DNA from: a virus
Lineage: Duplodnaviria > Heunggongvirae > Uroviricota > Caudoviricetes
Length of the DNA: 20,260 nucleotides
Virus record (IMG/VR): IMGVR_UViG_2563366944_000002
Span: 1 to 20,260 of that record
Reading direction: 5' to 3' (one strand)
Shown: positions 1-20,260 of the stretch, piece by piece
How positions within the stretch are numbered: position 1 is the first letter of the stretch
Layout: the number at the start of each line of letters is the position of its first letter
Translations under genes and position numbers: made by a program
Notes under the pieces: model-generated
Seen by the model: only the letters and a program-made list of their open reading frames with translations
Database searches by the model: none
What the model was told of the DNA's origin: nothing

Positions 1-2189
1 ACCGCCGTTATCTGAAAATACCCCGGCGTCAGCTCAATGGTGGCGGGTTTTGCAGGCGCGTTAATCCGGAAGGTGGTGGTCGCAGGTTCGCCCTGCTGGC
101 CGTAGCTGTTAATGGCCCGCACCGTCAGGGTGTATTCCCCCAGCGGCAGACCACTGAAACGGTGCTCCGTGTCTGCGGTGATGGCGGTGCTCACCAGACG
201 GCTGTCTTCTCCGCTTCCGCTGGTCAGACGCAGACTGAAGCGCACACCCTTCACCACCCGCGGCGTGTCCCATTTCGCCTGTGCCAGATACTGACCGTCA
301 GCTGCACTCACCTCCACCGTCAGGTGCTGCACTGCCGGTGGGATAACGCTGTTCAGGGTGCCTGACTGCGGCTCAAAGCTGGCCCCGTTATCCACGATGG
401 CTTCTTTTTCCGGTACGTGCTGCACCGCCGTGATGGCGAAGGTGCCGTCCGTGTTTTCCCGGATGGAGACACAGCGGAACAGGCGACGGCGCAGTGACGG
501 CAGGGAGAGTCCCCACACCCCGTATGTCTCCACACCATCAGGCAGGGTACTGACCTGTATCCGGTCCGGCGCGGGGTGTTCGGTGATGTCCACACTCACC
601 GGCTTACCACTGCCGTTAATCAGGTTCACCGTGGCGGCACCGGTCTCCGGAAGTGTCACTTCACGGTCCAGCGTCAGGGTGCGGGTGGCAGCATCAATGG
701 ACAGGACACGTCCGCCGGTCAGGGTCCCGGCATAGTCGTTATCACAGATTTCAATGATGTCACCGGGTGTGTGCCGCAGCCCCTGAGACCCGAGCGTGAA
801 ATCCACCGTCTGCGTTTCCAGCAGTTCGGTCTTTATCACCCACAGTCCGGCACGGTGGGCCTGACCGCGGCTGGTACAGCCGAACGCGTCCATCTTCAGC
901 AGGTTGCGTCCGTAGCGCAGTATGGCTTCCGGGTCTTCCACCAGTTCCGTGGAGGTCTGCCAGCCGTTCTGCGGGTCGGTGTAATTCACCTCCACTGCCG
1001 TGTGCCGGTCCTTCAGGGCACTGGAGCTGTAGCGGAAACCCACGCCGTTATCATCCACCACCACATCGCTGTTGGTGTACGGCCACACCACATCCGACGG
1101 ACGGTCCTGAACGAACGTCAGCGTCTGGCCGTTCCATACCGGCATACAGCGCATCGCAGAGCAGAAATCACTGAGAACGTCCCACGCCTTACGCTGTTGT
1201 GCCAGGTACGCATTAAAGGTCATCCGCGGCTCGGTCCCCCCGAAACCATCCGGGACCGTCTGGTCGCAGTACTGCCCGATGGCATACAGCGCCCACTTGT
1301 CCACATCCGCCGCCCCCAGACGTTTTCCCATGCCGTAGCGCGGGTGAGTCAGCATGTCCCACAGACACCAGGCCGGGTTGTTGCTGTATGCCGGTTTCAG
1401 GCTGCCGTCCCAGATACCACTGTACGTGCGTTTTTCCGGGTCATAGTTTGACGGCACCTGGATGATGCGACCGCGGATATGGTAGTTCACCGTCATCTGC
1501 TGGCCGCCGAACTGCTCCGCATCCACCTGCAGCCCCACAATGGCCGTGTTCGGGTAGCACTGTTTCACATCGATGATTTCGGTGTATGACGACCACAGCG
1601 TCTTATTCTGCAGCTGGTCCGTGGTGCTGTCCGCCGTCTCCCTGACCATCCGGATGTTAAAGGGCCGGGGCGGCAGATTATCCAGAATCACCGAGGCCAG
1701 GAACTGCGAGGTGGTCTTGCCGTTAATGGTGACATCCTTTTCCGTCACCCAGCGGCCATTACGCTGTAACTGAATCAGAATCCGGACAGAGGAAGGATTA
1801 CGGTCGCCCTTTGACGTGGTCTGCACCAGTGACTGCACCCCGAAGGTAACCCGCAGGCGGTCAATGTTCGCGGACGTAATGGTGCGCGTCACCGGTTTTG
1901 CCTTCGTCACTTCCACGCCCAGTCCGGTTTCAGCTCCGGAGGACTCAAAGCCTTCCGGTGGTGTCTGCTCCTGCTCCCCGGCACGCCAGACCGCAGTCAC
2001 ACCGTGTATCACGGGATTACCGTCCGTGTCCGTCAGCGGGGTTTTGTTCACCAGAATACTCTGCAGTCCCTTCACCGGACCTTCTATCGGTCCCTCACCA
2101 ATCGCATCAATCACACTCATCATCTGCGTGGATTTGAGATTATCCTTCGCCTCACGAGGCGTGTGTGCCTTACCGCCACCTTTTCCCAT
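1..2189 (-). CDS. J: Host-specificity / central tail fibre protein J, N-terminal ~729 codons; the gene continues past the left edge of the window
   Basis: Not in the ORF track because no stop lies in the window. My hand translation of the minus strand from the ATG at 2189-2187 gives MGKGGGKAHTPREAKDNLKSTQMMSVIDAIGEGPIEGPV...FESSGAETGLG...TSANIDRLRVTFGVQ...TSKGDRNPSSVRIL...NLPPRPFNIRM...DSTTDQLQNKTLWSSYTEIIDVKQ, which matches the lambda J N-terminus as I remember it. A GGGGAAGG Shine-Dalgarno sits just upstream. Confidence 0.9.
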   Translation of the reverse strand, partial: MGKGGGKAHTPREAKDNLKSTQMMSVIDAIGEGPIEGPVKGLQSILVNKTPLTDTDGNPVIHGVTAVWRAGEQEQTPPEGFESSGAETGLGVEVTKAKPVTRTITSANIDRLRVTFGVQSLVQTTSKGDRNPSSVRILIQLQRNGRWVTEKDVTINGKTTSQFLASVILDNLPPRPFNIRMVRETADSTTDQLQNKTLWSSYTEIIDVKQCYPNTAIVGLQVDAEQFGGQQMTVNYHIRGRIIQVPSNYDPEKRTYSGIWDGSLKPAYSNNPAWCLWDMLTHPRYGMGKRLGAADVDKWALYAIGQYCDQTVPDGFGGTEPRMTFNAYLAQQRKAWDVLSDFCSAMRCMPVWNGQTLTFVQDRPSDVVWPYTNSDVVVDDNGVGFRYSSSALKDRHTAVEVNYTDPQNGWQTSTELVEDPEAILRYGRNLLKMDAFGCTSRGQAHRAGLWVIKTELLETQTVDFTLGSQGLRHTPGDIIEICDNDYAGTLTGGRVLSIDAATRTLTLDREVTLPETGAATVNLINGSGKPVSVDITEHPAPDRIQVSTLPDGVETYGVWGLSLPSLRRRLFRCVSIRENTDGTFAITAVQHVPEKEAIVDNGASFEPQSGTLNSVIPPAVQHLTVEVSAADGQYLAQAKWDTPRVVKGVRFSLRLTSGSGEDSRLVSTAITADTEHRFSGLPLGEYTLTVRAINSYGQQGEPATTTFRINAPAKPATIELTPGYFQITA

Positions 2190-2293
2190 ACAGCCTTCCC
2201 CTGAATAAATTAACCGCCACTTGCCATTCCGTACAGAAGTCGGATATCCTTCGCCCGAAAAGCATGAAACACATTTCTGCCATGCTAAAGAGA

Positions 2294-2327
2294 AACCCCG
2301 GTATCAGCAGATACCGGGGTTTTCTTT
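2294..2327. terminator. Perfect 12-bp palindromic hairpin with T-rich flanks on both strands (bidirectional terminator-like element) in the I-J gap
   Basis: AACCCCGGTATC-AGCA-GATACCGGGGTT at 2294-2321, followed by TTCTTTC on the plus strand and by TTTCTCTTT on the minus strand. Confidence 0.45.
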
Positions 2328-2394
2328 CATGCCCACCGATAATCCTGTTGGTTAAAACCGGTAATGGCATAAAAATTCTGAATATCTTCACATT

Positions 2395-2422
2395 TTCACA
2401 AACTGACTGTGGCGCGTATAAT
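2395..2422 (+). promoter_or_regulatory. Sigma70-like promoter facing away from J, antisense to the late operon
   Basis: -35 TTCACA at 2395-2400, 16-bp spacer, perfect -10 TATAAT at 2417-2422. Consensus reading only. Confidence 0.45.
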
Positions 2423-2428
2423 TTCTCT

Positions 2429-2525
2429 GCGTTAATTTTTTTGTCGTGATATAAGAATAATTCCTTACACTTAATCTTCGTAACTCTCCCGCAGTTCCTG
2501 TCCGCGATCACTGCGGGATTTTTTT
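2429..2525 (+). ncRNA. Candidate small RNA of about 95-100 nt, from the predicted promoter to the intrinsic terminator; no ORF or RBS inside
   Basis: Predicted start ~7 nt after the -10. The body is AU-rich (TTAATTTTTTTGTCGTGATATAAGAATAATTCC) and ends in an 8-bp GC-rich stem plus T7. No ATG or GTG with an RBS in the interval. Confidence 0.4.
2487..2525 (+). terminator. Rho-independent terminator, plus orientation
   Basis: Stem TCCCGCAG (2487-2494) pairs with CTGCGGGA (2511-2518), followed by TTTTTTT (2519-2525). The opposite strand has no T tract after the stem. Confidence 0.6.
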
Positions 2526-2532
2526 ATTCTTT

Positions 2533-3213
2533 TTACCCCTGCCGCCCGATAACCACGACCTTTCCGCCCCCGCCTTCATCACGGGTGCTGATGTCCTGGG
2601 ATATACGGCGGGAGCCAACCAGCATTTCCCCGTAAGGCACCGGCATCGGGTTCCCCTGGGCAATCATGTTATCCAGTGAGGAAAAGTACGTGTTCTGTCT
2701 GCCGTTATCCGTTGCGCGGTAATCCGGTGTTTTTGCCTTCGGGGCCAGCATCTGGGCCACTCCGCCCAGTATCATGCTGGCACCCAGTGAAAACAGCATC
2801 GTGGTGGCAGAAAAACCACCGGCACTCAGGGCTGTACCCCATAACGCCATCGAGCCTCCGGCCGTGAAGAAAGAGCCCACGATGGCTGCCGCCCCCAGCA
2901 CAATCTGCAGTCCACCCTTTCCGGCCCCGGCCAGTCGCGGCACAATGTGGATGACCGTTCCCTCACCCAGCTGTTCGTGAAGACGGGCGTACACCGCCTC
3001 CGGTGCCGTGTCATCACCGGCAATACGTATCTGGTACCAGCCTTCGTTCATCTGACGGCGAAAGCCCGGCATCTGCATCGACAGGGCGCGAATGGCTTCC
3101 GCTGCCGTGTTCACATACAGGCTGAGGCGGCGGCCAAATCGTTGCAAATCCCCGTGAAGGCAGATGCGTGCCAGTGGCGGTGACGCCAGACAGAATGCGT
3201 TCGTCGTTGCCAT
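2533..3213 (-). CDS. I: Tail assembly protein I
   Basis: 226-aa ORF MATTNAFCLASPPLARICLHGDLQRFGRR... collinear with lambda gpI (remembered MAATHTLPLASPGMARICLYGDLQRFGRR...); position between K and J. Confidence 0.9.
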   Translation of the reverse strand: MATTNAFCLASPPLARICLHGDLQRFGRRLSLYVNTAAEAIRALSMQMPGFRRQMNEGWYQIRIAGDDTAPEAVYARLHEQLGEGTVIHIVPRLAGAGKGGLQIVLGAAAIVGSFFTAGGSMALWGTALSAGGFSATTMLFSLGASMILGGVAQMLAPKAKTPDYRATDNGRQNTYFSSLDNMIAQGNPMPVPYGEMLVGSRRISQDISTRDEGGGGKVVVIGRQG

Positions 3214-3854
3214 TTTTCGGAATACCTCTCCCGTTTACTCAGTTGTTCAGGCAGATGGTGAAGCAGCTCACCGTTGCCGCAGTAAATGGCGGCATGGTTC
3301 GGTACCGAAGCACCAAAGCAGCACAGCAGAATATCGCCCGCCTGTGCAGAGGACAGGGGCACCCGGTAAAAGCCGGTGACCGCCATATTGTCCAGGTAAA
3401 GGTTCTGACCGTTGCGCCACCAGTCATCCTCGCGATGAAAATCCGGCATTTCAGTCCCCGCCAGATGGTATGCATCCCGGAACAGGGTGTAACAGTCCGT
3501 CACCCCGTGCTCAAAGCGCCGTCCCGTCAGGTGCGGCACGCAGCGGAATTTGTGAATGTCACCCCGGCAGACCAGCCACCAGGGCAGTGCGCTTTTTATC
3601 TGCAGCCGCCGGTCAGCCTCGCTCAGCCAGGGCAGCCCACCGGGATGACTGTGGACCAGTGCCACAATCTCCCCCTGCATCTCTGCCCGCAGCCAGTCTT
3701 CCGGTGCAATACGAAAATACGCCTCCGGCTCTGCAGAGATATTCACACAAGGGATATACCGCTCCCCCTCCGGCGTTCTCACCACTAAGCCGCACGACTC
3801 CGCAGGCACACACCGCCGGGCATGCGCCAGAATCGCTGATTCTGTCTGTGTCAT
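3111..3854 (-). CDS. K: Tail tip assembly protein K (MPN/JAMM plus NlpC/P60 domains)
   Basis: 247-aa ORF with JAMM motif HSHPGGLPWLSEAD (HxHx7Sx2D) and a Cys/His pair typical of NlpC/P60 (GVTDCYTLF, VPNHAAIY). It overlaps I by 103 bp, as I recall for lambda K/I. The true start could be an internal Met. Confidence 0.9.
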   Translation of the reverse strand: MTQTESAILAHARRCVPAESCGLVVRTPEGERYIPCVNISAEPEAYFRIAPEDWLRAEMQGEIVALVHSHPGGLPWLSEADRRLQIKSALPWWLVCRGDIHKFRCVPHLTGRRFEHGVTDCYTLFRDAYHLAGTEMPDFHREDDWWRNGQNLYLDNMAVTGFYRVPLSSAQAGDILLCCFGASVPNHAAIYCGNGELLHHLPEQLSKRERYSEKWQRRTHSVWRHRHWHASAFTGICNDLAAASACM

Positions 3855-3859
3855 TGGAT

Positions 3860-4558
3860 TTACTGCGAAAGTTTGTTAATGGAAAGGAAACCGCCAAAAT
3901 TAGCCACCATGCCGCGCATCTCACACCCGCGCATGCACTTGCTGCATCTGTCCTTACGGATATCCGTGGTGGGGTTGTCGAACTCATCCGCCACCGCAGG
4001 ACCGTTATACCCGCATTCATCTCCCCGGTAATCCCACATACAGGTGTTCGCCAGCATGATGCGACCGGGAAACAGCGCCCCGTCCGTCTCGGTCGGTGTA
4101 GCCAGCACAAACGAGGCCGTCATGGCTGTCAGCTGCGACATCTGCTCCACCACCCAGCGGTCACTCAGCTCCTGCTCCGGGTCCGCCTCCGGATTGCCCG
4201 CAACGAAATTCACCGCATCCAGAAAACGGGCATACACCCGGCGGCGGACCACCGTGGCCCCCACCAGACTCTGCAGGTCTTCCGCCATCCCGGTGACCAG
4301 ACCGAACAGATTGGACACCGTCAGCGACGGTCTGGCACTGCTGCCCCGGCCGTTCATCTCAAAGCCGCTGCCGTCAATCGGGTATGCCTCATACTTACGC
4401 CCCTGCCAGGTGACCGGCTCCCCTTTTTCATTCAGCTCATTACAGAAAAAATACCGCTCACCACCCTGTACCGTCAGGTCGATTTCCCAGAGTACCACCC
4501 GCGGTGACTGCTCTGACTTAACCGACTCGTTCAGACTTTCTTCGCGAATATCCTGCAT
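3860..4558 (-). CDS. L: Tail tip protein L
   Basis: 232-aa ORF, the same length as lambda gpL, with a cysteine-rich C-terminus (CSKCMRGCEM) consistent with the known Fe-S site; collinear position. Confidence 0.9.
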   Translation of the reverse strand: MQDIREESLNESVKSEQSPRVVLWEIDLTVQGGERYFFCNELNEKGEPVTWQGRKYEAYPIDGSGFEMNGRGSSARPSLTVSNLFGLVTGMAEDLQSLVGATVVRRRVYARFLDAVNFVAGNPEADPEQELSDRWVVEQMSQLTAMTASFVLATPTETDGALFPGRIMLANTCMWDYRGDECGYNGPAVADEFDNPTTDIRKDRCSKCMRGCEMRGMVANFGGFLSINKLSQ

Positions 4559-4887
4559 CAGTTCACCACCTGCTTAAACTCCGCGCTGAACTCAACGCGC
4601 AACATCCCGACCCGCGCAGACCACCCGGCACAGGTCACCTTTATCTGCCGGTATGCATAGGGTGGCTTCCACAAAAATGCCTTCCAGCCACCGTGCTCTG
4701 CCAGGAACGCTTCCAGATGCCGGGCCTCCTCCCGGGTCACGGAAAGCGTCACCCTGTATGTTTTCAGGTCAGCATTCAGCCCTGCCGCCATACGCTGTGA
4801 GTACCCGTCACCAAAACGCACTTCACGCACCGATGGCTGCGAGTTCACCTCCATATCCGGCTTCACTTTCCAGCGAAAGGTTTTCAT
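4558..4887 (-). CDS. M: Minor tail protein M
   Basis: 109-aa ORF, the same length as lambda gpM; start and stop overlap the neighbours (ATGA junctions); collinear position. Confidence 0.88.
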   Translation of the reverse strand: MKTFRWKVKPDMEVNSQPSVREVRFGDGYSQRMAAGLNADLKTYRVTLSVTREEARHLEAFLAEHGGWKAFLWKPPYAYRQIKVTCAGWSARVGMLRVEFSAEFKQVVN

Positions 4888-7568
4888 CCACCGCTCCCTG
4901 ATAACATACCGCCATCACGCAACTGCAGCCGGAGTTCATCCTGTGCCCCCTTGCGGGCCATCTCATACACCGCTTTCATCAGCTGCGGCCCTGCCCGCCC
5001 GTTGGGGCCGTCGTTCTGAATCACCACGTGATTGTTCTGATTAAAATTAATGCCTTCCGCCCGCCGCATCTGCGCCGGACTTCCGGCACCGCCGACATAA
5101 CCACCTTCCGCATAGCCCCGCATCAGGCGGTACAGATTGCCGACACCAATCCGGCTGGTCGCCTCCTTCGTGAAGACAAACTCCCCGCGATGAACAATCC
5201 CCGCAGGTTCATATTTGCCGCCGGTTCCCGTAAATCCTCCGGTCGCGAAATGGAATTTCGCCGCAGCTGCCTGAATGGCTGTACCGCCTGACGCGGATGC
5301 GCCGCCACCAACAGCCCCGCCAATAGCGCTGCCGATACTCCCGACAATCCCCACCATTGCCTGCTTAAGCAGAATTTCTGTCATCATGGACAGCACGGAG
5401 CGGGTGAAGCTGCGCCAGTTCTGCTCACTGCCGGTCAGCATCGCCGCCATATTCTGTGCAATACCATCAAAGGTCTGCGTGGCAGCACTTTTTACCTGCG
5501 ACATACTGTCCGTGGCACTCTCTTCCCACTCACTCCAGCCGGACCTGAGGCCTGCCATCCAGTTCCCGCGAAGCAGGTCTTCAGCCGCCCAGGTCTTTTT
5601 CTGCTCTGACATGACGTTATTCAGCGCCAGCGGATTATCGCCATACTGTTCCTTCAGGCGCTGTTCCGTGGCTTCCCGTTCTGCCTGCCGGTCAGTCAGC
5701 CCCCGGATTTTCGCATCAATGGCGGCCCGTTTTGCCCGTTGCTGCTGTGCGAATTTATCCGCCTGCTGCGCCAGCGCGTTCAGGCGCTCCTGATACGTAA
5801 CCTTGTCGCCAAGTGCAGCCAGCTGGCGTTTGTACTCCAGCGTCTCATCTTTATGCGCCAGCAGGGATTTCTCCTGTGCAGACAGCTGGCGTTTGTACTC
5901 CAGCGTCTCATCTTTATGCGCCAGCAGGGATTTCTCCTGTGCAGACAGCTGGCGACGTTGCGCCGCCTCCTCCAGTACCGCGAACTGACTCTCCGCCTTC
6001 CACAAATCCCGGCGCTGCTGGCTGATTTTCTCATTTGCTCCGGCATGCTTCTCCAGCGTCCGGAGTTCTGCCTGAAGCGTCAGCAGGGCAGCATGAGCAC
6101 TGTCTTCCTGACGATCGCCCGCAGACACCTTCACGCCGGACTGTTTCGCCTTTTTCAGCGTCGCTTCATAGTCCTTTTTCGCCGCCGCCATCAGCGTGTT
6201 GTAATCTGCCTGCAGAATTTTCCCGTCCTTCAGTGCCTTGTTCAGTTCTTCCTGACGGGCGGTATATTTCTCCAGCGGCGTCTGCAGGCGTTCATAAGCC
6301 TTCTGCGCCTCTTCGGTATATTTCAGCCGTGATGCCTCAGACTCGGCCCAGTCCTTTGCTGCCATCTCTCTGGCCTTTTCAAGATCGGCCTGCAACGTGG
6401 CGGCTGAAAGCCCAAGTTGCGCATTCGCTCTGTCCTCCCATGCTCCCCGGAGATTGGCAAGAAATGCGGATGTTTTACCGCGCCGGTGGCTCCGGCTCTG
6501 ATACCACTGCCATTTTTTGTCCGCCTCATCAAAAGCCTTTTCTGCTTTCTCCAGCATTTCCCGGGCAGTGTCCGGGCGACCAATATCCAGCACCGAATCC
6601 CACATGGATTTGAATGCCCGTGCTGTCCTGTCTGCCCAGGTCTCCAGCGTGCCCATGTTCTCTTTCAGGCGGCGGGTCTGGTCATCAAACCCTTTCGTTG
6701 CGGCCTCGTTCGCCGCCTGCAATGCCCCGGTTTCATCGCCGGAACGCTGCAACTGAGCAACATACGTAATCTGCTCCGCCGTCACGTTATGGAACTGCTT
6801 CGCCATCGCAATCAGCCCCGACGTCGGGTCAGTGGTCAGTTTTCCGAAAGCCTCTGCAACCTTGTCCACCTCCACACCGGATGCAGAAGCAAAACGCGCG
6901 ACACTCTGGTTGATGGCATCAAACTGTTCACCACCACGCACACCGGCATTCACCATGGCTGCCAGTGACTCACTCGCCTGGTTAAACGTCAGCCCTGCGG
7001 CCTGTCCGGCTCTGGAGAGCGTCAGCATGCGATCGGCAGTCAGTCCGGACTGATTACCGGAAAGAACCAGGGTTTTATTAAACGCTGAAAGCGTGGAATC
7101 TCCCTGGTACCAGGCGTACACCAGCGCACCTGTCGCCACCGCCAGCGAGGTGACCCCGACCATCGGCAGGGTGATCGCACCGGCAAGCCCCCTGAACATG
7201 GGGATCATCCCGCCGAAGGAGTCCTTCACCTGACCGCCCTGTTGCAGCAGGATCAGCCAGGGATTCTGACCACCGGCAAGCTGCGTGGCGATATCCGTAA
7301 ACTGTGCGGGCAGGGTTCGCATGGCCGCTTTATACTGCCCGACGGAAATCCCTGCTTTTTGTGCAGCCAGCGCCTGGCGGCTCAGGCCCTGCTCAACAGC
7401 AGCGGCCTGTTTCTTAAAAGACTGGCTGACACGCCCGGCCATCAAATCCGCAAGGTCACTGGTTTCACCCAGTTCTTTCTTTACCCGTGCAGCCTCTTCA
7501 GAAAAACGGGTTGAATCCAGTGTAAGAACAGCTGTCAGATCGGCAAAATTACCCGCCATAGCGTACAC
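4884..7568 (-). CDS. H: Tail tape-measure protein H
   Basis: 894-aa ORF, Ala/Gln/Lys-rich with long helical stretches, a Gly-rich hydrophobic C-terminal segment and the C-terminal region typical of gpH; position between G-T and M. Confidence 0.9.
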   Translation of the reverse strand: MYAMAGNFADLTAVLTLDSTRFSEEAARVKKELGETSDLADLMAGRVSQSFKKQAAAVEQGLSRQALAAQKAGISVGQYKAAMRTLPAQFTDIATQLAGGQNPWLILLQQGGQVKDSFGGMIPMFRGLAGAITLPMVGVTSLAVATGALVYAWYQGDSTLSAFNKTLVLSGNQSGLTADRMLTLSRAGQAAGLTFNQASESLAAMVNAGVRGGEQFDAINQSVARFASASGVEVDKVAEAFGKLTTDPTSGLIAMAKQFHNVTAEQITYVAQLQRSGDETGALQAANEAATKGFDDQTRRLKENMGTLETWADRTARAFKSMWDSVLDIGRPDTAREMLEKAEKAFDEADKKWQWYQSRSHRRGKTSAFLANLRGAWEDRANAQLGLSAATLQADLEKAREMAAKDWAESEASRLKYTEEAQKAYERLQTPLEKYTARQEELNKALKDGKILQADYNTLMAAAKKDYEATLKKAKQSGVKVSAGDRQEDSAHAALLTLQAELRTLEKHAGANEKISQQRRDLWKAESQFAVLEEAAQRRQLSAQEKSLLAHKDETLEYKRQLSAQEKSLLAHKDETLEYKRQLAALGDKVTYQERLNALAQQADKFAQQQRAKRAAIDAKIRGLTDRQAEREATEQRLKEQYGDNPLALNNVMSEQKKTWAAEDLLRGNWMAGLRSGWSEWEESATDSMSQVKSAATQTFDGIAQNMAAMLTGSEQNWRSFTRSVLSMMTEILLKQAMVGIVGSIGSAIGGAVGGGASASGGTAIQAAAAKFHFATGGFTGTGGKYEPAGIVHRGEFVFTKEATSRIGVGNLYRLMRGYAEGGYVGGAGSPAQMRRAEGINFNQNNHVVIQNDGPNGRAGPQLMKAVYEMARKGAQDELRLQLRDGGMLSGSGG
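5821..5946. repeat. Exact tandem duplication, 2 x 63 bp, in frame inside the tape-measure gene
   Basis: 5821-5883 and 5884-5946 are identical (AGCTGGCGTTTGTACTCCAGCGTCTCATCTTTATGCGCCAGCAGGGATTTCTCCTGTGCAGAC). In the protein this repeats QLSAQEKSLLAHKDETLEYKR twice. Confidence 0.9.
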
Positions 7569-8411
7569 CTCCTGGAATTCCCTCAGACACCATCATCAGC
7601 ATGGCTTCATCCTCTGTACTGCTCCGCATGTCATCACTGACCATAACGATTTCCTTCCCGTCAGCCCCAAAGCGGACACCACCAGAAAGACCTGCCGCTT
7701 TCCGCATCAGCATATCGTCCTCATCCGGCATCTCCGTCTGCTCATCATCACGTCGGGGTGCCAGCAGACTGAAATCAGAGGGATGCATATCCGGATCGCA
7801 AAAAAACAGGCTGAGTACAGCGTACGTCAGCCCGGAAAAATGCATATCCAGCTGGGTATCCTGAAAATAATGCGTGCGGTAAAAACGGTGCCAGTCGGCA
7901 TATTCGGTGGATGTCATCCCGGCAAGCATGGCGCGCCAGTCGGGTCTCCCCATCTCACGCGCCAGTCTGAGGGCAAAGTTCAGCTCGCCGTCGAAGACTT
8001 TCCCGCAGAAAAATCATCATCAGTCAGCGTGTTATTTTTCGCCACTTCAGTAATATCAGTATCCGGACGAACAGCTTCGATCATCCCGGACAGGCACAAC
8101 ACCACGTCTTCCGCCCGGGCAATGGCATCGGCAGGCCAGGTGGTGAGCACTTCCTGCTCTATCTTCATCACGGCCTCATTCATTGACGGTGACTGCGTTT
8201 TCTGTGGATGGTTATGCCACAGGGACATCGCCACCAGAAACGCGCCGGTTCTGACAAGATCTTCCACACTCACCTGCAGGTTGCCGCTGGCTTCAGCCTC
8301 TTCTGCCCGCCGTTTCAGGAGGGCAAGATGCTCAATACGCTGCAGCGCAGACAGCTCAGAAAGCGTGACGGATACACCGTTATATTCAAATTGTTCTGTT
8401 TTCAGGAACAT
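7549..8411 (-). CDS. GT: Tail assembly chaperone G-T, made by a programmed -1 ribosomal frameshift from the G frame into the T frame
   Basis: The T-frame ORF (7549-7953) has no credible independent start. Slipping -1 at GGGAAAG joins ...FSAGK to VFDGELNFALRLAREMGRPDWRAMLAGMT..., the same arrangement as lambda G/G-T. Confidence 0.8.
7980..8411 (-). CDS. G: Tail assembly chaperone G
   Basis: 143-aa ORF MFLKTEQFEYNGVSVTLSELSALQRIEHLALLKRR...SAGKSSTAS, close to lambda gpG as remembered (MFLKTESFEHNGVTVTLSELSALQRIEHLAL...). Confidence 0.88.
   Translation of the reverse strand: MFLKTEQFEYNGVSVTLSELSALQRIEHLALLKRRAEEAEASGNLQVSVEDLVRTGAFLVAMSLWHNHPQKTQSPSMNEAVMKIEQEVLTTWPADAIARAEDVVLCLSGMIEAVRPDTDITEVAKNNTLTDDDFSAGKSSTAS
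7998..8004 (-). promoter_or_regulatory. Slippery heptamer G GGA AAG for the G to G-T -1 frameshift
   Basis: The minus strand reads GCG GGA AAG TCT... in the G frame, 7 codons before the G stop. This is the same heptamer used by lambda. Confidence 0.75.
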
Positions 8412-8429
8412 CGCTTATCTCTCAGCTCT

Positions 8430-9176
8430 TTAGCCACCCGGCACATTATTAACGGTAATTTCAGCCACCGCAGCAAACTGACCATTACCGGAAATCACAG
8501 GGATGCTGACTTTTCCATCCTTAACCCCCGTCACAGTAATCGTCATATCTTTCACGCTAATGGTGGCTTTTGATGGATCGGCGGAAATCGCCCTGAATGT
8601 CTTATCCGTTGCATTTTCCGGTTCCACAGTAACGGTCAGGGTGGTTGTTTTCCCTTTTTCAACCGTACCTGTCGGCGTTACCTTAATCGCAGTGACCGGC
8701 GTAATTTTGCTGCGTTCTTCCGCTACAGAAGGTTTACCCACGTTAGTGACTTTCACCGTGCGGGTGATCACTTCTTTCGCCGTCACGGCCTTACCGATAC
8801 TGCTGACCCAGCCACGAAACACATCCACCGTGCCATTCGGAAAACGGATTTTATAGGCCCGGACATCGCCGCTTTCAAACCAGCCTATAAGCCCTTTCTG
8901 ACCTTCCTCTCCCGGTTTCCAGGCCAGCGTAAAACTGGTATCACCTGCAGATTTCTGTCCCTGCCCGGTCGCGGTCCAGTCCGCGTCTTCATCATCCAGG
9001 TAGTTATCATCGTAGGATTCAGCCGTCATCTCGCCCGGCGTCAGATCCTTCACCTTAGCCAGTCGCTGCCAGTCATCGTCTGACAACGGGTTTGCATAAG
9101 CATCAGCCTTGCCGTTGTAAACCCACAGAGTGGTACCGGCACCTTTTACCGGCTCCAGGGGATTTGGTGTTGCCAT
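8430..9176 (-). CDS. V: Major tail tube protein V, with C-terminal Ig-like domain
   Basis: 248-aa ORF ...[49 protein letters not shown]..., near-identical in pattern to lambda gpV; the C-terminal [12 protein letters not shown]...[10 protein letters not shown] segment looks like the Ig-like domain. Confidence 0.92.
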
Positions 9177-9183
9177 ATCGTCC

Positions 9184-9582
9184 TCACATCTCGTAGGTAA
9201 TTTTCCACAGGAGATCTGCCGATCCCCACATCATAAACTCATCATCCCGGCGGTAGTCATACCCCTGAAGATTCATCTTCAGCAGTAACGCACTGAGGCC
9301 GGGAACCGCCTCCAGCGCAGGAAGGATTTTCTCTTCCATCCACATATCCAGTGCCGAGTCCGGTTCTTTTGCCCTGAGAAAAACTTCAATATGCAGTGTC
9401 GCCTCCCAGGTCCCCTCATCAACGAACTCGTCAGCAGCAGACGCATCAGTCAGGTAAACAGCAACAGCAGGCAGTTCCTGTTCATCAATAAAAACCGGGC
9501 GGCCGTCAAACCAGCTCACCCGCTCAGAAATATTGTCTTTCAGGGCAGACAGAACTGCCGCCCGTATTTCACGGTGTTTCAT
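9184..9582 (-). CDS. U: Tail terminator protein U
   Basis: 132-aa [19 protein letters not shown]...[26 protein letters not shown], which aligns with remembered lambda gpU (…[26 protein letters not shown]). Confidence 0.9.
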
Positions 9583-9594
9583 ACACCCTCCCTG

Positions 9595-10224
9595 TCATTT
9601 TCTTTTCAGCACCAGGCGTAACTGATGCGTCATGGCTTTCATCATCTGCACTGGTAATTTTTCCCGGTACATCCGGTCCCGTTCACGTTCAAAGGTTTCT
9701 GCCAGCGGTCCGGCAGTCGGAATTTTCACCACTTCAATTGGCAGACGGTGGCGTTTCGGCCTCCCTTTGCTGTCAGCGCCGGTGGACGATGGTGCCCACG
9801 GCATACGCTGCATCACATGCCAGCGTCCGTTAGCCAGCCGGGTGATAAAGGCGTCCGGGATCCGTCTTTTCCCCACAATCAGCACACTGCCTCCCCCTTT
9901 CAGGGCCGCACGCTGTCCTTTCTTTCTCCGTTTTCTGCGGGAAAGTCGAACGCGGGCCTCCCCCAGTTTGATGGCAGGCAGGTTGCCGGTATTGATGTAA
10001 ACCTTTGCATAAACCTTATCCGGTCGTGCCGGACTTAACCGGATGCGGGCACGGATAAGACGGCGGGGAACGGCCAGCTCCCTGGCAACTGAAGTGGCCG
10101 TTTTCGCAATGATGGCCCCCGCCACGCGGTTCAGTGTCGTGGCAGAGGCCCGGGGAACGGCACGGCGGTCAATTGCATCCAGATTTTTCATGGCCTGCGC
10201 CAGACCTTTTATTGCCATGCTCAT
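9595..10224 (-). CDS. Z: Tail completion protein Z
   Basis: 209-aa ORF with SRRKRRKKGQRAALKGGGSVLIVGKRRIPDAFITRLANGRWHVMQR and C-terminal HQLRLVLKRK, matching lambda gpZ as remembered. Confidence 0.9.
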   Translation of the reverse strand: MSMAIKGLAQAMKNLDAIDRRAVPRASATTLNRVAGAIIAKTATSVARELAVPRRLIRARIRLSPARPDKVYAKVYINTGNLPAIKLGEARVRLSRRKRRKKGQRAALKGGGSVLIVGKRRIPDAFITRLANGRWHVMQRMPWAPSSTGADSKGRPKRHRLPIEVVKIPTAGPLAETFERERDRMYREKLPVQMMKAMTHQLRLVLKRK

Positions 10225-10502
10225 TCCTGTTCGACAAAAATCCGGGGTTTACCGTTGTACGTGTCATAACGGGTCACCGTCAGTGTACGGCCCTCAAACA
10301 CAACAACATCATGACGGGCCGGACGGTACCGGGCTGAAAACACCACCAGTGACAACTGGCTGCCCGAAAGCGCCCCCATCTCCGCGGACTCTTCCTCAGG
10401 CATCACGTCATACACGACGCCGTTAATCTCCGCTTGTTTGCCCATCACCCGAACGGTCGCCCCGTCCATCCGGCAACACATTCGCGTAAACAGATCAGAC
10501 AT
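10221..10502 (-). CDS. Small head-tail joining or head completion protein, in the FII-equivalent position but not lambda-FII-like
   Basis: 93-aa ORF, translationally coupled to Z (4-bp overlap) and to the upstream ORF (8-bp overlap). Function is inferred from synteny only. Confidence 0.5.
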   Translation of the reverse strand: MSDLFTRMCCRMDGATVRVMGKQAEINGVVYDVMPEEESAEMGALSGSQLSLVVFSARYRPARHDVVVFEGRTLTVTRYDTYNGKPRIFVEQE

Positions 10503-10821
10503 TGATTTTTACCGCCACAGTGGCGCTGTTTGCAGGAGCATTTTCCCAGGCTACCCCCGCGGCCACCGCACCCTCTGCAGCCAGCTGCACAACCCCGTCC
10601 TTCAGATAAACCACCGCGCCGGACTGAATGTCGTCAGCAGACTGTTTGGGCAGAAGGAACACGCCTTCGGCAAAACCGTCACCGGCATCACCGGCAGGAA
10701 TATCGGTAATGGCCACGGCCACCATACTGCCGACCACCACCGCCGCACCGCTCAGGATGGTCTGATCTCCGGCATTCACCAGTTCAATGGAGGTACCGTC
10801 CTGTACAAAATTTTTCGCCAT
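10495..10821 (-). CDS. Small Gly/Ala/Val-rich capsid-associated protein (possible decoration or cement protein, DUF2190-like)
   Basis: 108-aa ORF MAKNFVQDGTSIELVNAGDQ..., immediately after the major capsid gene, with a GGAG RBS 9 nt upstream. The family assignment is from memory of similar prophage proteins, not a search. Confidence 0.5.
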   Translation of the reverse strand: MAKNFVQDGTSIELVNAGDQTILSGAAVVVGSMVAVAITDIPAGDAGDGFAEGVFLLPKQSADDIQSGAVVYLKDGVVQLAAEGAVAAGVAWENAPANSATVAVKINV

Positions 10822-10837
10822 AATGCTGTTTCTCCGG

Positions 10838-10886
10838 ACAGCCCCTGTGGGGCTGTTTTTCAGGCATAAAAAAAGCCCTTTCGGGC
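10838..10886 (-). terminator. Two stem-loops between the major capsid gene and the next gene; the upstream one is a weak terminator or attenuator
   Basis: On the minus strand: GCCC-GAAA-GGGC followed by U7 (10868-10886), then ACAGCCCC-ACA-GGGGCTGT (10838-10856) directly before the RBS of the 108-aa ORF. Confidence 0.35.
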
Positions 10887-10908
10887 AGTGATTGTGATAA
10901 CTCGGTTA

Positions 10909-12888
10909 TCAGGCCACCGACGAACGCACCAGCCCGCGCCAGTCAAGTGGTGCCACTCCGGCATCAATACGGATTTTTGTGGCAATGCCGTCAGTGGTGA
11001 AACCTTCCTGCTGATCAATGTATGGAGTGTCCACACCATCCAGCCAGGCCACTTCAATGGTGTCAGTGCCCTGTGCCGCCGCCAGATACCAGGTTTTCGG
11101 ATCTGCCGCATCAAGACGCGCTTCTGCAATCACCTCAGCAAAGTTCTGGATGGGGTTAATGACACCGGCGTTTGCATCCGCCCCTTTCACACTGGCCGAT
11201 TTGATGGTCTGGTTCGCCACCGTCTCCAGTGCCACCGGTACCAGCATAAAGGCCGGACGGATATTCAGGGCGCGATCGCCTTCTTTCTGCAGGCGCATCA
11301 TCTGACGGGCCGCATCCAGTCCGGAAACGGAAATCCCACCGGTAGCAATATTTTTGTGATCGGCATGGAACAGCGCCTTACCGTCTGACAGTTTCGGGTT
11401 ATCCGTCAGCACCTTGTAAACCAGGTCACCAATCGTTGCCTTCGCCGCACGCCCCATCTTCATCGGCACGTCCACCAGCATATTCAGATCATCATTGATA
11501 ATGGCCTGGCGGGTGATGGAGAAAATCTCCCCGTAAGTGGCCAGTGCAATGGTCTCCTTGCGATCTGAGGTGGTGATGTATTTATACTCCGCCCCCTCAC
11601 GAACCTGGCGCAGAGAACCAAAACCGCCCATCCCCACGCGATACGCTGTTTTGAAGTCTGACAGGCGTCCCTTACGGGTCCACTTCTGGAAGGTTTCTTC
11701 TGATTCCTCCCAGCCCTGGATCAGCCCCTTGTTCGACACATCCAGCAGAATATTGCCAAAATCAGAGGTGCTGTGCGTCAGCGCCAGCCCGACCATCTGC
11801 ATGGGGTTATAACTGGCCACCCCAATACCGCGCTCCGTCAGTGACATGCGAGCCCATTCACGCAGGGTCATCCCGTTATAGGCGTTATCCTTCTCGACAT
11901 TTTCAAATCCGGCACGGGCCAGCATCGCCTGGCGGATCCCGTCCCCCACAAAATTGCCGTTTCCGGCATAAATATGGGCCGGTGTGTTTTTGTTGGTCGG
12001 CGATGACTCCTTGCCCATTTCATTCAGCAGACGTTCACGGGCCATTTCCAGCGAACAGTCAGGATCAGCCACACACTGCGCCTGAAGCGCCTGATAGCGA
12101 CCGCCAAACATGGCAAACAGATCGTTAATGCCTGACATGCGGGCTTTCTGCTCAGCCATAACGCGGGCGCGAATGGTCGCCTCATCAGACACTGCCGGTA
12201 CCGGTGATGGTTCTGTTACCGCCGGTGCAGGGATTGTCACTGTGGTATCACGCGGGGCACTGTTGTATGGCTGCGTGATCATATTTCGGATGGATTCCGG
12301 CATCTTTTTAAATTCCTCTGTACGTTTTGACTGAATACATGCCATTGCCTTAACGGCTGGCGTCACCTGGTCTGCAAATCCGTGTGCCAGACACTCGGCA
12401 CCGGACATCCAGGTCTCATCCGCCAGCATGGCGGCAATTTCATCGGTAGTTTTTCCGGTTTTCTGCGCATATACCGGCACCATAACCGACTCAAGTTTGT
12501 CCAGACGTTCGGCATAAGTGCGCATTTTCTCCGCATCACCACCGCTGATCCCCCAGGGTTTATGGATCATCATGAAGGCATTTTCCGGCATAATGACCGT
12601 GTCACCGGCCATCGCAATCAGGGATGCCATCGAGGCGGCAACGCCATCCACATACACGGTAATGGCCGCACCGTGATTTTTCAGGGCATTAAAAATGGCG
12701 ATGCCTTCAAAAACATCGCCACCCGGTGAGTTGATGTGGAGATTAATGTGGGTGATATCACCCATGGCATTCATATCGCTGACAAACTGCTTCGCGGTAA
12801 CTCCCCAGAAACCAATATCGTCATAAATATAAATATCCGCCTCACCCTGACCACCCGCCTGCATCCTGAACCAGGATTTATTCTTCAT
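10909..12888 (-). CDS. Prohead protease (ClpP / S14-like) fused to HK97-fold major capsid protein
   Basis: The N-terminus MKNKSWFRMQAGGQGEADIYIYDDIG, ClpP-like serine motif GVAASMASLIAMAGD and MIHKPWG are followed by a long C-terminal capsid-like domain. The track ORF extends to 13080, but that start would overlap the portal by ~200 nt; the ATG at 12888 overlaps only the last portal codons. No obvious Shine-Dalgarno, so the start is uncertain. Confidence 0.8.
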   Translation of the reverse strand: MKNKSWFRMQAGGQGEADIYIYDDIGFWGVTAKQFVSDMNAMGDITHINLHINSPGGDVFEGIAIFNALKNHGAAITVYVDGVAASMASLIAMAGDTVIMPENAFMMIHKPWGISGGDAEKMRTYAERLDKLESVMVPVYAQKTGKTTDEIAAMLADETWMSGAECLAHGFADQVTPAVKAMACIQSKRTEEFKKMPESIRNMITQPYNSAPRDTTVTIPAPAVTEPSPVPAVSDEATIRARVMAEQKARMSGINDLFAMFGGRYQALQAQCVADPDCSLEMARERLLNEMGKESSPTNKNTPAHIYAGNGNFVGDGIRQAMLARAGFENVEKDNAYNGMTLREWARMSLTERGIGVASYNPMQMVGLALTHSTSDFGNILLDVSNKGLIQGWEESEETFQKWTRKGRLSDFKTAYRVGMGGFGSLRQVREGAEYKYITTSDRKETIALATYGEIFSITRQAIINDDLNMLVDVPMKMGRAAKATIGDLVYKVLTDNPKLSDGKALFHADHKNIATGGISVSGLDAARQMMRLQKEGDRALNIRPAFMLVPVALETVANQTIKSASVKGADANAGVINPIQNFAEVIAEARLDAADPKTWYLAAAQGTDTIEVAWLDGVDTPYIDQQEGFTTDGIATKIRIDAGVAPLDWRGLVRSSVA

Positions 12889-14380
12889 GCTGGCTGTCGG
12901 TGGCCTGCTGACGCTGTTGTTCAGTTCCGGCACTGTTGCCTCCTTTGTCGTTGACGGGGTCAGTATCAAAGACCAGCCCCAGTCTGCTGTTTTCATCAAT
13001 TTCAGCCTTGCGGCGACGTTTGACCTCATCCGGATTGCGCCCGCCGGCACGCACCCAGTCAGATTCTGTCGCTGCACCACCCCGGATCTGAATTCTCCAG
13101 GCTTCAGCTTCCTTAACCGGGTCGATCCACGGCATCACCGGACCGGAATACGTCGCGTTATATAGCGTTTTCATCTCCACATCCGCCGGAATTTTCAGCA
13201 GACCTGCCGCAACCACCATATTCAGCCATGTCCGGTACACCGGGCGGGTTACCGCGCCAATAAAACAGTCCTGCAGGATCAGGTAACCATCCGTGGACTC
13301 GACCAGCTCCTGCCGCTGGGCACTGTAGGTGCCGTTATAGTTACGCGCCGCACTGGAAAAACTCAGACGACTGCCCGCTGCCACTGCACGCAACTGGCCG
13401 TTGCGGAAAGTTTCAAGGTTGGGATTGGGACGGTCTGATTTGACCATGCCGATATCCTCGCCCTTGCGCAAATCGTCATAAATAATACCCGGGGTGATAT
13501 GGACTTCCCGGTCGGTATCTTTGATCCCCGGATCTTCATAGTCCTGTCCGTCCCCTTTACGGATATACAGTCCCAGCGCCGCGGCAATACGCGCAGCCGT
13601 CAGTTCCGCATCCTCATATTCCTTAAGGGCACTGATCCGCATCAGCACCCCCGATAACATGGATGAGCCTCGCGTCTGATGCAGACGGCGTATGAACTTC
13701 AGGTGGATCATTTTTCCGGCAGCGATTTCTTTCGTATCACTCTGCCGACCGCTGACCGGATAATTTTTATAAACCAGATATTTTTTCGGTCTTCCCCACT
13801 CATCAAGAAAAACCCCCTGATTCAGCCCGGCGGATTCATCAGTGCGCATGGGAACAAAATCCGGCTCCATCGCCTCAAGCCAGAATGGCACTCCCGCCGT
13901 CCGTTCCAGACCGTTTCCCGCACCACTGACCATCTGCGCAAACACTTCACCATCCCGCAGCCAGGTCCGCAGCAGTAAACGTTCAAGCACGGGACGGGTA
14001 TACTGCCCTGTCACATCCGGACTCACGGACCATTCAGCCCACAACCGACGGATATCCGCAGCCAGCTCTGCCGCCATTTCCCCGTTTTTTCGTAATGGCT
14101 GAGGCTCCACAATAATTCCCCTGGCACCAATCACCCGCTCTTCCAGCTTGTCAAACACACCAATCACCAGGTCATGATTGATATCCAGAAAACGGGCCTG
14201 CTCCCGCAGGGAAACCGCACCGTATTTACTGAGCTGATCAGCAGAGCGATTTTCCCGCCGGGCTTTATGTGTCCGGGTCGGTTTCACCGCCTCATAGGCC
14301 ATGATTAACGCCCTTGAACGCAGTCTGGCTGCTTTCCACCCGGGGGAAAACACGCCTATCACATCATCAATAATTGCCAT
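12878..14380 (-). CDS. B: Portal protein
   Basis: 500-aa ORF between the W-like and capsid genes; its start overlaps the W-like stop (TAATG). Size and position match lambda gpB. Confidence 0.88.
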   Translation of the reverse strand: MAIIDDVIGVFSPGWKAARLRSRALIMAYEAVKPTRTHKARRENRSADQLSKYGAVSLREQARFLDINHDLVIGVFDKLEERVIGARGIIVEPQPLRKNGEMAAELAADIRRLWAEWSVSPDVTGQYTRPVLERLLLRTWLRDGEVFAQMVSGAGNGLERTAGVPFWLEAMEPDFVPMRTDESAGLNQGVFLDEWGRPKKYLVYKNYPVSGRQSDTKEIAAGKMIHLKFIRRLHQTRGSSMLSGVLMRISALKEYEDAELTAARIAAALGLYIRKGDGQDYEDPGIKDTDREVHITPGIIYDDLRKGEDIGMVKSDRPNPNLETFRNGQLRAVAAGSRLSFSSAARNYNGTYSAQRQELVESTDGYLILQDCFIGAVTRPVYRTWLNMVVAAGLLKIPADVEMKTLYNATYSGPVMPWIDPVKEAEAWRIQIRGGAATESDWVRAGGRNPDEVKRRRKAEIDENSRLGLVFDTDPVNDKGGNSAGTEQQRQQATDSQHEE

Positions 14381-14616
14381 TAAAACCTCGCCAGTTTAAA
14401 TCCTGGTTTTCCCCGCCTGCGGCTCACCATCGCGGCAAGCCTGCGTTCCCACTCCTGACGTCCGGCGCGGATCTGAGAAAGGCTTTCCAGCGTCAGTTGC
14501 TGTCCGTTGAAGGTGACAGACTTCCCCTCCAGTACGGCCATTTCCGCTTCACGGTACCGCTGTATCATTTCTCTGGCTTCTTCTGTGCTCACAACCAGCC
14601 TCCTGATGTTATCCAT
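14380..14616 (-). CDS. W: Head-tail connector / head completion protein, gpW-like
   Basis: 78-aa ORF with C-terminal RRRGKPGF, matching the lambda gpW C-terminus (…QRRRGPAGFYV as remembered); sits between terminase large subunit and portal as in lambda (A-W-B). Confidence 0.7.
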   Translation of the reverse strand: MDNIRRLVVSTEEAREMIQRYREAEMAVLEGKSVTFNGQQLTLESLSQIRAGRQEWERRLAAMVSRRRGKPGFKLARF

Positions 14617-16712
14617 GGATTATCTTCCGCACGCTCCGTCCGCAGTTTTTTCTTCCGGCGACGGCGTTTTTCTGCCCCGGCCGTCAGTTCCGGGGATACC
14701 GTTTCACCAGAACGCTCCTGCGGGAAGACGAGCCACGTTTCCCGCTGTGCCCAGTCCGGTGCGGAGGGCCAGCGGATCTTTTCGTAACCATGCAGAACGG
14801 CAAGCGCATCCGCATAAACCAGCAGGTCAAACGCCTCGTTAGCTCCCCTGCCCGGTTTTCGCCATTTTCCGTCACTGCCGCGCTCTTCATAGGTCAGCTC
14901 ATCGTAAAACCATCGCCCCAGCCAGTCGGGAAAGTGGATATAGTTCGGCCCTGGTGTGTCACGCCACAGGGCATTATTTACACGGTCCTTAAACGCATCC
15001 GTCTGAACCAGCCACAGCGCGACATCGCCACTGGCTCTGGCACGGCGGGCACTTCTGCCGGTATTATCCGGGAAGGTACGGTTAATCAGCCTGTCACGGC
15101 GAAGTCCATCCCCCTTGAACAGAAACACCCTGTTGCCCAGTCCGTCACTCCGGCAACGACGCCAGAAACGATAGGCGTTATCTGTCACCCCGGCTTCCCC
15201 TCCCGTATCCACCGCCATGGCCATCAGACGCATGCGCACATCCGGATCAGAAGCCAGCGGCCATGTTTTATGGAACACATCCGTCAGCAACAAATCCCAG
15301 TCCTCCGGATATGCCGCCGGATCAACCGGCAGACTTTCACCGTTGGGACTGCAGCGCAGTGAATGCCGGATGTTATAGCGATCAACAATCCAGCGTTCCC
15401 CCTGCTCTCCGTATCCGGTGATCTGCACAACAAAACGGCGATTTTTACCGCCCTGTACGTCAACCGTTGCCTCAATAAAACGCACACCATCCGGCACAGA
15501 TCGCCGGGGAAACGGCTCGGCACGCTGTTCAAGCAGTTCACTTTTACGCTGTTCCGTGGCTGAACGGGGCAGATAGGGGCGTCCGATATCGGTGTTCACC
15601 ACCGCTTTCAGGGTCTCTTCACTGCCGGTTCGCTCATACTCTTCTTCTGCCGCCAGCAGTTTAAAAATCAGTTGTTCCCAGGTCTGAAACGCCGCAGCCG
15701 GCCCCTCCATCCAGAATGACGCAATCCGGGAATTTCGTGGCGTTCCGGTGATACTGCCGTCCGCCACCGCCCGTTCACCTTCACGAAGCCAGATCCCTTT
15801 GTTATTCAGTTCGCGTTTCTGCTCAGGGGCAATCAGCCCGCGACAATGCGGACACATCAGACGGGCAGCCTGACCGGCAGCCACAAAATCCGGGTTATTC
15901 CGGTATCCGGTCATGTTATCCATCACCGGCTGAAAATATTCCCCGCAGTGCGGACACGGCCAGTACCACCGGCGGCGGTCTCCCCGGTTATACAGTGACA
16001 GGATCCCCGTTGTTGGCGGTGCCTCATGTGCGCCGCCACAGCGCCATTTGGTGTCAGTGATATCCCGCCCCGGCGAACTCTCGACCAGGGTCATCCCCGA
16101 GGACATAAAGGTGGTGGTACGCTTTGATGCCAGGGTGAAGGCATCCCCTTCCCCGTCCACGTTTTCAGGGAAACGGTCATAATCCGTCAGCGCCACACGA
16201 CGGTAATCCGAAGAAGAAAATACAGTGATCGACGGCCAGCCAATCTTCAGGAAGGAGCCGTCAAGAAACATTTTATCGTGGACGTTGTTGTCATTACGGG
16301 AAGGACTGAGACGCTTACTGACCTCCGGGCTGTGACGAAACGTTCTGGAAAGACGCGTTCTGGAGTGTTCCCGCGCCTTCGTCTCGGTCATTTGCACCAC
16401 CAGCATATCCGCCGGATCACAGATGATGCCGTACACAATCCAGCCGTCAATCAGCCCTTCGGTTTTCCCGGTTCGCGCAGGTCCCACAAACACCACCGCG
16501 TCATATTCACGGGCTGATAATGTATTAATAGGGTCAATCATATAGGGCGTCAGCGATGACTCCCACGGACCGGAAGTATTGGCTCCCCGTGGTACCCGCA
16601 TATAACGCCTGATGGCTTCCGCTACTGGTAACCGGCTGGGCGGGCGAAACAGCGAGGCCACTTCGCGCCAGATATCGGATGCGCGGCTATGGCTCTCGTT
16701 CACCTGATTCAC
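14589..16712 (-). CDS. A: Terminase large subunit (gpA family)
   Basis: 707-aa ORF with a Walker-A-like VFVGPARTGKT and overall gpA-like architecture; start overlaps the small-subunit stop (ATGA). Confidence 0.9.
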   Translation of the reverse strand: MNQVNESHSRASDIWREVASLFRPPSRLPVAEAIRRYMRVPRGANTSGPWESSLTPYMIDPINTLSAREYDAVVFVGPARTGKTEGLIDGWIVYGIICDPADMLVVQMTETKAREHSRTRLSRTFRHSPEVSKRLSPSRNDNNVHDKMFLDGSFLKIGWPSITVFSSSDYRRVALTDYDRFPENVDGEGDAFTLASKRTTTFMSSGMTLVESSPGRDITDTKWRCGGAHEAPPTTGILSLYNRGDRRRWYWPCPHCGEYFQPVMDNMTGYRNNPDFVAAGQAARLMCPHCRGLIAPEQKRELNNKGIWLREGERAVADGSITGTPRNSRIASFWMEGPAAAFQTWEQLIFKLLAAEEEYERTGSEETLKAVVNTDIGRPYLPRSATEQRKSELLEQRAEPFPRRSVPDGVRFIEATVDVQGGKNRRFVVQITGYGEQGERWIVDRYNIRHSLRCSPNGESLPVDPAAYPEDWDLLLTDVFHKTWPLASDPDVRMRLMAMAVDTGGEAGVTDNAYRFWRRCRSDGLGNRVFLFKGDGLRRDRLINRTFPDNTGRSARRARASGDVALWLVQTDAFKDRVNNALWRDTPGPNYIHFPDWLGRWFYDELTYEERGSDGKWRKPGRGANEAFDLLVYADALAVLHGYEKIRWPSAPDWAQRETWLVFPQERSGETVSPELTAGAEKRRRRKKKLRTERAEDNPWITSGGWL

Positions 16713-17185
16713 ATATCGGCCTCATCACAACAGTCAATGACTGCCTTTTCCAGTGTGTCGCGGATCTCATCAACCACAATCTGTACTTCATTCAGTTGTG
16801 ATGCGGTCCACCCTCTGTCCCTTTCCAGCCGGTCAGGCCAGGTTTCCAGTACCTGAACTATCGCTTTCACCACGACAGAAAAGGACCGCCTGACATCACT
16901 GACAGGCACAAGCTGAACAGTTTCATGCTGAAATTTAAGACGCTCGCGCTCGGACTGATACCATGCCTTCCGATCATGTGGGTTCATCTCTTCATCTTCG
17001 GAAGTCGGTGGTTTTTCCAGCAACGAAATAATCAAATCCGTCAGGAGATACAGTTTTTTCTTTTCATTACTGCCTGGTGCAAGAGGAACATCCGCCATTC
17101 TGGCGGCAACAGTCTGCCGGTGCAGACCTGAAAGGGCTGCCAGTTGATTAATATTTAACTTCATATTTTTCAGCTCGCCGTCCAT
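16709..17185 (-). CDS. Nu1: Terminase small subunit (Nu1-like, N-terminal HTH)
   Basis: 158-aa ORF with an N-terminal helix-turn-helix (LNINQLAALSGLHRQTVAARMADVPL) and acidic C-terminus, ~200 bp downstream of the putative cosN as in lambda. Confidence 0.75.
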   Translation of the reverse strand: MDGELKNMKLNINQLAALSGLHRQTVAARMADVPLAPGSNEKKKLYLLTDLIISLLEKPPTSEDEEMNPHDRKAWYQSERERLKFQHETVQLVPVSDVRRSFSVVVKAIVQVLETWPDRLERDRGWTASQLNEVQIVVDEIRDTLEKAVIDCCDEADM

Positions 17186-17430
17186 TTACATCCCTCCACA
17201 TAAACCGCTGAACAAAAGTGGCTCTTTTTTTGTAAAGAAATGCCGCCATATAAAGATGTCGAACAAAAATCAACCGCAATCATCATCTTTTTAATGCTAA
17301 ACACATTAAAAACAATAAGTTACCATTATGATGATGATGACGATAAAATCACAAAAATGCGCCTTTTTCCGCGCCGCCCGCCCCGTGTACAGCCCCACCC
17401 CACCGGGAGGACCCGTCAGCCAGACATAAA
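17186..17430 (-). other. cos region: candidate cosN (~17369-17388) plus an AT-rich cosB-like segment with inverted ATC/GAT triplet repeats
   Basis: The minus strand reads ACGGGGCGGGCGGCGCGGAAAAAGGCGCATTTTTGTG, similar to the lambda cos junction (ACGGGGCGGCGACCTCGCGGGTTTTCGC). AATCATCATC (17278-17287) and GATGATGATGA (17330-17340) form an inverted repeat around AT-rich DNA. Confidence 0.45.
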
Positions 17431-17453
17431 AAAACCGCCATGATGAGGCGGTT
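17426..17453 (-). terminator. Rho-independent terminator ending the lysis-proximal transcript before cos
   Basis: On the minus strand: stem AACCGCC / GGCGGTT with a 7-nt loop, followed by a U7 tract (plus-strand A run 17428-17434); 20 bp downstream of the 70-aa ORF stop. Confidence 0.5.
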
Positions 17454-17473
17454 TAATAATCACAGGTATCAGG

Positions 17474-17686
17474 TTACTGCTCACTCCATACAAAATCATC
17501 GCTTCCCTTTCGATAAGAGCCGTAATGCACTTCATATCCATCGCCAACCATTTTTGCTTTTGTCTCGGCAACCTCTTTTGTTGCATAGACGCCTACAAGA
17601 TGCCATGGCGATCCTTTAACAACAGCCCATCCTTTAACCCAACCTTTGTTGATTGGATCTGGCTCTAATCCTTCCGCAATAAACAT
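17474..17686 (-). CDS. Hypothetical small protein (70 aa), cargo gene between Rz and cos
   Basis: Strong RBS (AGGAG, 6-nt spacer) before the ATG at 17686; AT-rich relative to structural genes; hydrophilic, Trp/Gly-rich. Not recognised. Confidence 0.6.
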   Translation of the reverse strand: MFIAEGLEPDPINKGWVKGWAVVKGSPWHLVGVYATKEVAETKAKMVGDGYEVHYGSYRKGSDDFVWSEQ

Positions 17687-17727
17687 AATTATCTCCTTTT
17701 TGGGTACCCGGAGACATTCTATGTCAT

Positions 17728-17952
17728 TCAGGAAACAGGCAACAATGTCGCTGATACAATCCCCGCCATATTTGCATTCAGATCACATTCAACAGAGATT
17801 TCTTCATCCGTGGCATCCACTTCATATGTTCGTGAATAACATTCCGTGCATTTACCACTGAATGTGCCTTCAGCCAGAACACGCCCACGCTGTAAAACCC
17901 GGAACGGAATTGTTCCGTTAAAGGGCTTTACGGTTACCAGTAATTTCTTCAT
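17728..17952 (-). CDS. Hypothetical small protein (74 aa), cargo gene between Rz and cos
   Basis: RBS GGAGG before the ATG at 17952, 23 bp after the Rz stop. No signal peptide, so not Bor-like. Not recognised. Confidence 0.6.
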   Translation of the reverse strand: MKKLLVTVKPFNGTIPFRVLQRGRVLAEGTFSGKCTECYSRTYEVDATDEEISVECDLNANMAGIVSATLLPVS

Positions 17953-17975
17953 ACATCCTCCGGATAATAAAAAGA

Positions 17976-18440
17976 CTACTTAATGCACTGGGTGCGGATA
18001 TATTCCTGCAATCCCCGAATCATTCTGTCGCTGGTTGCGATTCGCTCTCTGAGGGTGAAATAATCCCGTTGAGCGGCGTCAGTAAGTCCGGGGCGGGCTG
18101 CATCATCCACGCCGGTGGTGCCGGTGGCTTCACGCACGGCTGGACAGACTGCTCTGATGCGCAACCGACGACGACCAGCGGCAATATCATCACGCAGAGC
18201 ATCATTTTCAGCTTTCGCATCAGCTAACTCCCTTGAGTATTTTTCATCGAGTGCAGCAACATCACGCTGGCGCTGCTGCATATCAGTAATGGTTGCATTT
18301 GCCTGCTCCAGCTCACTGACTTTTTTATCGCGCTGCTCTTTGTAGGTTATGGCGTTATCACGGTAATGATTCAGCCCCAGACTAAGCGCACCACAGGCCA
18401 CCAGCAGGGCAATGATGACCACGCACAGTACGCGGTTCAT
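17976..18440 (-). CDS. Rz: Spanin inner-membrane subunit Rz (i-spanin)
   Basis: 154-aa ORF with an N-terminal TM segment then NHYRDNAITYKEQRDKK...AKAENDALRDDIAAGRRRLRI, closely matching lambda Rz as remembered. Confidence 0.92.
   Translation of the reverse strand: MNRVLCVVIIALLVACGALSLGLNHYRDNAITYKEQRDKKVSELEQANATITDMQQRQRDVAALDEKYSRELADAKAENDALRDDIAAGRRRLRIRAVCPAVREATGTTGVDDAARPGLTDAAQRDYFTLRERIATSDRMIRGLQEYIRTQCIK
18020..18220 (-). CDS. Rz1: Spanin outer-membrane lipoprotein Rz1 (o-spanin), embedded in the +1 frame of Rz
   Basis: MRKLKMMLCVMILPLVVVGCAS... with a lipobox (VVGC) and proline-rich CVKPPAPPAWMMQPAPDLLTPLNGIISPSE, the same pattern as lambda Rz1. Confidence 0.85.
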   Translation of the reverse strand: MRKLKMMLCVMILPLVVVGCASEQSVQPCVKPPAPPAWMMQPAPDLLTPLNGIISPSESESQPATE

Positions 18441-18441
18441 T

Positions 18442-18579
18442 TCACCACCAGCGTATCTGACCGATGAAATAACCGGAGGCCATAATCACAAACACCAGCC
18501 AGATAAGAATGAACTTCCAGGTGGATAATTTTTCAGCCATCACTCGAATCTCCCGAATCAGTTTGCTAAAATCAAACAC
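18442..18579 (-). CDS. Candidate 45-codon single-pass membrane protein between endolysin and Rz (GTG start; alternative ATG at 18540 gives 32 aa)
   Basis: Not in the track (below 60 aa). AAGGAG sits upstream of a GTG at 18579 with a short spacer. Hand translation: MFDFSKLIREIRVMAEKLSTWKFILIWLVFVIMASGYFIGQIRWW; the stop is 1 nt from the Rz start. One hydrophobic helix. Prediction only. Confidence 0.3.
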   Translation of the reverse strand: MFDFSKLIREIRVMAEKLSTWKFILIWLVFVIMASGYFIGQIRWW

Positions 18580-18615
18580 ACTTTCTCCTTTGACTTTTCC
18601 AGAGTCAGGAAACAC

Positions 18616-18649
18616 AAAACCCCGCTTGCAGCCAACAAACGGGGTTTTT
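18616..18649. terminator. Hairpin with T/A tracts on both sides (bidirectional terminator-like) in the endolysin-Rz gap
   Basis: CCCCGCTTG / CAAACGGGG stem (one mismatch) with a 7-nt loop, followed by TTTTT on the plus strand and preceded by AAAA (a U tract on the minus strand). Confidence 0.4.
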
Positions 18650-18738
18650 ACTTTTATTCACTTAGGTTTTGCCAGTTCTCAGGATTTCGTGTTATCCGTC
18701 CGCATTAGCCAACGTCATTTTTCAACAAAATATTCTGC

Positions 18739-19272
18739 TTATTTGTCAATTCCCCAGCACGCCAGCGCGCTCTCCTGGTCACGCCGTGAGACCTGTCCAT
18801 AGCAGTTATTTGAACGAATACGGCAGTCTCTGCCACCGTCCTTAATCCACCAGCGAATCGCCTCACATGCTCCCCTGCGATCGCCTGCATTAATTCGTTT
18901 ATAAAACGTCGACGGGAAACACTTACCGGGGCCAATGTTATACGGGCAGAATGACGCAATACCCGCTTTCTGTGGTTCAGTCAGTGGCACTTTGATGTTT
19001 TTCGCCACCCATGCCAGCGCCTTATCACGCTCAATGGCGTTAACCTGGTCGCATTTTTCCTTCGACAACTTCATGCCGGGGAGGACAGGCTTACCATCCA
19101 CCCGGGTGGCTCCACGGCAGATGGTCCAGATACCCGCGCCATCACGGTATGCCGTGGTGTGGTTACCTTCCTTTTCATCCAGAAACTGGTCGAGAATGTC
19201 AGGCGCAGGCGCACCAGCGGCAATCAGCGCCAGAACGGCAGCCGACAGGCCGTATTTGATTTTTGCGTTCAT
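18739..19272 (-). CDS. R: Endolysin, lysozyme-like with N-terminal signal-anchor-release (SAR) domain
   Basis: 177-aa ORF with an N-terminal weakly hydrophobic Gly/Ala-rich segment (GLSAAVLALIAAGAPA) followed by a catalytic E-x8-D-x5-T pattern (EKEGNHTTAYRDGAGIWT), as in P21-type SAR endolysins. Weak RBS. Confidence 0.9.
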   Translation of the reverse strand: MNAKIKYGLSAAVLALIAAGAPAPDILDQFLDEKEGNHTTAYRDGAGIWTICRGATRVDGKPVLPGMKLSKEKCDQVNAIERDKALAWVAKNIKVPLTEPQKAGIASFCPYNIGPGKCFPSTFYKRINAGDRRGACEAIRWWIKDGGRDCRIRSNNCYGQVSRRDQESALACWGIDK

Positions 19273-19400
19273 GGATATTTATCAGGATTTATCGGTTCCG
19301 AATCCCTGGATATGTTAAATCTTCAGCCCGCCAGCGGTAGGACACTGGCGTTTTTCCTGATGGCTGAAATATATCTGACAATTTCAGTAGAGGATTAACC

Positions 19401-19715
19401 ATGCATAACGATCAACATAATTATGATTTATGCCTGCAAGCCATAAATGAGCGGGTAAAATCAGAGTGCCTCTTACTCCTCCCACAAGAACACGATGCAG
19501 TAAAATCCATTCAGGCTGAGCCGTATGGACATCTCACACCTGTGACTCTCGGCATTATCGCCAGAGCATTAACACAGCCCATGCTTATGCGTATTAAGAC
19601 CAATATAAATAACTGGTTGAATGAAGAATTAAGCTACCTTGATTGTGAGTGGGACAATCATTACGCAAAAACACAAAAAGAACGCATCTTCAGTCGATTA
19701 TCCAGCAACAGATAA
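19401..19715 (+). CDS. Hypothetical protein (104 aa) on the opposite strand to the late operon, AT-rich cargo gene
   Basis: GAGG RBS 8 nt before the ATG at 19401; region is clearly more AT-rich than the structural genes; convergent with the 177-aa ORF (9 bp between stops). No recognisable motif. Confidence 0.55.
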   Translation: MHNDQHNYDLCLQAINERVKSECLLLLPQEHDAVKSIQAEPYGHLTPVTLGIIARALTQPMLMRIKTNINNWLNEELSYLDCEWDNHYAKTQKERIFSRLSSNR

Positions 19716-19724
19716 CGAGCCACC

Positions 19725-20258
19725 TTATATACGCCCTTTCAGATAAGTCATCCCCGGCTGCATCCAGTCAACAGGTGCTTTCTTAAAGGGCGTATTATCA
19801 AAATCACGCAGAAGAGCCTCCAGCACAACTGCATCATTGTCAGCACCACTGGCCATCATTTCAATCTCAGCTGCTACCTGCAGATATCCCATGCAACGAC
19901 CAATGCGCTTCATCAGCCCCTGCTTTTTATTGTTCTTCAGGTAATCAATGGCAAATTCAATGAGCGCCTCACTATGCTGGTGCGATGGCGGTGTTAATTT
20001 CCCATTTTCTGAGATGGTTATTTTCCCGCCATCTCCGTATACAACAAAGGATGGCCGGTTACACTCCCATTCCTGATCTTTATCAGGTGCAGACGCAATA
20101 AAATAACGTTTATTTCCTTCCTCTCCGGCACTTTTAACCGTAATGGAGTACTCAGACTGCAGACAAGACGCCTCTTTTTCTGACCGCAGTGTTGACGGCG
20201 GCATCTTCAGAGAACCAGTAATTCTTCCCGGTAGCTTTCCTTTGTAGGTTATCAACAC
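19725..20258 (-). CDS. Hypothetical protein (at least 177 aa; the start lies within 3 nt of the window edge, so it may be N-terminally truncated)
   Basis: Long ORF in AT-rich DNA upstream of the endolysin on the late-operon strand; hydrophilic, no TM segments, so not a holin. Not recognised. Confidence 0.5.
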   Translation of the reverse strand: MLITYKGKLPGRITGSLKMPPSTLRSEKEASCLQSEYSITVKSAGEEGNKRYFIASAPDKDQEWECNRPSFVVYGDGGKITISENGKLTPPSHQHSEALIEFAIDYLKNNKKQGLMKRIGRCMGYLQVAAEIEMMASGADNDAVVLEALLRDFDNTPFKKAPVDWMQPGMTYLKGRI

Positions 20259-20260
20259 AT

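Follow-up and report, generated by a model that had tools for sequence, protein, structure and literature searches.

What does the DNA between the tail genes I and J of this lambdoid prophage encode? The window, by which we mean the whole stretch analyzed here (20,260 nucleotides, IMG/VR virus record IMGVR_UViG_2563366944_000002), carries the late operon on its minus strand; the start of J at 2189 (-) and the end of I at 2533 (-) leave a gap of 343 bp (2190-2532), whereas the corresponding gap in phage lambda is 60 bp (I end 15444, J start 15505). The GC content is 0.385 to 0.43 in the gap versus 0.55 to 0.64 in the flanks. The original prediction, made from the letters of the window, had described a 343-bp AT-rich gap in place of about 60 bp in lambda, and the coordinates, the GC content, and the lambda spacing all agree with this description. 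Likewise, every element that it had described here (a promoter, a terminator, an ORF-free interval, and a second hairpin) is present where it had been placed.

We consider it likely that the gap carries a noncoding "moron," namely, a self-contained Hfq-type small RNA (sRNA) gene of the PasB/EcOnc22 family. The I-J unit has the features by which morons are recognized: extra DNA relative to lambda, a predicted promoter and terminator, and a deviant GC content.

Architecture of the I-J gap

The locus of strain CFT073 is 100% identical to the window, and RefSeq annotates I and J there likewise, with no feature between the two genes. The identity of J is further supported by Pfam (Ig_J, FNIII-A_GpJ, and Phage-tail_3 domains). 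The features of the gap and its flanks, in window positions, are as follows.

1 to 2189, minus strand: tail tip gene J, 5' part, running off the left end of the window (RefSeq at the CFT073 locus, and Pfam)
2190 to 2374, unstranded: left-hand gap module, mosaic in nature, with an identical counterpart in phages of the PPompW type whose sRNA body is different
2293 to 2322, unstranded: perfect 13-bp hairpin with a T-rich run on each strand, in the interval separating J from the sRNA promoter
2377 to 2392, plus strand: conserved dyad TCTGA-ATATCT-TCACA upstream of the core promoter, candidate dimeric host-regulator site with a CRP-like core (9/10)
2395 to 2422, plus strand: sigma-70 promoter TTCACA-N16-TATAAT, 11/12 consensus match
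2429 to 2525, plus strand: predicted primary transcript of about 97 nt, PasB/EcOnc22-family sRNA, window (ExPEC-type) allele (start placed from the -10 element; covariance model match)
2436 to 2442, plus strand: internal U7 run near the 5' end (a U-run of variable length in all alleles)
2451 to 2467, plus strand: A-rich (A-R-N-like) stretch AUAAGAAUAAU, then UCCUUA (type conserved across alleles)
2471 to 2481, plus strand: most conserved single-stranded block UUAAUCUUCGU, likely seed (ATCTT invariant in the BLAST-derived allele set, on which no pattern was imposed)
2487 to 2525, plus strand: Rho-independent terminator (9-bp stem, 14-nt loop, U7)
2533 to 3213, minus strand: tail assembly gene I (RefSeq gives a shorter, 582-nt form; Pfam PF06805, Lambda_tail_I)

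The promoter at 2395-2422 is the single best sigma-70 match in the whole 20-kb window, in keeping with the original prediction of a near-consensus promoter that points antisense to the late operon. Sigma-70-like sites scoring at least 9/12 numbered 12 in the window versus 12.7 in shuffled sequences; since this total is no higher than that of the shuffles, it is the quality and position of the promoter that count, not the number of sites. Across alleles, the -10 element occurs as TATAAT, AATAAT, TATCAT, or CATAAT.

Upstream of the core promoter lies the dyad, centered at about -44.5 from the predicted start. Both of its half-sites were invariant in all 57 distinct promoter-bearing units sampled, with five variants of the 6-nt spacer, and the -35 hexamer varied widely among the same units. 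Compared with E2348/69, the upstream block containing the dyad is identical at 25 of 26 positions (96%) and the region from -35 to -10 at 26 of 28 (93%). The combination of an invariant dyad, a variable spacer, and a poor -35 in expressed alleles (TCCGGC in Sakai) suggests an activator site, and TCTGA-N6-TCACA probably binds a host regulator. A class II site of CRP has the form TGTGA-N6-TCACA and is centered at -41.5. The core of the dyad matches that of CRP at 9 of 10 positions, a degree of similarity for which we estimate about one chance match per 20 kb, and the center of the dyad, at about -44.5 from the predicted start, does not fit the classic class II position of -41.5. One may do no more than hypothesize that CRP is the regulator. 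PasB is more abundant in static overnight LB than in DMEM (Pas papers), which is compatible with CRP and not specific to it. In any case, the invariant dyad offers a concrete handle on the regulation of the I-J sRNAs.

The arms of the terminator (2487-2495 and 2510-2518) are 9 nt long and 100% complementary, and they are followed by T7 at 2519-2525; the fold has a free energy of -15.7 kcal/mol (z, -4.0). The form CCCGCAG-loop-CTGCGGGA followed by U7 is present in the window; all alleles have the same 3' arm and U7 (100% identity) and vary in the loop. Only 7 nt lie between the end of the U-run (2525) and the start of the I stop codon (2533). The strong intrinsic terminator originally proposed at 2487-2525 is thus a perfect 9-bp stem plus U7, about 97 nt from the predicted start. 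The interval of about 95 to 100 nt that had been described as free of ORFs measures 97 nt (2429-2525), contains no ATG, and has a longest start-to-stop run of two codons. We searched for a conserved 5' hairpin with RNAalifold in 49 distinct alleles and found that the terminator stem was the only common one, the body of the sRNA being single stranded across the alleles. The minimum-free-energy fold of the window RNA (z, -2.3) is stabilized mainly by the terminator.

The UCCUUA after the A-rich stretch resembles an anti-Shine-Dalgarno sequence. Across alleles, the A-rich stretch reads AAGAAUAAU, AACAAAAACAAC, or GAAAAAUAAC and is followed by CUCCUU or UUCCUU. By analogy with the known ARN motif (PMC4104026), the A-rich stretch may form a distal-face site for Hfq, and the U-tail of the terminator is presumably the proximal-face site. 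The candidate seed of the window allele includes AUCUUCGU. This layout, i.e., a U-run, an A-rich stretch, a UCCUUA...UUAAUCUUCGU block, and a terminator with a U-tail, is that of the usual Hfq-dependent trans-acting sRNA.

The second hairpin has two perfectly complementary 13-nt arms (2293-2305 and 2310-2322) and a 4-nt loop, with fold z values of -6.2 on the plus strand and -5.2 on the minus strand. Lambda possesses a sense-strand hairpin with a T-run just upstream of J, inside its 60-bp I-J gap, and short-gap alleles of the present family have another hairpin in the corresponding position, in which a C-G pair has changed to T-A in a compensatory manner. The palindromic, bidirectional hairpin of the original prediction therefore exists, but it is best read as the counterpart of the lambda pre-J hairpin and not as part of the sRNA unit; in our reading, it is a late-operon feature that would also shield the sRNA promoter from upstream transcription. 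PPompW phages combine the left module of the window with a PasB-2 body, and the mosaic junction lies at the promoter block. Separately, we observed a weak promoter-like site at 2221-2250 (9/12) ahead of the 2293-2322 hairpin, which could give an RNA of about 75 nt; the module with this site and the hairpin is missing from most alleles.

Relationship to PasB and EcOnc22 to EcOnc24

An Rfam search of the 20-kb window found no family at the gathering score and nothing relevant at E values of up to 10, the best subthreshold matches in the gap being unrelated and terminator-like (15 to 20 bits). The sRNAs that had been named earlier as candidates (DicF, IpeX, AgvB, and AsxR) were ruled out by position and by the missing model match, so that the sRNA of the window is none of them. 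AgvB and AsxR are located 3' of PR', close to the stx/lysis region, measure 51 to 60 nt, and share a different conserved 3' sequence of about 42 nt. PasA and PasC were also rejected, their probe sequences being absent from the window.

The closest described relative is PasB (pathogenicity-associated sRNA B), which is encoded by prophage PP6 of EPEC O127:H6 E2348/69 (Pearl Mizrahi et al., 2021, PMC8550237; bioRxiv 10.64898/2026.05.13.724894). PasB is 83 nt long (NC_011601.1, 1466343-1466261, minus strand; PMC8550237, table S6) and lies between the end of I (1466255) and the start of J (1466496), antisense to the late genes. It gives an Hfq-dependent Northern band of the expected size, falls in a delta-hfq strain by log2 fold changes of -6.8 and -2.4, and ranks 15th in the EPEC Hfq RIL-seq network with 37 partners, among them tolC, ydbJ, ftsZ, fabR, galE, glk, ler, perB, and the bfp genes (PMC8550237). 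PasB and the sRNA of the window share the I-J site, the antisense orientation, a 3' end a few nucleotides from the I stop, the AUCUUC block, and the A-rich stretch, and the 3' arm and U7 are 100% identical. They differ in that the transcribed part of the window allele is only 67% identical to PasB, the seed flanks read UUAAUCUUCGUAAC in the window and UUGAUCUUCAUUUG in PasB, the terminator loop is 5 nt longer in the window allele, and the gap measures 343 bp rather than the 240 bp of E2348/69, with a different upstream hairpin module. Furthermore, the hosts of the window allele are mainly of the ExPEC type (CFT073, S88, CE10, and ATCC 25922).

The PasB Northern probe matches positions 2498-2520 (-) of the window at 20 of 23 nucleotides, with 0 such matches expected by chance. 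Besides, a covariance model (R1), built from 13 alleles that include none of the window allele group, matched 2429-2525 (+) over model positions 1 to 97 with 68.4 bits and an E value of 9e-11, and this was the sole match in the 20 kb. RNA-seq coverage puts the 5' end of PasB (PMC8550237) 15 nt downstream of where its -10 element would place the start; thus, the real 5' end may differ from the prediction or arise by processing. The mature sRNA of the window may be nearer 83 to 85 nt, like its homologues.

EcOnc22 (Sp15), EcOnc23 (Sp14), and EcOnc24 (Sp11) are homologous orphan Hfq-CRAC peaks on the plus strand of EHEC O157:H7 Sakai (Tree et al., 2014, PMC4104026, table S2), and EcOnc22 gives a Northern band of about 85 nt that is destabilized in a delta-hfq strain (PMC4104026). 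In the Sakai genome (NC_002695.2), where I and J are on the minus strand, the I-J gaps lie at 2902691-2902930 (Sp15), 2676622-2676861 (Sp14), and 2166672-2166911 (Sp11). Each of the three peaks maps within its gap, antisense to the late genes. The EcOnc coordinates refer to an older version of this genome, with an offset of about +139 as measured at the single anchor AgvB1. Judged by this single-anchor offset, the peaks very probably sit on the PasB-like body adjoining I and not on the upstream hairpin. The Sakai gaps share the dyad, the AAUCUUC block, and the terminator arms with the window, whereas the transcribed part is 62% identical and the promoter has a poor -35 (TCCGGC) and the -10 element AATAAT. 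Neither PMC8550237 nor bioRxiv 10.64898/2026.05.13.724894 connects EcOnc22 to EcOnc24 with PasB; we make this link here from coordinates and sequence.

Whether the locus matched a known sRNA or was new had been left undecided in the original prediction, and both parts of that alternative apply. The kind is already described, first under the names EcOnc22 to EcOnc24 (2014) and then as PasB (2021); what the window holds is a diverged, very common, unnamed allele, which is new, and literature searches for the allele sequence and for UPEC sRNA maps returned nothing on it. The earlier reading of the locus as a prophage sRNA of about 95 to 100 nt, of the Hfq type and antisense to the late operon, is supported by this homology. 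Work on other alleles, namely, those of E2348/69 and Sakai (PMC8550237; PMC4104026), has demonstrated a transcript, the dependence of this transcript on Hfq, and the RNAs with which it pairs; for the window allele, we infer the expression, exact 5' end, seed, targets, and promoter regulator. Thus, PasB of EPEC (2021), EcOnc22 to EcOnc24 of EHEC (2014), and the unnamed allele of CFT073, S88, CE10, and ATCC 25922 make up one family at one prophage site, and a reading from sequence alone recovered a real sRNA gene that RefSeq and Rfam omit.

Distribution and allele groups of the family

We searched 5,426 complete E. coli genomes by sensitive BLAST with a 161-bp segment comprising the promoter and the RNA. 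The whole family was found at 4,688 places in 1,846 of these genomes, with up to nine per genome, and the window allele in about 800 of the 5,426 (613 to 633 at an identity of at least 99%). The family also occurs in 66 phage records, including Stx1a-, Stx2a-, and Stx2c-converting phages, PPompW, PhiR5, PhiR12, and VT1-Sakai, and at a minimum of 120 loci in IMG/VR. When one genome per species was scanned for the pattern, Escherichia albertii alone yielded genuine copies, and the remaining matches were small contaminant contigs or unrelated sequences; two matches in Firmicutes (L026 and L029) had unrelated upstream sequences and were dropped. This agrees with the reported restriction of PasB to Escherichia/Shigella (Zhu et al., bioRxiv 10.64898/2026.05.13.724894).

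The 148 units collected reduce to 66 distinct sequences and 49 distinct RNA regions. At least five allele groups can be told apart among them: a window type, a PasB type (to which a 1-nt variant equivalent to "PasB-2" belongs), a Sakai type, one with the -10 element TATCAT, and a short type. Units are tandemly duplicated in several phages. The elements conserved throughout the family are the dyad, the -10 element, GCGUUA at the start, the U-run, the A-rich stretch, (C/U)UCCUU, AAUCUUCRU, the terminator arms, and U7. In the pattern-scan set, ATCTTC and the terminator arms are invariant by construction, since the scan required both; the unconstrained BLAST-derived set (n = 20) showed the same conservation with two exceptions. 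A comparison of the I-J spacer across related prophages had been proposed as a check on the locus, and it reveals a mosaic gap and a unit, in several allele groups, that recurs at the same site. In all copies examined, the sRNA gene is found at this one site only, adjoining the I stop codon.

Zhu, Shabalina, and Storz (2026) took the 83-nt gene of E2348/69 as their blastn query, with a word size of 28 and a query coverage of >75%, and reported PasB with few nucleotide differences and the lowest diversity among the Pas sRNAs (bioRxiv 10.64898/2026.05.13.724894). When we ran megablast with PasB and a word size of 28, 956 genomes were found, all with an identity of at least 90%; the window allele as the query gave 800 genomes, 613 of them with an identity of at least 99%. 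The longest exact word common to the window allele and the 83-nt PasB is 25 nt, and with an identity of 67% the window allele therefore falls outside the criteria of the word-28 survey. This allele, although a family member by homology, is almost certainly outside the set surveyed in 2026. The family is roughly twice as widespread as the word-28 criterion shows, and the published distribution and "lowest diversity" of PasB probably reflect the stringency of the search. A profile-based resurvey could about double the family count.

Possible mode of action and comparison with known systems

We propose the following working of the locus. An sRNA gene would have been inserted between I and the pre-J hairpin, antisense to a late operon that is silent in the lysogen. 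The sigma-70 promoter would fire near 2429, with the upstream dyad recruiting a host regulator, and the 9-bp hairpin and U7 would end transcription at about 2525. The resulting RNA, which is AU-rich, mostly unstructured, and about 85 to 97 nt long, is expected to bind Hfq, as its homology with PasB and EcOnc22 suggests, and its AUCUUCRU block would pair with host and accessory mRNAs, in many cases on or close to the start codon.

We take the AUCUUCRU block as the probable seed, and the seed of PasB has been placed just upstream of the terminator by Zhu et al. (bioRxiv 10.64898/2026.05.13.724894). TGAAGA, the complement of the UCUUCA of PasB, occurs in three of four PasB RIL-seq partner segments, a count reached in 4 of 20,000 shuffles; the match covers the start codon in tolC and lies just upstream of the Shine-Dalgarno sequence in ydbJ. 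The variable position of the seed is only ever A or G across alleles, both of which pair with U, and it is G in the window (UCUUCG). Duplex prediction with the whole sRNA body and the four partner segments gave unrealistically long duplexes. With 30-nt seed regions, the duplexes of PasB with the four segments were marginally better than those of shuffles (fraction, 0.08 to 0.42), and those of the window allele with the same four segments were no better than shuffles. Among the target tests on these segments, only the motif count was significant. Since the seed flanks differ between alleles, their target sets probably overlap only in part, and with a transcribed part only 67% identical to PasB the targets of the window allele may differ.

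Other explanations of the gap have to be weighed against this proposal. We regard it as unlikely that the RNA acts mainly in cis, lowering J by transcriptional interference or duplex-directed cleavage during leaky or early transcription of the late operon, with its trans contacts being secondary. Such an action would suit a gene that is fixed next to the I stop in every copy examined, is transcribed convergently with the late operon, and is by construction completely complementary to the I-J part of the late mRNA, and it would also suit the finding that lambda has only a hairpin at this site. However, the RNA overlaps neither the I stop codon nor the ribosome-binding site of J, the latter being more than 230 nt away. 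Furthermore, PasB has its 37 RIL-seq partners in trans, a short single-stranded block is kept in a drifting body, as one expects of a trans-acting seed and not of a cis antisense RNA, whose complementarity holds for any sequence, and alleles linked to sodC displace J yet keep the RNA part.

It is less probable again, and in our judgment quite improbable, that the gap is an insulator in which two terminators and a fortuitous promoter keep stray transcription off the tail genes, the RNA being a by-product that Hfq binds through the U-tail. Against this speak the stronger conservation of the promoter region and dyad than of the transcribed body, seen in at least five allele groups and in several phage lineages, the conserved single-stranded block, the tandem duplications in several phages, the rank of PasB (15th in the EPEC Hfq interactome), and the complementary motif that its partner segments share. 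This is so although terminator-like hairpins flank the gap in both directions and, according to the Pas literature, the function of PasB is not yet elucidated. It is scarcely credible that the gap serves to encode a small protein rather than an RNA regulator. Two ORFs do cross the gap in the window (94 amino acids at 2165-2449 on the plus strand and 113 amino acids at 2170-2511 on the minus strand), and in some phage records the strand opposite the sRNA bears annotations of short hypothetical proteins. Yet neither ORF has a Pfam family, PHROGs gave only subthreshold matches (E values of 0.1 to 0.2), and both ORFs cross two terminator hairpins and the promoter. Alleles also differ by indels of 1, 2, 5, and 6 nt, including lengths not divisible by three, and by the presence or absence of about 100 bp, so that no frame has been kept among them. 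With no domain match, no conserved frame, and no coding potential in the 97-nt interval, the coding reading of the gap ORFs was rejected.

Beyond the preferred reading of the gap as an sRNA gene of the PasB/EcOnc22 family, one may tentatively entertain a wider picture, which we hold to be possible and rather doubtful as a whole. It joins a modular cassette family, in which an invariant regulator site, the terminator, and a short seed core surround a fast-diverging body, with the window allele as the dominant ExPEC form that has partly distinct targets and with a host-factor switch at the dyad (CRP or a similar dimer). This picture would also count at least five groups, recurrent tandem duplications, a sodC-fused form, and an occurrence in roughly one-third of the complete E. 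coli genomes; it departs from the 2026 survey's one gene with few point variants. If it is true, the host factor bound at the dyad would tie prophage carriage to host carbon or stationary-phase signaling.

The kind of element is unchanged by these results: it is a conventional Hfq-type prophage sRNA. Like AgvB and AsxR (Rfam RF02702 and RF02703), it is prophage encoded and short, has a conserved 3' part and a variable 5' part, and would bind Hfq and be expressed from a "moron" position in the lysogen; it differs from them in position, in size, and in the conserved 3' part, and neither model matches the window at E values of up to 10. Protein-coding morons of lambdoid phages (Juhala et al., 2000, as cited in PMC4104026) similarly consist of extra late-operon DNA of lower GC content, with its own promoter and terminator and with expression in the prophage. 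In some Stx2 phages, sodC occupies this same I-J gap on the same strand. Unlike the protein-coding morons, the unit described here carries a noncoding RNA as its cargo.

sodC and tandem sRNA units in the I-J gap

In some Stx2a phages and in Escherichia albertii, the gap between tail genes I and J contains sodC, encoding a Cu/Zn superoxide dismutase, on the same strand as the sRNA. Gaps of this type were found in the following sequence records:

L019 (Stx2_EH2201), 1-601, sRNA strand: sodC-bearing gap
L033, L031, L032, L103, and L120, sRNA strand: sodC-bearing gaps

In these sodC-linked copies the upstream dyad (TCTGA-N6-TCACA) is lost and the -10 element reads CATCCT, while the sRNA body and the terminator are retained. 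The RNA may be a sodC 3' UTR product, or the retained element may merely be the sodC terminator.

Besides, two sRNA units stand in tandem within a single I-J gap in several phages (L007, 230-653; also L035, L046, L069, L078, and L015), the units of L069 being separated by 226 bp. The first unit of L007 keeps the TCTGA-N6-TCACA block and has a different body (…CAACUCCUUAAGG…), and its terminator is also different (CUCCCG…CGGGAGCGUUUUUU).

Mapping on the Sakai chromosome and copies in assemblies of unrelated organisms

The EcOnc coordinates of Tree et al. (2014) differ from those of NC_002695.2 by a shift of approximately +139, as measured at AgvB1 (formerly 1941783-1941835 and now 1941922-1941978). 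Mapping of EcOnc RNAs onto NC_002695.2 therefore needs correction.

E. coli prophage DNA with the sRNA locus was also observed on very small contigs in species-representative assemblies of unrelated organisms, namely, Streptomyces flavalbus (L030), Parendozoicomonas haliclonae (L027), and a Clostridiales metagenome-assembled genome (MAG) (L031), and these copies are probably contamination. We rejected two Firmicutes matches, from a Butyricicoccus MAG and Blautia (L026 and L029), in which the seed-plus-terminator pattern is present and the upstream sequence is unrelated.

Other features elsewhere in the window

The following features lie outside the gap; the direct repeat came from the terminator scan.

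17454-17432 (-): 8-bp hairpin and T-run after the lysis-region ORFs
~17385-17365: G-rich, cos-site-like stretch (ACGGGGCGGGCGGCGCGG) just past the 8-bp hairpin, upstream of the small terminase gene
18648-18616 (-): 14-bp hairpin with a T-rich tail, ~90 nt past the lysozyme stop; a good Shine-Dalgarno sequence comes next, with a short hydrophobic ORF ahead of the Rz-like gene
5825-5854 and 5888-5917 (+): exact 30-nt direct repeat in the tape-measure gene, 63 bp apart

Gap mosaic and hairpins before J

PPompW-type phages, ASU11, and others with another sRNA allele share the left module of the gap (window 2190-2374) at 100% identity, and the recombination junction is at the conserved promoter block. 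At 2221-2335 of the window, on the plus strand, the 13-bp hairpin and its T-run lie downstream of a promoter-like site that is weak (TTGCCA-18-TATCCT, 9/12); as judged from the sequence, this segment could specify a predicted RNA of ~75 nt that would form two hairpins (z of the fold, -6.2). Most alleles are without the module holding these elements.

Furthermore, a sense-strand hairpin before J differs between alleles in a compensatory way (ACAGGCACC/GGTGCCTGT in some and ACAGGCATC/GATGCCTGT in others), and one allele is intermediate. This hairpin was found in short gaps, as follows:

L018, L005, L017, and L003, ~70 nt upstream of the promoter block: compensatory hairpin

In lambda, an analogous hairpin and T-run (L025, 755-790) lie within the 60-bp gap.

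What the first reader, a model, noticed from the sequence alone, without database searches (positions are those of the whole stretch)
5821..5946. Exact in-frame 63-bp tandem duplication in the tape-measure gene
Two identical 63-bp units add 21 residues (QLSAQEKSLLAHKDETLEYKR twice) to a helical part of gpH. In lambda-like phages tail length scales with tape-measure length, so this should lengthen the tail slightly. The perfect identity of the copies suggests a recent event, and the site could vary in copy number between isolates.
Basis: partly seen in the sequence, partly recalled or inferred. Interest (0 to 1): 0.5.

Follow-up and report, generated by a model that had tools for sequence, protein, structure and literature searches.

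The report
Rare 21-residue duplication in tape-measure gene
A lambda-type prophage of E. coli KTE38 carries a real but rare exact 63-bp in-frame tandem duplication in its tail tape-measure gene, made by slippage between two 9-bp repeats and expected to lengthen the tail by at most about one tube ring; it is an ordinary length allele of a well-understood protein.

Summary
Window 5820-5954 is exactly periodic at 63 nt (two units plus 9 nt). It lies in frame in the minus-strand gene 4884-7559, an 891-aa homologue of lambda gpH, and repeats QLSAQEKSLLAHKDETLEYKR (aa 537-557 and 558-578).

- **Ancestral state:** one copy. Lambda has the unit once (aa 520-540), as do all listed phage and E. coli hits.
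- **Frequency:** a junction-specific search found two copies in 1 of 5,426 complete E. coli genomes, against about 5,000 places holding the segment. It found none in 50,697 phage records, and 263 sampled viral, genome and metagenome contigs were all single-copy. No zero-copy or three-copy allele was seen.
- **Not an artefact:** the same junction occurs in three other assemblies (AF3, CP164189.1, CADHRI01), in non-identical prophages with a different head module.
- **Origin:** single-copy alleles carry CGCCAGCTG (codons R-Q-L) at both ends of the unit, and the join lies inside this 9-nt repeat. That points to slippage or short-homology exchange.
- **Effect (inferred):** the segment is predicted as one long helix. 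At 0.15 nm per residue, 21 aa add about 3.2 nm, or 0.75 of a 4.2-nm gpV ring, so 32 rings would become about 33.

The site is not hypervariable, and "recent" is only weakly supported. Interest is low.

The parts
4884..7559 (-). Tail tape-measure gene, a lambda gpH homologue of 891 aa from the ATG at 7559. A GTG at 7568 would give 894 aa.
   Evidence: Translation. Pfam TMP_2 and Tape_meas_lam_C are above cut-off. It is 81% identical to lambda H over the full length. The exact protein is EOV08199.1 / WP_016236257.1 of E. coli KTE38.
5889..5951 (-). Copy 1 of the 63-bp unit, codon-aligned, aa 537-557 (QLSAQEKSLLAHKDETLEYKR).
5826..5888 (-). Copy 2 of the 63-bp unit, codon-aligned, aa 558-578. It is identical to copy 1.
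5820..5954 (.). Whole tract of exact period-63 identity: two units plus a 9-nt third copy of the microhomology.
5946..5954 (-). 9-nt microhomology CGCCAGCTG (codons R536-Q537-L538) at the upstream edge of the unit. It is part of the 16-nt imperfect repeat 5939-5954.
   Evidence: The repeat pair is present in most single-copy alleles.
5883..5891 (-). The same 9-nt microhomology at the novel joint between the copies (R557-Q558-L559). The crossover lies within it.
   Evidence: The T/G mismatch next to it places the switch inside the 9 nt.
5820..5828 (-). The same 9-nt microhomology at the downstream edge (R578-Q579-L580, followed by AAL instead of SAQ).
7549..8411 (-). Tail assembly chaperone genes G (7980-8411) and T (7549-7953), with the lambda-type slippery heptamer GGGAAAG at about 8004-7998. 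These are partners of the tape measure in length-controlled assembly.
   Evidence: Pfam Phage_TAC_2 and Phage_tail_T. The heptamer was found.
8430..9176 (-). Major tail tube gene V (248 aa). Its hexamer rings are the units counted off along the tape measure.
   Evidence: Pfam Phage_TTP_12 and Big_2.
9184..9582 (-). Tail terminator gene U (132 aa).
   Evidence: Pfam Phage_tail_U.

Best explanation
The feature is a genuine, rare allele of the lambda-type tape-measure gene H, in which a 63-bp segment encoding 21 residues (lambda gpH aa 520-540) is tandemly duplicated.

Origin (inferred from the anatomy): single-copy H genes carry the 9-nt direct repeat CGCCAGCTG (codons Arg-Gln-Leu) exactly 63 nt apart, at the two ends of the unit. 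The repeat is 16 nt long with one mismatch. Slipped-strand mispairing during replication, or unequal short-homology exchange between these repeats, duplicates the interval. The new joint falls inside the 9-nt repeat, as observed.

Effect (inferred from lambda genetics and structure): the extra 21 residues lie in the long predicted alpha-helical body of gpH that is retained in gpH*. This is the part that acts as the ruler along which gpV hexamer rings polymerise, with the G/GT chaperones, until gpU caps the tube. At about 0.15 nm per residue the ruler gains about 3.2 nm, or 0.75 of a 4.2-nm ring. Particles should therefore carry about one more ring (33 instead of 32, roughly +3%), or a mixture of the two.

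The allele has persisted or spread. It occurs in at least four non-identical lambdoid prophages. It is nevertheless very uncommon, so the site is not a programmed variable-number locus.
For: **Shown here**
- The exact period-63 tract is in frame.
- The gene is a gpH homologue.
- Lambda and all 40 listed phage hits and 40 listed E. coli hits span 738 nt instead of 801, meaning one copy.
- A 51-nt junction blastn tolerating about 4 mismatches hits 1 of 5,426 complete E. coli genomes. About 5,004 places hold the segment.
- The same junction query finds nothing in 50,697 phage records.
- Exact junction scans find nothing in the viral, genome and metagenome collections. The unit core used as a positive control is present once in each of 263 sampled contigs.
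- The same duplication is in AF3 (L001), CP164189.1 (L003) and CADHRI010000035.1 (L004). Their H genes are identical, but the prophages differ by 0.2-1.1%. Their head module and H 5' half differ from the window's.
- The flanking repeat pair GTGCAG[C/A]CAGCTGGCG is present in most single-copy alleles (180 of the sampled flank pairs), and the joint carries the upstream variant.
- AlphaFold2 models aa 480-639 as one helix, with pLDDT above 90 over the repeat.
- The tail module is intact, with a G-T slippery site.

**From the literature**
- Deletions and duplications in lambda H give shorter and longer tails (PMC1796659).
- The ruler extends 0.15 nm per residue (PMC5099701).
- The lambda tube has 32 gpV rings with a 42 A rise (PMC10721106).
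- gpH is 853 aa, and gpH* keeps roughly residues 1-700 (PMC12617516).
Against: - No particle has been measured. 21 residues is less than one ring, so the ring count might not change.
- Natural single-copy alleles already range from 849 to 870 aa with no known tail-length differences.
- I could not verify from the papers I could read that Katsura's length-proportional region includes residues 520-540.
- Inducibility of the KTE38 prophage is unknown. The contig ends inside J. The AF3 copy has a frameshifted head protease gene, so some carriers may be defective.
- Raw reads of KTE38 were not examined.
- A single origin cannot be told from recurrent origin. The 779 nt around the repeat are identical also in a single-copy allele (L008).
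Confidence: 0.85

Rival explanations
1. Assembly artefact: the short-read assembler of the KTE38 draft expanded a single copy into two.
For: The window comes from a draft contig that ends in repeated prophage DNA. E. coli genomes hold a median of 2 H-like places each, which complicates assembly. Reads were not inspected.
Against: The identical junction is in three other assemblies, including two complete chromosomes, in non-identical prophages. Junction k-mers longer than 16 nt do not exist in single-copy alleles, so an assembler cannot create them. Assemblers tend to collapse tandem repeats, not expand them.
Confidence: 0.02
2. Hypervariable contingency locus: copy number at this site changes frequently between isolates and tunes tail length.
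For: Two states (1 and 2 copies) exist in nature. A tandem duplication with 72 nt of perfect homology can in principle expand or contract.
Against: Two copies occur in 1 of 5,426 complete genomes, about 1 of 5,000 places. No 0-copy allele was found, no 3-copy allele (all four carriers have 2), and none among 263 sampled contigs. TRF finds no other tandem repeat in about 100 complete H genes.
Confidence: 0.03
3. Phenotypically silent polymorphism: the duplication is real but does not change ring number or fitness. It may ride in defective prophages where tail genes are not under selection.
For: 21 aa is 0.75 of a ring. Single-copy alleles already vary over 21 aa (849-870 aa). The AF3 carrier has a frameshifted S49 head protease. 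The allele is rare.
Against: Proportional scaling in lambda H mutants (PMC1796659, PMC5099701) predicts 32.8 rings for the 874-aa allele against 853 aa. All tail genes of the window prophage are intact. L003 and L004 have an intact head protease.
Confidence: 0.3
4. Selected allele spread by recombination: the longer gpH is advantageous and has moved between lambdoid prophages. gpH is both the ruler and, as gpH*, part of the trans-envelope DNA channel.
For: The same duplication sits in two different mosaic H genes and with two different head modules. The three AF3-type carriers have identical H genes in prophages that differ by up to 1.1%. gpH* residues 320-691 are modelled as part of the periplasmic channel (PMC12617516).
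Against: The very low frequency argues against an advantage. Mosaicism is the norm for lambdoid tail genes and needs no selection. Recurrent slippage at the same repeats would give the same product.
Confidence: 0.1

Closest known systems
Bacteriophage lambda gpH (tail tape-measure protein, 853 aa; J02459 10542-13103)
   Same: It is 81% identical overall and nearly identical from aa 400 to 830. It has the same Pfam domains and the same gene order V-G-T-H-M-L-K-I-J with a G-T slippery site. The duplicated unit is lambda residues 520-540.
   Different: The window allele carries the unit twice (+21 aa). It also has an 11-aa insertion near the N-terminus and a diverged, 6-aa longer central segment, giving 891 aa. 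The head module of the prophage is not lambda-like: it has a ClpP-capsid fusion.
Laboratory in-frame deletions and duplications of lambda H (Katsura & Hendrix 1984; Katsura 1987)
   Same: This is an in-frame length change inside the ruler protein, which in those experiments changed tail length in proportion (as summarised in PMC1796659 and PMC5099701).
   Different: Here the change arose naturally, is small (2.4% of the protein, less than one ring), and its phenotype has not been measured.
Repeat-mediated length variation in other tape-measure proteins (TP901-1 TMP 11/18-aa repeats; Belcaid et al. 2011 'units, duplications and losses')
   Same: Duplication or loss of short sequence units is a route to tape-measure length change (PMC5099701, PMC13585406).
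   Different: Lambda-type H has no repeat array. TRF finds no other tandem repeat in about 100 complete H genes. This is a single isolated event at a chance 9-nt microhomology.
874-aa tape-measure allele of E. coli AF3 / CP164189.1 / CADHRI01 (WP_510002664.1, XJK33128.1)
   Same: It has the same 63-bp duplication with an identical joint and no differences over window 5257-6035. The tail module is 99.45% identical over 6.3 kb.
   Different: Its H 5' half and central segment are lambda-like (853+21 aa), and its head genes are lambda-type E/D/C.

Membership tests
Lambda gpH-type tail tape-measure protein | Sequence homology to lambda gpH across the full length | tested here: met
   BLASTP gives 81% identity over 892 aligned positions, E = 0. 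DNA identity to lambda in the repeat region is 98.3%.
Lambda gpH-type tail tape-measure protein | Pfam TMP_2 (PF06791) and Tape_meas_lam_C (PF09718) domains above gathering score | tested here: met
   233.2 bits against a cut-off of 30.2, and 76.5 bits against 23.
Lambda gpH-type tail tape-measure protein | Position in the tail operon after the G/G-T frameshift chaperones and before M-L-K-I-J | tested here: met
   Gene order with Pfam assignments. GGGAAAG slippery site near the end of G.
Lambda gpH-type tail tape-measure protein | Long alpha-helical body | tested here: met
   The AlphaFold2 single-sequence model of aa 470-640 is one helix spanning aa 480-639, mean pLDDT 85.5. This is a prediction only.
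Lambda gpH-type tail tape-measure protein | Protein length sets tail length (ruler function) | not testable with these tools
   Known for lambda H from the literature (PMC1796659, PMC5099701). This allele needs EM of particles.
Microhomology-mediated (slippage) tandem duplication | Short direct repeats flank the unit in the single-copy progenitor, and the joint lies within the repeat | tested here: met
   CGCCAGCTG occurs at both ends of the unit in lambda and in most sampled single-copy alleles (180 of the sampled flank pairs). The joint carries the upstream variant of the adjacent mismatch.
Variable-number tandem repeat / contingency locus | Frequent copy-number differences among related genomes, with several states | tested here: not met
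   Two copies in 1 of 5,426 genomes. No 0-copy alleles. No 3-copy alleles. All 263 sampled contigs are single-copy.

The most novel reading that the evidence does not exclude
The 21-residue duplication may be a selected, horizontally exchanged 'long-ruler' allele. It would add one gpV ring and lengthen the gpH* trans-envelope channel, and would have moved by recombination between unrelated lambdoid prophages, explaining its presence with two head modules and two H 5' halves. If so, it is a natural experiment on how fractional ruler increments are rounded to whole rings.
Probability: 0.1. Interest if true: 0.4.

Novelty: new member of a known kind. Interest (0 to 1): 0.2.

Why it matters
It matters only modestly. 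The allele is a natural counterpart of the classic engineered lambda H length mutants. The strains carrying it could be used to ask how a ruler increment of 0.75 ring is rounded to whole gpV rings, and whether channel length matters for ejection. It also gives a clean example of a microhomology-mediated in-frame duplication, with a measured population frequency of about 1 in 5,000 H genes. It does not reveal a new system or mechanism.

Tried and rejected
- **Junction blastn with a 96-nt query.** The tool joins the two overlapping partial matches of single-copy genes into "100% covered" places, so coverage could not discriminate. I replaced it with a 51-nt junction query and an E-value limit that single-copy matches cannot reach.
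- **Search for the exact single-copy parent of the window's mosaic H in complete E. coli genomes.** The best full-length match is only 93.7%. 870-aa alleles with the same N-terminus exist in IMG/VR (L066, L106, L118) but differ at 176-206 sites. No direct parent was found.
- **Flanking-haplotype test for single versus recurrent origin.** It was uninformative. A single-copy allele (L008) is identical to both duplication alleles over 5257-6035.
- **Heptad and coiled-coil periodicity.** Period-7 hydrophobic power is significant only in some windows (p 0.009-0.25). The remark that 21 aa equals three heptads, which would preserve a coiled-coil register, therefore stays an inference.
- **Rfam scan of the window.** It returned nothing.
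- **Xu, Hendrix & Duda 2014 (PMC3907469).** The paper is not held. Katsura's original papers are also not held, so the exact residue range of the length-proportional region was not verified.
- **Large protein-database searches.** I did not run them. At 90% clustering, duplication alleles are hidden inside single-copy clusters.
Full report
**1. The observation**

The window contains an exact tandem repeat. Positions 5821-5883 equal 5884-5946. Base i equals base i+63 for every i in 5820-5891, so the exactly periodic tract is 5820-5954: 135 nt, or two units plus 9 nt. It extends to 5813 with a single mismatch, where 5819 is C and 5882 and 5945 are A. Tandem Repeats Finder reports period 63, 2.3 copies, 98% matches and score 277. 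It is the only substantial tandem repeat in the 20-kb window.

The repeat lies in the minus-strand ORF 4884-7568. Read from the ATG at 7559, this ORF gives an 891-aa protein. The repeat is in frame. QLSAQEKSLLAHKDETLEYKR occurs at aa 537-557 (5889-5951) and aa 558-578 (5826-5888).

**2. What the gene is and where the window comes from**

The protein hits Pfam TMP_2 (3.3e-69) and Tape_meas_lam_C (1.7e-21), both well above their gathering scores. It is 81% identical to lambda gpH over the full length and nearly identical from about aa 400 to 830.

The neighbourhood is a lambda-type tail operon: Z, U, V, G, T, H, M, L, K, I, J. The lambda G-T slippery heptamer GGGAAAG is present near the end of G.

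The exact protein is on record once, as EOV08199.1 / WP_016236257.1 of E. coli KTE38. It lies at the end of draft contig KE136816.1 of GCA_000408005.1, and the window's first 17,559 bases are that contig end. The head module is not lambda's: it has a ClpP-protease/capsid fusion and a cement protein. The prophage is therefore a mosaic lambdoid.

**3. Which state is ancestral, and how common is the duplication**

Lambda H carries the unit once, at aa 520-540. With an 801-nt query across the repeat, all 40 listed phage records span 738 nt in two pieces, which means one copy. These include lambda, HK629, HK630 and DE3. All 40 listed complete E. coli genomes do the same.

I then used a junction-specific 51-nt query (5862-5912) under an E-value limit that single-copy genes cannot reach, but that a true joint with up to about four mismatches can. 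It hits exactly one of 5,426 complete E. coli genomes. A 96-nt query finds the segment at about 5,004 places in 3,567 genomes. The same junction query finds nothing in 50,697 phage records.

Exact scans for the joint find nothing in IMG/VR viral contigs, GTDB species-representative genomes or JGI metagenome contigs. As a positive control, the 47-nt core of the unit is present in all three collections.

The reciprocal product, a deletion of the unit between the same repeats, is absent from the complete E. coli genomes. All carriers have two copies and none has three. In about 100 complete H genes among the fetched loci, TRF finds no other tandem repeat. Single-copy lengths are mostly 853 and 859 aa, with 849-858 and 870 also seen.

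The site is therefore polymorphic, but the two-copy state is rare. It is not a variable-number locus.

**4. Is it an artefact?**

I could not inspect reads. However, the same duplication with the identical joint is present in three other assemblies:
- the complete chromosome of isolate AF3 (NZ_OZ547117.1, UK blood culture; L001; an 874-aa protein, which is 853 + 21);
- the complete chromosome CP164189.1 (L003);
- the draft contig CADHRI010000035.1 (L004).

Their H genes are identical at the nucleotide level. The surrounding prophages differ: L003 against L001 is 98.9% over 14.5 kb, and L003 against L004 is 99.84%.

Compared with the window, the AF3 prophage is 99.45% identical over window 1-6332, with no difference in 5257-6035. 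It has a lambda-like H 5' half and central segment, and lambda-type head genes.

Four assemblies in non-identical backgrounds make an assembly artefact very unlikely. In addition, joint k-mers longer than 16 nt do not exist in single-copy alleles, so an assembler could not invent them.

**5. How it arose**

This part is inferred from the anatomy. On the coding strand, lambda reads ...CGT CGCCAGCTG T CTGCAC...(unit)...AAA CGCCAGCTG G CTGCAC... A 9-nt exact repeat (codons Arg-Gln-Leu), 16 nt long with one mismatch, sits at both ends of the 63-nt interval.

In the duplicated allele the middle copy of this repeat carries the upstream T variant. It is preceded by the end of the unit and followed by its beginning, so the switch occurred within the 9 nt. 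This is the signature of slipped-strand mispairing or short-homology unequal exchange.

The same repeat pair is present in most sampled single-copy alleles: 180 of the sampled flank pairs are identical to the presumed progenitor. The substrate is therefore widespread while the product is rare. That fits a low-rate event rather than a hot spot.

Recurrent events would give the same product, so identity of the joint cannot distinguish one origin from several. The flanking haplotype does not help either. A single-copy allele from a second prophage of isolate AF3 (L008) is identical to both duplication alleles across 5257-6035 and differs from the window at only four sites in 4884-6332.

**6. "Recent event"?**

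Perfect identity of two 63-nt copies has little dating power. At the 0.5-1.1% divergence seen between carriers, only 0.3-0.7 substitutions between the copies would be expected. The presence of the allele in at least four non-identical prophages, with two different H 5' halves and two head modules, means one of two things. Either one event predates that diversification and recombination, or the event has recurred.

**7. What it most likely does**

This part is inferred. A single-sequence AlphaFold2 model of aa 470-640 is one continuous helix spanning aa 480-639. Its mean pLDDT is 85.5 and exceeds 90 over both copies. This supports "helical part", as a prediction.

The unit lies in the part of gpH retained in gpH*, roughly residues 1-700, and well upstream of the C-terminal region that binds gpI (PMC12617516).

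For lambda, small deletions and duplications in H give correspondingly shorter or longer tails (PMC1796659, citing Katsura & Hendrix 1984 and Katsura 1987). The ruler extends about 0.15 nm per residue (PMC5099701). The lambda tube has 32 gpV rings with a 42 A rise (PMC10721106).

Twenty-one residues therefore add about 3.2 nm, or 0.75 ring. Proportional scaling gives 32 x 874/853 = 32.8 rings. The expected phenotype is one extra ring (about +3%) in all or some particles.

For the window's allele the total excess over lambda is 38 aa. It is unknown whether its N-terminal 11-aa insertion counts towards the ruler.

Twenty-one residues equal three heptads, so a coiled-coil register would be preserved. 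Heptad periodicity in this region is only weakly supported.

None of this has been measured. Natural single-copy alleles already span 849-870 aa with no documented tail differences. One carrier (AF3) has a frameshifted head protease gene, so it may not make particles.

**8. Comparison with what is known, and verdict**

The gene is a clear member of the lambda gpH family. Every sequence-level criterion was tested and met. The ruler function itself cannot be tested with these tools.

The duplication is a natural analogue of engineered lambda H duplications. It is also an example of the duplication and loss of units discussed for other tape-measure proteins (PMC5099701, PMC13585406). It differs from those in being a single isolated event at a chance microhomology, not part of a repeat array.

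This is a new allele of a known kind, real and neatly explained, with a small and predictable expected phenotype. Interest is low (0.2). The most novel reading not excluded is that it is a selected long-ruler or long-channel allele moved between prophages by recombination. I rate that at about 10% likely and of moderate interest if true.

Noticed in passing
window 2190-2532: There is a 343-nt AT-rich spacer between tail genes I and J, where lambda has about 60 nt. It holds a GC-rich hairpin followed by a T run (AAACCCCGGTATC...GATACCGGGGTTT, about 2293-2325 on the minus strand). The region is unannotated in RefSeq relatives (L001 4353-4695). The ORF 2170-2511(-) has no PHROG match. It may be a small inserted 'moron' or a terminator.
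   Followed up: partly
window 18441-18738: There is a gap of about 300 nt between the Rz-like spanin gene (17976-18440) and the endolysin gene (18739-19272). A plus-strand ORF at 18509-18802 in this region has no PHROG match.
   Followed up: no
L130-L151 (genome-contig scan): The lambda H unit core occurs in genome assemblies of unrelated taxa (Pseudomonas, Shewanella, Paenibacillus, Kitasatospora, Enterococcus and others). Several hits are on low-coverage contigs of about 48.4-48.5 kb. This is probably lambda control-DNA contamination of those assemblies.
   Followed up: no
L001 14530-16036; L008: In isolate AF3 the duplication-bearing prophage has a frameshifted S49 head-protease gene. The same genome carries a second lambdoid prophage whose single-copy H 3' half differs from the window's at only 4 sites. 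This gives scope for gene conversion between co-resident prophages.
   Followed up: partly
window 1 (= end of contig KE136816.1): The window starts at a contig end inside tail-fibre gene J. This is a typical short-read assembly break in DNA shared by several lambdoid prophages. The prophage's distal end and integrity cannot be judged from the window.
   Followed up: no
window 6333-6551 and 7420-7478 (H gene): Besides the duplication, this H allele differs from lambda by a diverged central segment that is 6 aa longer, and by an 11-aa N-terminal insertion. Natural single-copy H alleles range from 849 to 870 aa. It is not known whether this length mosaicism corresponds to different ring numbers.
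   Followed up: partly

Follow-up and report, generated by a model that had tools for sequence, protein, structure and literature searches.

Within the 20,260-nt stretch of DNA analysed here (the window), two small genes of 74 and 70 codons, ORF74 and ORF70, form a single linked mobile cassette together with the structured spacer that separates them and the intrinsic terminator that follows them, and this cassette is found in different non-essential slots of lambdoid prophages. Both genes encode real proteins and are accessory, moron-like genes. The best reading of the cassette, to which we give about even chances, is that of an accessory module involved in conflict, in which a non-enzymatic protein acts by binding and its translation is gated; conflict, binding and gating are each what we infer. 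The features of the locus, in window coordinates, are listed below.

17976-18440, minus strand: Rz spanin, from the ORF listing (RefSeq name 'lysis protein')
18020-18220, minus strand: Rz1 lipoprotein with a lipobox, embedded in Rz
17953-17975, minus strand: junction between Rz and ORF74, a 23-nt gap with GGAGG
17728-17952, minus strand: ORF74 (74 aa), ATG start with GGAGG 4 nt upstream
17682-17725, minus strand: structured spacer between ORF74 and ORF70, with a predicted hairpin and a conserved motif
17474-17686, minus strand: ORF70 (70 aa), ATG start with GGAG 7 nt upstream
17422-17454, minus strand: intrinsic terminator of the cassette, a stem at 17454-17432 plus a T-run, 19 nt past the ORF70 stop codon
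17186-17421, no strand: non-coding GC-rich cos-like region, upstream of the small terminase gene
16709-17185: small terminase gene, DUF1441-type, downstream of the cassette

A preliminary description of this DNA had placed two ORFs of these lengths between Rz/Rz1 and cos, and the coordinates and the minus strand were confirmed, with the cos-like region regarded as a putative cos from its resemblance to lambda cosN and from similarity to Stx phages. Part of that region (17300-17415) shows 94% identity to unannotated DNA in VT1-Sakai and other Stx phages. In the RefSeq annotation of an identical prophage of E. coli AR_0013 the layout is the same, and both ORF74 and ORF70 are named 'hypothetical protein'. 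Both genes are indeed AT-rich compared with their neighbours and co-directional with the lysis genes: the GC content is 0.437 for ORF70 and 0.444 for ORF74, versus 0.538 for Rz, 0.573 for TerL and 0.550 for the entire window. The cassette, with a GC content of 0.43, thus has the deviant base composition of a moron.

To characterize the two proteins, we compared them with family profiles and predicted their structures. ORF74 matched phrog_2571 (E = 5.3e-28) over profile positions 100-172 of 291, a section equivalent to the central part of a 286-aa protein of phage PhiR46_1, and ORF70 matched phrog_4280 (E = 9.1e-38) over positions 1-69 of 71; both PHROGs are without assigned function. Dozens of homologues of conserved length were found, and the conservation of the reading frames that the preliminary description had proposed to check was evident, as frames and lengths are maintained across genera with a median dN/dS of 0.25 for ORF74 and 0.11 for ORF70. 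Pairwise identities have a median of 0.40 among ORF74 proteins and 0.69 among ORF70 proteins; from these comparisons, ORF74 appears to be the fast-evolving first gene of the cassette and ORF70 a slowly evolving one. AF2 gave confident folds (pLDDT of 87 and 93 for the two products): ORF74 is predicted to be an all-beta, beta-sandwich protein and ORF70 an alpha/beta protein with a beta-beta-alpha-beta core, hereafter named the X domain, both of them cytoplasmic. The N-termini of both proteins are not hydrophobic, and neither contains a signal peptide or a transmembrane segment (the maxima of the 19-residue Kyte-Doolittle mean are 1.02 and 0.56 for the two products). The earlier view that these are not Bor-like lipoproteins is therefore upheld, as both ORFs lack the lipobox signal peptide and the orientation opposite to the late genes, and the idea of ORF74 as a secreted or lipoprotein analogue of Bor was dropped because the signal sequence is absent.

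Scans of both proteins against Pfam, NCBIfam and PADLOC v2 gave no match, and neither has a name or a curated family, in agreement with the previous statement that no function could be assigned. Profile searches of PDB sequences returned chance-level matches only (DamX SPOR, E = 0.87), Foldseek against BFVD found no neighbor at E <= 0.001, and neither protein matched a known toxin, antitoxin or DNA-binding fold. The homology searches and structure prediction suggested earlier thus yielded PHROG families and confident folds and no functional neighbor. No publication on the ORF74 or ORF70 proteins was found when the literature was searched for accessions, family names and related topics.

To investigate whether the two genes belong together, we analyzed the genomic context of the ORF70 family. 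An ORF74-like gene is located directly upstream in 91 of 122 ORF70-family matches, including nearly all Enterobacterales-type copies. The unpaired matches are the non-enteric ones, two at contig edges (L105 and L119), and L013, L106 and L120; a truncated ORF74 remnant is present in L013, and L106 contains ORF70 with ORF74 absent. Gene order is always ORF74 followed by ORF70, with spacers of 41-75 nt, in at least six genera and at least three prophage slots, and the divergence of one protein is correlated with that of the other (Spearman 0.53). The preliminary description had implicitly treated the ORFs as independent cargo genes; these observations reveal instead one linked cassette with a conserved structured spacer.

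Nor is the Rz-cos interval, as first described, the only slot of the cassette. In 23 loci it lies between tRNA genes and TerB; in about 25 of roughly 90 it separates lysis genes from TerS, gp62 or KilA-N, in 4 it precedes a holin, and in 18 the flanks were unclassified. In STEC prophages it occupies the Q/tRNA-holin 'stx slot' (many prophages of O145, O111, O103 and O157 strains), in Xenorhabdus the pre-holin slot, and in Scandinavium an early-region slot adjoining cI/cro-like genes. On the other hand, Stx2 phages lack ORF70, and most related lambdoid phages lack the cassette. In Stx2 phages the ORF74-homologous gene overlaps the Rz stop codon by 4 nt, and the ORF74 of the window itself belongs to a clade that is usually solitary after Rz. 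The dependence of the two genes on each other is asymmetric: DNA of the ORF74 type was found in 1,244 E. coli genomes versus 120 for the ORF70 type. Roughly one complete E. coli genome in four contains a detectable gene of the ORF74 type.

Such presence or absence in varied genomic contexts is typical of morons. The lambdoid late region is known to carry such genes, including bor and lom in lambda and stx in the Q-S slot. Like them, the cassette is a non-essential insertion with a GC content below that of its neighbors; it carries a terminator at the 3' end, lies in some phages between genes that directly adjoin each other in their relatives, and uses the same two slots, Rz-cos and Q/tRNA-holin. 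It differs from bor, which lies on the opposite strand, in being co-directional with the late genes, and from lambdoid morons in general in having no lipoprotein or secretion signal, no detected promoter of its own, and two linked genes with a structured spacer.

The intrinsic terminator reported previously right after the ORFs was supported by a consensus scan and by its energy: the stem (17454-17432) contains 8 bp, 5 of which are GC pairs, is followed by TTTTTATGT, and has a predicted energy of -12 kcal/mol. Of the 14 cassette copies examined, 13 are followed by a GC hairpin plus T-run, the sequence of which differs, and this holds for every genomic context encountered; the cassette thus carries its own terminator along, as morons do. 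In lambda, the Q-antiterminated late transcript must cross cos to reach the head genes. As the terminator lies in the path of such a transcript, it can end only non-antiterminated transcription. A crude scan of the coding strand upstream of ORF74 found no sigma-70 consensus in the window or in three other loci (L003, L038 and L040), and neither a terminator nor a consensus promoter was found in the Rz-ORF74 junction, implying that ORF74 is read together with the lysis genes. Thus, of the proposal that the ORFs form a discrete unit ending before cos, the terminator holds, but it would act on non-antiterminated transcription only and no consensus promoter accompanies it.

Strong ribosome-binding sites had also been ascribed to both genes. 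GGAGG and GGAG motifs are present, but that of ORF70 is predicted to be sequestered in a hairpin formed by the spacer. The 5' arm of this hairpin (CAUAG..UGUCUCC) is predicted to pair with the Shine-Dalgarno sequence (GGAGAUA) and AUG of ORF70, and its apical loop contains the palindrome GGGUACCC. In the window the hairpin starts 2 nt past the ORF74 stop codon, and the spacer has a minimum free energy of -13 kcal/mol with both the Shine-Dalgarno sequence and AUG paired. The spacer motif tATCTCCgggtacccaaaGGAGATa is near-invariant across genera, the Shine-Dalgarno sequence is paired in all 35 unique spacers (mean z -2.3), and a covariance model (R1) gave one match per enteric locus, at the ORF74-ORF70 junction every time. 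Other analyses make the overall support for the hairpin moderate. Covariation in a fixed register is moderate, with 69.9% of cells paired and one slid control scoring higher. RNAalifold predicted no consensus structure on a MAFFT alignment of the spacers, since stem registers differ between lineages, and realignment with the covariance model did not resolve this. The ORF70 start region is no outlier in predicted structure among the genes of this window. Searching the entire window against Rfam gave no match at gathering score, the best sub-threshold hit over the spacer reaching 16.4 bits versus a cut-off of 49.9.

Phages are known to use hairpins that sequester ribosome-binding sites for translational coupling or repression, as with the coat/replicase operator of MS2. 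Similarly, the Shine-Dalgarno sequence and AUG of ORF70 lie inside a predicted stem-loop beside an upstream stop codon, and the loop sequence is conserved. In contrast to such operators, the distance from stop codon to hairpin is variable in the cassette (spacers of 41-75 nt) and the fold has moderate support. In loci with spacers of 59-75 nt the hairpin begins 20-40 nt past the ORF74 stop codon, a distance at which ribosomes would not simply open it. The conserved apical loop suggests a trans-acting partner; as ORF74 and ORF70 are both acidic (pI of 5.3 and 5.6 for the two proteins), neither of them is an obvious candidate for binding the hairpin RNA.

More information on possible function came from the wider family of the X domain, for which no curated family exists in Pfam, NCBIfam or PADLOC. 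Throughout the wide family only four positions are invariant (G19, V22, G56 and F65), with no conserved polar residue, and the possibility that X is an enzyme was dropped on the ground that its polar residues are not conserved across the family. When 31 diverse X domains were compared with Pfam at E values up to 10, only sub-threshold matches appeared: DUF7336 in 5 (best 19 bits versus a cut-off of 25) and SPOR in 2. Membership in either was not accepted at these scores, and a suggested resemblance to DUF2188 was dropped, as Pfam gives no support for it.

X-family members are mostly stand-alone proteins of 65-90 aa; however, 27 of the best 150 family representatives have at least 150 aa. Among the long members (n=34), X is combined with Trypsin_2 in 8, TIR_2 in 2 and Mrr_cat in 1; a RES-X fusion was also identified (32.5 bits versus the Pfam cut-off of 23.2), and in one protein X is joined to a Fic domain. 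These effector fusions were found in proteobacteria other than Enterobacterales and none was seen in Enterobacterales, so that any host target of a decoy would be hypothetical. PADLOC v2 matched the TIR or protease part of the effector-X proteins and never the X domain. In four of the six fusion neighborhoods inspected, defence or abortive-infection genes were present. The TIR-X gene adjoins an Mrr_cat gene and an AAA_13 ATPase gene, Trypsin-X begins 14 nt past hsdS of a type I restriction-modification system, Mrr-X is about 4.6 kb away from a ThsB_TIR gene, and P0190 is about 2.2 kb from an Abi_alpha gene, on the same contig as terminase and resolvase genes. RES-X is located between tsaD and plsY with a 27-nt gap upstream, which leaves no space for a separate antitoxin gene; X may therefore be a cis antitoxin in this protein. 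No ORF74-like gene was found beside effector-X proteins. Stand-alone X genes in alphaproteobacterial MAGs are in ordinary chromosomal settings, e.g., beside groEL or a gene for a PLP-dependent enzyme, and no conserved partner gene was found for stand-alone X outside Enterobacterales. In Pseudomonas phages, X homologues are cargo genes of the tail region, without ORF74. One lead from this analysis is that X recurs as the non-enzymatic partner of toxin-type domains of five unrelated kinds, several of which are located beside defence genes.

Two known groups of conflict proteins have a comparable organization. CapRel is reportedly a fused toxin-antitoxin/sensor defence protein. Effector-X proteins likewise combine a toxin-type N-terminal domain with a small non-enzymatic C-terminal domain, RES-X has no separate antitoxin gene, and several effector-X loci are near defence genes. 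The effector-associated domains (EADs) of NTP-dependent conflict systems are small non-enzymatic domains on the N- or C-terminus of diverse effectors, among them TIR, trypsin-like peptidase and REase; an alpha+beta fold occurs in some EADs, and their defining second copy is found on a core NTPase, VMAP or STAND component (PMC7159879). X resembles them as a small non-enzymatic domain fused to Trypsin_2, TIR_2, Mrr_cat, RES and Fic, but differs in that the six neighborhoods examined revealed no core component with a second copy and that X is mostly stand-alone; no second X copy was present in the gene neighborhoods of L121-L125, L021, L023 and L032.

Among the regulatory, anti-defence and host-interaction roles considered at first, the domain fusions would favor defence or anti-defence. 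A reasonable hypothesis is that the cassette most likely plays a role in phage-host or phage-phage conflict. The free ORF70 protein may act through binding and not catalysis, its ligand or partner being either the one recognised by X in the fused proteins or ORF74 itself, and it would thereby serve as a decoy, shield or regulator. Ribosomes finishing ORF74, or a trans factor, might open the hairpin over the Shine-Dalgarno sequence and AUG of ORF70, which would tie ORF70 output to ORF74 translation. The pair moves as one unit, which is predicted to be regulated, and the putative gating hairpin should be simple to probe genetically.

A more specific proposal, which we consider possible and on balance unlikely, is that X is a hitherto unrecognised sensor or regulatory domain, characteristic of a class of immunity proteins that unite toxin and sensor in a single chain (Trypsin-X, TIR-X, RES-X, Mrr-X and X-Fic), and that ORF70 is its free form. 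The free X of the prophage, coupled to ORF74 by the hairpin, would then be either a shield that masks ORF74 from X-type sensors or a decoy that competes for the X ligand. If so, this would be a new axis of defence and counter-defence with a built-in translational coupling device. Should X turn out to act as a sensor or cis-antitoxin, it would define new defence proteins encoded by single genes and, on the phage side, a free domain that matches them.

A different explanation of the same gene pair is a toxin-antitoxin-like or abortive-infection system, in which one protein inhibits growth and the other neutralises it, the hairpin over the ribosome-binding site sets their ratio, and the outcome is addiction or the aborting of a superinfecting phage. 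As in type II toxin-antitoxin operons, the cassette has two small, adjacent, co-directional genes with a short spacer and conserved order, is mobile, and shows predicted unequal translation, that of the second gene appearing restricted; in other bacteria X is also fused to the classical toxin domains RES and Fic. It differs from such operons in that neither protein has the fold of a known toxin or antitoxin, a DNA-binding antitoxin is missing and an autoregulated promoter was not found; nor do the genes obligately co-occur, each type being widespread without the other. ORF74-type genes are solitary in ~23% of complete E. coli genomes and X is solitary in many non-enteric taxa, so that neither looks obligatorily toxic. 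Furthermore, the ORF70 of the window is ~70% identical to its relatives and ORF74 only 27-46% to its own, which fits poorly with a neutralising interface between strictly cognate partners. We therefore regard this explanation as improbable.

Doubtful to a greater degree is a late-lytic helper function, by which the cassette would tune spanin or endolysin action, the timing of lysis, or the function of cos and terminase. The position inside the late operon, with no terminator in the Rz-ORF74 gap, fits such a function, and the overlap of the Stx2-phage homologue with the Rz stop codon suggests translational coupling to Rz; in addition, ~25 of roughly 90 cassettes have lysis genes on one side and terminase or other pre-cos genes on the other. 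However, in at least 23 loci the cassette is far away from Rz and cos, with tRNA genes and TerB as its flanks, and the cassettes of Xenorhabdus and Scandinavium are located before the holin and beside cI/cro-like genes, respectively. X homologues also occur as tail-region cargo of Pseudomonas phages and as domains of defence-island proteins, neither cassette protein has a membrane or periplasmic targeting signal, and the absence of the cassette from most related lambdoid phages indicates that it has no core lysis or packaging function.

That ORF74 and ORF70 are unrelated cargo genes, acquired independently and neighbors by chance, is very unlikely. It is true that ORF74-type genes mostly occur without ORF70, that X genes outside Enterobacterales are without ORF74, and that the ORF74 of the window comes from a clade usually found alone after Rz. 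On the other hand, nearly every Enterobacterales-type ORF70 gene has an ORF74-like gene 41-75 nt upstream, the conserved spacer motif is found at the ORF74-ORF70 junction only, and the divergences of the two proteins are correlated, as described above. Finally, the suggestion that the ORFs are not genes and that the conserved feature is only DNA or RNA, such as cos-accessory sites, might draw on their short length, their uniformly 'hypothetical' database names and the conserved nucleotide motif of the spacer, but it is effectively refuted by the retention of frames and lengths across genera, the median dN/dS of 0.11 and 0.25, the confident AF2 folds, and the presence of the X domain in frame within multi-domain proteins.

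The two small genes that follow Rz in this lambdoid E. coli prophage, ORF74 and ORF70, are one linked cassette, which consists of ORF74, a structured spacer, ORF70 and a terminator. The late genes lie on the minus strand, and the region is organized as follows.

Features of the cassette and its flanks
18739-19272, minus strand: lysozyme
18442-18615, minus strand: 57-aa ORF with a TM segment, between lysozyme and Rz
17976-18440, minus strand: Rz, with Rz1 embedded at 18020-18220
17728-17952, minus strand: ORF74 (74 aa), ATG start, Shine-Dalgarno (SD) sequence GGAGG
17474-17686, minus strand: ORF70 (70 aa), ATG start, SD GGAG
17454-17432 (stem), minus strand: terminator, stem followed by TTTTTATGT, -12 kcal/mol
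Between terminator and small terminase: GC-rich, non-coding, cos-like stretch
16709-17185, minus strand: small terminase (DUF1441-type), with the large terminase next

The preliminary description of the two ORFs was confirmed in its coordinates, ribosome-binding sites, AT-richness, lack of TM or signal segments and the presence of a terminator. Both genes have a GC content of 0.44, compared with 0.54 for Rz, 0.57 for TerL and 0.55 for the whole window, and their products have pI values of 5.25 and 5.55 and contain no hydrophobic segment. Positions 17300-18100 are 100% identical to strains AR_0013, CEA601S and MSB1_4I.

ORF74 falls into phrog_2571 (E = 5e-28), ORF70 into phrog_4280 (E = 9e-38); neither PHROG has an assigned function. 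Homologues of conserved length were found by the dozen for each ORF, every one named "hypothetical". No match to either protein was detected in Pfam, NCBIfam, PADLOC or PDB sequences, the first three of which, like the literature searched, cover neither protein. Both are genuine genes: reading frames are kept, the median pairwise dN/dS being 0.11 over 202 pairs for ORF70 and 0.25 over 158 pairs for ORF74, and AF2 models built from homologue alignments are confident, showing a beta-beta-alpha-beta core for ORF70 (pLDDT 92.7) and a six-stranded all-beta fold for ORF74 (pLDDT 87.4). A structure search of BFVD with ORF70 gave no match at E <= 0.001.

ORF74-like domains also occur within larger proteins. 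In the post-Rz region of phage PhiR46_1 (L005 2701-3561), such a domain (44% identity) spans residues ~101-169 of a 286-aa protein, which agrees with the 291-position phrog_2571 profile; its N-terminal part is coiled-coil-like by eye, its C-terminal 115 aa are uncharacterised, and it has no Pfam match. P0062, a 125-aa homologue from E. coli, joins a DUF1737 domain to an ORF74-type protein by read-through, indicating that a DUF1737 gene lies directly 5' of ORF74 in some prophages.

The survey covered 121 loci, drawn from species representatives in GTDB, contigs in IMG/VR and annotated records of phages and E. coli. An ORF74-like gene was found directly 5' and on the same strand in 91 of the 122 ORF70-family matches, always first and separated by a spacer of 41-75 nt; the others are non-enteric relatives, the contig-edge loci L105 and L119, loci L106 and L120, and L013, which carries a 5'-truncated ORF74 remnant. 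Phage mEp237 has the same arrangement 3' of Rz, where gp60 (81 aa) is distantly homologous to ORF74 (BLASTP E = 8e-9; hhalign probability 95.7%) and gp61 shares 71% identity with ORF70. The dependence is one-sided, in that ORF70 needs an ORF74-like neighbour and not the reverse. ORF74-type DNA is present in 1,244 of 5,426 complete E. coli genomes versus 120 for ORF70-type DNA, and Stx2 phages carry, without ORF70, an ORF74 homologue that overlaps the Rz stop codon. Median pairwise identity is 0.40 for ORF74 and 0.69 for ORF70, so that ORF74 evolves much faster; the two distance sets are correlated (Spearman 0.53). In the window, ORF70 is combined with a type of ORF74 that is mostly found by itself after Rz, and this exact combination occurs only three times in complete E. 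coli genomes.

The cassette is mobile and not tied to one slot. It follows Rz in E. coli O68:H12 and mEp237, lies upstream of holin in Xenorhabdus, and stands beside cI/cro-like genes in Scandinavium. Prophages of STEC O145, O111, O103 and O157 carry it after a tRNA-Ile/Arg/Arg cluster downstream of Q, the slot where Stx phages carry stx, and the genes for TerB, DUF3927 and nanS-p, then holin, follow on its 3' side. An O145-type example is found at L038 and L039 (2713-3984), with terminator-like hairpins on both flanks.

Flanks of about 90 cassettes
tRNA genes upstream, TerB downstream: 23 loci
Lysis genes upstream; TerS, gp62 or KilA-N downstream: about 25 loci
Holin downstream: 4 loci
Unclassified flanks: 18 loci

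Of the 14 copies examined, 13 have a GC hairpin with a T-run 3' of ORF70, its sequence varying between copies, and the STEC slot has a second terminator 5' of the cassette. Upstream of ORF74, none of the contexts scanned, the window included, showed a consensus promoter. Late transcription in lambda-type phages starts at pR' and, antiterminated by Q, passes the lysis genes and cos before it reaches the head genes. Thus, the terminator after the two ORFs cannot end late transcription and can act only on non-antiterminated polymerase; its presence was correctly noted earlier, but its reading as the end of a transcription unit before cos would hold only for non-antiterminated transcription.

The 30-35 nt preceding the ORF70 start codon are conserved far above the level of the ORF74 protein, with a motif, tATCTCCgggtacccaaaGGAGATa-N3-4-ATG, which is common to Escherichia, Pseudocitrobacter, Xenorhabdus, Providencia and others. 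The 5' arm of the spacer is complementary to the ORF70 SD. In the window, the minimum free energy (MFE) fold (-13 kcal/mol) starts 2 nt 3' of the ORF74 stop codon and pairs both SD and AUG. All MFE folds of the 35 unique spacers pair the SD (all four nucleotides in 25), and 21 of them pair the whole AUG; relative to shuffling of the 5' arm, the mean z-score is -2.3. Pairing is kept by lineage-specific sequences (CCUCC/GGAGG; UAUGCCUCU/GGAGGCAUA; UUUUCC/GGAAA; CUAUCU/AGAUAG with AACAUGC/GCAUGUU). The apical loop (17704-17711, minus strand; equivalent positions in L009, L011, L095 and other loci) falls into two classes, GGGUACCC and GGUUAACC, both 8-nt palindromes, a hint that the loops may pair with each other or that a dimeric factor recognises them.

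A covariance model built from the spacers has exactly one match per enteric locus, always at the ORF74-ORF70 junction, and none in Pseudomonas or ORF74-only loci. When a single register is imposed, 69.9% of cells pair and five pairs are changed on both sides versus 2.3 in shuffles (0 of 500 reach the observed value), but one slid control had a covariation score above that of the fixed register. RNAalifold on the MAFFT spacer alignment gave no consensus structure, no Rfam family matches the spacer, and in predicted structure the ORF70 start region does not stand out among the window genes. The predicted hairpin probably sequesters the ORF70 ribosome-binding site, and we infer that it ties ORF70 translation to ORF74.

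The domain made up by ORF70 (hereafter X) was also found in other bacteria. The family is small: 1.84 billion proteins yielded 315 representatives at 50% identity. It extends to Pseudomonas phages, where it is cargo among tail genes, and to beta- and alphaproteobacteria. Most members stand alone as proteins of 65-90 aa; 27 of the 150 best representatives have at least 150 aa, and in these long members X is usually C-terminal to an effector-type domain. Among 34 long members scanned, the partner was Trypsin_2 in eight, TIR_2 in two, and Mrr_cat and Imm53 in one each. In one 639-aa protein, by contrast, X is N-terminal and accompanied by a Fic domain; its gene lies near an RHS-repeat gene.

Defence or abortive-infection genes were present in four of the six neighbourhoods examined. 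TIR-X adjoins genes for Mrr_cat and an AAA_13 ATPase; Trypsin-X starts 14 nt 3' of a type I restriction-modification hsdS gene, and more methyltransferases follow downstream; Mrr-X is ~4.6 kb from a ThsB_TIR gene; and P0190, an X-bearing protein of 282 aa with no Pfam match, is encoded ~2.2 kb from an Abi_alpha gene on a contig also carrying a terminase and a resolvase. A 380-aa RES-X protein (RES match of 32.5 bits versus a cut-off of 23.2; X C-terminal) is encoded between tsaD and plsY in a Methylobacter MAG (L021 3041-4183), with neither an adjacent Xre-type antitoxin gene nor room for the usual one, and is a candidate single-chain toxin-regulator. PADLOC profiles match the effector parts of such proteins and never X.

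In the wide family, the invariant residues are limited to G19, V22, G56 and F65, and polar residues are not conserved at any position, which makes catalysis by X very unlikely. Where a small domain stays constant and the toxin-type domains attached to it are interchangeable, one would expect a sensor, a regulator (cis-antitoxin) or an adaptor. CapRel is the comparison system for X as a sensor or regulator domain. For an adaptor, the comparison is with effector-associated domains, whose hallmark is a second copy on a core NTPase (PMC7159879), but no second X copy of this kind was seen in the neighbourhoods inspected.

In Pseudomonas phages and prophages (L004 3986-4466; L017, L018, L024), X adjoins a convergent conserved gene of ~83-88 aa, and the pair lies among tail genes in the phage loci L004, L018 and L024. 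Stellaceae MAGs carry tandem duplicated, stand-alone X genes (L027 3686-3901 and 3998-4201; L028 3980-4195 and 4384-4599) directly 5' of a PLP-dependent-enzyme-like gene, at chromosomal loci with no phage features.

The cassette is a phage moron, a well-known kind of element; its two-gene linkage, its conserved spacer element and an X domain common to toxin-type proteins appear to be new. The cassette is a solid observation with several directly testable leads, and its role in conflict is a proposal. In our preferred reading, whose chances we put at about even, it is a mobile conflict-related cassette in which ORF70, as a free X domain, would act through binding, and in which the spacer hairpin would gate ORF70 synthesis and link its output to ORF74. 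ORF74 might be shielded or regulated by ORF70, or ORF70 might compete for whatever X-type sensors recognise; either version would account for the one-sided dependence and for ORF74 evolving faster. A toxin-antitoxin-like or abortive-infection pair is unlikely, since each gene is widely found alone, partners have been swapped, and neither shows a known toxin or antitoxin fold. A helper of lysis or packaging is quite improbable given the cassettes in slots unrelated to either process, and two independent cargo genes, which the linkage data speak against, are very improbable. That they are not genes at all is hardly credible in view of their frame conservation, dN/dS and folds.

Several other ORFs were observed in the lysis region. 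The 57-aa ORF at 18442-18615 (minus strand) is basic (pI 9.7), has one strong hydrophobic segment (Kyte-Doolittle 19-residue mean 2.13), and is immediately preceded 5' by a 14-bp terminator-like hairpin (18616-18648, minus strand); it lacks RefSeq annotation, and in Stx2 phage EH2201 this position is taken by a 219-bp hypothetical gene. Positions 19725-20258 (minus strand), running off the window end, belong to a 268-aa ORF between holin and lysozyme in the source genome (L001 8426-9232), whose first part is of the YdfR family (an incomplete pseudogene per RefSeq) and runs in frame into ~160 aa with no match in Pfam, NCBIfam or PADLOC. Between lysozyme and this YdfR-like ORF, an AT-rich 104-aa ORF on the opposite strand (19401-19715, plus strand; "hypothetical" in RefSeq, no family match) may be a second cargo insertion.

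Follow-up and report, generated by a model that had tools for sequence, protein, structure and literature searches.

Background

In lambda and phage 21 the genes R and Rz are adjacent. The locus described here, at which some 300 bp separate the endolysin gene of an E. coli prophage from Rz, raises the question of what has come to occupy the junction, whether the sequence elements found there belong together and, if they do, whether they serve lysis. A preliminary description of this DNA had placed between the two genes an AT-rich insert with a two-way terminator and a short open reading frame (ORF), whose product, a small membrane peptide, it suggested might be a lysis-timing factor.

The window, by which we mean the whole stretch of 20,260 nucleotides analysed, represents the late region, lambda-like in character, of an E. 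coli prophage; it is read on the minus strand, the genes following one another in the order lysis, terminase, portal, head and tail. In its flanking genes and their order, in a lysozyme whose N-terminus is a hydrophobic, SAR-like stretch and in the position of Rz1 inside Rz, it resembles the lambdoid lysis cassettes of lambda, phage 21 and H-19B. We report a comparative analysis of the insert and of its relatives in other prophages. What is new here is that the first 13 codons of the ORF are frozen at synonymous sites, a constraint that would fit both an internal Shine-Dalgarno (SD) sequence with its ATG and a promoter of the extended -10 type in antisense orientation.

Results

An insert at the lysozyme-Rz junction

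The features of the junction are collected in Table 1. The insert and the features listed within it are all present where the preliminary description had put them, and the AT-richness that it reported is evident from the base composition of the 298 nt in comparison to the genes on either side. That we are dealing with an insertion is borne out by other lambdoid lysis cassettes: in place of the 298 nt found here, lysozyme and Rz overlap by 4 nt in K-12 Qin and also overlap in PP2 and PP5 of E2348/69, the cassette being absent from all three. Phage H-19B has the same insert, at 95% identity, and its record leaves it unannotated; across H-19B, CP-1639, TL-2011c and many Stx1/Stx2-converting phages the cassette is found at 94-97% identity.

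Nearly the whole of a 421-nt query comprising the cassette and its flanks is present in approximately 870 of 5,426 complete E. coli genomes. Where this particular pair of lysozyme and Rz genes occurs in E. coli the junction is filled in nearly all copies, by inserts of about 300, 330, 490 or 640 nt. The 89-nt AT-rich segment that directly follows the lysozyme stop codon is common to E. coli R-Rz junctions regardless of the small genes behind it, and different peptide genes follow it in O104:H4, O26:H11, CP55 and Sakai Sp15, the last of which has a different R-Rz junction with ant plus ECs_5741. A scan of the sense (minus) strand of the spacer for a sigma-70-like promoter found none.

Table 1. 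Position and strand of the features at and around the lysozyme-Rz junction, numbered from the first base of the window
Feature	Position	Strand	Remarks
Lysozyme	19272..18739	-	PF00959
Lysozyme-Rz spacer, 298 nt	18441-18738	-	42% GC vs 54-55% in flanking genes
AT-rich spacer directly 3' of lysozyme stop, 89 nt	18650..18738	-	38% GC
Predicted bidirectional intrinsic-terminator hairpin, 14 pairs	18616..18648	both	U tracts on both strands
Structured leader	18580..18615	-	U-rich tract, small stem-loop, SD
Leader stem-loop TGACT/AGTCA	18591-18607	-	abuts SD GGAG (18585-18588)
45-codon gene, GTG start, single-pass membrane peptide, PHROG 6632	18442..18579	-	VFDFSKLIREIRVMAEKLSTWKFILIWLVFVIMASGYFIGQIRWW
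Candidate 32-aa isoform from ATG of M14 (18540-18538)	18442..18540	-	SD GGGAG at 18554-18550
Predicted antisense promoter	18544..18572	+	frozen synonymous sites
Predicted cis-antisense RNA, ~80 nt	18579..18659	+	lies over first start, SD and leader; ends in hairpin and U tail
TGA-A-ATG junction, peptide stop to Rz start	18440..18444	-	1 nt between
Rz	18440..17976	-	PF03245
Rz1, nested inside Rz	18220..18020	-	

A conserved gene for a membrane peptide

An open frame of 45 codons in 298 nt is statistically ordinary, and in many genomes PGAP makes no call here, so that the ORF might be dismissed as a frame left open by chance in what remains of a degenerate intergenic region. The terminator-like pattern is equally commonplace, one such site having been observed in a scan where 1.9 are expected from shuffled sequence. 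Since both the size of the ORF and the terminator-like pattern are common by chance, the evidential weight rests on conservation. Against the chance reading, the ORF is intact in 202 of 204 homologous copies, which were drawn from genomes, IMG/VR and metagenomes and are phylogenetically non-independent, and which span about 50% amino-acid divergence; the crude pN/pS of the ORF is 0.32, pointing to purifying selection, and the pattern of the transmembrane (TM) segment is conserved together with invariant Trp, Lys and Met residues. Interruption of the frame in close homologues, named in the preliminary description as the outcome that would speak against the ORF, was sought in these copies and is not what they show. 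The comparative data thus effectively refute the chance reading.

The frame opens with GTG at 18579 behind the SD sequence AAGGAG and closes with TGA at 18444-18442, one base before the Rz ATG at 18440; the good SD and the abutting stop codon are therefore as first described. The two tryptophan codons and the stop codon (TGGTGGTGA) supply an SD-like GGTGG for the downstream gene, and the junction to the downstream gene is equally tight in Citrobacter, where that gene is Rz, and in the contexts with a gpW-like gene that are described below.

One TM segment is predicted, at residues 23-39, and the positive charges, five on its N-terminal side and one on its C-terminal side, indicate an N-in topology. 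An AlphaFold model (pLDDT 84) has a helix at residues 4-17, a kink and a second helix at residues 20-44, in agreement with the single TM segment originally proposed. The conserved residues of the peptide comprise the hydrophobic core at 23-39, M14, W21, K22, F23, W27 and the C-terminal RWW.

The peptide matches PHROG 6632 over its full length (E = 1.4e-29; residues 13-57 of a 57-aa frame against positions 1-45 of a 45-position profile), as do divergent members of the family; PHROG 6632 is annotated as a phage protein family of unknown function. The description of the ORF as unannotated therefore holds for the many genomes in which PGAP omits it, but not for those in which it appears as WP_000459345.1, nor for CP-1639, where it is CAH23245.1, nor for the PHROG collection. 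Hosts of the family include Escherichia, Salmonella, Citrobacter, Trabulsiella, Edwardsiella, Yersinia and Izhakiella, and further Sodalis, Brenneria, Pantoea, Symbiopectobacterium and Serratia, along with one Azoarcus metagenome-assembled genome (MAG). An exhaustive HMM search of 1.84 billion representatives returned 40 clusters, which hold short proteins only, and no link from the peptide to any larger family. Comparison with Pfam and NCBIfam (E <= 0.1), holin and antiholin families included, and with PADLOC gave no match; a literature search for WP_000459345, phrog_6632 and the topic found no paper, and the Sakai RIBOseq small-gene study does not list the peptide in its supplements. From its pattern of conservation, we conclude that the ORF is a real, conserved gene for a predicted single-pass membrane peptide.

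Hairpin, leader and ORF as a mobile unit

In every clade a hairpin of like kind lies 35-40 nt upstream of the ORF, and the sequence beyond the hairpin on the upstream side and beyond the stop codon on the downstream side depends on the context. The hairpin of the window folds with -21.6 kcal/mol (z = -4.8) when read as sense RNA and, having a C·A mismatch there, is weaker on the antisense strand, at -14.2 kcal/mol (z = -3.8); the sense U tract extends to about 18606 and the antisense U tail occupies 18649-18659. In strength, the sense direction has a clear advantage across the E. coli clade. Stability on both strands is a property of essentially all clades and U tails on both strands of nearly all of them, the antisense tail being kept even at a locus with a poor sense U tract (L016). 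In the hairpin alignment 95% of cells are paired and compensatory changes are present in 8 of 11 pairs, a result that 0 of 500 shuffles reach and for which slid controls give 35-62%. With a stem-loop and a U tract on each strand and with compensatory substitutions, this is, by prediction, an intrinsic bidirectional terminator, and fold energies, U tracts and covariation together make the two-way terminator of the preliminary description a credible one. The asymmetry of G·U against A·C pairs, considered as an indicator of the strand on which the hairpin acts, is mixed among clades and indecisive.

The stem-loop of the leader is also present in different guises. Its sequence is specific to the clade (CCTTG/CAAGG, CGTTA/TAACG, GGCAG/CTGCC or CCTG/CAGG), a stem and its position adjacent to the SD being kept, and its stability is unremarkable (mean z = -0.65). 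A long-range fold of the sense mRNA, in which the leader would pair with codons 2-4 and the internal SD, was rejected as a conserved feature, being specific to the window and absent in other clades.

At most loci the gene order is endolysin, peptide, Rz, and the endolysins that precede the cassette belong to unrelated families: GH24 SAR, GH19, GH108 with PG_binding_3, and a 138-aa type. Around 30 loci have the order baseplate spike gpV (PF18352 plus Apex motif), peptide, gpW-like gene, and a few loci have other structural contexts. This variety of endolysins and the gpV-gpW contexts imply that the cassette is mobile and is bound neither to SAR endolysins nor to lysis genes. It is always co-directional within late operons. 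On the evidence of these sequence comparisons, hairpin, leader and ORF travel as one unit through Enterobacterales prophages. For the phages with the gpV-gpW copies, a terminator at that point of the tail operon would come at a cost if they had no means of antitermination.

Other small peptides at R-Rz junctions

A search with the leader pattern showed that the hairpin and leader are in fact more often followed by an unrelated 60-aa family (family B; phrog_1115/4493), in 96 of 120 IMG/VR matches. In family B a -10-like element, TATACT, is found at a distance of 4 nt from the start-codon complement, and a second ATG inside the frame has GAGG as its SD; the architecture of the cassette is repeated here, which is suggestive though not strong evidence. 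As a homologue of the PHROG 6632 peptide, family B was rejected (hhalign probability 15%). A third family of 43 aa, family C, is the same as ECs_5741 of Sakai Sp15; a further junction peptide is a 28-aa fragment related to family B. With families B and C and this fragment found there too, the R-Rz junction emerges as a hot spot at which at least three unrelated families of small membrane peptides (PHROGs 6632, 1115/4493 and 4906) occur.

Frozen codons and a candidate internal start

Synonymous diversity is distributed unevenly over the gene, pS being 0.29 in codons 2-13 and 0.64-0.79 elsewhere. We defined 11 deep clades by nucleotide identities below 80% across the TM region. Their TM regions are saturated at synonymous sites, and across the 11 clades Asp3 (GAT), a codon 4 ending in T, Ser5 (AGC) and Lys6 (AAA) are fixed. 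Ser5 is encoded by AGC in 10 of 10 clades, in comparison to 6 of 19 serine codons elsewhere in the gene, and Arg12 by CGA in 10 of 10, in comparison to none of 9 arginine codons elsewhere; the codon for Arg9 is always NGG and that for Glu10 always GAG (10 of 10 deep clades). Richness in AU and a low degree of structure are common to 5' coding regions in general, and part of the bias towards AU-rich codons near the start could be a general effect of this kind on 5' coding sequence or translation. The codon comparison as a whole indicates that codons 2-13 carry a nucleotide-level signal overlapping the coding sequence. An internal start and an antisense promoter would both fit the frozen codons and are not mutually exclusive.

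The case for an internal start centres on M14, whose ATG is invariant and is preceded, at a distance of 9 nt, by GGGAG; in the most divergent member of the family the amino acids have changed and AAGGA is kept at equal spacing. The first start codon is never ATG, being GTG in 177 of the 204 copies and TTG in 17, and it may be lost (GCG in L152, GTA in L156), truncated (L017) or replaced (L112), the ORF from M14 persisting in these copies. On these grounds we think it reasonably probable that translation also initiates at M14, which would yield a 32-aa isoform.

A predicted antisense promoter and RNA

The predicted antisense promoter consists of a -35-like TCGAAT (18544-18549), a 17-nt spacer and the extended -10 element TGcTAAAAT (18564-18572). 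The -10 hexamer varies among the copies as TAAAAT, TAATAT and TAAGAT, differences that are confined to the tolerant -9 position, and in L016, where Asp has been changed to Asn and Ser to Ile, TGaTAAAAT is kept. The -35 element is weak, agreeing at three of six positions, and the promoter scanner made no call at this site.

Transcription from this site would give an RNA whose predicted fold comprises a 5' stem-loop, an A-rich linker and the terminator, with a free energy of -21.9 kcal/mol (z = -4.2). The prediction of a cis-antisense RNA over the first ribosome-binding site is one that we rate at slightly less than an even chance. Rfam, searched over the cassette in the window and in 20 related loci at gathering and permissive thresholds, gave no family match; the rimP leader (28 bits, against a threshold of 47) and IS009 were set aside as sub-threshold matches driven by the hairpin alone. 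Known small RNAs of prophages were likewise considered and rejected as counterparts: the anti-sRNAs AgvB and AsxR are located at the stx moron site and not in the R-Rz spacer, PasA and PasC of EPEC lie upstream of the holin, PasB, also of EPEC, sits between tail genes I and J and bears no sequence relation to the cassette, and STnc6030 is at a different locus. A PasB-like copy is present in the window, also between tail genes I and J. A 97-aa antisense ORF on the plus strand (18509-18802) was rejected as well, since it relies on upstream sequence that is specific to the context.

The same data could be read as a set of unrelated parts, in which the hairpin, as an intercistronic terminator or a stabiliser of 3' ends, sets the ratio of endolysin to spanin mRNA, the peptide is an ordinary accessory moron product made solely as the 45-aa form and the synonymous constraint stems from translation initiation. 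The stronger sense-strand hairpin of the E. coli clade, the generality of AU-rich, low-structure 5' coding regions and the silence of the promoter scanner are all as such a reading would have it. It is harder to reconcile with the joint travel of hairpin and ORF into unrelated contexts, with the invariant AGC and CGA, which are not AU-rich choices, with an antisense U tail that is kept where the sense U tract is poor, and with an internal SD that survives amino-acid changes. We consider it unlikely that the RNA element and the peptide are functionally unrelated.

Lysis genes and lysis timing

The preliminary description had found no holin in the window and had entertained the peptide as a possible substitute. 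Sibling and identical prophages carry a class II holin approximately 1.3 kb upstream of the lysozyme, which corresponds to a position beyond base 20260, and the apparent lack of a holin is an artefact of the window edge. A complete set of holin, endolysin and spanin thus exists without the 45-residue peptide. The idea that the peptide replaces a missing holin is weakened by this class II holin of the sibling prophages and by the copies between gpV and gpW. Nor does a specific tie to the SAR endolysin survive, the cassette being found behind GH19, GH108 and another non-SAR type of endolysin and at the approximately 30 gpV-gpW loci.

These observations bear directly on the proposal that the peptide is a lysis-timing factor, which tunes the firing of a pinholin and SAR endolysin, with the 45- and 32-aa forms acting as a holin/antiholin pair. 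Its attraction lies in the fact that most loci are directly between endolysin and Rz, whatever the endolysin family, in the placement within a late operon with tight coupling to Rz, in a peptide whose single TM segment follows a charged N-terminal extension and whose gene has two starts in frame (a candidate dual start), and in the further small TM peptides at other R-Rz junctions. The approximately 30 loci between baseplate genes are far from lysis genes, however, and the complete lysis set without the peptide, the lack of resemblance to the holin and antiholin families of Pfam and NCBIfam and the lack of a specific co-occurrence with SAR endolysins all tell against it. We regard lysis timing as distinctly unlikely in this form; a role in modulating lysis is possible, as one of several.

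Discussion

A tentative model for the cassette

The reading that we prefer, at slightly less than even confidence and on comparative sequence evidence, is that the cassette encodes a late membrane peptide whose silence in lysogens would be ensured by the terminator together with a cis-antisense RNA. The cassette, consisting of the terminator, the leader with its SD and the gene for an N-in inner-membrane peptide, would sit within a Q-antiterminated late operon. In the lysogen the hairpin would halt stray sense transcription, and the antisense RNA would block or redirect translation of any leaky mRNA, so that the peptide is off. Upon induction the Q-modified polymerase would pass through the hairpin and abundant late mRNA would exceed the antisense RNA, allowing the peptide to be made alongside the lysis proteins; in this prophage its translation would be coupled to that of Rz.

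What the peptide does is a separate matter. It may be an effector that is made late and could harm the membrane, for instance by modulating lysis or by depolarisation; that it acts in lysis specifically is possible but doubtful. It is unlikely, and a little more so, that the antisense RNA chooses between 45- and 32-aa isoforms with opposing activities, thereby setting the timing of lysis or aborting competing phages.

Relation to known systems

The cassette invites comparison with the type I toxin-antitoxin systems (hok/mok/sok, ldr/rdl and ibs/sib), with which it has in common a peptide of fewer than 60 aa and a predicted cis-antisense RNA on the initiation region; as in mok/hok, it is an upstream initiation site that would be the target of the antisense RNA. 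One could accordingly imagine a stand-alone type I toxin-antitoxin or abortive-infection module, comprising a depolarising peptide and an antisense antitoxin, that serves prophage stabilisation or phage exclusion. To this reading belong the hydrophobic nature of the short peptide, the predicted cis-antisense RNA over its ribosome-binding site with a shared terminator, a start codon that is consistently weak and the mobility of the cassette across contexts. It sits poorly, however, with a conserved unit that begins at the hairpin and holds no sense promoter, with the invariably co-directional placement in late operons and with the lack of a match to known type I families, Pfam, Rfam or PADLOC. 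The cassette differs from the type I systems in exactly these respects, lacking a promoter dedicated to the peptide, matching them neither in sequence nor in Rfam and lying in a phage late operon, and we see little prospect that a stand-alone module is the explanation.

A second comparison is with the classic moron, which, in the definition of Juhala et al. 2000 as cited in PMC4104026, is preceded by a promoter of its own, followed by a terminator and active in the lysogen. Like a moron, the cassette is extra DNA between normally adjacent genes, of deviant composition (42% GC in comparison to 54%), found at several sites in late operons and encoding a small accessory protein. It differs in having its terminator on the upstream side and a stop codon that abuts the next gene; a scan for sense promoters gave none, and the sole predicted promoter is antisense.

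A further comparison is with the sieB/esc/sas system of P22 (cited in PMC7067206), in which an antisense RNA switches translation between two in-frame starts. The cassette resembles it in its two in-frame starts and in a predicted antisense RNA that would arise from the 5' part of the gene and cover the first start. It differs in that the peptide has no similarity to a curated family of Pfam or NCBIfam and in that regulation of the cassette is predicted only. SieB is a much larger protein, expressed from the early region of the prophage. With no sense promoter of its own and no homology, the cassette fails to qualify as a member of either the type I toxin-antitoxin systems or sieB/esc/sas.

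Short RNAs directed against late operons that terminate in intergenic gaps, as the predicted RNA would, are exemplified by PasB and PasC of EPEC and STnc6030 of BTP1; these differ in having been validated experimentally, in having no tie to a small ORF and in being unrelated in sequence to the cassette. Precedents for an antisense sRNA inside a late operon are provided by the PasB-like element of the window and by STnc6030 of prophage BTP1 (PMC7067206).

Significance

The peptide family has been annotated only inconsistently, and its cassette is present in many Stx1/Stx2-converting phages, in which the timing of lysis governs toxin release. As judged from the frozen codons and the predicted promoter and RNA, the cassette may well carry its own antisense-RNA brake. 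If the design of terminator, antisense RNA and dual start is real, it would offer a compact model for the silencing of a membrane-active late protein in lysogens, and the textbook lysis cassette would gain a fourth level of regulation. It would then amount to a portable, antisense-gated, dual-start peptide switch in the late operons of enterobacterial temperate phages, many Stx phages included, and might be viewed as a small-scale counterpart to P22 sieB/esc/sas or to the holin/antiholin pairs, equipped with a safety catch of the kind found in type I toxin-antitoxin systems.

Small RNA genes and opposite-strand features

In the window, the gap between the tail assembly gene I and J holds an element homologous to PasB, the 83-nt sRNA of EPEC E2348/69 that depends on Hfq and has been validated by Northern blot. 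The element is ~80% identical to PasB overall, its 3' 25 nt, terminator included, are identical to PasB, and it opposes the late operon in direction; it has no Rfam entry. In related Salmonella/Citrobacter-type loci the cassette is preceded, at a distance of a few kb, by the Rfam sRNAs isrI and STnc100, which shows that the late regions of these loci are rich in sRNA genes.

Just upstream of the lysozyme gene, an ORF runs against the otherwise co-directional genes of the lysis region. This arrangement is likewise annotated in the sibling prophages; there the neighbour of the holin is a truncated gene of the YdfR family.

Features and their positions
Feature	Position	Strand	Description
PasB homologue	window 2445-2527	+	terminator 2501-2525
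Tail assembly gene I	window 2533..3213	-	
phrog_1853 ORF	window 19401-19715	+	104 aa
isrI / STnc100	L129:819-915, L116:1717-1813, L008:1119-1329		
Family B	R-Rz junction		60-aa TM peptide, phrog_1115/4493
Family C	R-Rz junction		43-aa TM peptide, phrog_4906, identical with ECs_5741
Family-B-like fragment	R-Rz junction, directly 5' of Rz		28 aa, C-terminal IRWW
Sakai Sp15 junction	L202:749-895		
Tandem PHROG 6632 genes	L112-L114, about 2989 and about 3255		

Peptide genes at the R-Rz junction

Other E. coli prophages (loci L197, from O104:H4 2011C-3493, L198, L199, L203-L282 and, for Sakai Sp15, L202) have the same hairpin and leader as the window cassette between R and Rz, followed by different small TM-peptide genes; the junction of Sakai Sp15 additionally carries an inserted antirepressor gene.

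On IMG/VR contigs (L112-L114), a single locus possesses two divergent PHROG 6632 peptide genes in tandem. The upstream hairpin is missing from both copies, and in one of them the N-terminus is different and hydrophobic (MKFLFIVYKLL...). The arrangement suggests that this peptide family has undergone duplication and N-terminal swapping.

Follow-up and report, generated by a model that had tools for sequence, protein, structure and literature searches.

Lysis genes at the right end of the window

The window analysed here is the whole 20,260-nucleotide stretch of a Caudoviricetes genome (positions 1 to 20,260 of IMG/VR record IMGVR_UViG_2563366944_000002). The late genes in its right-hand part all lie on the minus strand, and the window ends among the lysis genes. 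The features at this end, together with one placed just outside it from a close relative (L001, described below), are as follows.

14589-16712, minus strand: large terminase
16709-17185, minus strand: small terminase
17976-18440, minus strand: Rz i-spanin, 154 aa (PF03245, E 8e-47; phrog_13, E 2.8e-74)
18020-18220, minus strand: Rz1 o-spanin, 66 aa, inside Rz in another frame (phrog_3198, E 9.8e-29; lipobox-like VVGC)
18442-18579, minus strand: small ORF, 45 aa from GTG (32 aa from an ATG at 18540), with one C-terminal transmembrane segment
18616-18648, minus strand: hairpin and U-run resembling an intrinsic terminator (14 pairs; -23.4 kcal/mol, z -3.98)
18739-19272, minus strand: predicted SAR-type endolysin R, 177 aa, T4-lysozyme/R21 family (from Pfam and PDB matches and the N-terminus)
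19273-19400: 128-bp spacer from the endolysin start to the orf104 start, the late-strand 5' leader of the endolysin
19339-20195 (about): 857-bp segment absent from phage H-19B by alignment, GC 0.441
19401-19715, plus strand: orf104, 104-aa soluble protein converging on orf268, with a GAGGA Shine-Dalgarno sequence before its ATG
19725-20260, minus strand: 3' two-thirds of orf268, cut by the window edge (full gene 268 aa)
20536-20751 in window-equivalent coordinates, outside the window, minus strand: S, P21-family pinholin, 71 aa, 276-491 bp past the edge in L001

The endolysin matches Pfam PF00959 (Phage_lysozyme, E 7.8e-25) and, among PDB entries, R21 (3hde, E 1.1e-16) and RrrD of DLP12 (4zpu, E 2.1e-16). 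Its N-terminus reads MNAKIK-YGLSAAVLALIAAGAPAP, in which residues 7-24 are weakly hydrophobic and 56% Gly/Ala/Ser/Thr. The short cytoplasmic N-terminus holds Lys4 and Lys6, and a triad (E35-x8-D44-x5-T50) follows the N-terminal segment. Judged by sequence, this agrees with a SAR domain, a weakly hydrophobic, Gly/Ala/Ser-rich segment that lacks a cleavage site. The N-terminal segment, the triad and the matches to R21 and RrrD are consistent with a SAR endolysin of the R21 type, in agreement with the call made in the preliminary description of this DNA.

Downstream of the endolysin, the terminator-like hairpin precedes the small ORF, whose stop codon adjoins the Rz start (TGAaATG). The small ORF matches phrog_6632 (E 1.4e-29), has no Pfam match, and is called as a gene in 8 of the 10 loci that encode exactly this endolysin protein. 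Rz1 is embedded in Rz, as in two-component spanins, and PF06085 matches the same Rz1 ORF in a related locus (L061).

Upstream of the endolysin, the late strand presents 128 bp without a credible ORF, then orf104 on the plus strand, and then a minus-strand frame that is open over 19725-20258. The preliminary description had read this stretch as a 128-bp non-coding gap followed by an opposite-strand gene, and as AT-rich. We found the gap to be exactly 128 bp and the GC content of 19273-20260 to be 0.443, compared to 0.545 for the endolysin and 0.55 for the window. On its plus strand, the spacer has a hairpin with a T-run behind it, and a 7-bp inverted repeat directly ahead of the ribosome-binding site of orf104. 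A scan for sigma-70 consensus promoters was negative in the spacer, whose mean column identity across variant cassettes is 90%. It had also been noted that 19273-20258 holds no holin-like ORF of at least 60 aa. A Kyte-Doolittle scan of all six-frame ORFs of at least 25 aa bears this out, the sole hydrophobic match being a 33-aa ORF at 19748-19849, which we rejected as a holin since it lies out of frame inside orf268 and is too short. We likewise rejected the ORF at 19725-20258 as a complete 177-aa gene, since its frame is open to the window edge and continues beyond it. By itself, the absence of a holin across approximately 1 kb that ends at the window edge carries no statistical weight.

A probable P21-type holin beyond the window edge

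The last part of the window (17900-20260) is present at 100% identity in six complete E. coli genomes. The whole 20.26-kb window was not found at 100% identity among the complete genomes of the collection (best, 98.1%), and the extension past base 20260 was therefore read from near-identical relatives rather than from the source contig itself. One of these, locus L001 of genome MSB1_4I (window coordinate = L001 coordinate + 8899), differs from the window by 6 mismatches across an 11.4-kb overlap. Another, L060, differs by 4 mismatches in 11.5 kb, with zero in 10792-20260.

In L001, a holin gene lies at 11637-11852 on the minus strand, 276 bp past the point that corresponds to window base 20260; the endolysin starts 1,263 bp downstream of this gene. 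The holin matches Pfam PF04971 ('Bacteriophage P21 holin S', E 9e-33) and phrog_9876 ('holin', E 2.4e-40), and RefSeq annotates it as 'class II holin family protein'. TMD2 (residues 36-56) is above the Kyte-Doolittle threshold and TMD1 is weakly hydrophobic. In relatives of the window end, the gene is thus a class II holin with two hydrophobic segments, upstream of the endolysin and on the same strand, as expected of the P21 type. The protein carries two Met starts, the long form beginning MYQM. Compared to the sequence that we take to be S21, 56 of its 71 residues are identical, and an S21-like MKSM holin allele accompanies the same module in two other loci (L055 and L056). The Lys in the S21-71 long form gives that form antiholin character. 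Since the long form found here lacks this Lys, its fine timing control may differ from that of S21.

All genomes and contigs that match this end of the window exactly or almost exactly have a P21-type holin 276 bp past the edge. We found the exact endolysin protein at 10 loci, which are spread over two different structural phage backbones. All 10 have the 71-aa holin, with orf104 on the opposite strand directly upstream of the lysozyme gene, and Rz/Rz1 downstream. The 268-aa DUF1327 gene (orf268) is called in 6 of them, and the spacing from holin to orf104 is unchanged in the other 4. Our data therefore provide a strong indication, by way of the relatives, that a holin lies past the window edge. 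This bears out one suggestion of the preliminary description, that the holin would be found past the window, separated from the endolysin by other genes. Its alternative, a rearranged or defective cassette, is not supported, given a canonical same-strand holin past the edge and an S-R interval in which a terminator scan returned nothing convincing on the late strand; the one terminator-like site that it picked up there on this strand is a weak stem of 6 pairs within orf268.

Extension to the right, again via relatives, also reached a gene for a Q-like antiterminator (phrog_753, E 3.4e-76), which shares the strand of the holin and lies 3.7 kb upstream of it. A NanS-p-like esterase (SASA/DUF6645), DUF1378 and DUF826 lie between the two, also on the same strand. 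A consensus scan did not identify pR'. The order Q, NanS-p, DUF1378, DUF826 and holin is the known late-region layout of Stx phages, and the holins of Stx2a phages fall into the P21 S family (PMC10462455). The late region here has this layout without stx. In approximately 99% of Stx phages, a pinholin is combined with a SAR endolysin similar to R21 (PMC8136144).

The cassettes of phage 21 and of the Stx phages H-19B and 933W resemble the present one in several respects, including a 71-aa P21-S-family holin that carries two Met starts, a lysozyme of the R21 family in which the E-x8-D-x5-T triad accompanies a Gly/Ala-rich N-terminus, an embedded two-component spanin, and a site downstream of Q, NanS-p, DUF1378 and DUF826. 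In contrast to these cassettes, S and R are here 1,263 bp apart with an opposite-strand gene inside the interval, and the window has an extra small membrane ORF and a hairpin between R and Rz. The long holin form also differs at its start, MYQM here and MKSM in S21. At the level of sequence, the cassette appears to be of the P21-type pinholin, SAR endolysin and two-component spanin type.

The genes between holin and endolysin

In genomes identical to the last 2.36 kb of the window, the orf268 frame runs to an ATG 273 nt further on, giving a total of 268 aa, and the gene is intact in L001 at 10826-11632. This ATG lies 4 nt after the holin stop codon, and its Shine-Dalgarno sequence sits within the 3' end of S. 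The protein consists of an N-terminal DUF1327/YdfR domain (aa 1-100), a linker, and a conserved C-terminal domain, referred to here as X (approximately aa 155-268). Residues 1-100 belong to Pfam PF07041 (E 9.3e-44; 148 bits against a cut-off of 25), and only approximately the last 10 residues of this domain lie inside the window. The protein matches phrog_1085 (E 6e-158), a phrog of unknown function. The AF2 model of the X domain has a pLDDT of 74-96. The YdfR-family gene carries a PGAP pseudogene flag in L001 and L004; we rejected this flag as a sign of a broken gene, given that the 268-aa frame is intact. No functional study of ydfR or DUF1327 came up in a literature search.

The gene that follows the holin varies between cassettes, and its variants show domain shuffling:

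H-19B: 115 aa, N-domain only
Window cassette: 268 aa, N-domain and X
L004: 297 aa, N-domain, coiled coil and X, without orf104
L005: 213 aa, coiled coil and X, with orf104

When the C-terminal part of orf268 was used for an exhaustive search, only 20 cluster representatives were recovered. The distant ones among them (31-45% identical) share the build of orf268: a DUF1327-like N-domain, then a linker that varies, then the X domain. Two domains therefore appear to make up the full-length protein, with the 'YdfR' proteins of 103-115 aa as apparent truncations. Two distant loci, L007 and L008, have their orf268 homolog upstream of the holin with other genes between, and the holin of L008 belongs to a different family. 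Given these positions, our data indicate that the link between the orf268 family and the lysis cassette is one of neighbourhood and not of fixed position.

On the other strand, orf104 matches phrog_1853 (E 8.4e-50), also of unknown function, and its stop codon lies 9 bp from that of orf268 in convergent orientation. We found no sigma-70 promoter for orf104 by consensus scan, and a scan of GTDB species-representative genomes for orf104 found nothing. Ka/Ks is 0.44 and 0.11 for orf104 and 0.31-0.36 for the X domain, so that both orf104 and the gene with the X domain are genuine genes under purifying selection. In L006, an ORF of 111 aa that is 43% identical to orf104 (E 7e-34) converges, with no gap, on an orf268 homolog whose X domain is approximately 40% identical. 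Furthermore, orf104 adjoins the X domain in 45 of 45 IMG/VR loci. The retention of the convergent arrangement by homologs of approximately 40% identity in L006 indicates that the X domain and orf104 are conserved as a unit. When orf104 and orf268 were compared to PADLOC (E up to 0.1), NCBIfam and Pfam models, DUF1327 in orf268 was the only match; neither gene was assigned to a defence or toxin-antitoxin system by these models. PDB profile searches with the interposed genes returned nothing below E 0.07.

We found that the cassette is recurrent. The order holin (minus), DUF1327-X (minus, with or without the DUF1327 part), orf104 (plus), endolysin (minus) and Rz (minus) holds in all 45 orf104-bearing IMG/VR loci, as far as the contigs reach. 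The holin is found in 43 of these, and the other two contigs end before the holin position. The DUF1327 N-domain is detected after the holin in 31 of the 45; the remaining loci have the X domain only, as does L005. We found the whole stretch from holin to endolysin in 53 complete genomes of E. coli, strain 55989 and O104:H4 outbreak strains among them, and each of the best 30 of these 53 is annotated with a 'class II holin family protein'.

Named phages and prophages show the same region in several states. The Stx2-converting phage 86 (NC_008464 / AB255436) has the genes s, orf5 (268 aa, YdfR family), orf6 (104 aa, opposite strand) and r in this order, and its 857-bp segment is 100% identical to that of the window. 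Phage 86 differs from the window in its ant gene, located between R and Rz, in its stx2 and in its structural module, which is of the podovirus type. Phage H-19B has S, the 115-aa DUF1327 ORF and then R, without the 857-bp segment. This segment comprises orf104 together with all of orf268 that lies beyond the DUF1327 domain, and is flanked by short microhomology (CCG / CTGAAGA). The window and H-19B thus differ here by one 857-bp indel, either an insertion in the window or a deletion in H-19B. Among 5426 E. coli genomes, the segment is present at full length in 95 and in part (the X-domain part) in 780. The cryptic K-12 prophage Qin (essQ-ydfR-rrrQ-rzpQ/rzoQ) is alike in that 4 nt separate its DUF1327 gene from the 71-aa holin gene ahead of it, and a 177-aa lysozyme gene follows. 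Unlike orf268, YdfR of Qin is 103 aa long (the N-domain alone) with no X domain; Qin has no orf104, and ydfR overlaps rrrQ.

Given this recurrence in the 53 genomes, the 45 IMG/VR loci, phage 86, H-19B and Qin, our data indicate that cassettes of this type carry, as a standard and already annotated feature, a gene separating the P21-type holin from its lysozyme. The preliminary description had spoken of foreign cargo inserted upstream of the endolysin. That other genes separate S and R is correct; 'foreign' does not suit orf268, a full-length representative of the YdfR/DUF1327 family, which is a normal occupant of this position, as in Qin and H-19B.

Lysis timing and the interposed pair

Our data suggest that the window very probably ends inside an intact lambdoid lysis cassette of the phage 21/Stx type, with lysis timing under ordinary pinholin control, given that a pinholin is present and that the steps leading to lysis can be drawn from S21/R21. 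The steps set out here follow the established S21/R21 and lambda Q paradigms. The late-strand order would be Q-like antiterminator, NanS-p-like esterase, DUF1378, DUF826, S, orf268, orf104 (opposite), R, small ORF, Rz/Rz1 and terminase. Q-modified RNA polymerase starting at pR' would read through the 1,263-bp S-R interval, orf104 antisense included, and then through the R-Rz hairpin at 18616-18648. One late message would thereby carry S, orf268, the antisense of orf104, R, the small membrane ORF and Rz/Rz1. Within it, orf268 would be co-expressed with the lysis genes, since its ATG lies 4 nt after the S stop codon and its Shine-Dalgarno sequence inside S; orf104 would be read convergently from its own putative promoter. 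R would be exported by Sec and tethered inactive in the membrane until the pinholin, triggering on its programmed schedule, depolarises the membrane, upon which R would be released, refold and become active. Rz/Rz1 would then disrupt the outer membrane, completing lysis. Lysis timing had been put forward as an open question, to be settled by a canonical holin found just past the right edge. Such a holin, on the same strand, is what the relatives contain. The 'missing' holin thus appears to be an artefact of the window edge in a cassette type that is already known and annotated.

We considered whether the 1.26-kb spacer and the opposing gene might uncouple R from S, by convergent transcription or polarity, leaving an impaired cassette in a decaying cryptic prophage. 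Late RNA would include 452 nt of untranslated sequence antisense to orf104 with no direct S-R coupling, and a terminator-like hairpin also lies between R and Rz. Against these points, every lysis ORF is intact, and 53 genomes, 45 viral contigs with different backbones and an Stx2-converting phage all retain the arrangement under purifying selection. Furthermore, Q-modified polymerase ignores terminators, as established for lambda. We regard impairment as very unlikely. A holin-independent route like that of phage Mu, in which the SAR endolysin gp22 is paired with the releasin gp25 (DUF2730), would cast the 45-aa ORF at 18442-18579 as a candidate releasin. In Mu, basic residues in the cytoplasmic N-terminus of the endolysin confer dependence on the releasin (PMC9239132). 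The endolysin here has Lys4 and Lys6 in this segment, and the conserved small ORF, with its one transmembrane segment between R and Rz, recalls the small membrane protein near the spanin genes of Mu. The resemblance is superficial: unlike Mu, the cassette has a pinholin and no DUF2730 protein. Neither the small ORF nor orf104 has a Pfam match, the membrane segment of the small ORF is C-terminal and not N-terminal, and tblastn finds this ORF in only 6 of the 45 IMG/VR cassettes. Lysis of the Mu type is therefore the least probable of the readings considered here, and extremely unlikely.

Two proposals would give the interposed genes a part in lysis. According to one, orf268 is a cytoplasmic modulator of the pinholin or of SAR endolysin release and orf104 its antagonist or partner. 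T4 RIII and P1 LydB are lysis modulators and offer a comparison for the role proposed for orf268. A role of the pair in lysis control is compatible with the presence of the holin. In its favour are the start of orf268 directly behind the holin gene, the recurrence of a DUF1327-family gene after a P21-type holin in Qin, H-19B, L004 and 31 of the 45 IMG/VR loci, the convergence of X domain and orf104 retained at approximately 40% protein identity, purifying selection on both genes, and the location of distant homologs in the late operon beside lysis genes. However, the interposed genes have no similarity to known lysis regulators and no membrane segment (Pfam, PHROGs, hydropathy), and the homologs upstream of the holin in L007 and L008 fit a general accessory-insertion site between Q and the lysis genes. 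The DUF1327 gene is also uncalled in 4 of the 10 exact-endolysin loci, with unchanged spacing, and short forms of 103-115 aa are common, which argues that the C-domain is dispensable for the cassette. On balance, we consider this role unlikely. The more specific proposal that DUF1327-X and orf104 form a dedicated two-gene regulator in pinholin/SAR cassettes, with orf104 as, for example, an antagonist made in the lysogen, seems slightly less probable again. Independently of any such role, our data indicate that the interposed orf268 and orf104 are a conserved, selected accessory pair.

The answer to the question of lysis timing is thus conventional, a P21-type pinholin just outside the window, and the arrangement itself is already on record, with annotation, for many genomes and for phage 86. 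What is mildly new is that the YdfR-family gene which PGAP labels a 'pseudogene' seems to encode an intact protein of 268 aa and two domains, and that its convergent partner is conserved. The 103-aa YdfR of K-12 would then be a truncated form. The full-length orf268-type gene often travels with the convergent orf104, and both are widespread in prophages of pathogenic E. coli.

Holin alleles and their start codons

Genes for a 71-residue P21-type pinholin, which in window terms would fall past the right edge, lie in the E. coli MSB1_4I locus (L001) and, as another allele, in loci L055 and L056, at the following positions.

L001 11637-11852 (window-equivalent 20536-20751): holin
L055 and L056 8522-8737: holin

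The long form of the L001 holin begins with MYQM and has an N-terminal extension without Lys. L055 and L056 carry an S21-like MKSM allele alongside identical modules of orf268 (the DUF1327/YdfR N-domain plus X domain gene), the convergent orf104 and the endolysin gene R, while the holin of phage H-19B has the downstream Met only. Since the starts differ in this way, the dual-start antiholin logic may vary among holin alleles.

Intervals around the endolysin and Rz genes

18442-18579, (-) strand: small ORF with one C-terminal transmembrane segment, between endolysin and Rz
18616-18648, late (-) strand: 14-bp GC-rich hairpin and U-run, between R and Rz
about 19329-19355, + strand: hairpin CGCCAG-N10-CTGGCG, then TTTTT, in the 128-bp spacer
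within 19273-19400: 7-bp inverted repeat CTGAAAT-N10-ATTTCAG, immediately 5' of the orf104 Shine-Dalgarno sequence
16750-18000: AT-rich block (GC about 0.44-0.45), between the small terminase gene and Rz
17474-17686, (-) strand: 70-aa ORF in this block, annotated as hypothetical protein in L001
17728-17952, (-) strand: 74-aa ORF in this block, likewise annotated in L001

The conserved ORF at 18442-18579 encodes 45 aa from a GTG start or 32 aa from an ATG start, and its stop codon adjoins the first codon of Rz (TGAaATG). Its PHROG match is phrog_6632, a group of unknown function. Gene calling recovered it in 8 of the 10 loci with the same endolysin, and tblastn picked it up in just 6 of 45 IMG/VR cassettes carrying orf104. 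The neighboring hairpin (-23.4 kcal/mol, z -3.98) is flanked by T-runs on both strands and looks like a terminator within the lysis cassette. Because phage 86 carries ant inserted in the R-Rz interval, this hairpin may mark a mosaic joint.

The spacer preceding orf104 (19273-19400) is 90% conserved across cassettes that share just 68-78% identity in the orf104 protein, and pairing of its + strand hairpin is preserved in variants via G-U. No consensus promoter was found in this spacer. In lambda, the position equivalent to the AT-rich block is occupied by bor.

Annotation and relatives of the DUF1327-X gene

For the gene that follows the holin, the RefSeq (PGAP) entry is a YdfR-family pseudogene 'missing C-terminus' (L001 11297-11632; variant locus L004 3055-3390), and the remainder of the ORF is left unannotated in both. 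The ORF is intact and conserved (268 aa; 297 aa in L004), and the pseudogene flag seems to be an artefact of annotating with a model derived from K-12's truncated 103-aa protein. Two distant loci contain more ORFs that resemble DUF1327-X N-terminal modules by eye (L006 511-1044 and 2769-3116; L007 963-1532). This likeness suggests widespread domain shuffling and paralogy in the late-region DUF1327-X gene family.

Follow-up and report, generated by a model that had tools for sequence, protein, structure and literature searches.

An AT-rich mobile cassette between holin S and endolysin R of a lambdoid Escherichia coli prophage extends a ydfR-family gene and carries a small antisense gene

What are two converging genes in an AT-rich island doing next to the lysis genes of a lambdoid prophage, and are they cargo? 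The question was raised by the right end of a 20,260-nt stretch of phage DNA (the window), which belongs to a lambdoid E. coli prophage with all late genes on the minus strand. Positions 16000-20260 of the window match the MSB1_4I chromosome at 100% identity. The original prediction described two ORFs whose stop codons are 9 nt apart, the plus-strand ORF (orf6) having its own ribosome-binding site (GAGGA) and running antisense to the late operon. All of this was confirmed, and the coordinates are collected in Table 1. Because the spacer is only 9 nt, there is no room for a terminator between the stops of orf6 and the minus-strand ORF5. The region is also distinctly AT-rich, as predicted: the GC content of 19273-20258 is 44.4% (orf6, 41.0%), whereas the window as a whole has 55.0%, R 54.5%, and the structural genes 56.6%.

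The predicted location of the pair had to be corrected. It was placed upstream of the lysis genes, in the Q- and late-promoter-proximal slot of stx, but a phage-21-type lysis cassette encloses the pair, with the holin gene S on one side and the SAR endolysin gene R on the other; only Salmonella relatives were found between Q and the holin. S encodes a 71-aa class II holin and is located just beyond the window edge (13537-13752 in L006, a locus identical to the window), as are the N-terminal 90 residues of ORF5. The R protein combines an N-terminal SAR-like hydrophobic segment with a Phage_lysozyme domain. Along the late strand, S is followed by ORF5, antisense orf6, R, and Rz/Rz1, and the arrangement S-ORF5-[orf6]-R was found in L001, L006, and L042. 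The region is 100% identical to orf5/orf6 of the Stx2-converting phage 86, where stx2AB occupies the classic Q-to-S slot ~2.5 kb further upstream.

Table 1. Positions of genes, domains, and candidate signals at the S-R junction, in window coordinates
Feature	Position	Strand	Basis or remark
Rz/Rz1	17976-18440 and 18020-18220	-	ORF list
ORF of up to 57 aa	18442-18615	-	ORF list
R, 177-aa SAR-type phage lysozyme	18739-19272	-	Pfam Phage_lysozyme, 7.8e-25
R leader	19273-19338	-	common to >2000 E. coli genomes (blastn matches to query 1-44, 1-66 or 1-78)
Candidate weak sigma-70 promoter of orf6	19288-19316	+	putative -35 TTATCG (19289-19294) and -10 TATGTT (19311-19316)
7-bp hairpin GCCAG(Y)G-loop-CACTGGC	19330-19349	+	E. 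coli/Salmonella alignment; 5' of orf6
Cassette, ~857 bp, 44.1% GC	19339-20195		absent from short S-ydfR-R prophages; blastn of L007 vs L006
orf6 Shine-Dalgarno sequence GAGGA	19390-19394	+	sequence; 6 nt 5' of ATG; kept in E. coli and Salmonella copies
orf6, 104 codons	19401-19715	+	ORF list
Spacer between convergent stop codons, 9 nt	19716-19724		sequence
ORF5, part in window (177 C-terminal residues)	19725-20258+	-	reaches window edge
Ccore, conserved C-terminal domain of ORF5, ~113 aa plus stop codon	19725-20066	-	alignments; part of PHROG 1085
ORF5 linker (residues 91-154) and end of DUF1327 head	20067-20260	-	L001 and L006 translations; Pfam

The minus-strand ORF was suspected to be cut by the window edge, and it indeed continues to an intact 268-aa frame in the sequences of MSB1_4I and Stx2 phage 86. 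The apparent GTG start at 20258 is Val91 of this protein. ORF5 starts 4 nt after the S stop codon and is oriented like S, R, and the rest of the late operon, so that only orf6 is antisense cargo. Residues 1-100 of ORF5 matched Pfam DUF1327 (PF07041) with 152.5 bits (E=3.7e-45; gathering score 25 bits), and only residues 91-100 of this match fall inside the window. Of the two genes first described as unrecognised, neither belongs to a characterised family, but the minus-strand ORF turned out to be an in-frame C-terminal extension of a YdfR/DUF1327 protein.

The DUF1327 head of ORF5 is followed by the linker and by Ccore, which is marked in the alignments by the near-invariant motifs RxGRxMGxLQ and DFxxPPFKxxPxxWxxPG. 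Ccore had no Pfam or PDB match. When the PDB was searched by sequence with the ORFs of the pair, as single sequences and as a 22-sequence profile, nothing was found below E=0.03; weak matches to coiled coils and influenza HA2 were attributed to composition and discarded. In the AlphaFold model of ORF5, the C-terminal 195 residues have pLDDT <50, which limits its interpretation to the head. The hydropathy profile of ORF5 (19-residue maximum, 1.31) contains no transmembrane segment or signal sequence. Our guess, given the low-confidence model, is that Ccore is a soluble protein-binding or effector add-on.

RefSeq/PGAP marks the long YdfR-family gene as a pseudogene ("incomplete; missing C-terminus") in MSB1_4I, O104:H4, and KY1497. 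The labelled loci are L006 13197-13532 (about window position 20196 and beyond the edge), L042 6924-7259, and L004 3055-3390. The frames at these genes (268 and 296 aa) are intact and under purifying selection, and the label looks like an annotation artefact that arose from comparison with short YdfR proteins. Among the genomes listed, out of 777 Ccore-bearing E. coli genomes, the Ccore DNA is without annotation in most.

The orf6 product (104 aa, 12.2 kDa) belongs to PHROG 1853, a function-unknown family, with a match of 8.4e-50. AlphaFold predicted a soluble five-helix bundle (pLDDT 88.8, pTM 0.82), for which no informative structural neighbour was found. The maximum 19-residue hydropathy (KD19) is 1.16, and there is no transmembrane segment. 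An exhaustive profile search for orf6 gave 21 relatives. The matches were mostly proteins or fragments of ~50-145 aa, with full-length relatives of ~105-120 aa; three among the matches were giant proteins with multiple short matched stretches and were left out of the examination. In copies with 68-78% protein identity, the orf6 frame is always open and the other five frames contain 4-10 stops each. Measured pairwise against the window copy, orf6 has a dN/dS of 0.22-0.44; that of Ccore is 0.15-0.38. Both orf6 and ORF5 are real genes, more than chance ORFs, and evolve under purifying selection (dN/dS 0.15-0.44). Neither is degenerate in relatives, as the frames are open in every diverged copy examined.

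The extent of the extra DNA was determined with blastn by comparing L006 with L007, a prophage of O157:H7 F8798 that carries a short ydfR. In L007, ydfR encodes 114 aa and ends 50 nt before R. The cassette extends ydfR in frame and brings orf6 together with 62 nt of its upstream sequence, and its two junctions share the microhomology CGG(T/C). The distal ~13 nt of the R leader correspond to the 3' end of the short ydfR gene, judging from L007 and from the blastn matches that cover query 1-66, under which YdfR is annotated. The cassette could have been inserted into a short ydfR or, equally, deleted from a long one, given that the short ORF reaches its stop codon three codons beyond the junction.

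Across 25 fetched loci (L001 and 24 IMG/VR contigs), the block of orf6, linker, and Ccore showed essentially 100% identity. In the same loci the neighbours vary, with identities of 53-100% for the DUF1327 head, 77-100% for the holin, 92-100% for R, and 53-100% for Rz. A mosaic boundary coincides with the R start codon (19270-19273): the identity to phage 86 is 100% to its right and ~92% within R. The identical block also occurs in a non-Stx prophage of the O104:H4 outbreak lineage. Since it is present or absent between collinear prophages and 100% identical in different phage backgrounds, the island is mobile, as had been proposed, and we describe it as an AT-rich, horizontally mobile accessory (moron-type) cassette.

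The cassette also shows the junction between S and R in lysis cassettes of the phage 21 type to be a hotspot for cargo. No gene fills the orf6 slot in L004 and L053, and other genes fill it in L005 and L046. The gene in L005 is another 95-aa antisense ORF (2625-2912, plus strand), residues 3-61 of which gave a weak partial PADLOC match to the candidate defence protein PDC-S51 (E=2.5e-5).

Several other features were observed in the same prophage. A second AT-rich gap (43% GC), at 17186-17975, separates Rz from the DUF1441/terminase genes and is probably another cargo slot. Two small minus-strand ORFs lie in it (17474-17686 and 17728-17952), both recorded as hypothetical proteins. The minus-strand ORF of at most 57 aa between R and Rz has no annotation in the MSB1_4I record. 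It encodes one transmembrane helix, matches PHROG 6632 over residues 13-57, and is preceded by a hairpin with a 14-bp stem flanked by A and T runs (18616-18648), just 3' of R. Its product could be a small lysis-accessory membrane protein. The early-right region, as seen in L006 (19414-19569 and 20979-22207), includes the type I toxin gene hokD and a copy of IS2.

To describe the distribution of the two genes, 5426 complete E. coli genomes were searched. Ccore was found in 777 of them (~14%) and orf6 in 95 (~2%). All 95 genomes with orf6 carry it contiguous with Ccore, while the converse holds for only 95 of the 777 Ccore genomes, 88% of which are without orf6. Among phage records, only four, from three phages, contain orf6. 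Among the GTDB species representatives there is no orf6, and Ccore is limited to three Escherichia/Shigella genomes. The protein database adds Salmonella enterica to this distribution.

The Salmonella ORF5-like proteins are 245-277 aa long, and their Ccore is ~42% identical to the window copy. Their genes sit between Q (plus cargo, e.g., HicAB or a pertussis-like toxin) and the holin, whereas all E. coli copies of the cassette are downstream of S, inside the lysis cassette. In three Salmonella lineages (L037, L049/L050, and L051/L052), an orf6 homologue with 40-48% identity follows the ORF5-like gene directly and in convergent orientation. In Salmonella L046, an unrelated 97-aa antisense gene replaces orf6, and in the lineage L053-L055 the ORF5-like gene has no gene at the orf6 position. 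More distant orf6-like genes (47% identity) were found alone between S and R (L038-L041). Pertussis/ArtA-like ADP-ribosyltransferase genes occupy the Q-to-holin slot of L039 (4880-5671 and 5690-6022, minus strand) and L046 (1210-2019); the L039 toxin gene is adjoined by a small putative B subunit. These toxin-bearing prophages also carry orf6-like or ORF5-like genes.

Family searches assigned neither protein to a function. Pfam, NCBIfam, PHROGs, and PADLOC gave nothing beyond DUF1327, matched by the ORF5 head, and two PHROGs of unknown function. The check for defence genes that the original prediction had suggested, run with PADLOC on both proteins, gave no match, and no defence, toxin, or toxin-antitoxin model in PADLOC-DB (2023), Pfam, or NCBIfam matched ORF5 or orf6. 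A match to a conflict function was likewise found in none of PADLOC, Pfam, NCBIfam, PDB, and BFVD. For the homologues P0152 and P0069, matches to defence or toxin models were at chance level only (E about 0.01-0.02). No lysis family (holin, antiholin, spanin, or releasin) in Pfam or PHROGs was matched by ORF5 or orf6, and neither showed homology to a structural family. A literature search by the accessions of the locus returned no paper mentioning them, and DUF1327 was found in a single comparative-genomics paper. The search on cargo hotspots in lysis cassettes found nothing specific; HepS of Gifsy-1 is unrelated.

The region upstream of orf6 was examined for regulatory signals. A consensus scan yielded neither a promoter nor a terminator for orf6, and between S and R it detected no terminator at which late transcription would end. 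The candidate promoter listed in Table 1 overlaps the R leader on the other strand. Its TAnnnT hexamer is kept in the aligned E. coli and Salmonella orf6 copies, the Salmonella copies reading TTGCCG-18-TAGTCT, i.e., with 18-nt spacing. The R-leader sequence that contains this candidate is also present in prophages without orf6. The hairpin 5' of orf6 spans the left cassette junction; a T run comes after it in the E. coli copies but not in those of Salmonella. One compensatory change, C-G to T-A, occurs in L051. The hairpin is kept in L037, L049, and L051 although the adjoining E. coli and Salmonella proteins are only 40-48% identical, and its wobble and mismatch patterns fit either strand as the functional one. 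The fold of 19300-19420 is only mildly more stable than shuffled sequence (z-score -1.97), and an Rfam scan of 17000-20260 detected nothing relevant. As judged from the sequence, the elements upstream of orf6 may be a weak sigma-70 promoter and a hairpin near the 5' end of the transcript.

The closest characterised relative of ORF5 is YdfR of the K-12 Qin prophage, which has the same DUF1327 domain and is 45% identical to the ORF5 head over residues 1-74. The gene order essQ-ydfR-rrrQ (class II holin, ydfR, lysozyme) also corresponds to S-ORF5-R. In contrast to the 268-aa ORF5, K-12 YdfR has 103 aa, overlaps rrrQ, and is without cargo; the added linker and ~113-aa C-terminal domain that it lacks are the part of ORF5 inside the window. 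According to two-hybrid and co-purification data, the binding partner of K-12 YdfR residues 1-72 is the N-terminal, catalytic half of RNase E (and RNase G); the protein also brings down DNase-resistant nucleic acid and co-purifies with RNA, and its overproduction changes few transcripts (PMC13232886).

The orf6 gene resembles bor-type morons in being small, opposite to the late operon in strand, deviant in composition, and present or absent among related phages. In lambda and 933W, bor, located downstream of Rz, specifies an outer-membrane lipoprotein and has a phenotype known to be expressed in the lysogen. It differs from orf6, which has only a candidate promoter, lies between S and R, and encodes a predicted cytoplasmic helical protein. 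Phage 86 has an annotated bor. Like the stx slot, the cassette is accessory DNA in a lambdoid late region, and Stx2 phage 86 carries both; the two differ in position, as the E. coli cassette is downstream of S and only the Salmonella relatives lie between Q and the holin. Phage 86 also has a non-lysis insertion in the same lysis cassette, the anti-repressor gene ant, which shows that the lysis cassette tolerates cargo. Unlike orf6, ant is in operon orientation, occupies the R-Rz slot, and belongs to a known family. The 933W-type phages likewise have ant between R and Rz. Downstream of R, phage 86 and the window are unrelated, with ant in the former and the small transmembrane ORF in the latter. 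The releasin gp25 of phage Mu is another accessory protein encoded close to a SAR endolysin; it is membrane-tethered, contains DUF2730, and is required for endolysin release (PMC9239132). ORF5 and orf6 differ from it in being soluble, without DUF2730, and dispensable in most related prophages.

Any explanation of the cassette has to accommodate what was observed directly, i.e., its anatomy and mobility, the coding status of both genes, the family of the ORF5 head, and the lack of a known defence, toxin, or lysis signature. We favour, at nearly even confidence, a moron-type cassette with two independent genes: a late ORF5 and a separately expressed orf6, the biochemical roles of both being deduced. 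ORF5 would be read by the Q-modified late transcript together with S and R, its timing following from its position. The head probably behaves like K-12 YdfR and contacts RNase E and RNA, an analogy transferred from a 45%-identical homologue. The cassette would supply the in-frame linker and a conserved soluble C-terminal domain as a binding or effector module. With a ribosome-binding site and probably also a weak promoter to itself, orf6 would be a separate unit, active in the repressed prophage in the manner of lambda bor and silenced upon induction by the converging late transcript. Its product would most likely bind another protein, in an exclusion, anti-defence, or host-modulating role within conflicts between phages or between phage and host. 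The candidate promoter is weak, was missed by the consensus scan, and is also present in prophages without orf6, which limits this reading. Moreover, the nesting of orf6 within the Ccore genomes (95/95) and the Salmonella pair could mean that the genes are not independent.

The same nesting speaks for an alternative that we regard as unlikely but worth serious attention, in which orf6 and the C-terminal domain of ORF5 form a two-component module and orf6 is the cognate antidote, inhibitor, or regulator. For example, orf6 could neutralise ORF5 made in the lysogen by leaky late transcription, or the ORF5-type proteins of superinfecting lambdoid phages. Besides the contiguity with Ccore of every orf6 detectable in complete E. 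coli genomes, this alternative draws on the recurrence of the convergent pair in three diverged Salmonella lineages despite a different position relative to the holin, on the movement of orf6, linker, and Ccore as a single 100%-identical block, and on the nearly abutting convergent arrangement, which would let late transcription silence the partner. However, only 95 of the 777 Ccore genomes have orf6, so that Ccore proteins work without it and are presumably non-toxic. Genes resembling orf6 stand alone between S and R (L038-L041, 47% identity), unrelated small antisense genes replace it in L005 and L046, and no toxin-antitoxin or defence model was matched. With 9-nt spacing, recombination hardly separates the two genes, and linkage by descent explains their co-occurrence. 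A more specific proposal, to which we give a rather small probability, is that orf6 made in the lysogen binds the Ccore of its own or superinfecting YdfR-family late proteins and blocks an RNase E-directed late function until, at induction, convergent late transcription turns orf6 off. If true, superinfection exclusion or self-control would be tied to the phage's manipulation of the RNA degradosome of its host.

The location between pinholin and SAR endolysin could instead point to lysis accessory or regulatory proteins that act in timing or SAR-endolysin release, like antiholins, P2 LysA/LysB, or Mu releasin gp25. The relatives in E. coli and Salmonella always accompany a lysis cassette, and R is a SAR-type lysozyme in the cases read, while some Salmonella loci with relatives show no Phage_lysozyme match. 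A genetic screen cited in PMC13232886 also tied K-12 ydfR to envelope integrity. We nevertheless consider such a role improbable: neither protein has a transmembrane or signal segment, in contrast to the holins, antiholins, spanins, and releasin that are known (PMC9239132), the strand of orf6 is opposite to that of the lysis operon, and most prophages with the same S and R have no cassette, which is thus dispensable for lysis. The least credible reading, which we reject, is that of decaying, non-functional DNA with orf6 as a chance ORF. It would agree with the PGAP pseudogene label in MSB1_4I, O104:H4, and KY1497 and with the AT-rich composition. It is contradicted by the intact 268- and 296-aa ORFs, by dN/dS of 0.15-0.44 in both genes among copies with up to ~32% protein divergence, by the 4-10 stops in each of the other five orf6 frames together with the confident orf6 structure prediction, and by the conservation of homologues in Salmonella.

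Part of this was already known: the phage 86 record onwards, database entries list both ORFs as hypothetical proteins, and moron cassettes are established in lambdoid late regions. New are the position at the S-R junction, the in-frame extension of ydfR combined with an antisense gene, the defined boundaries and mobility of the cassette, the nesting of orf6 with Ccore that reaches Salmonella, and the mislabelling of the long gene as a pseudogene in RefSeq. Because these labels are systematic, the Ccore domain is invisible in many annotations. The carriers of the cassette are medically relevant and include Stx2 phage 86 and a prophage of the O104:H4 outbreak lineage. Working out the two genes would provide roles for two orphan families that occur in prophages of Escherichia, Shigella, and Salmonella alone, and also for the widespread, little-studied late proteins of the YdfR/DUF1327 family, a possible connection between RNase E and late gene expression in lambdoid phages.
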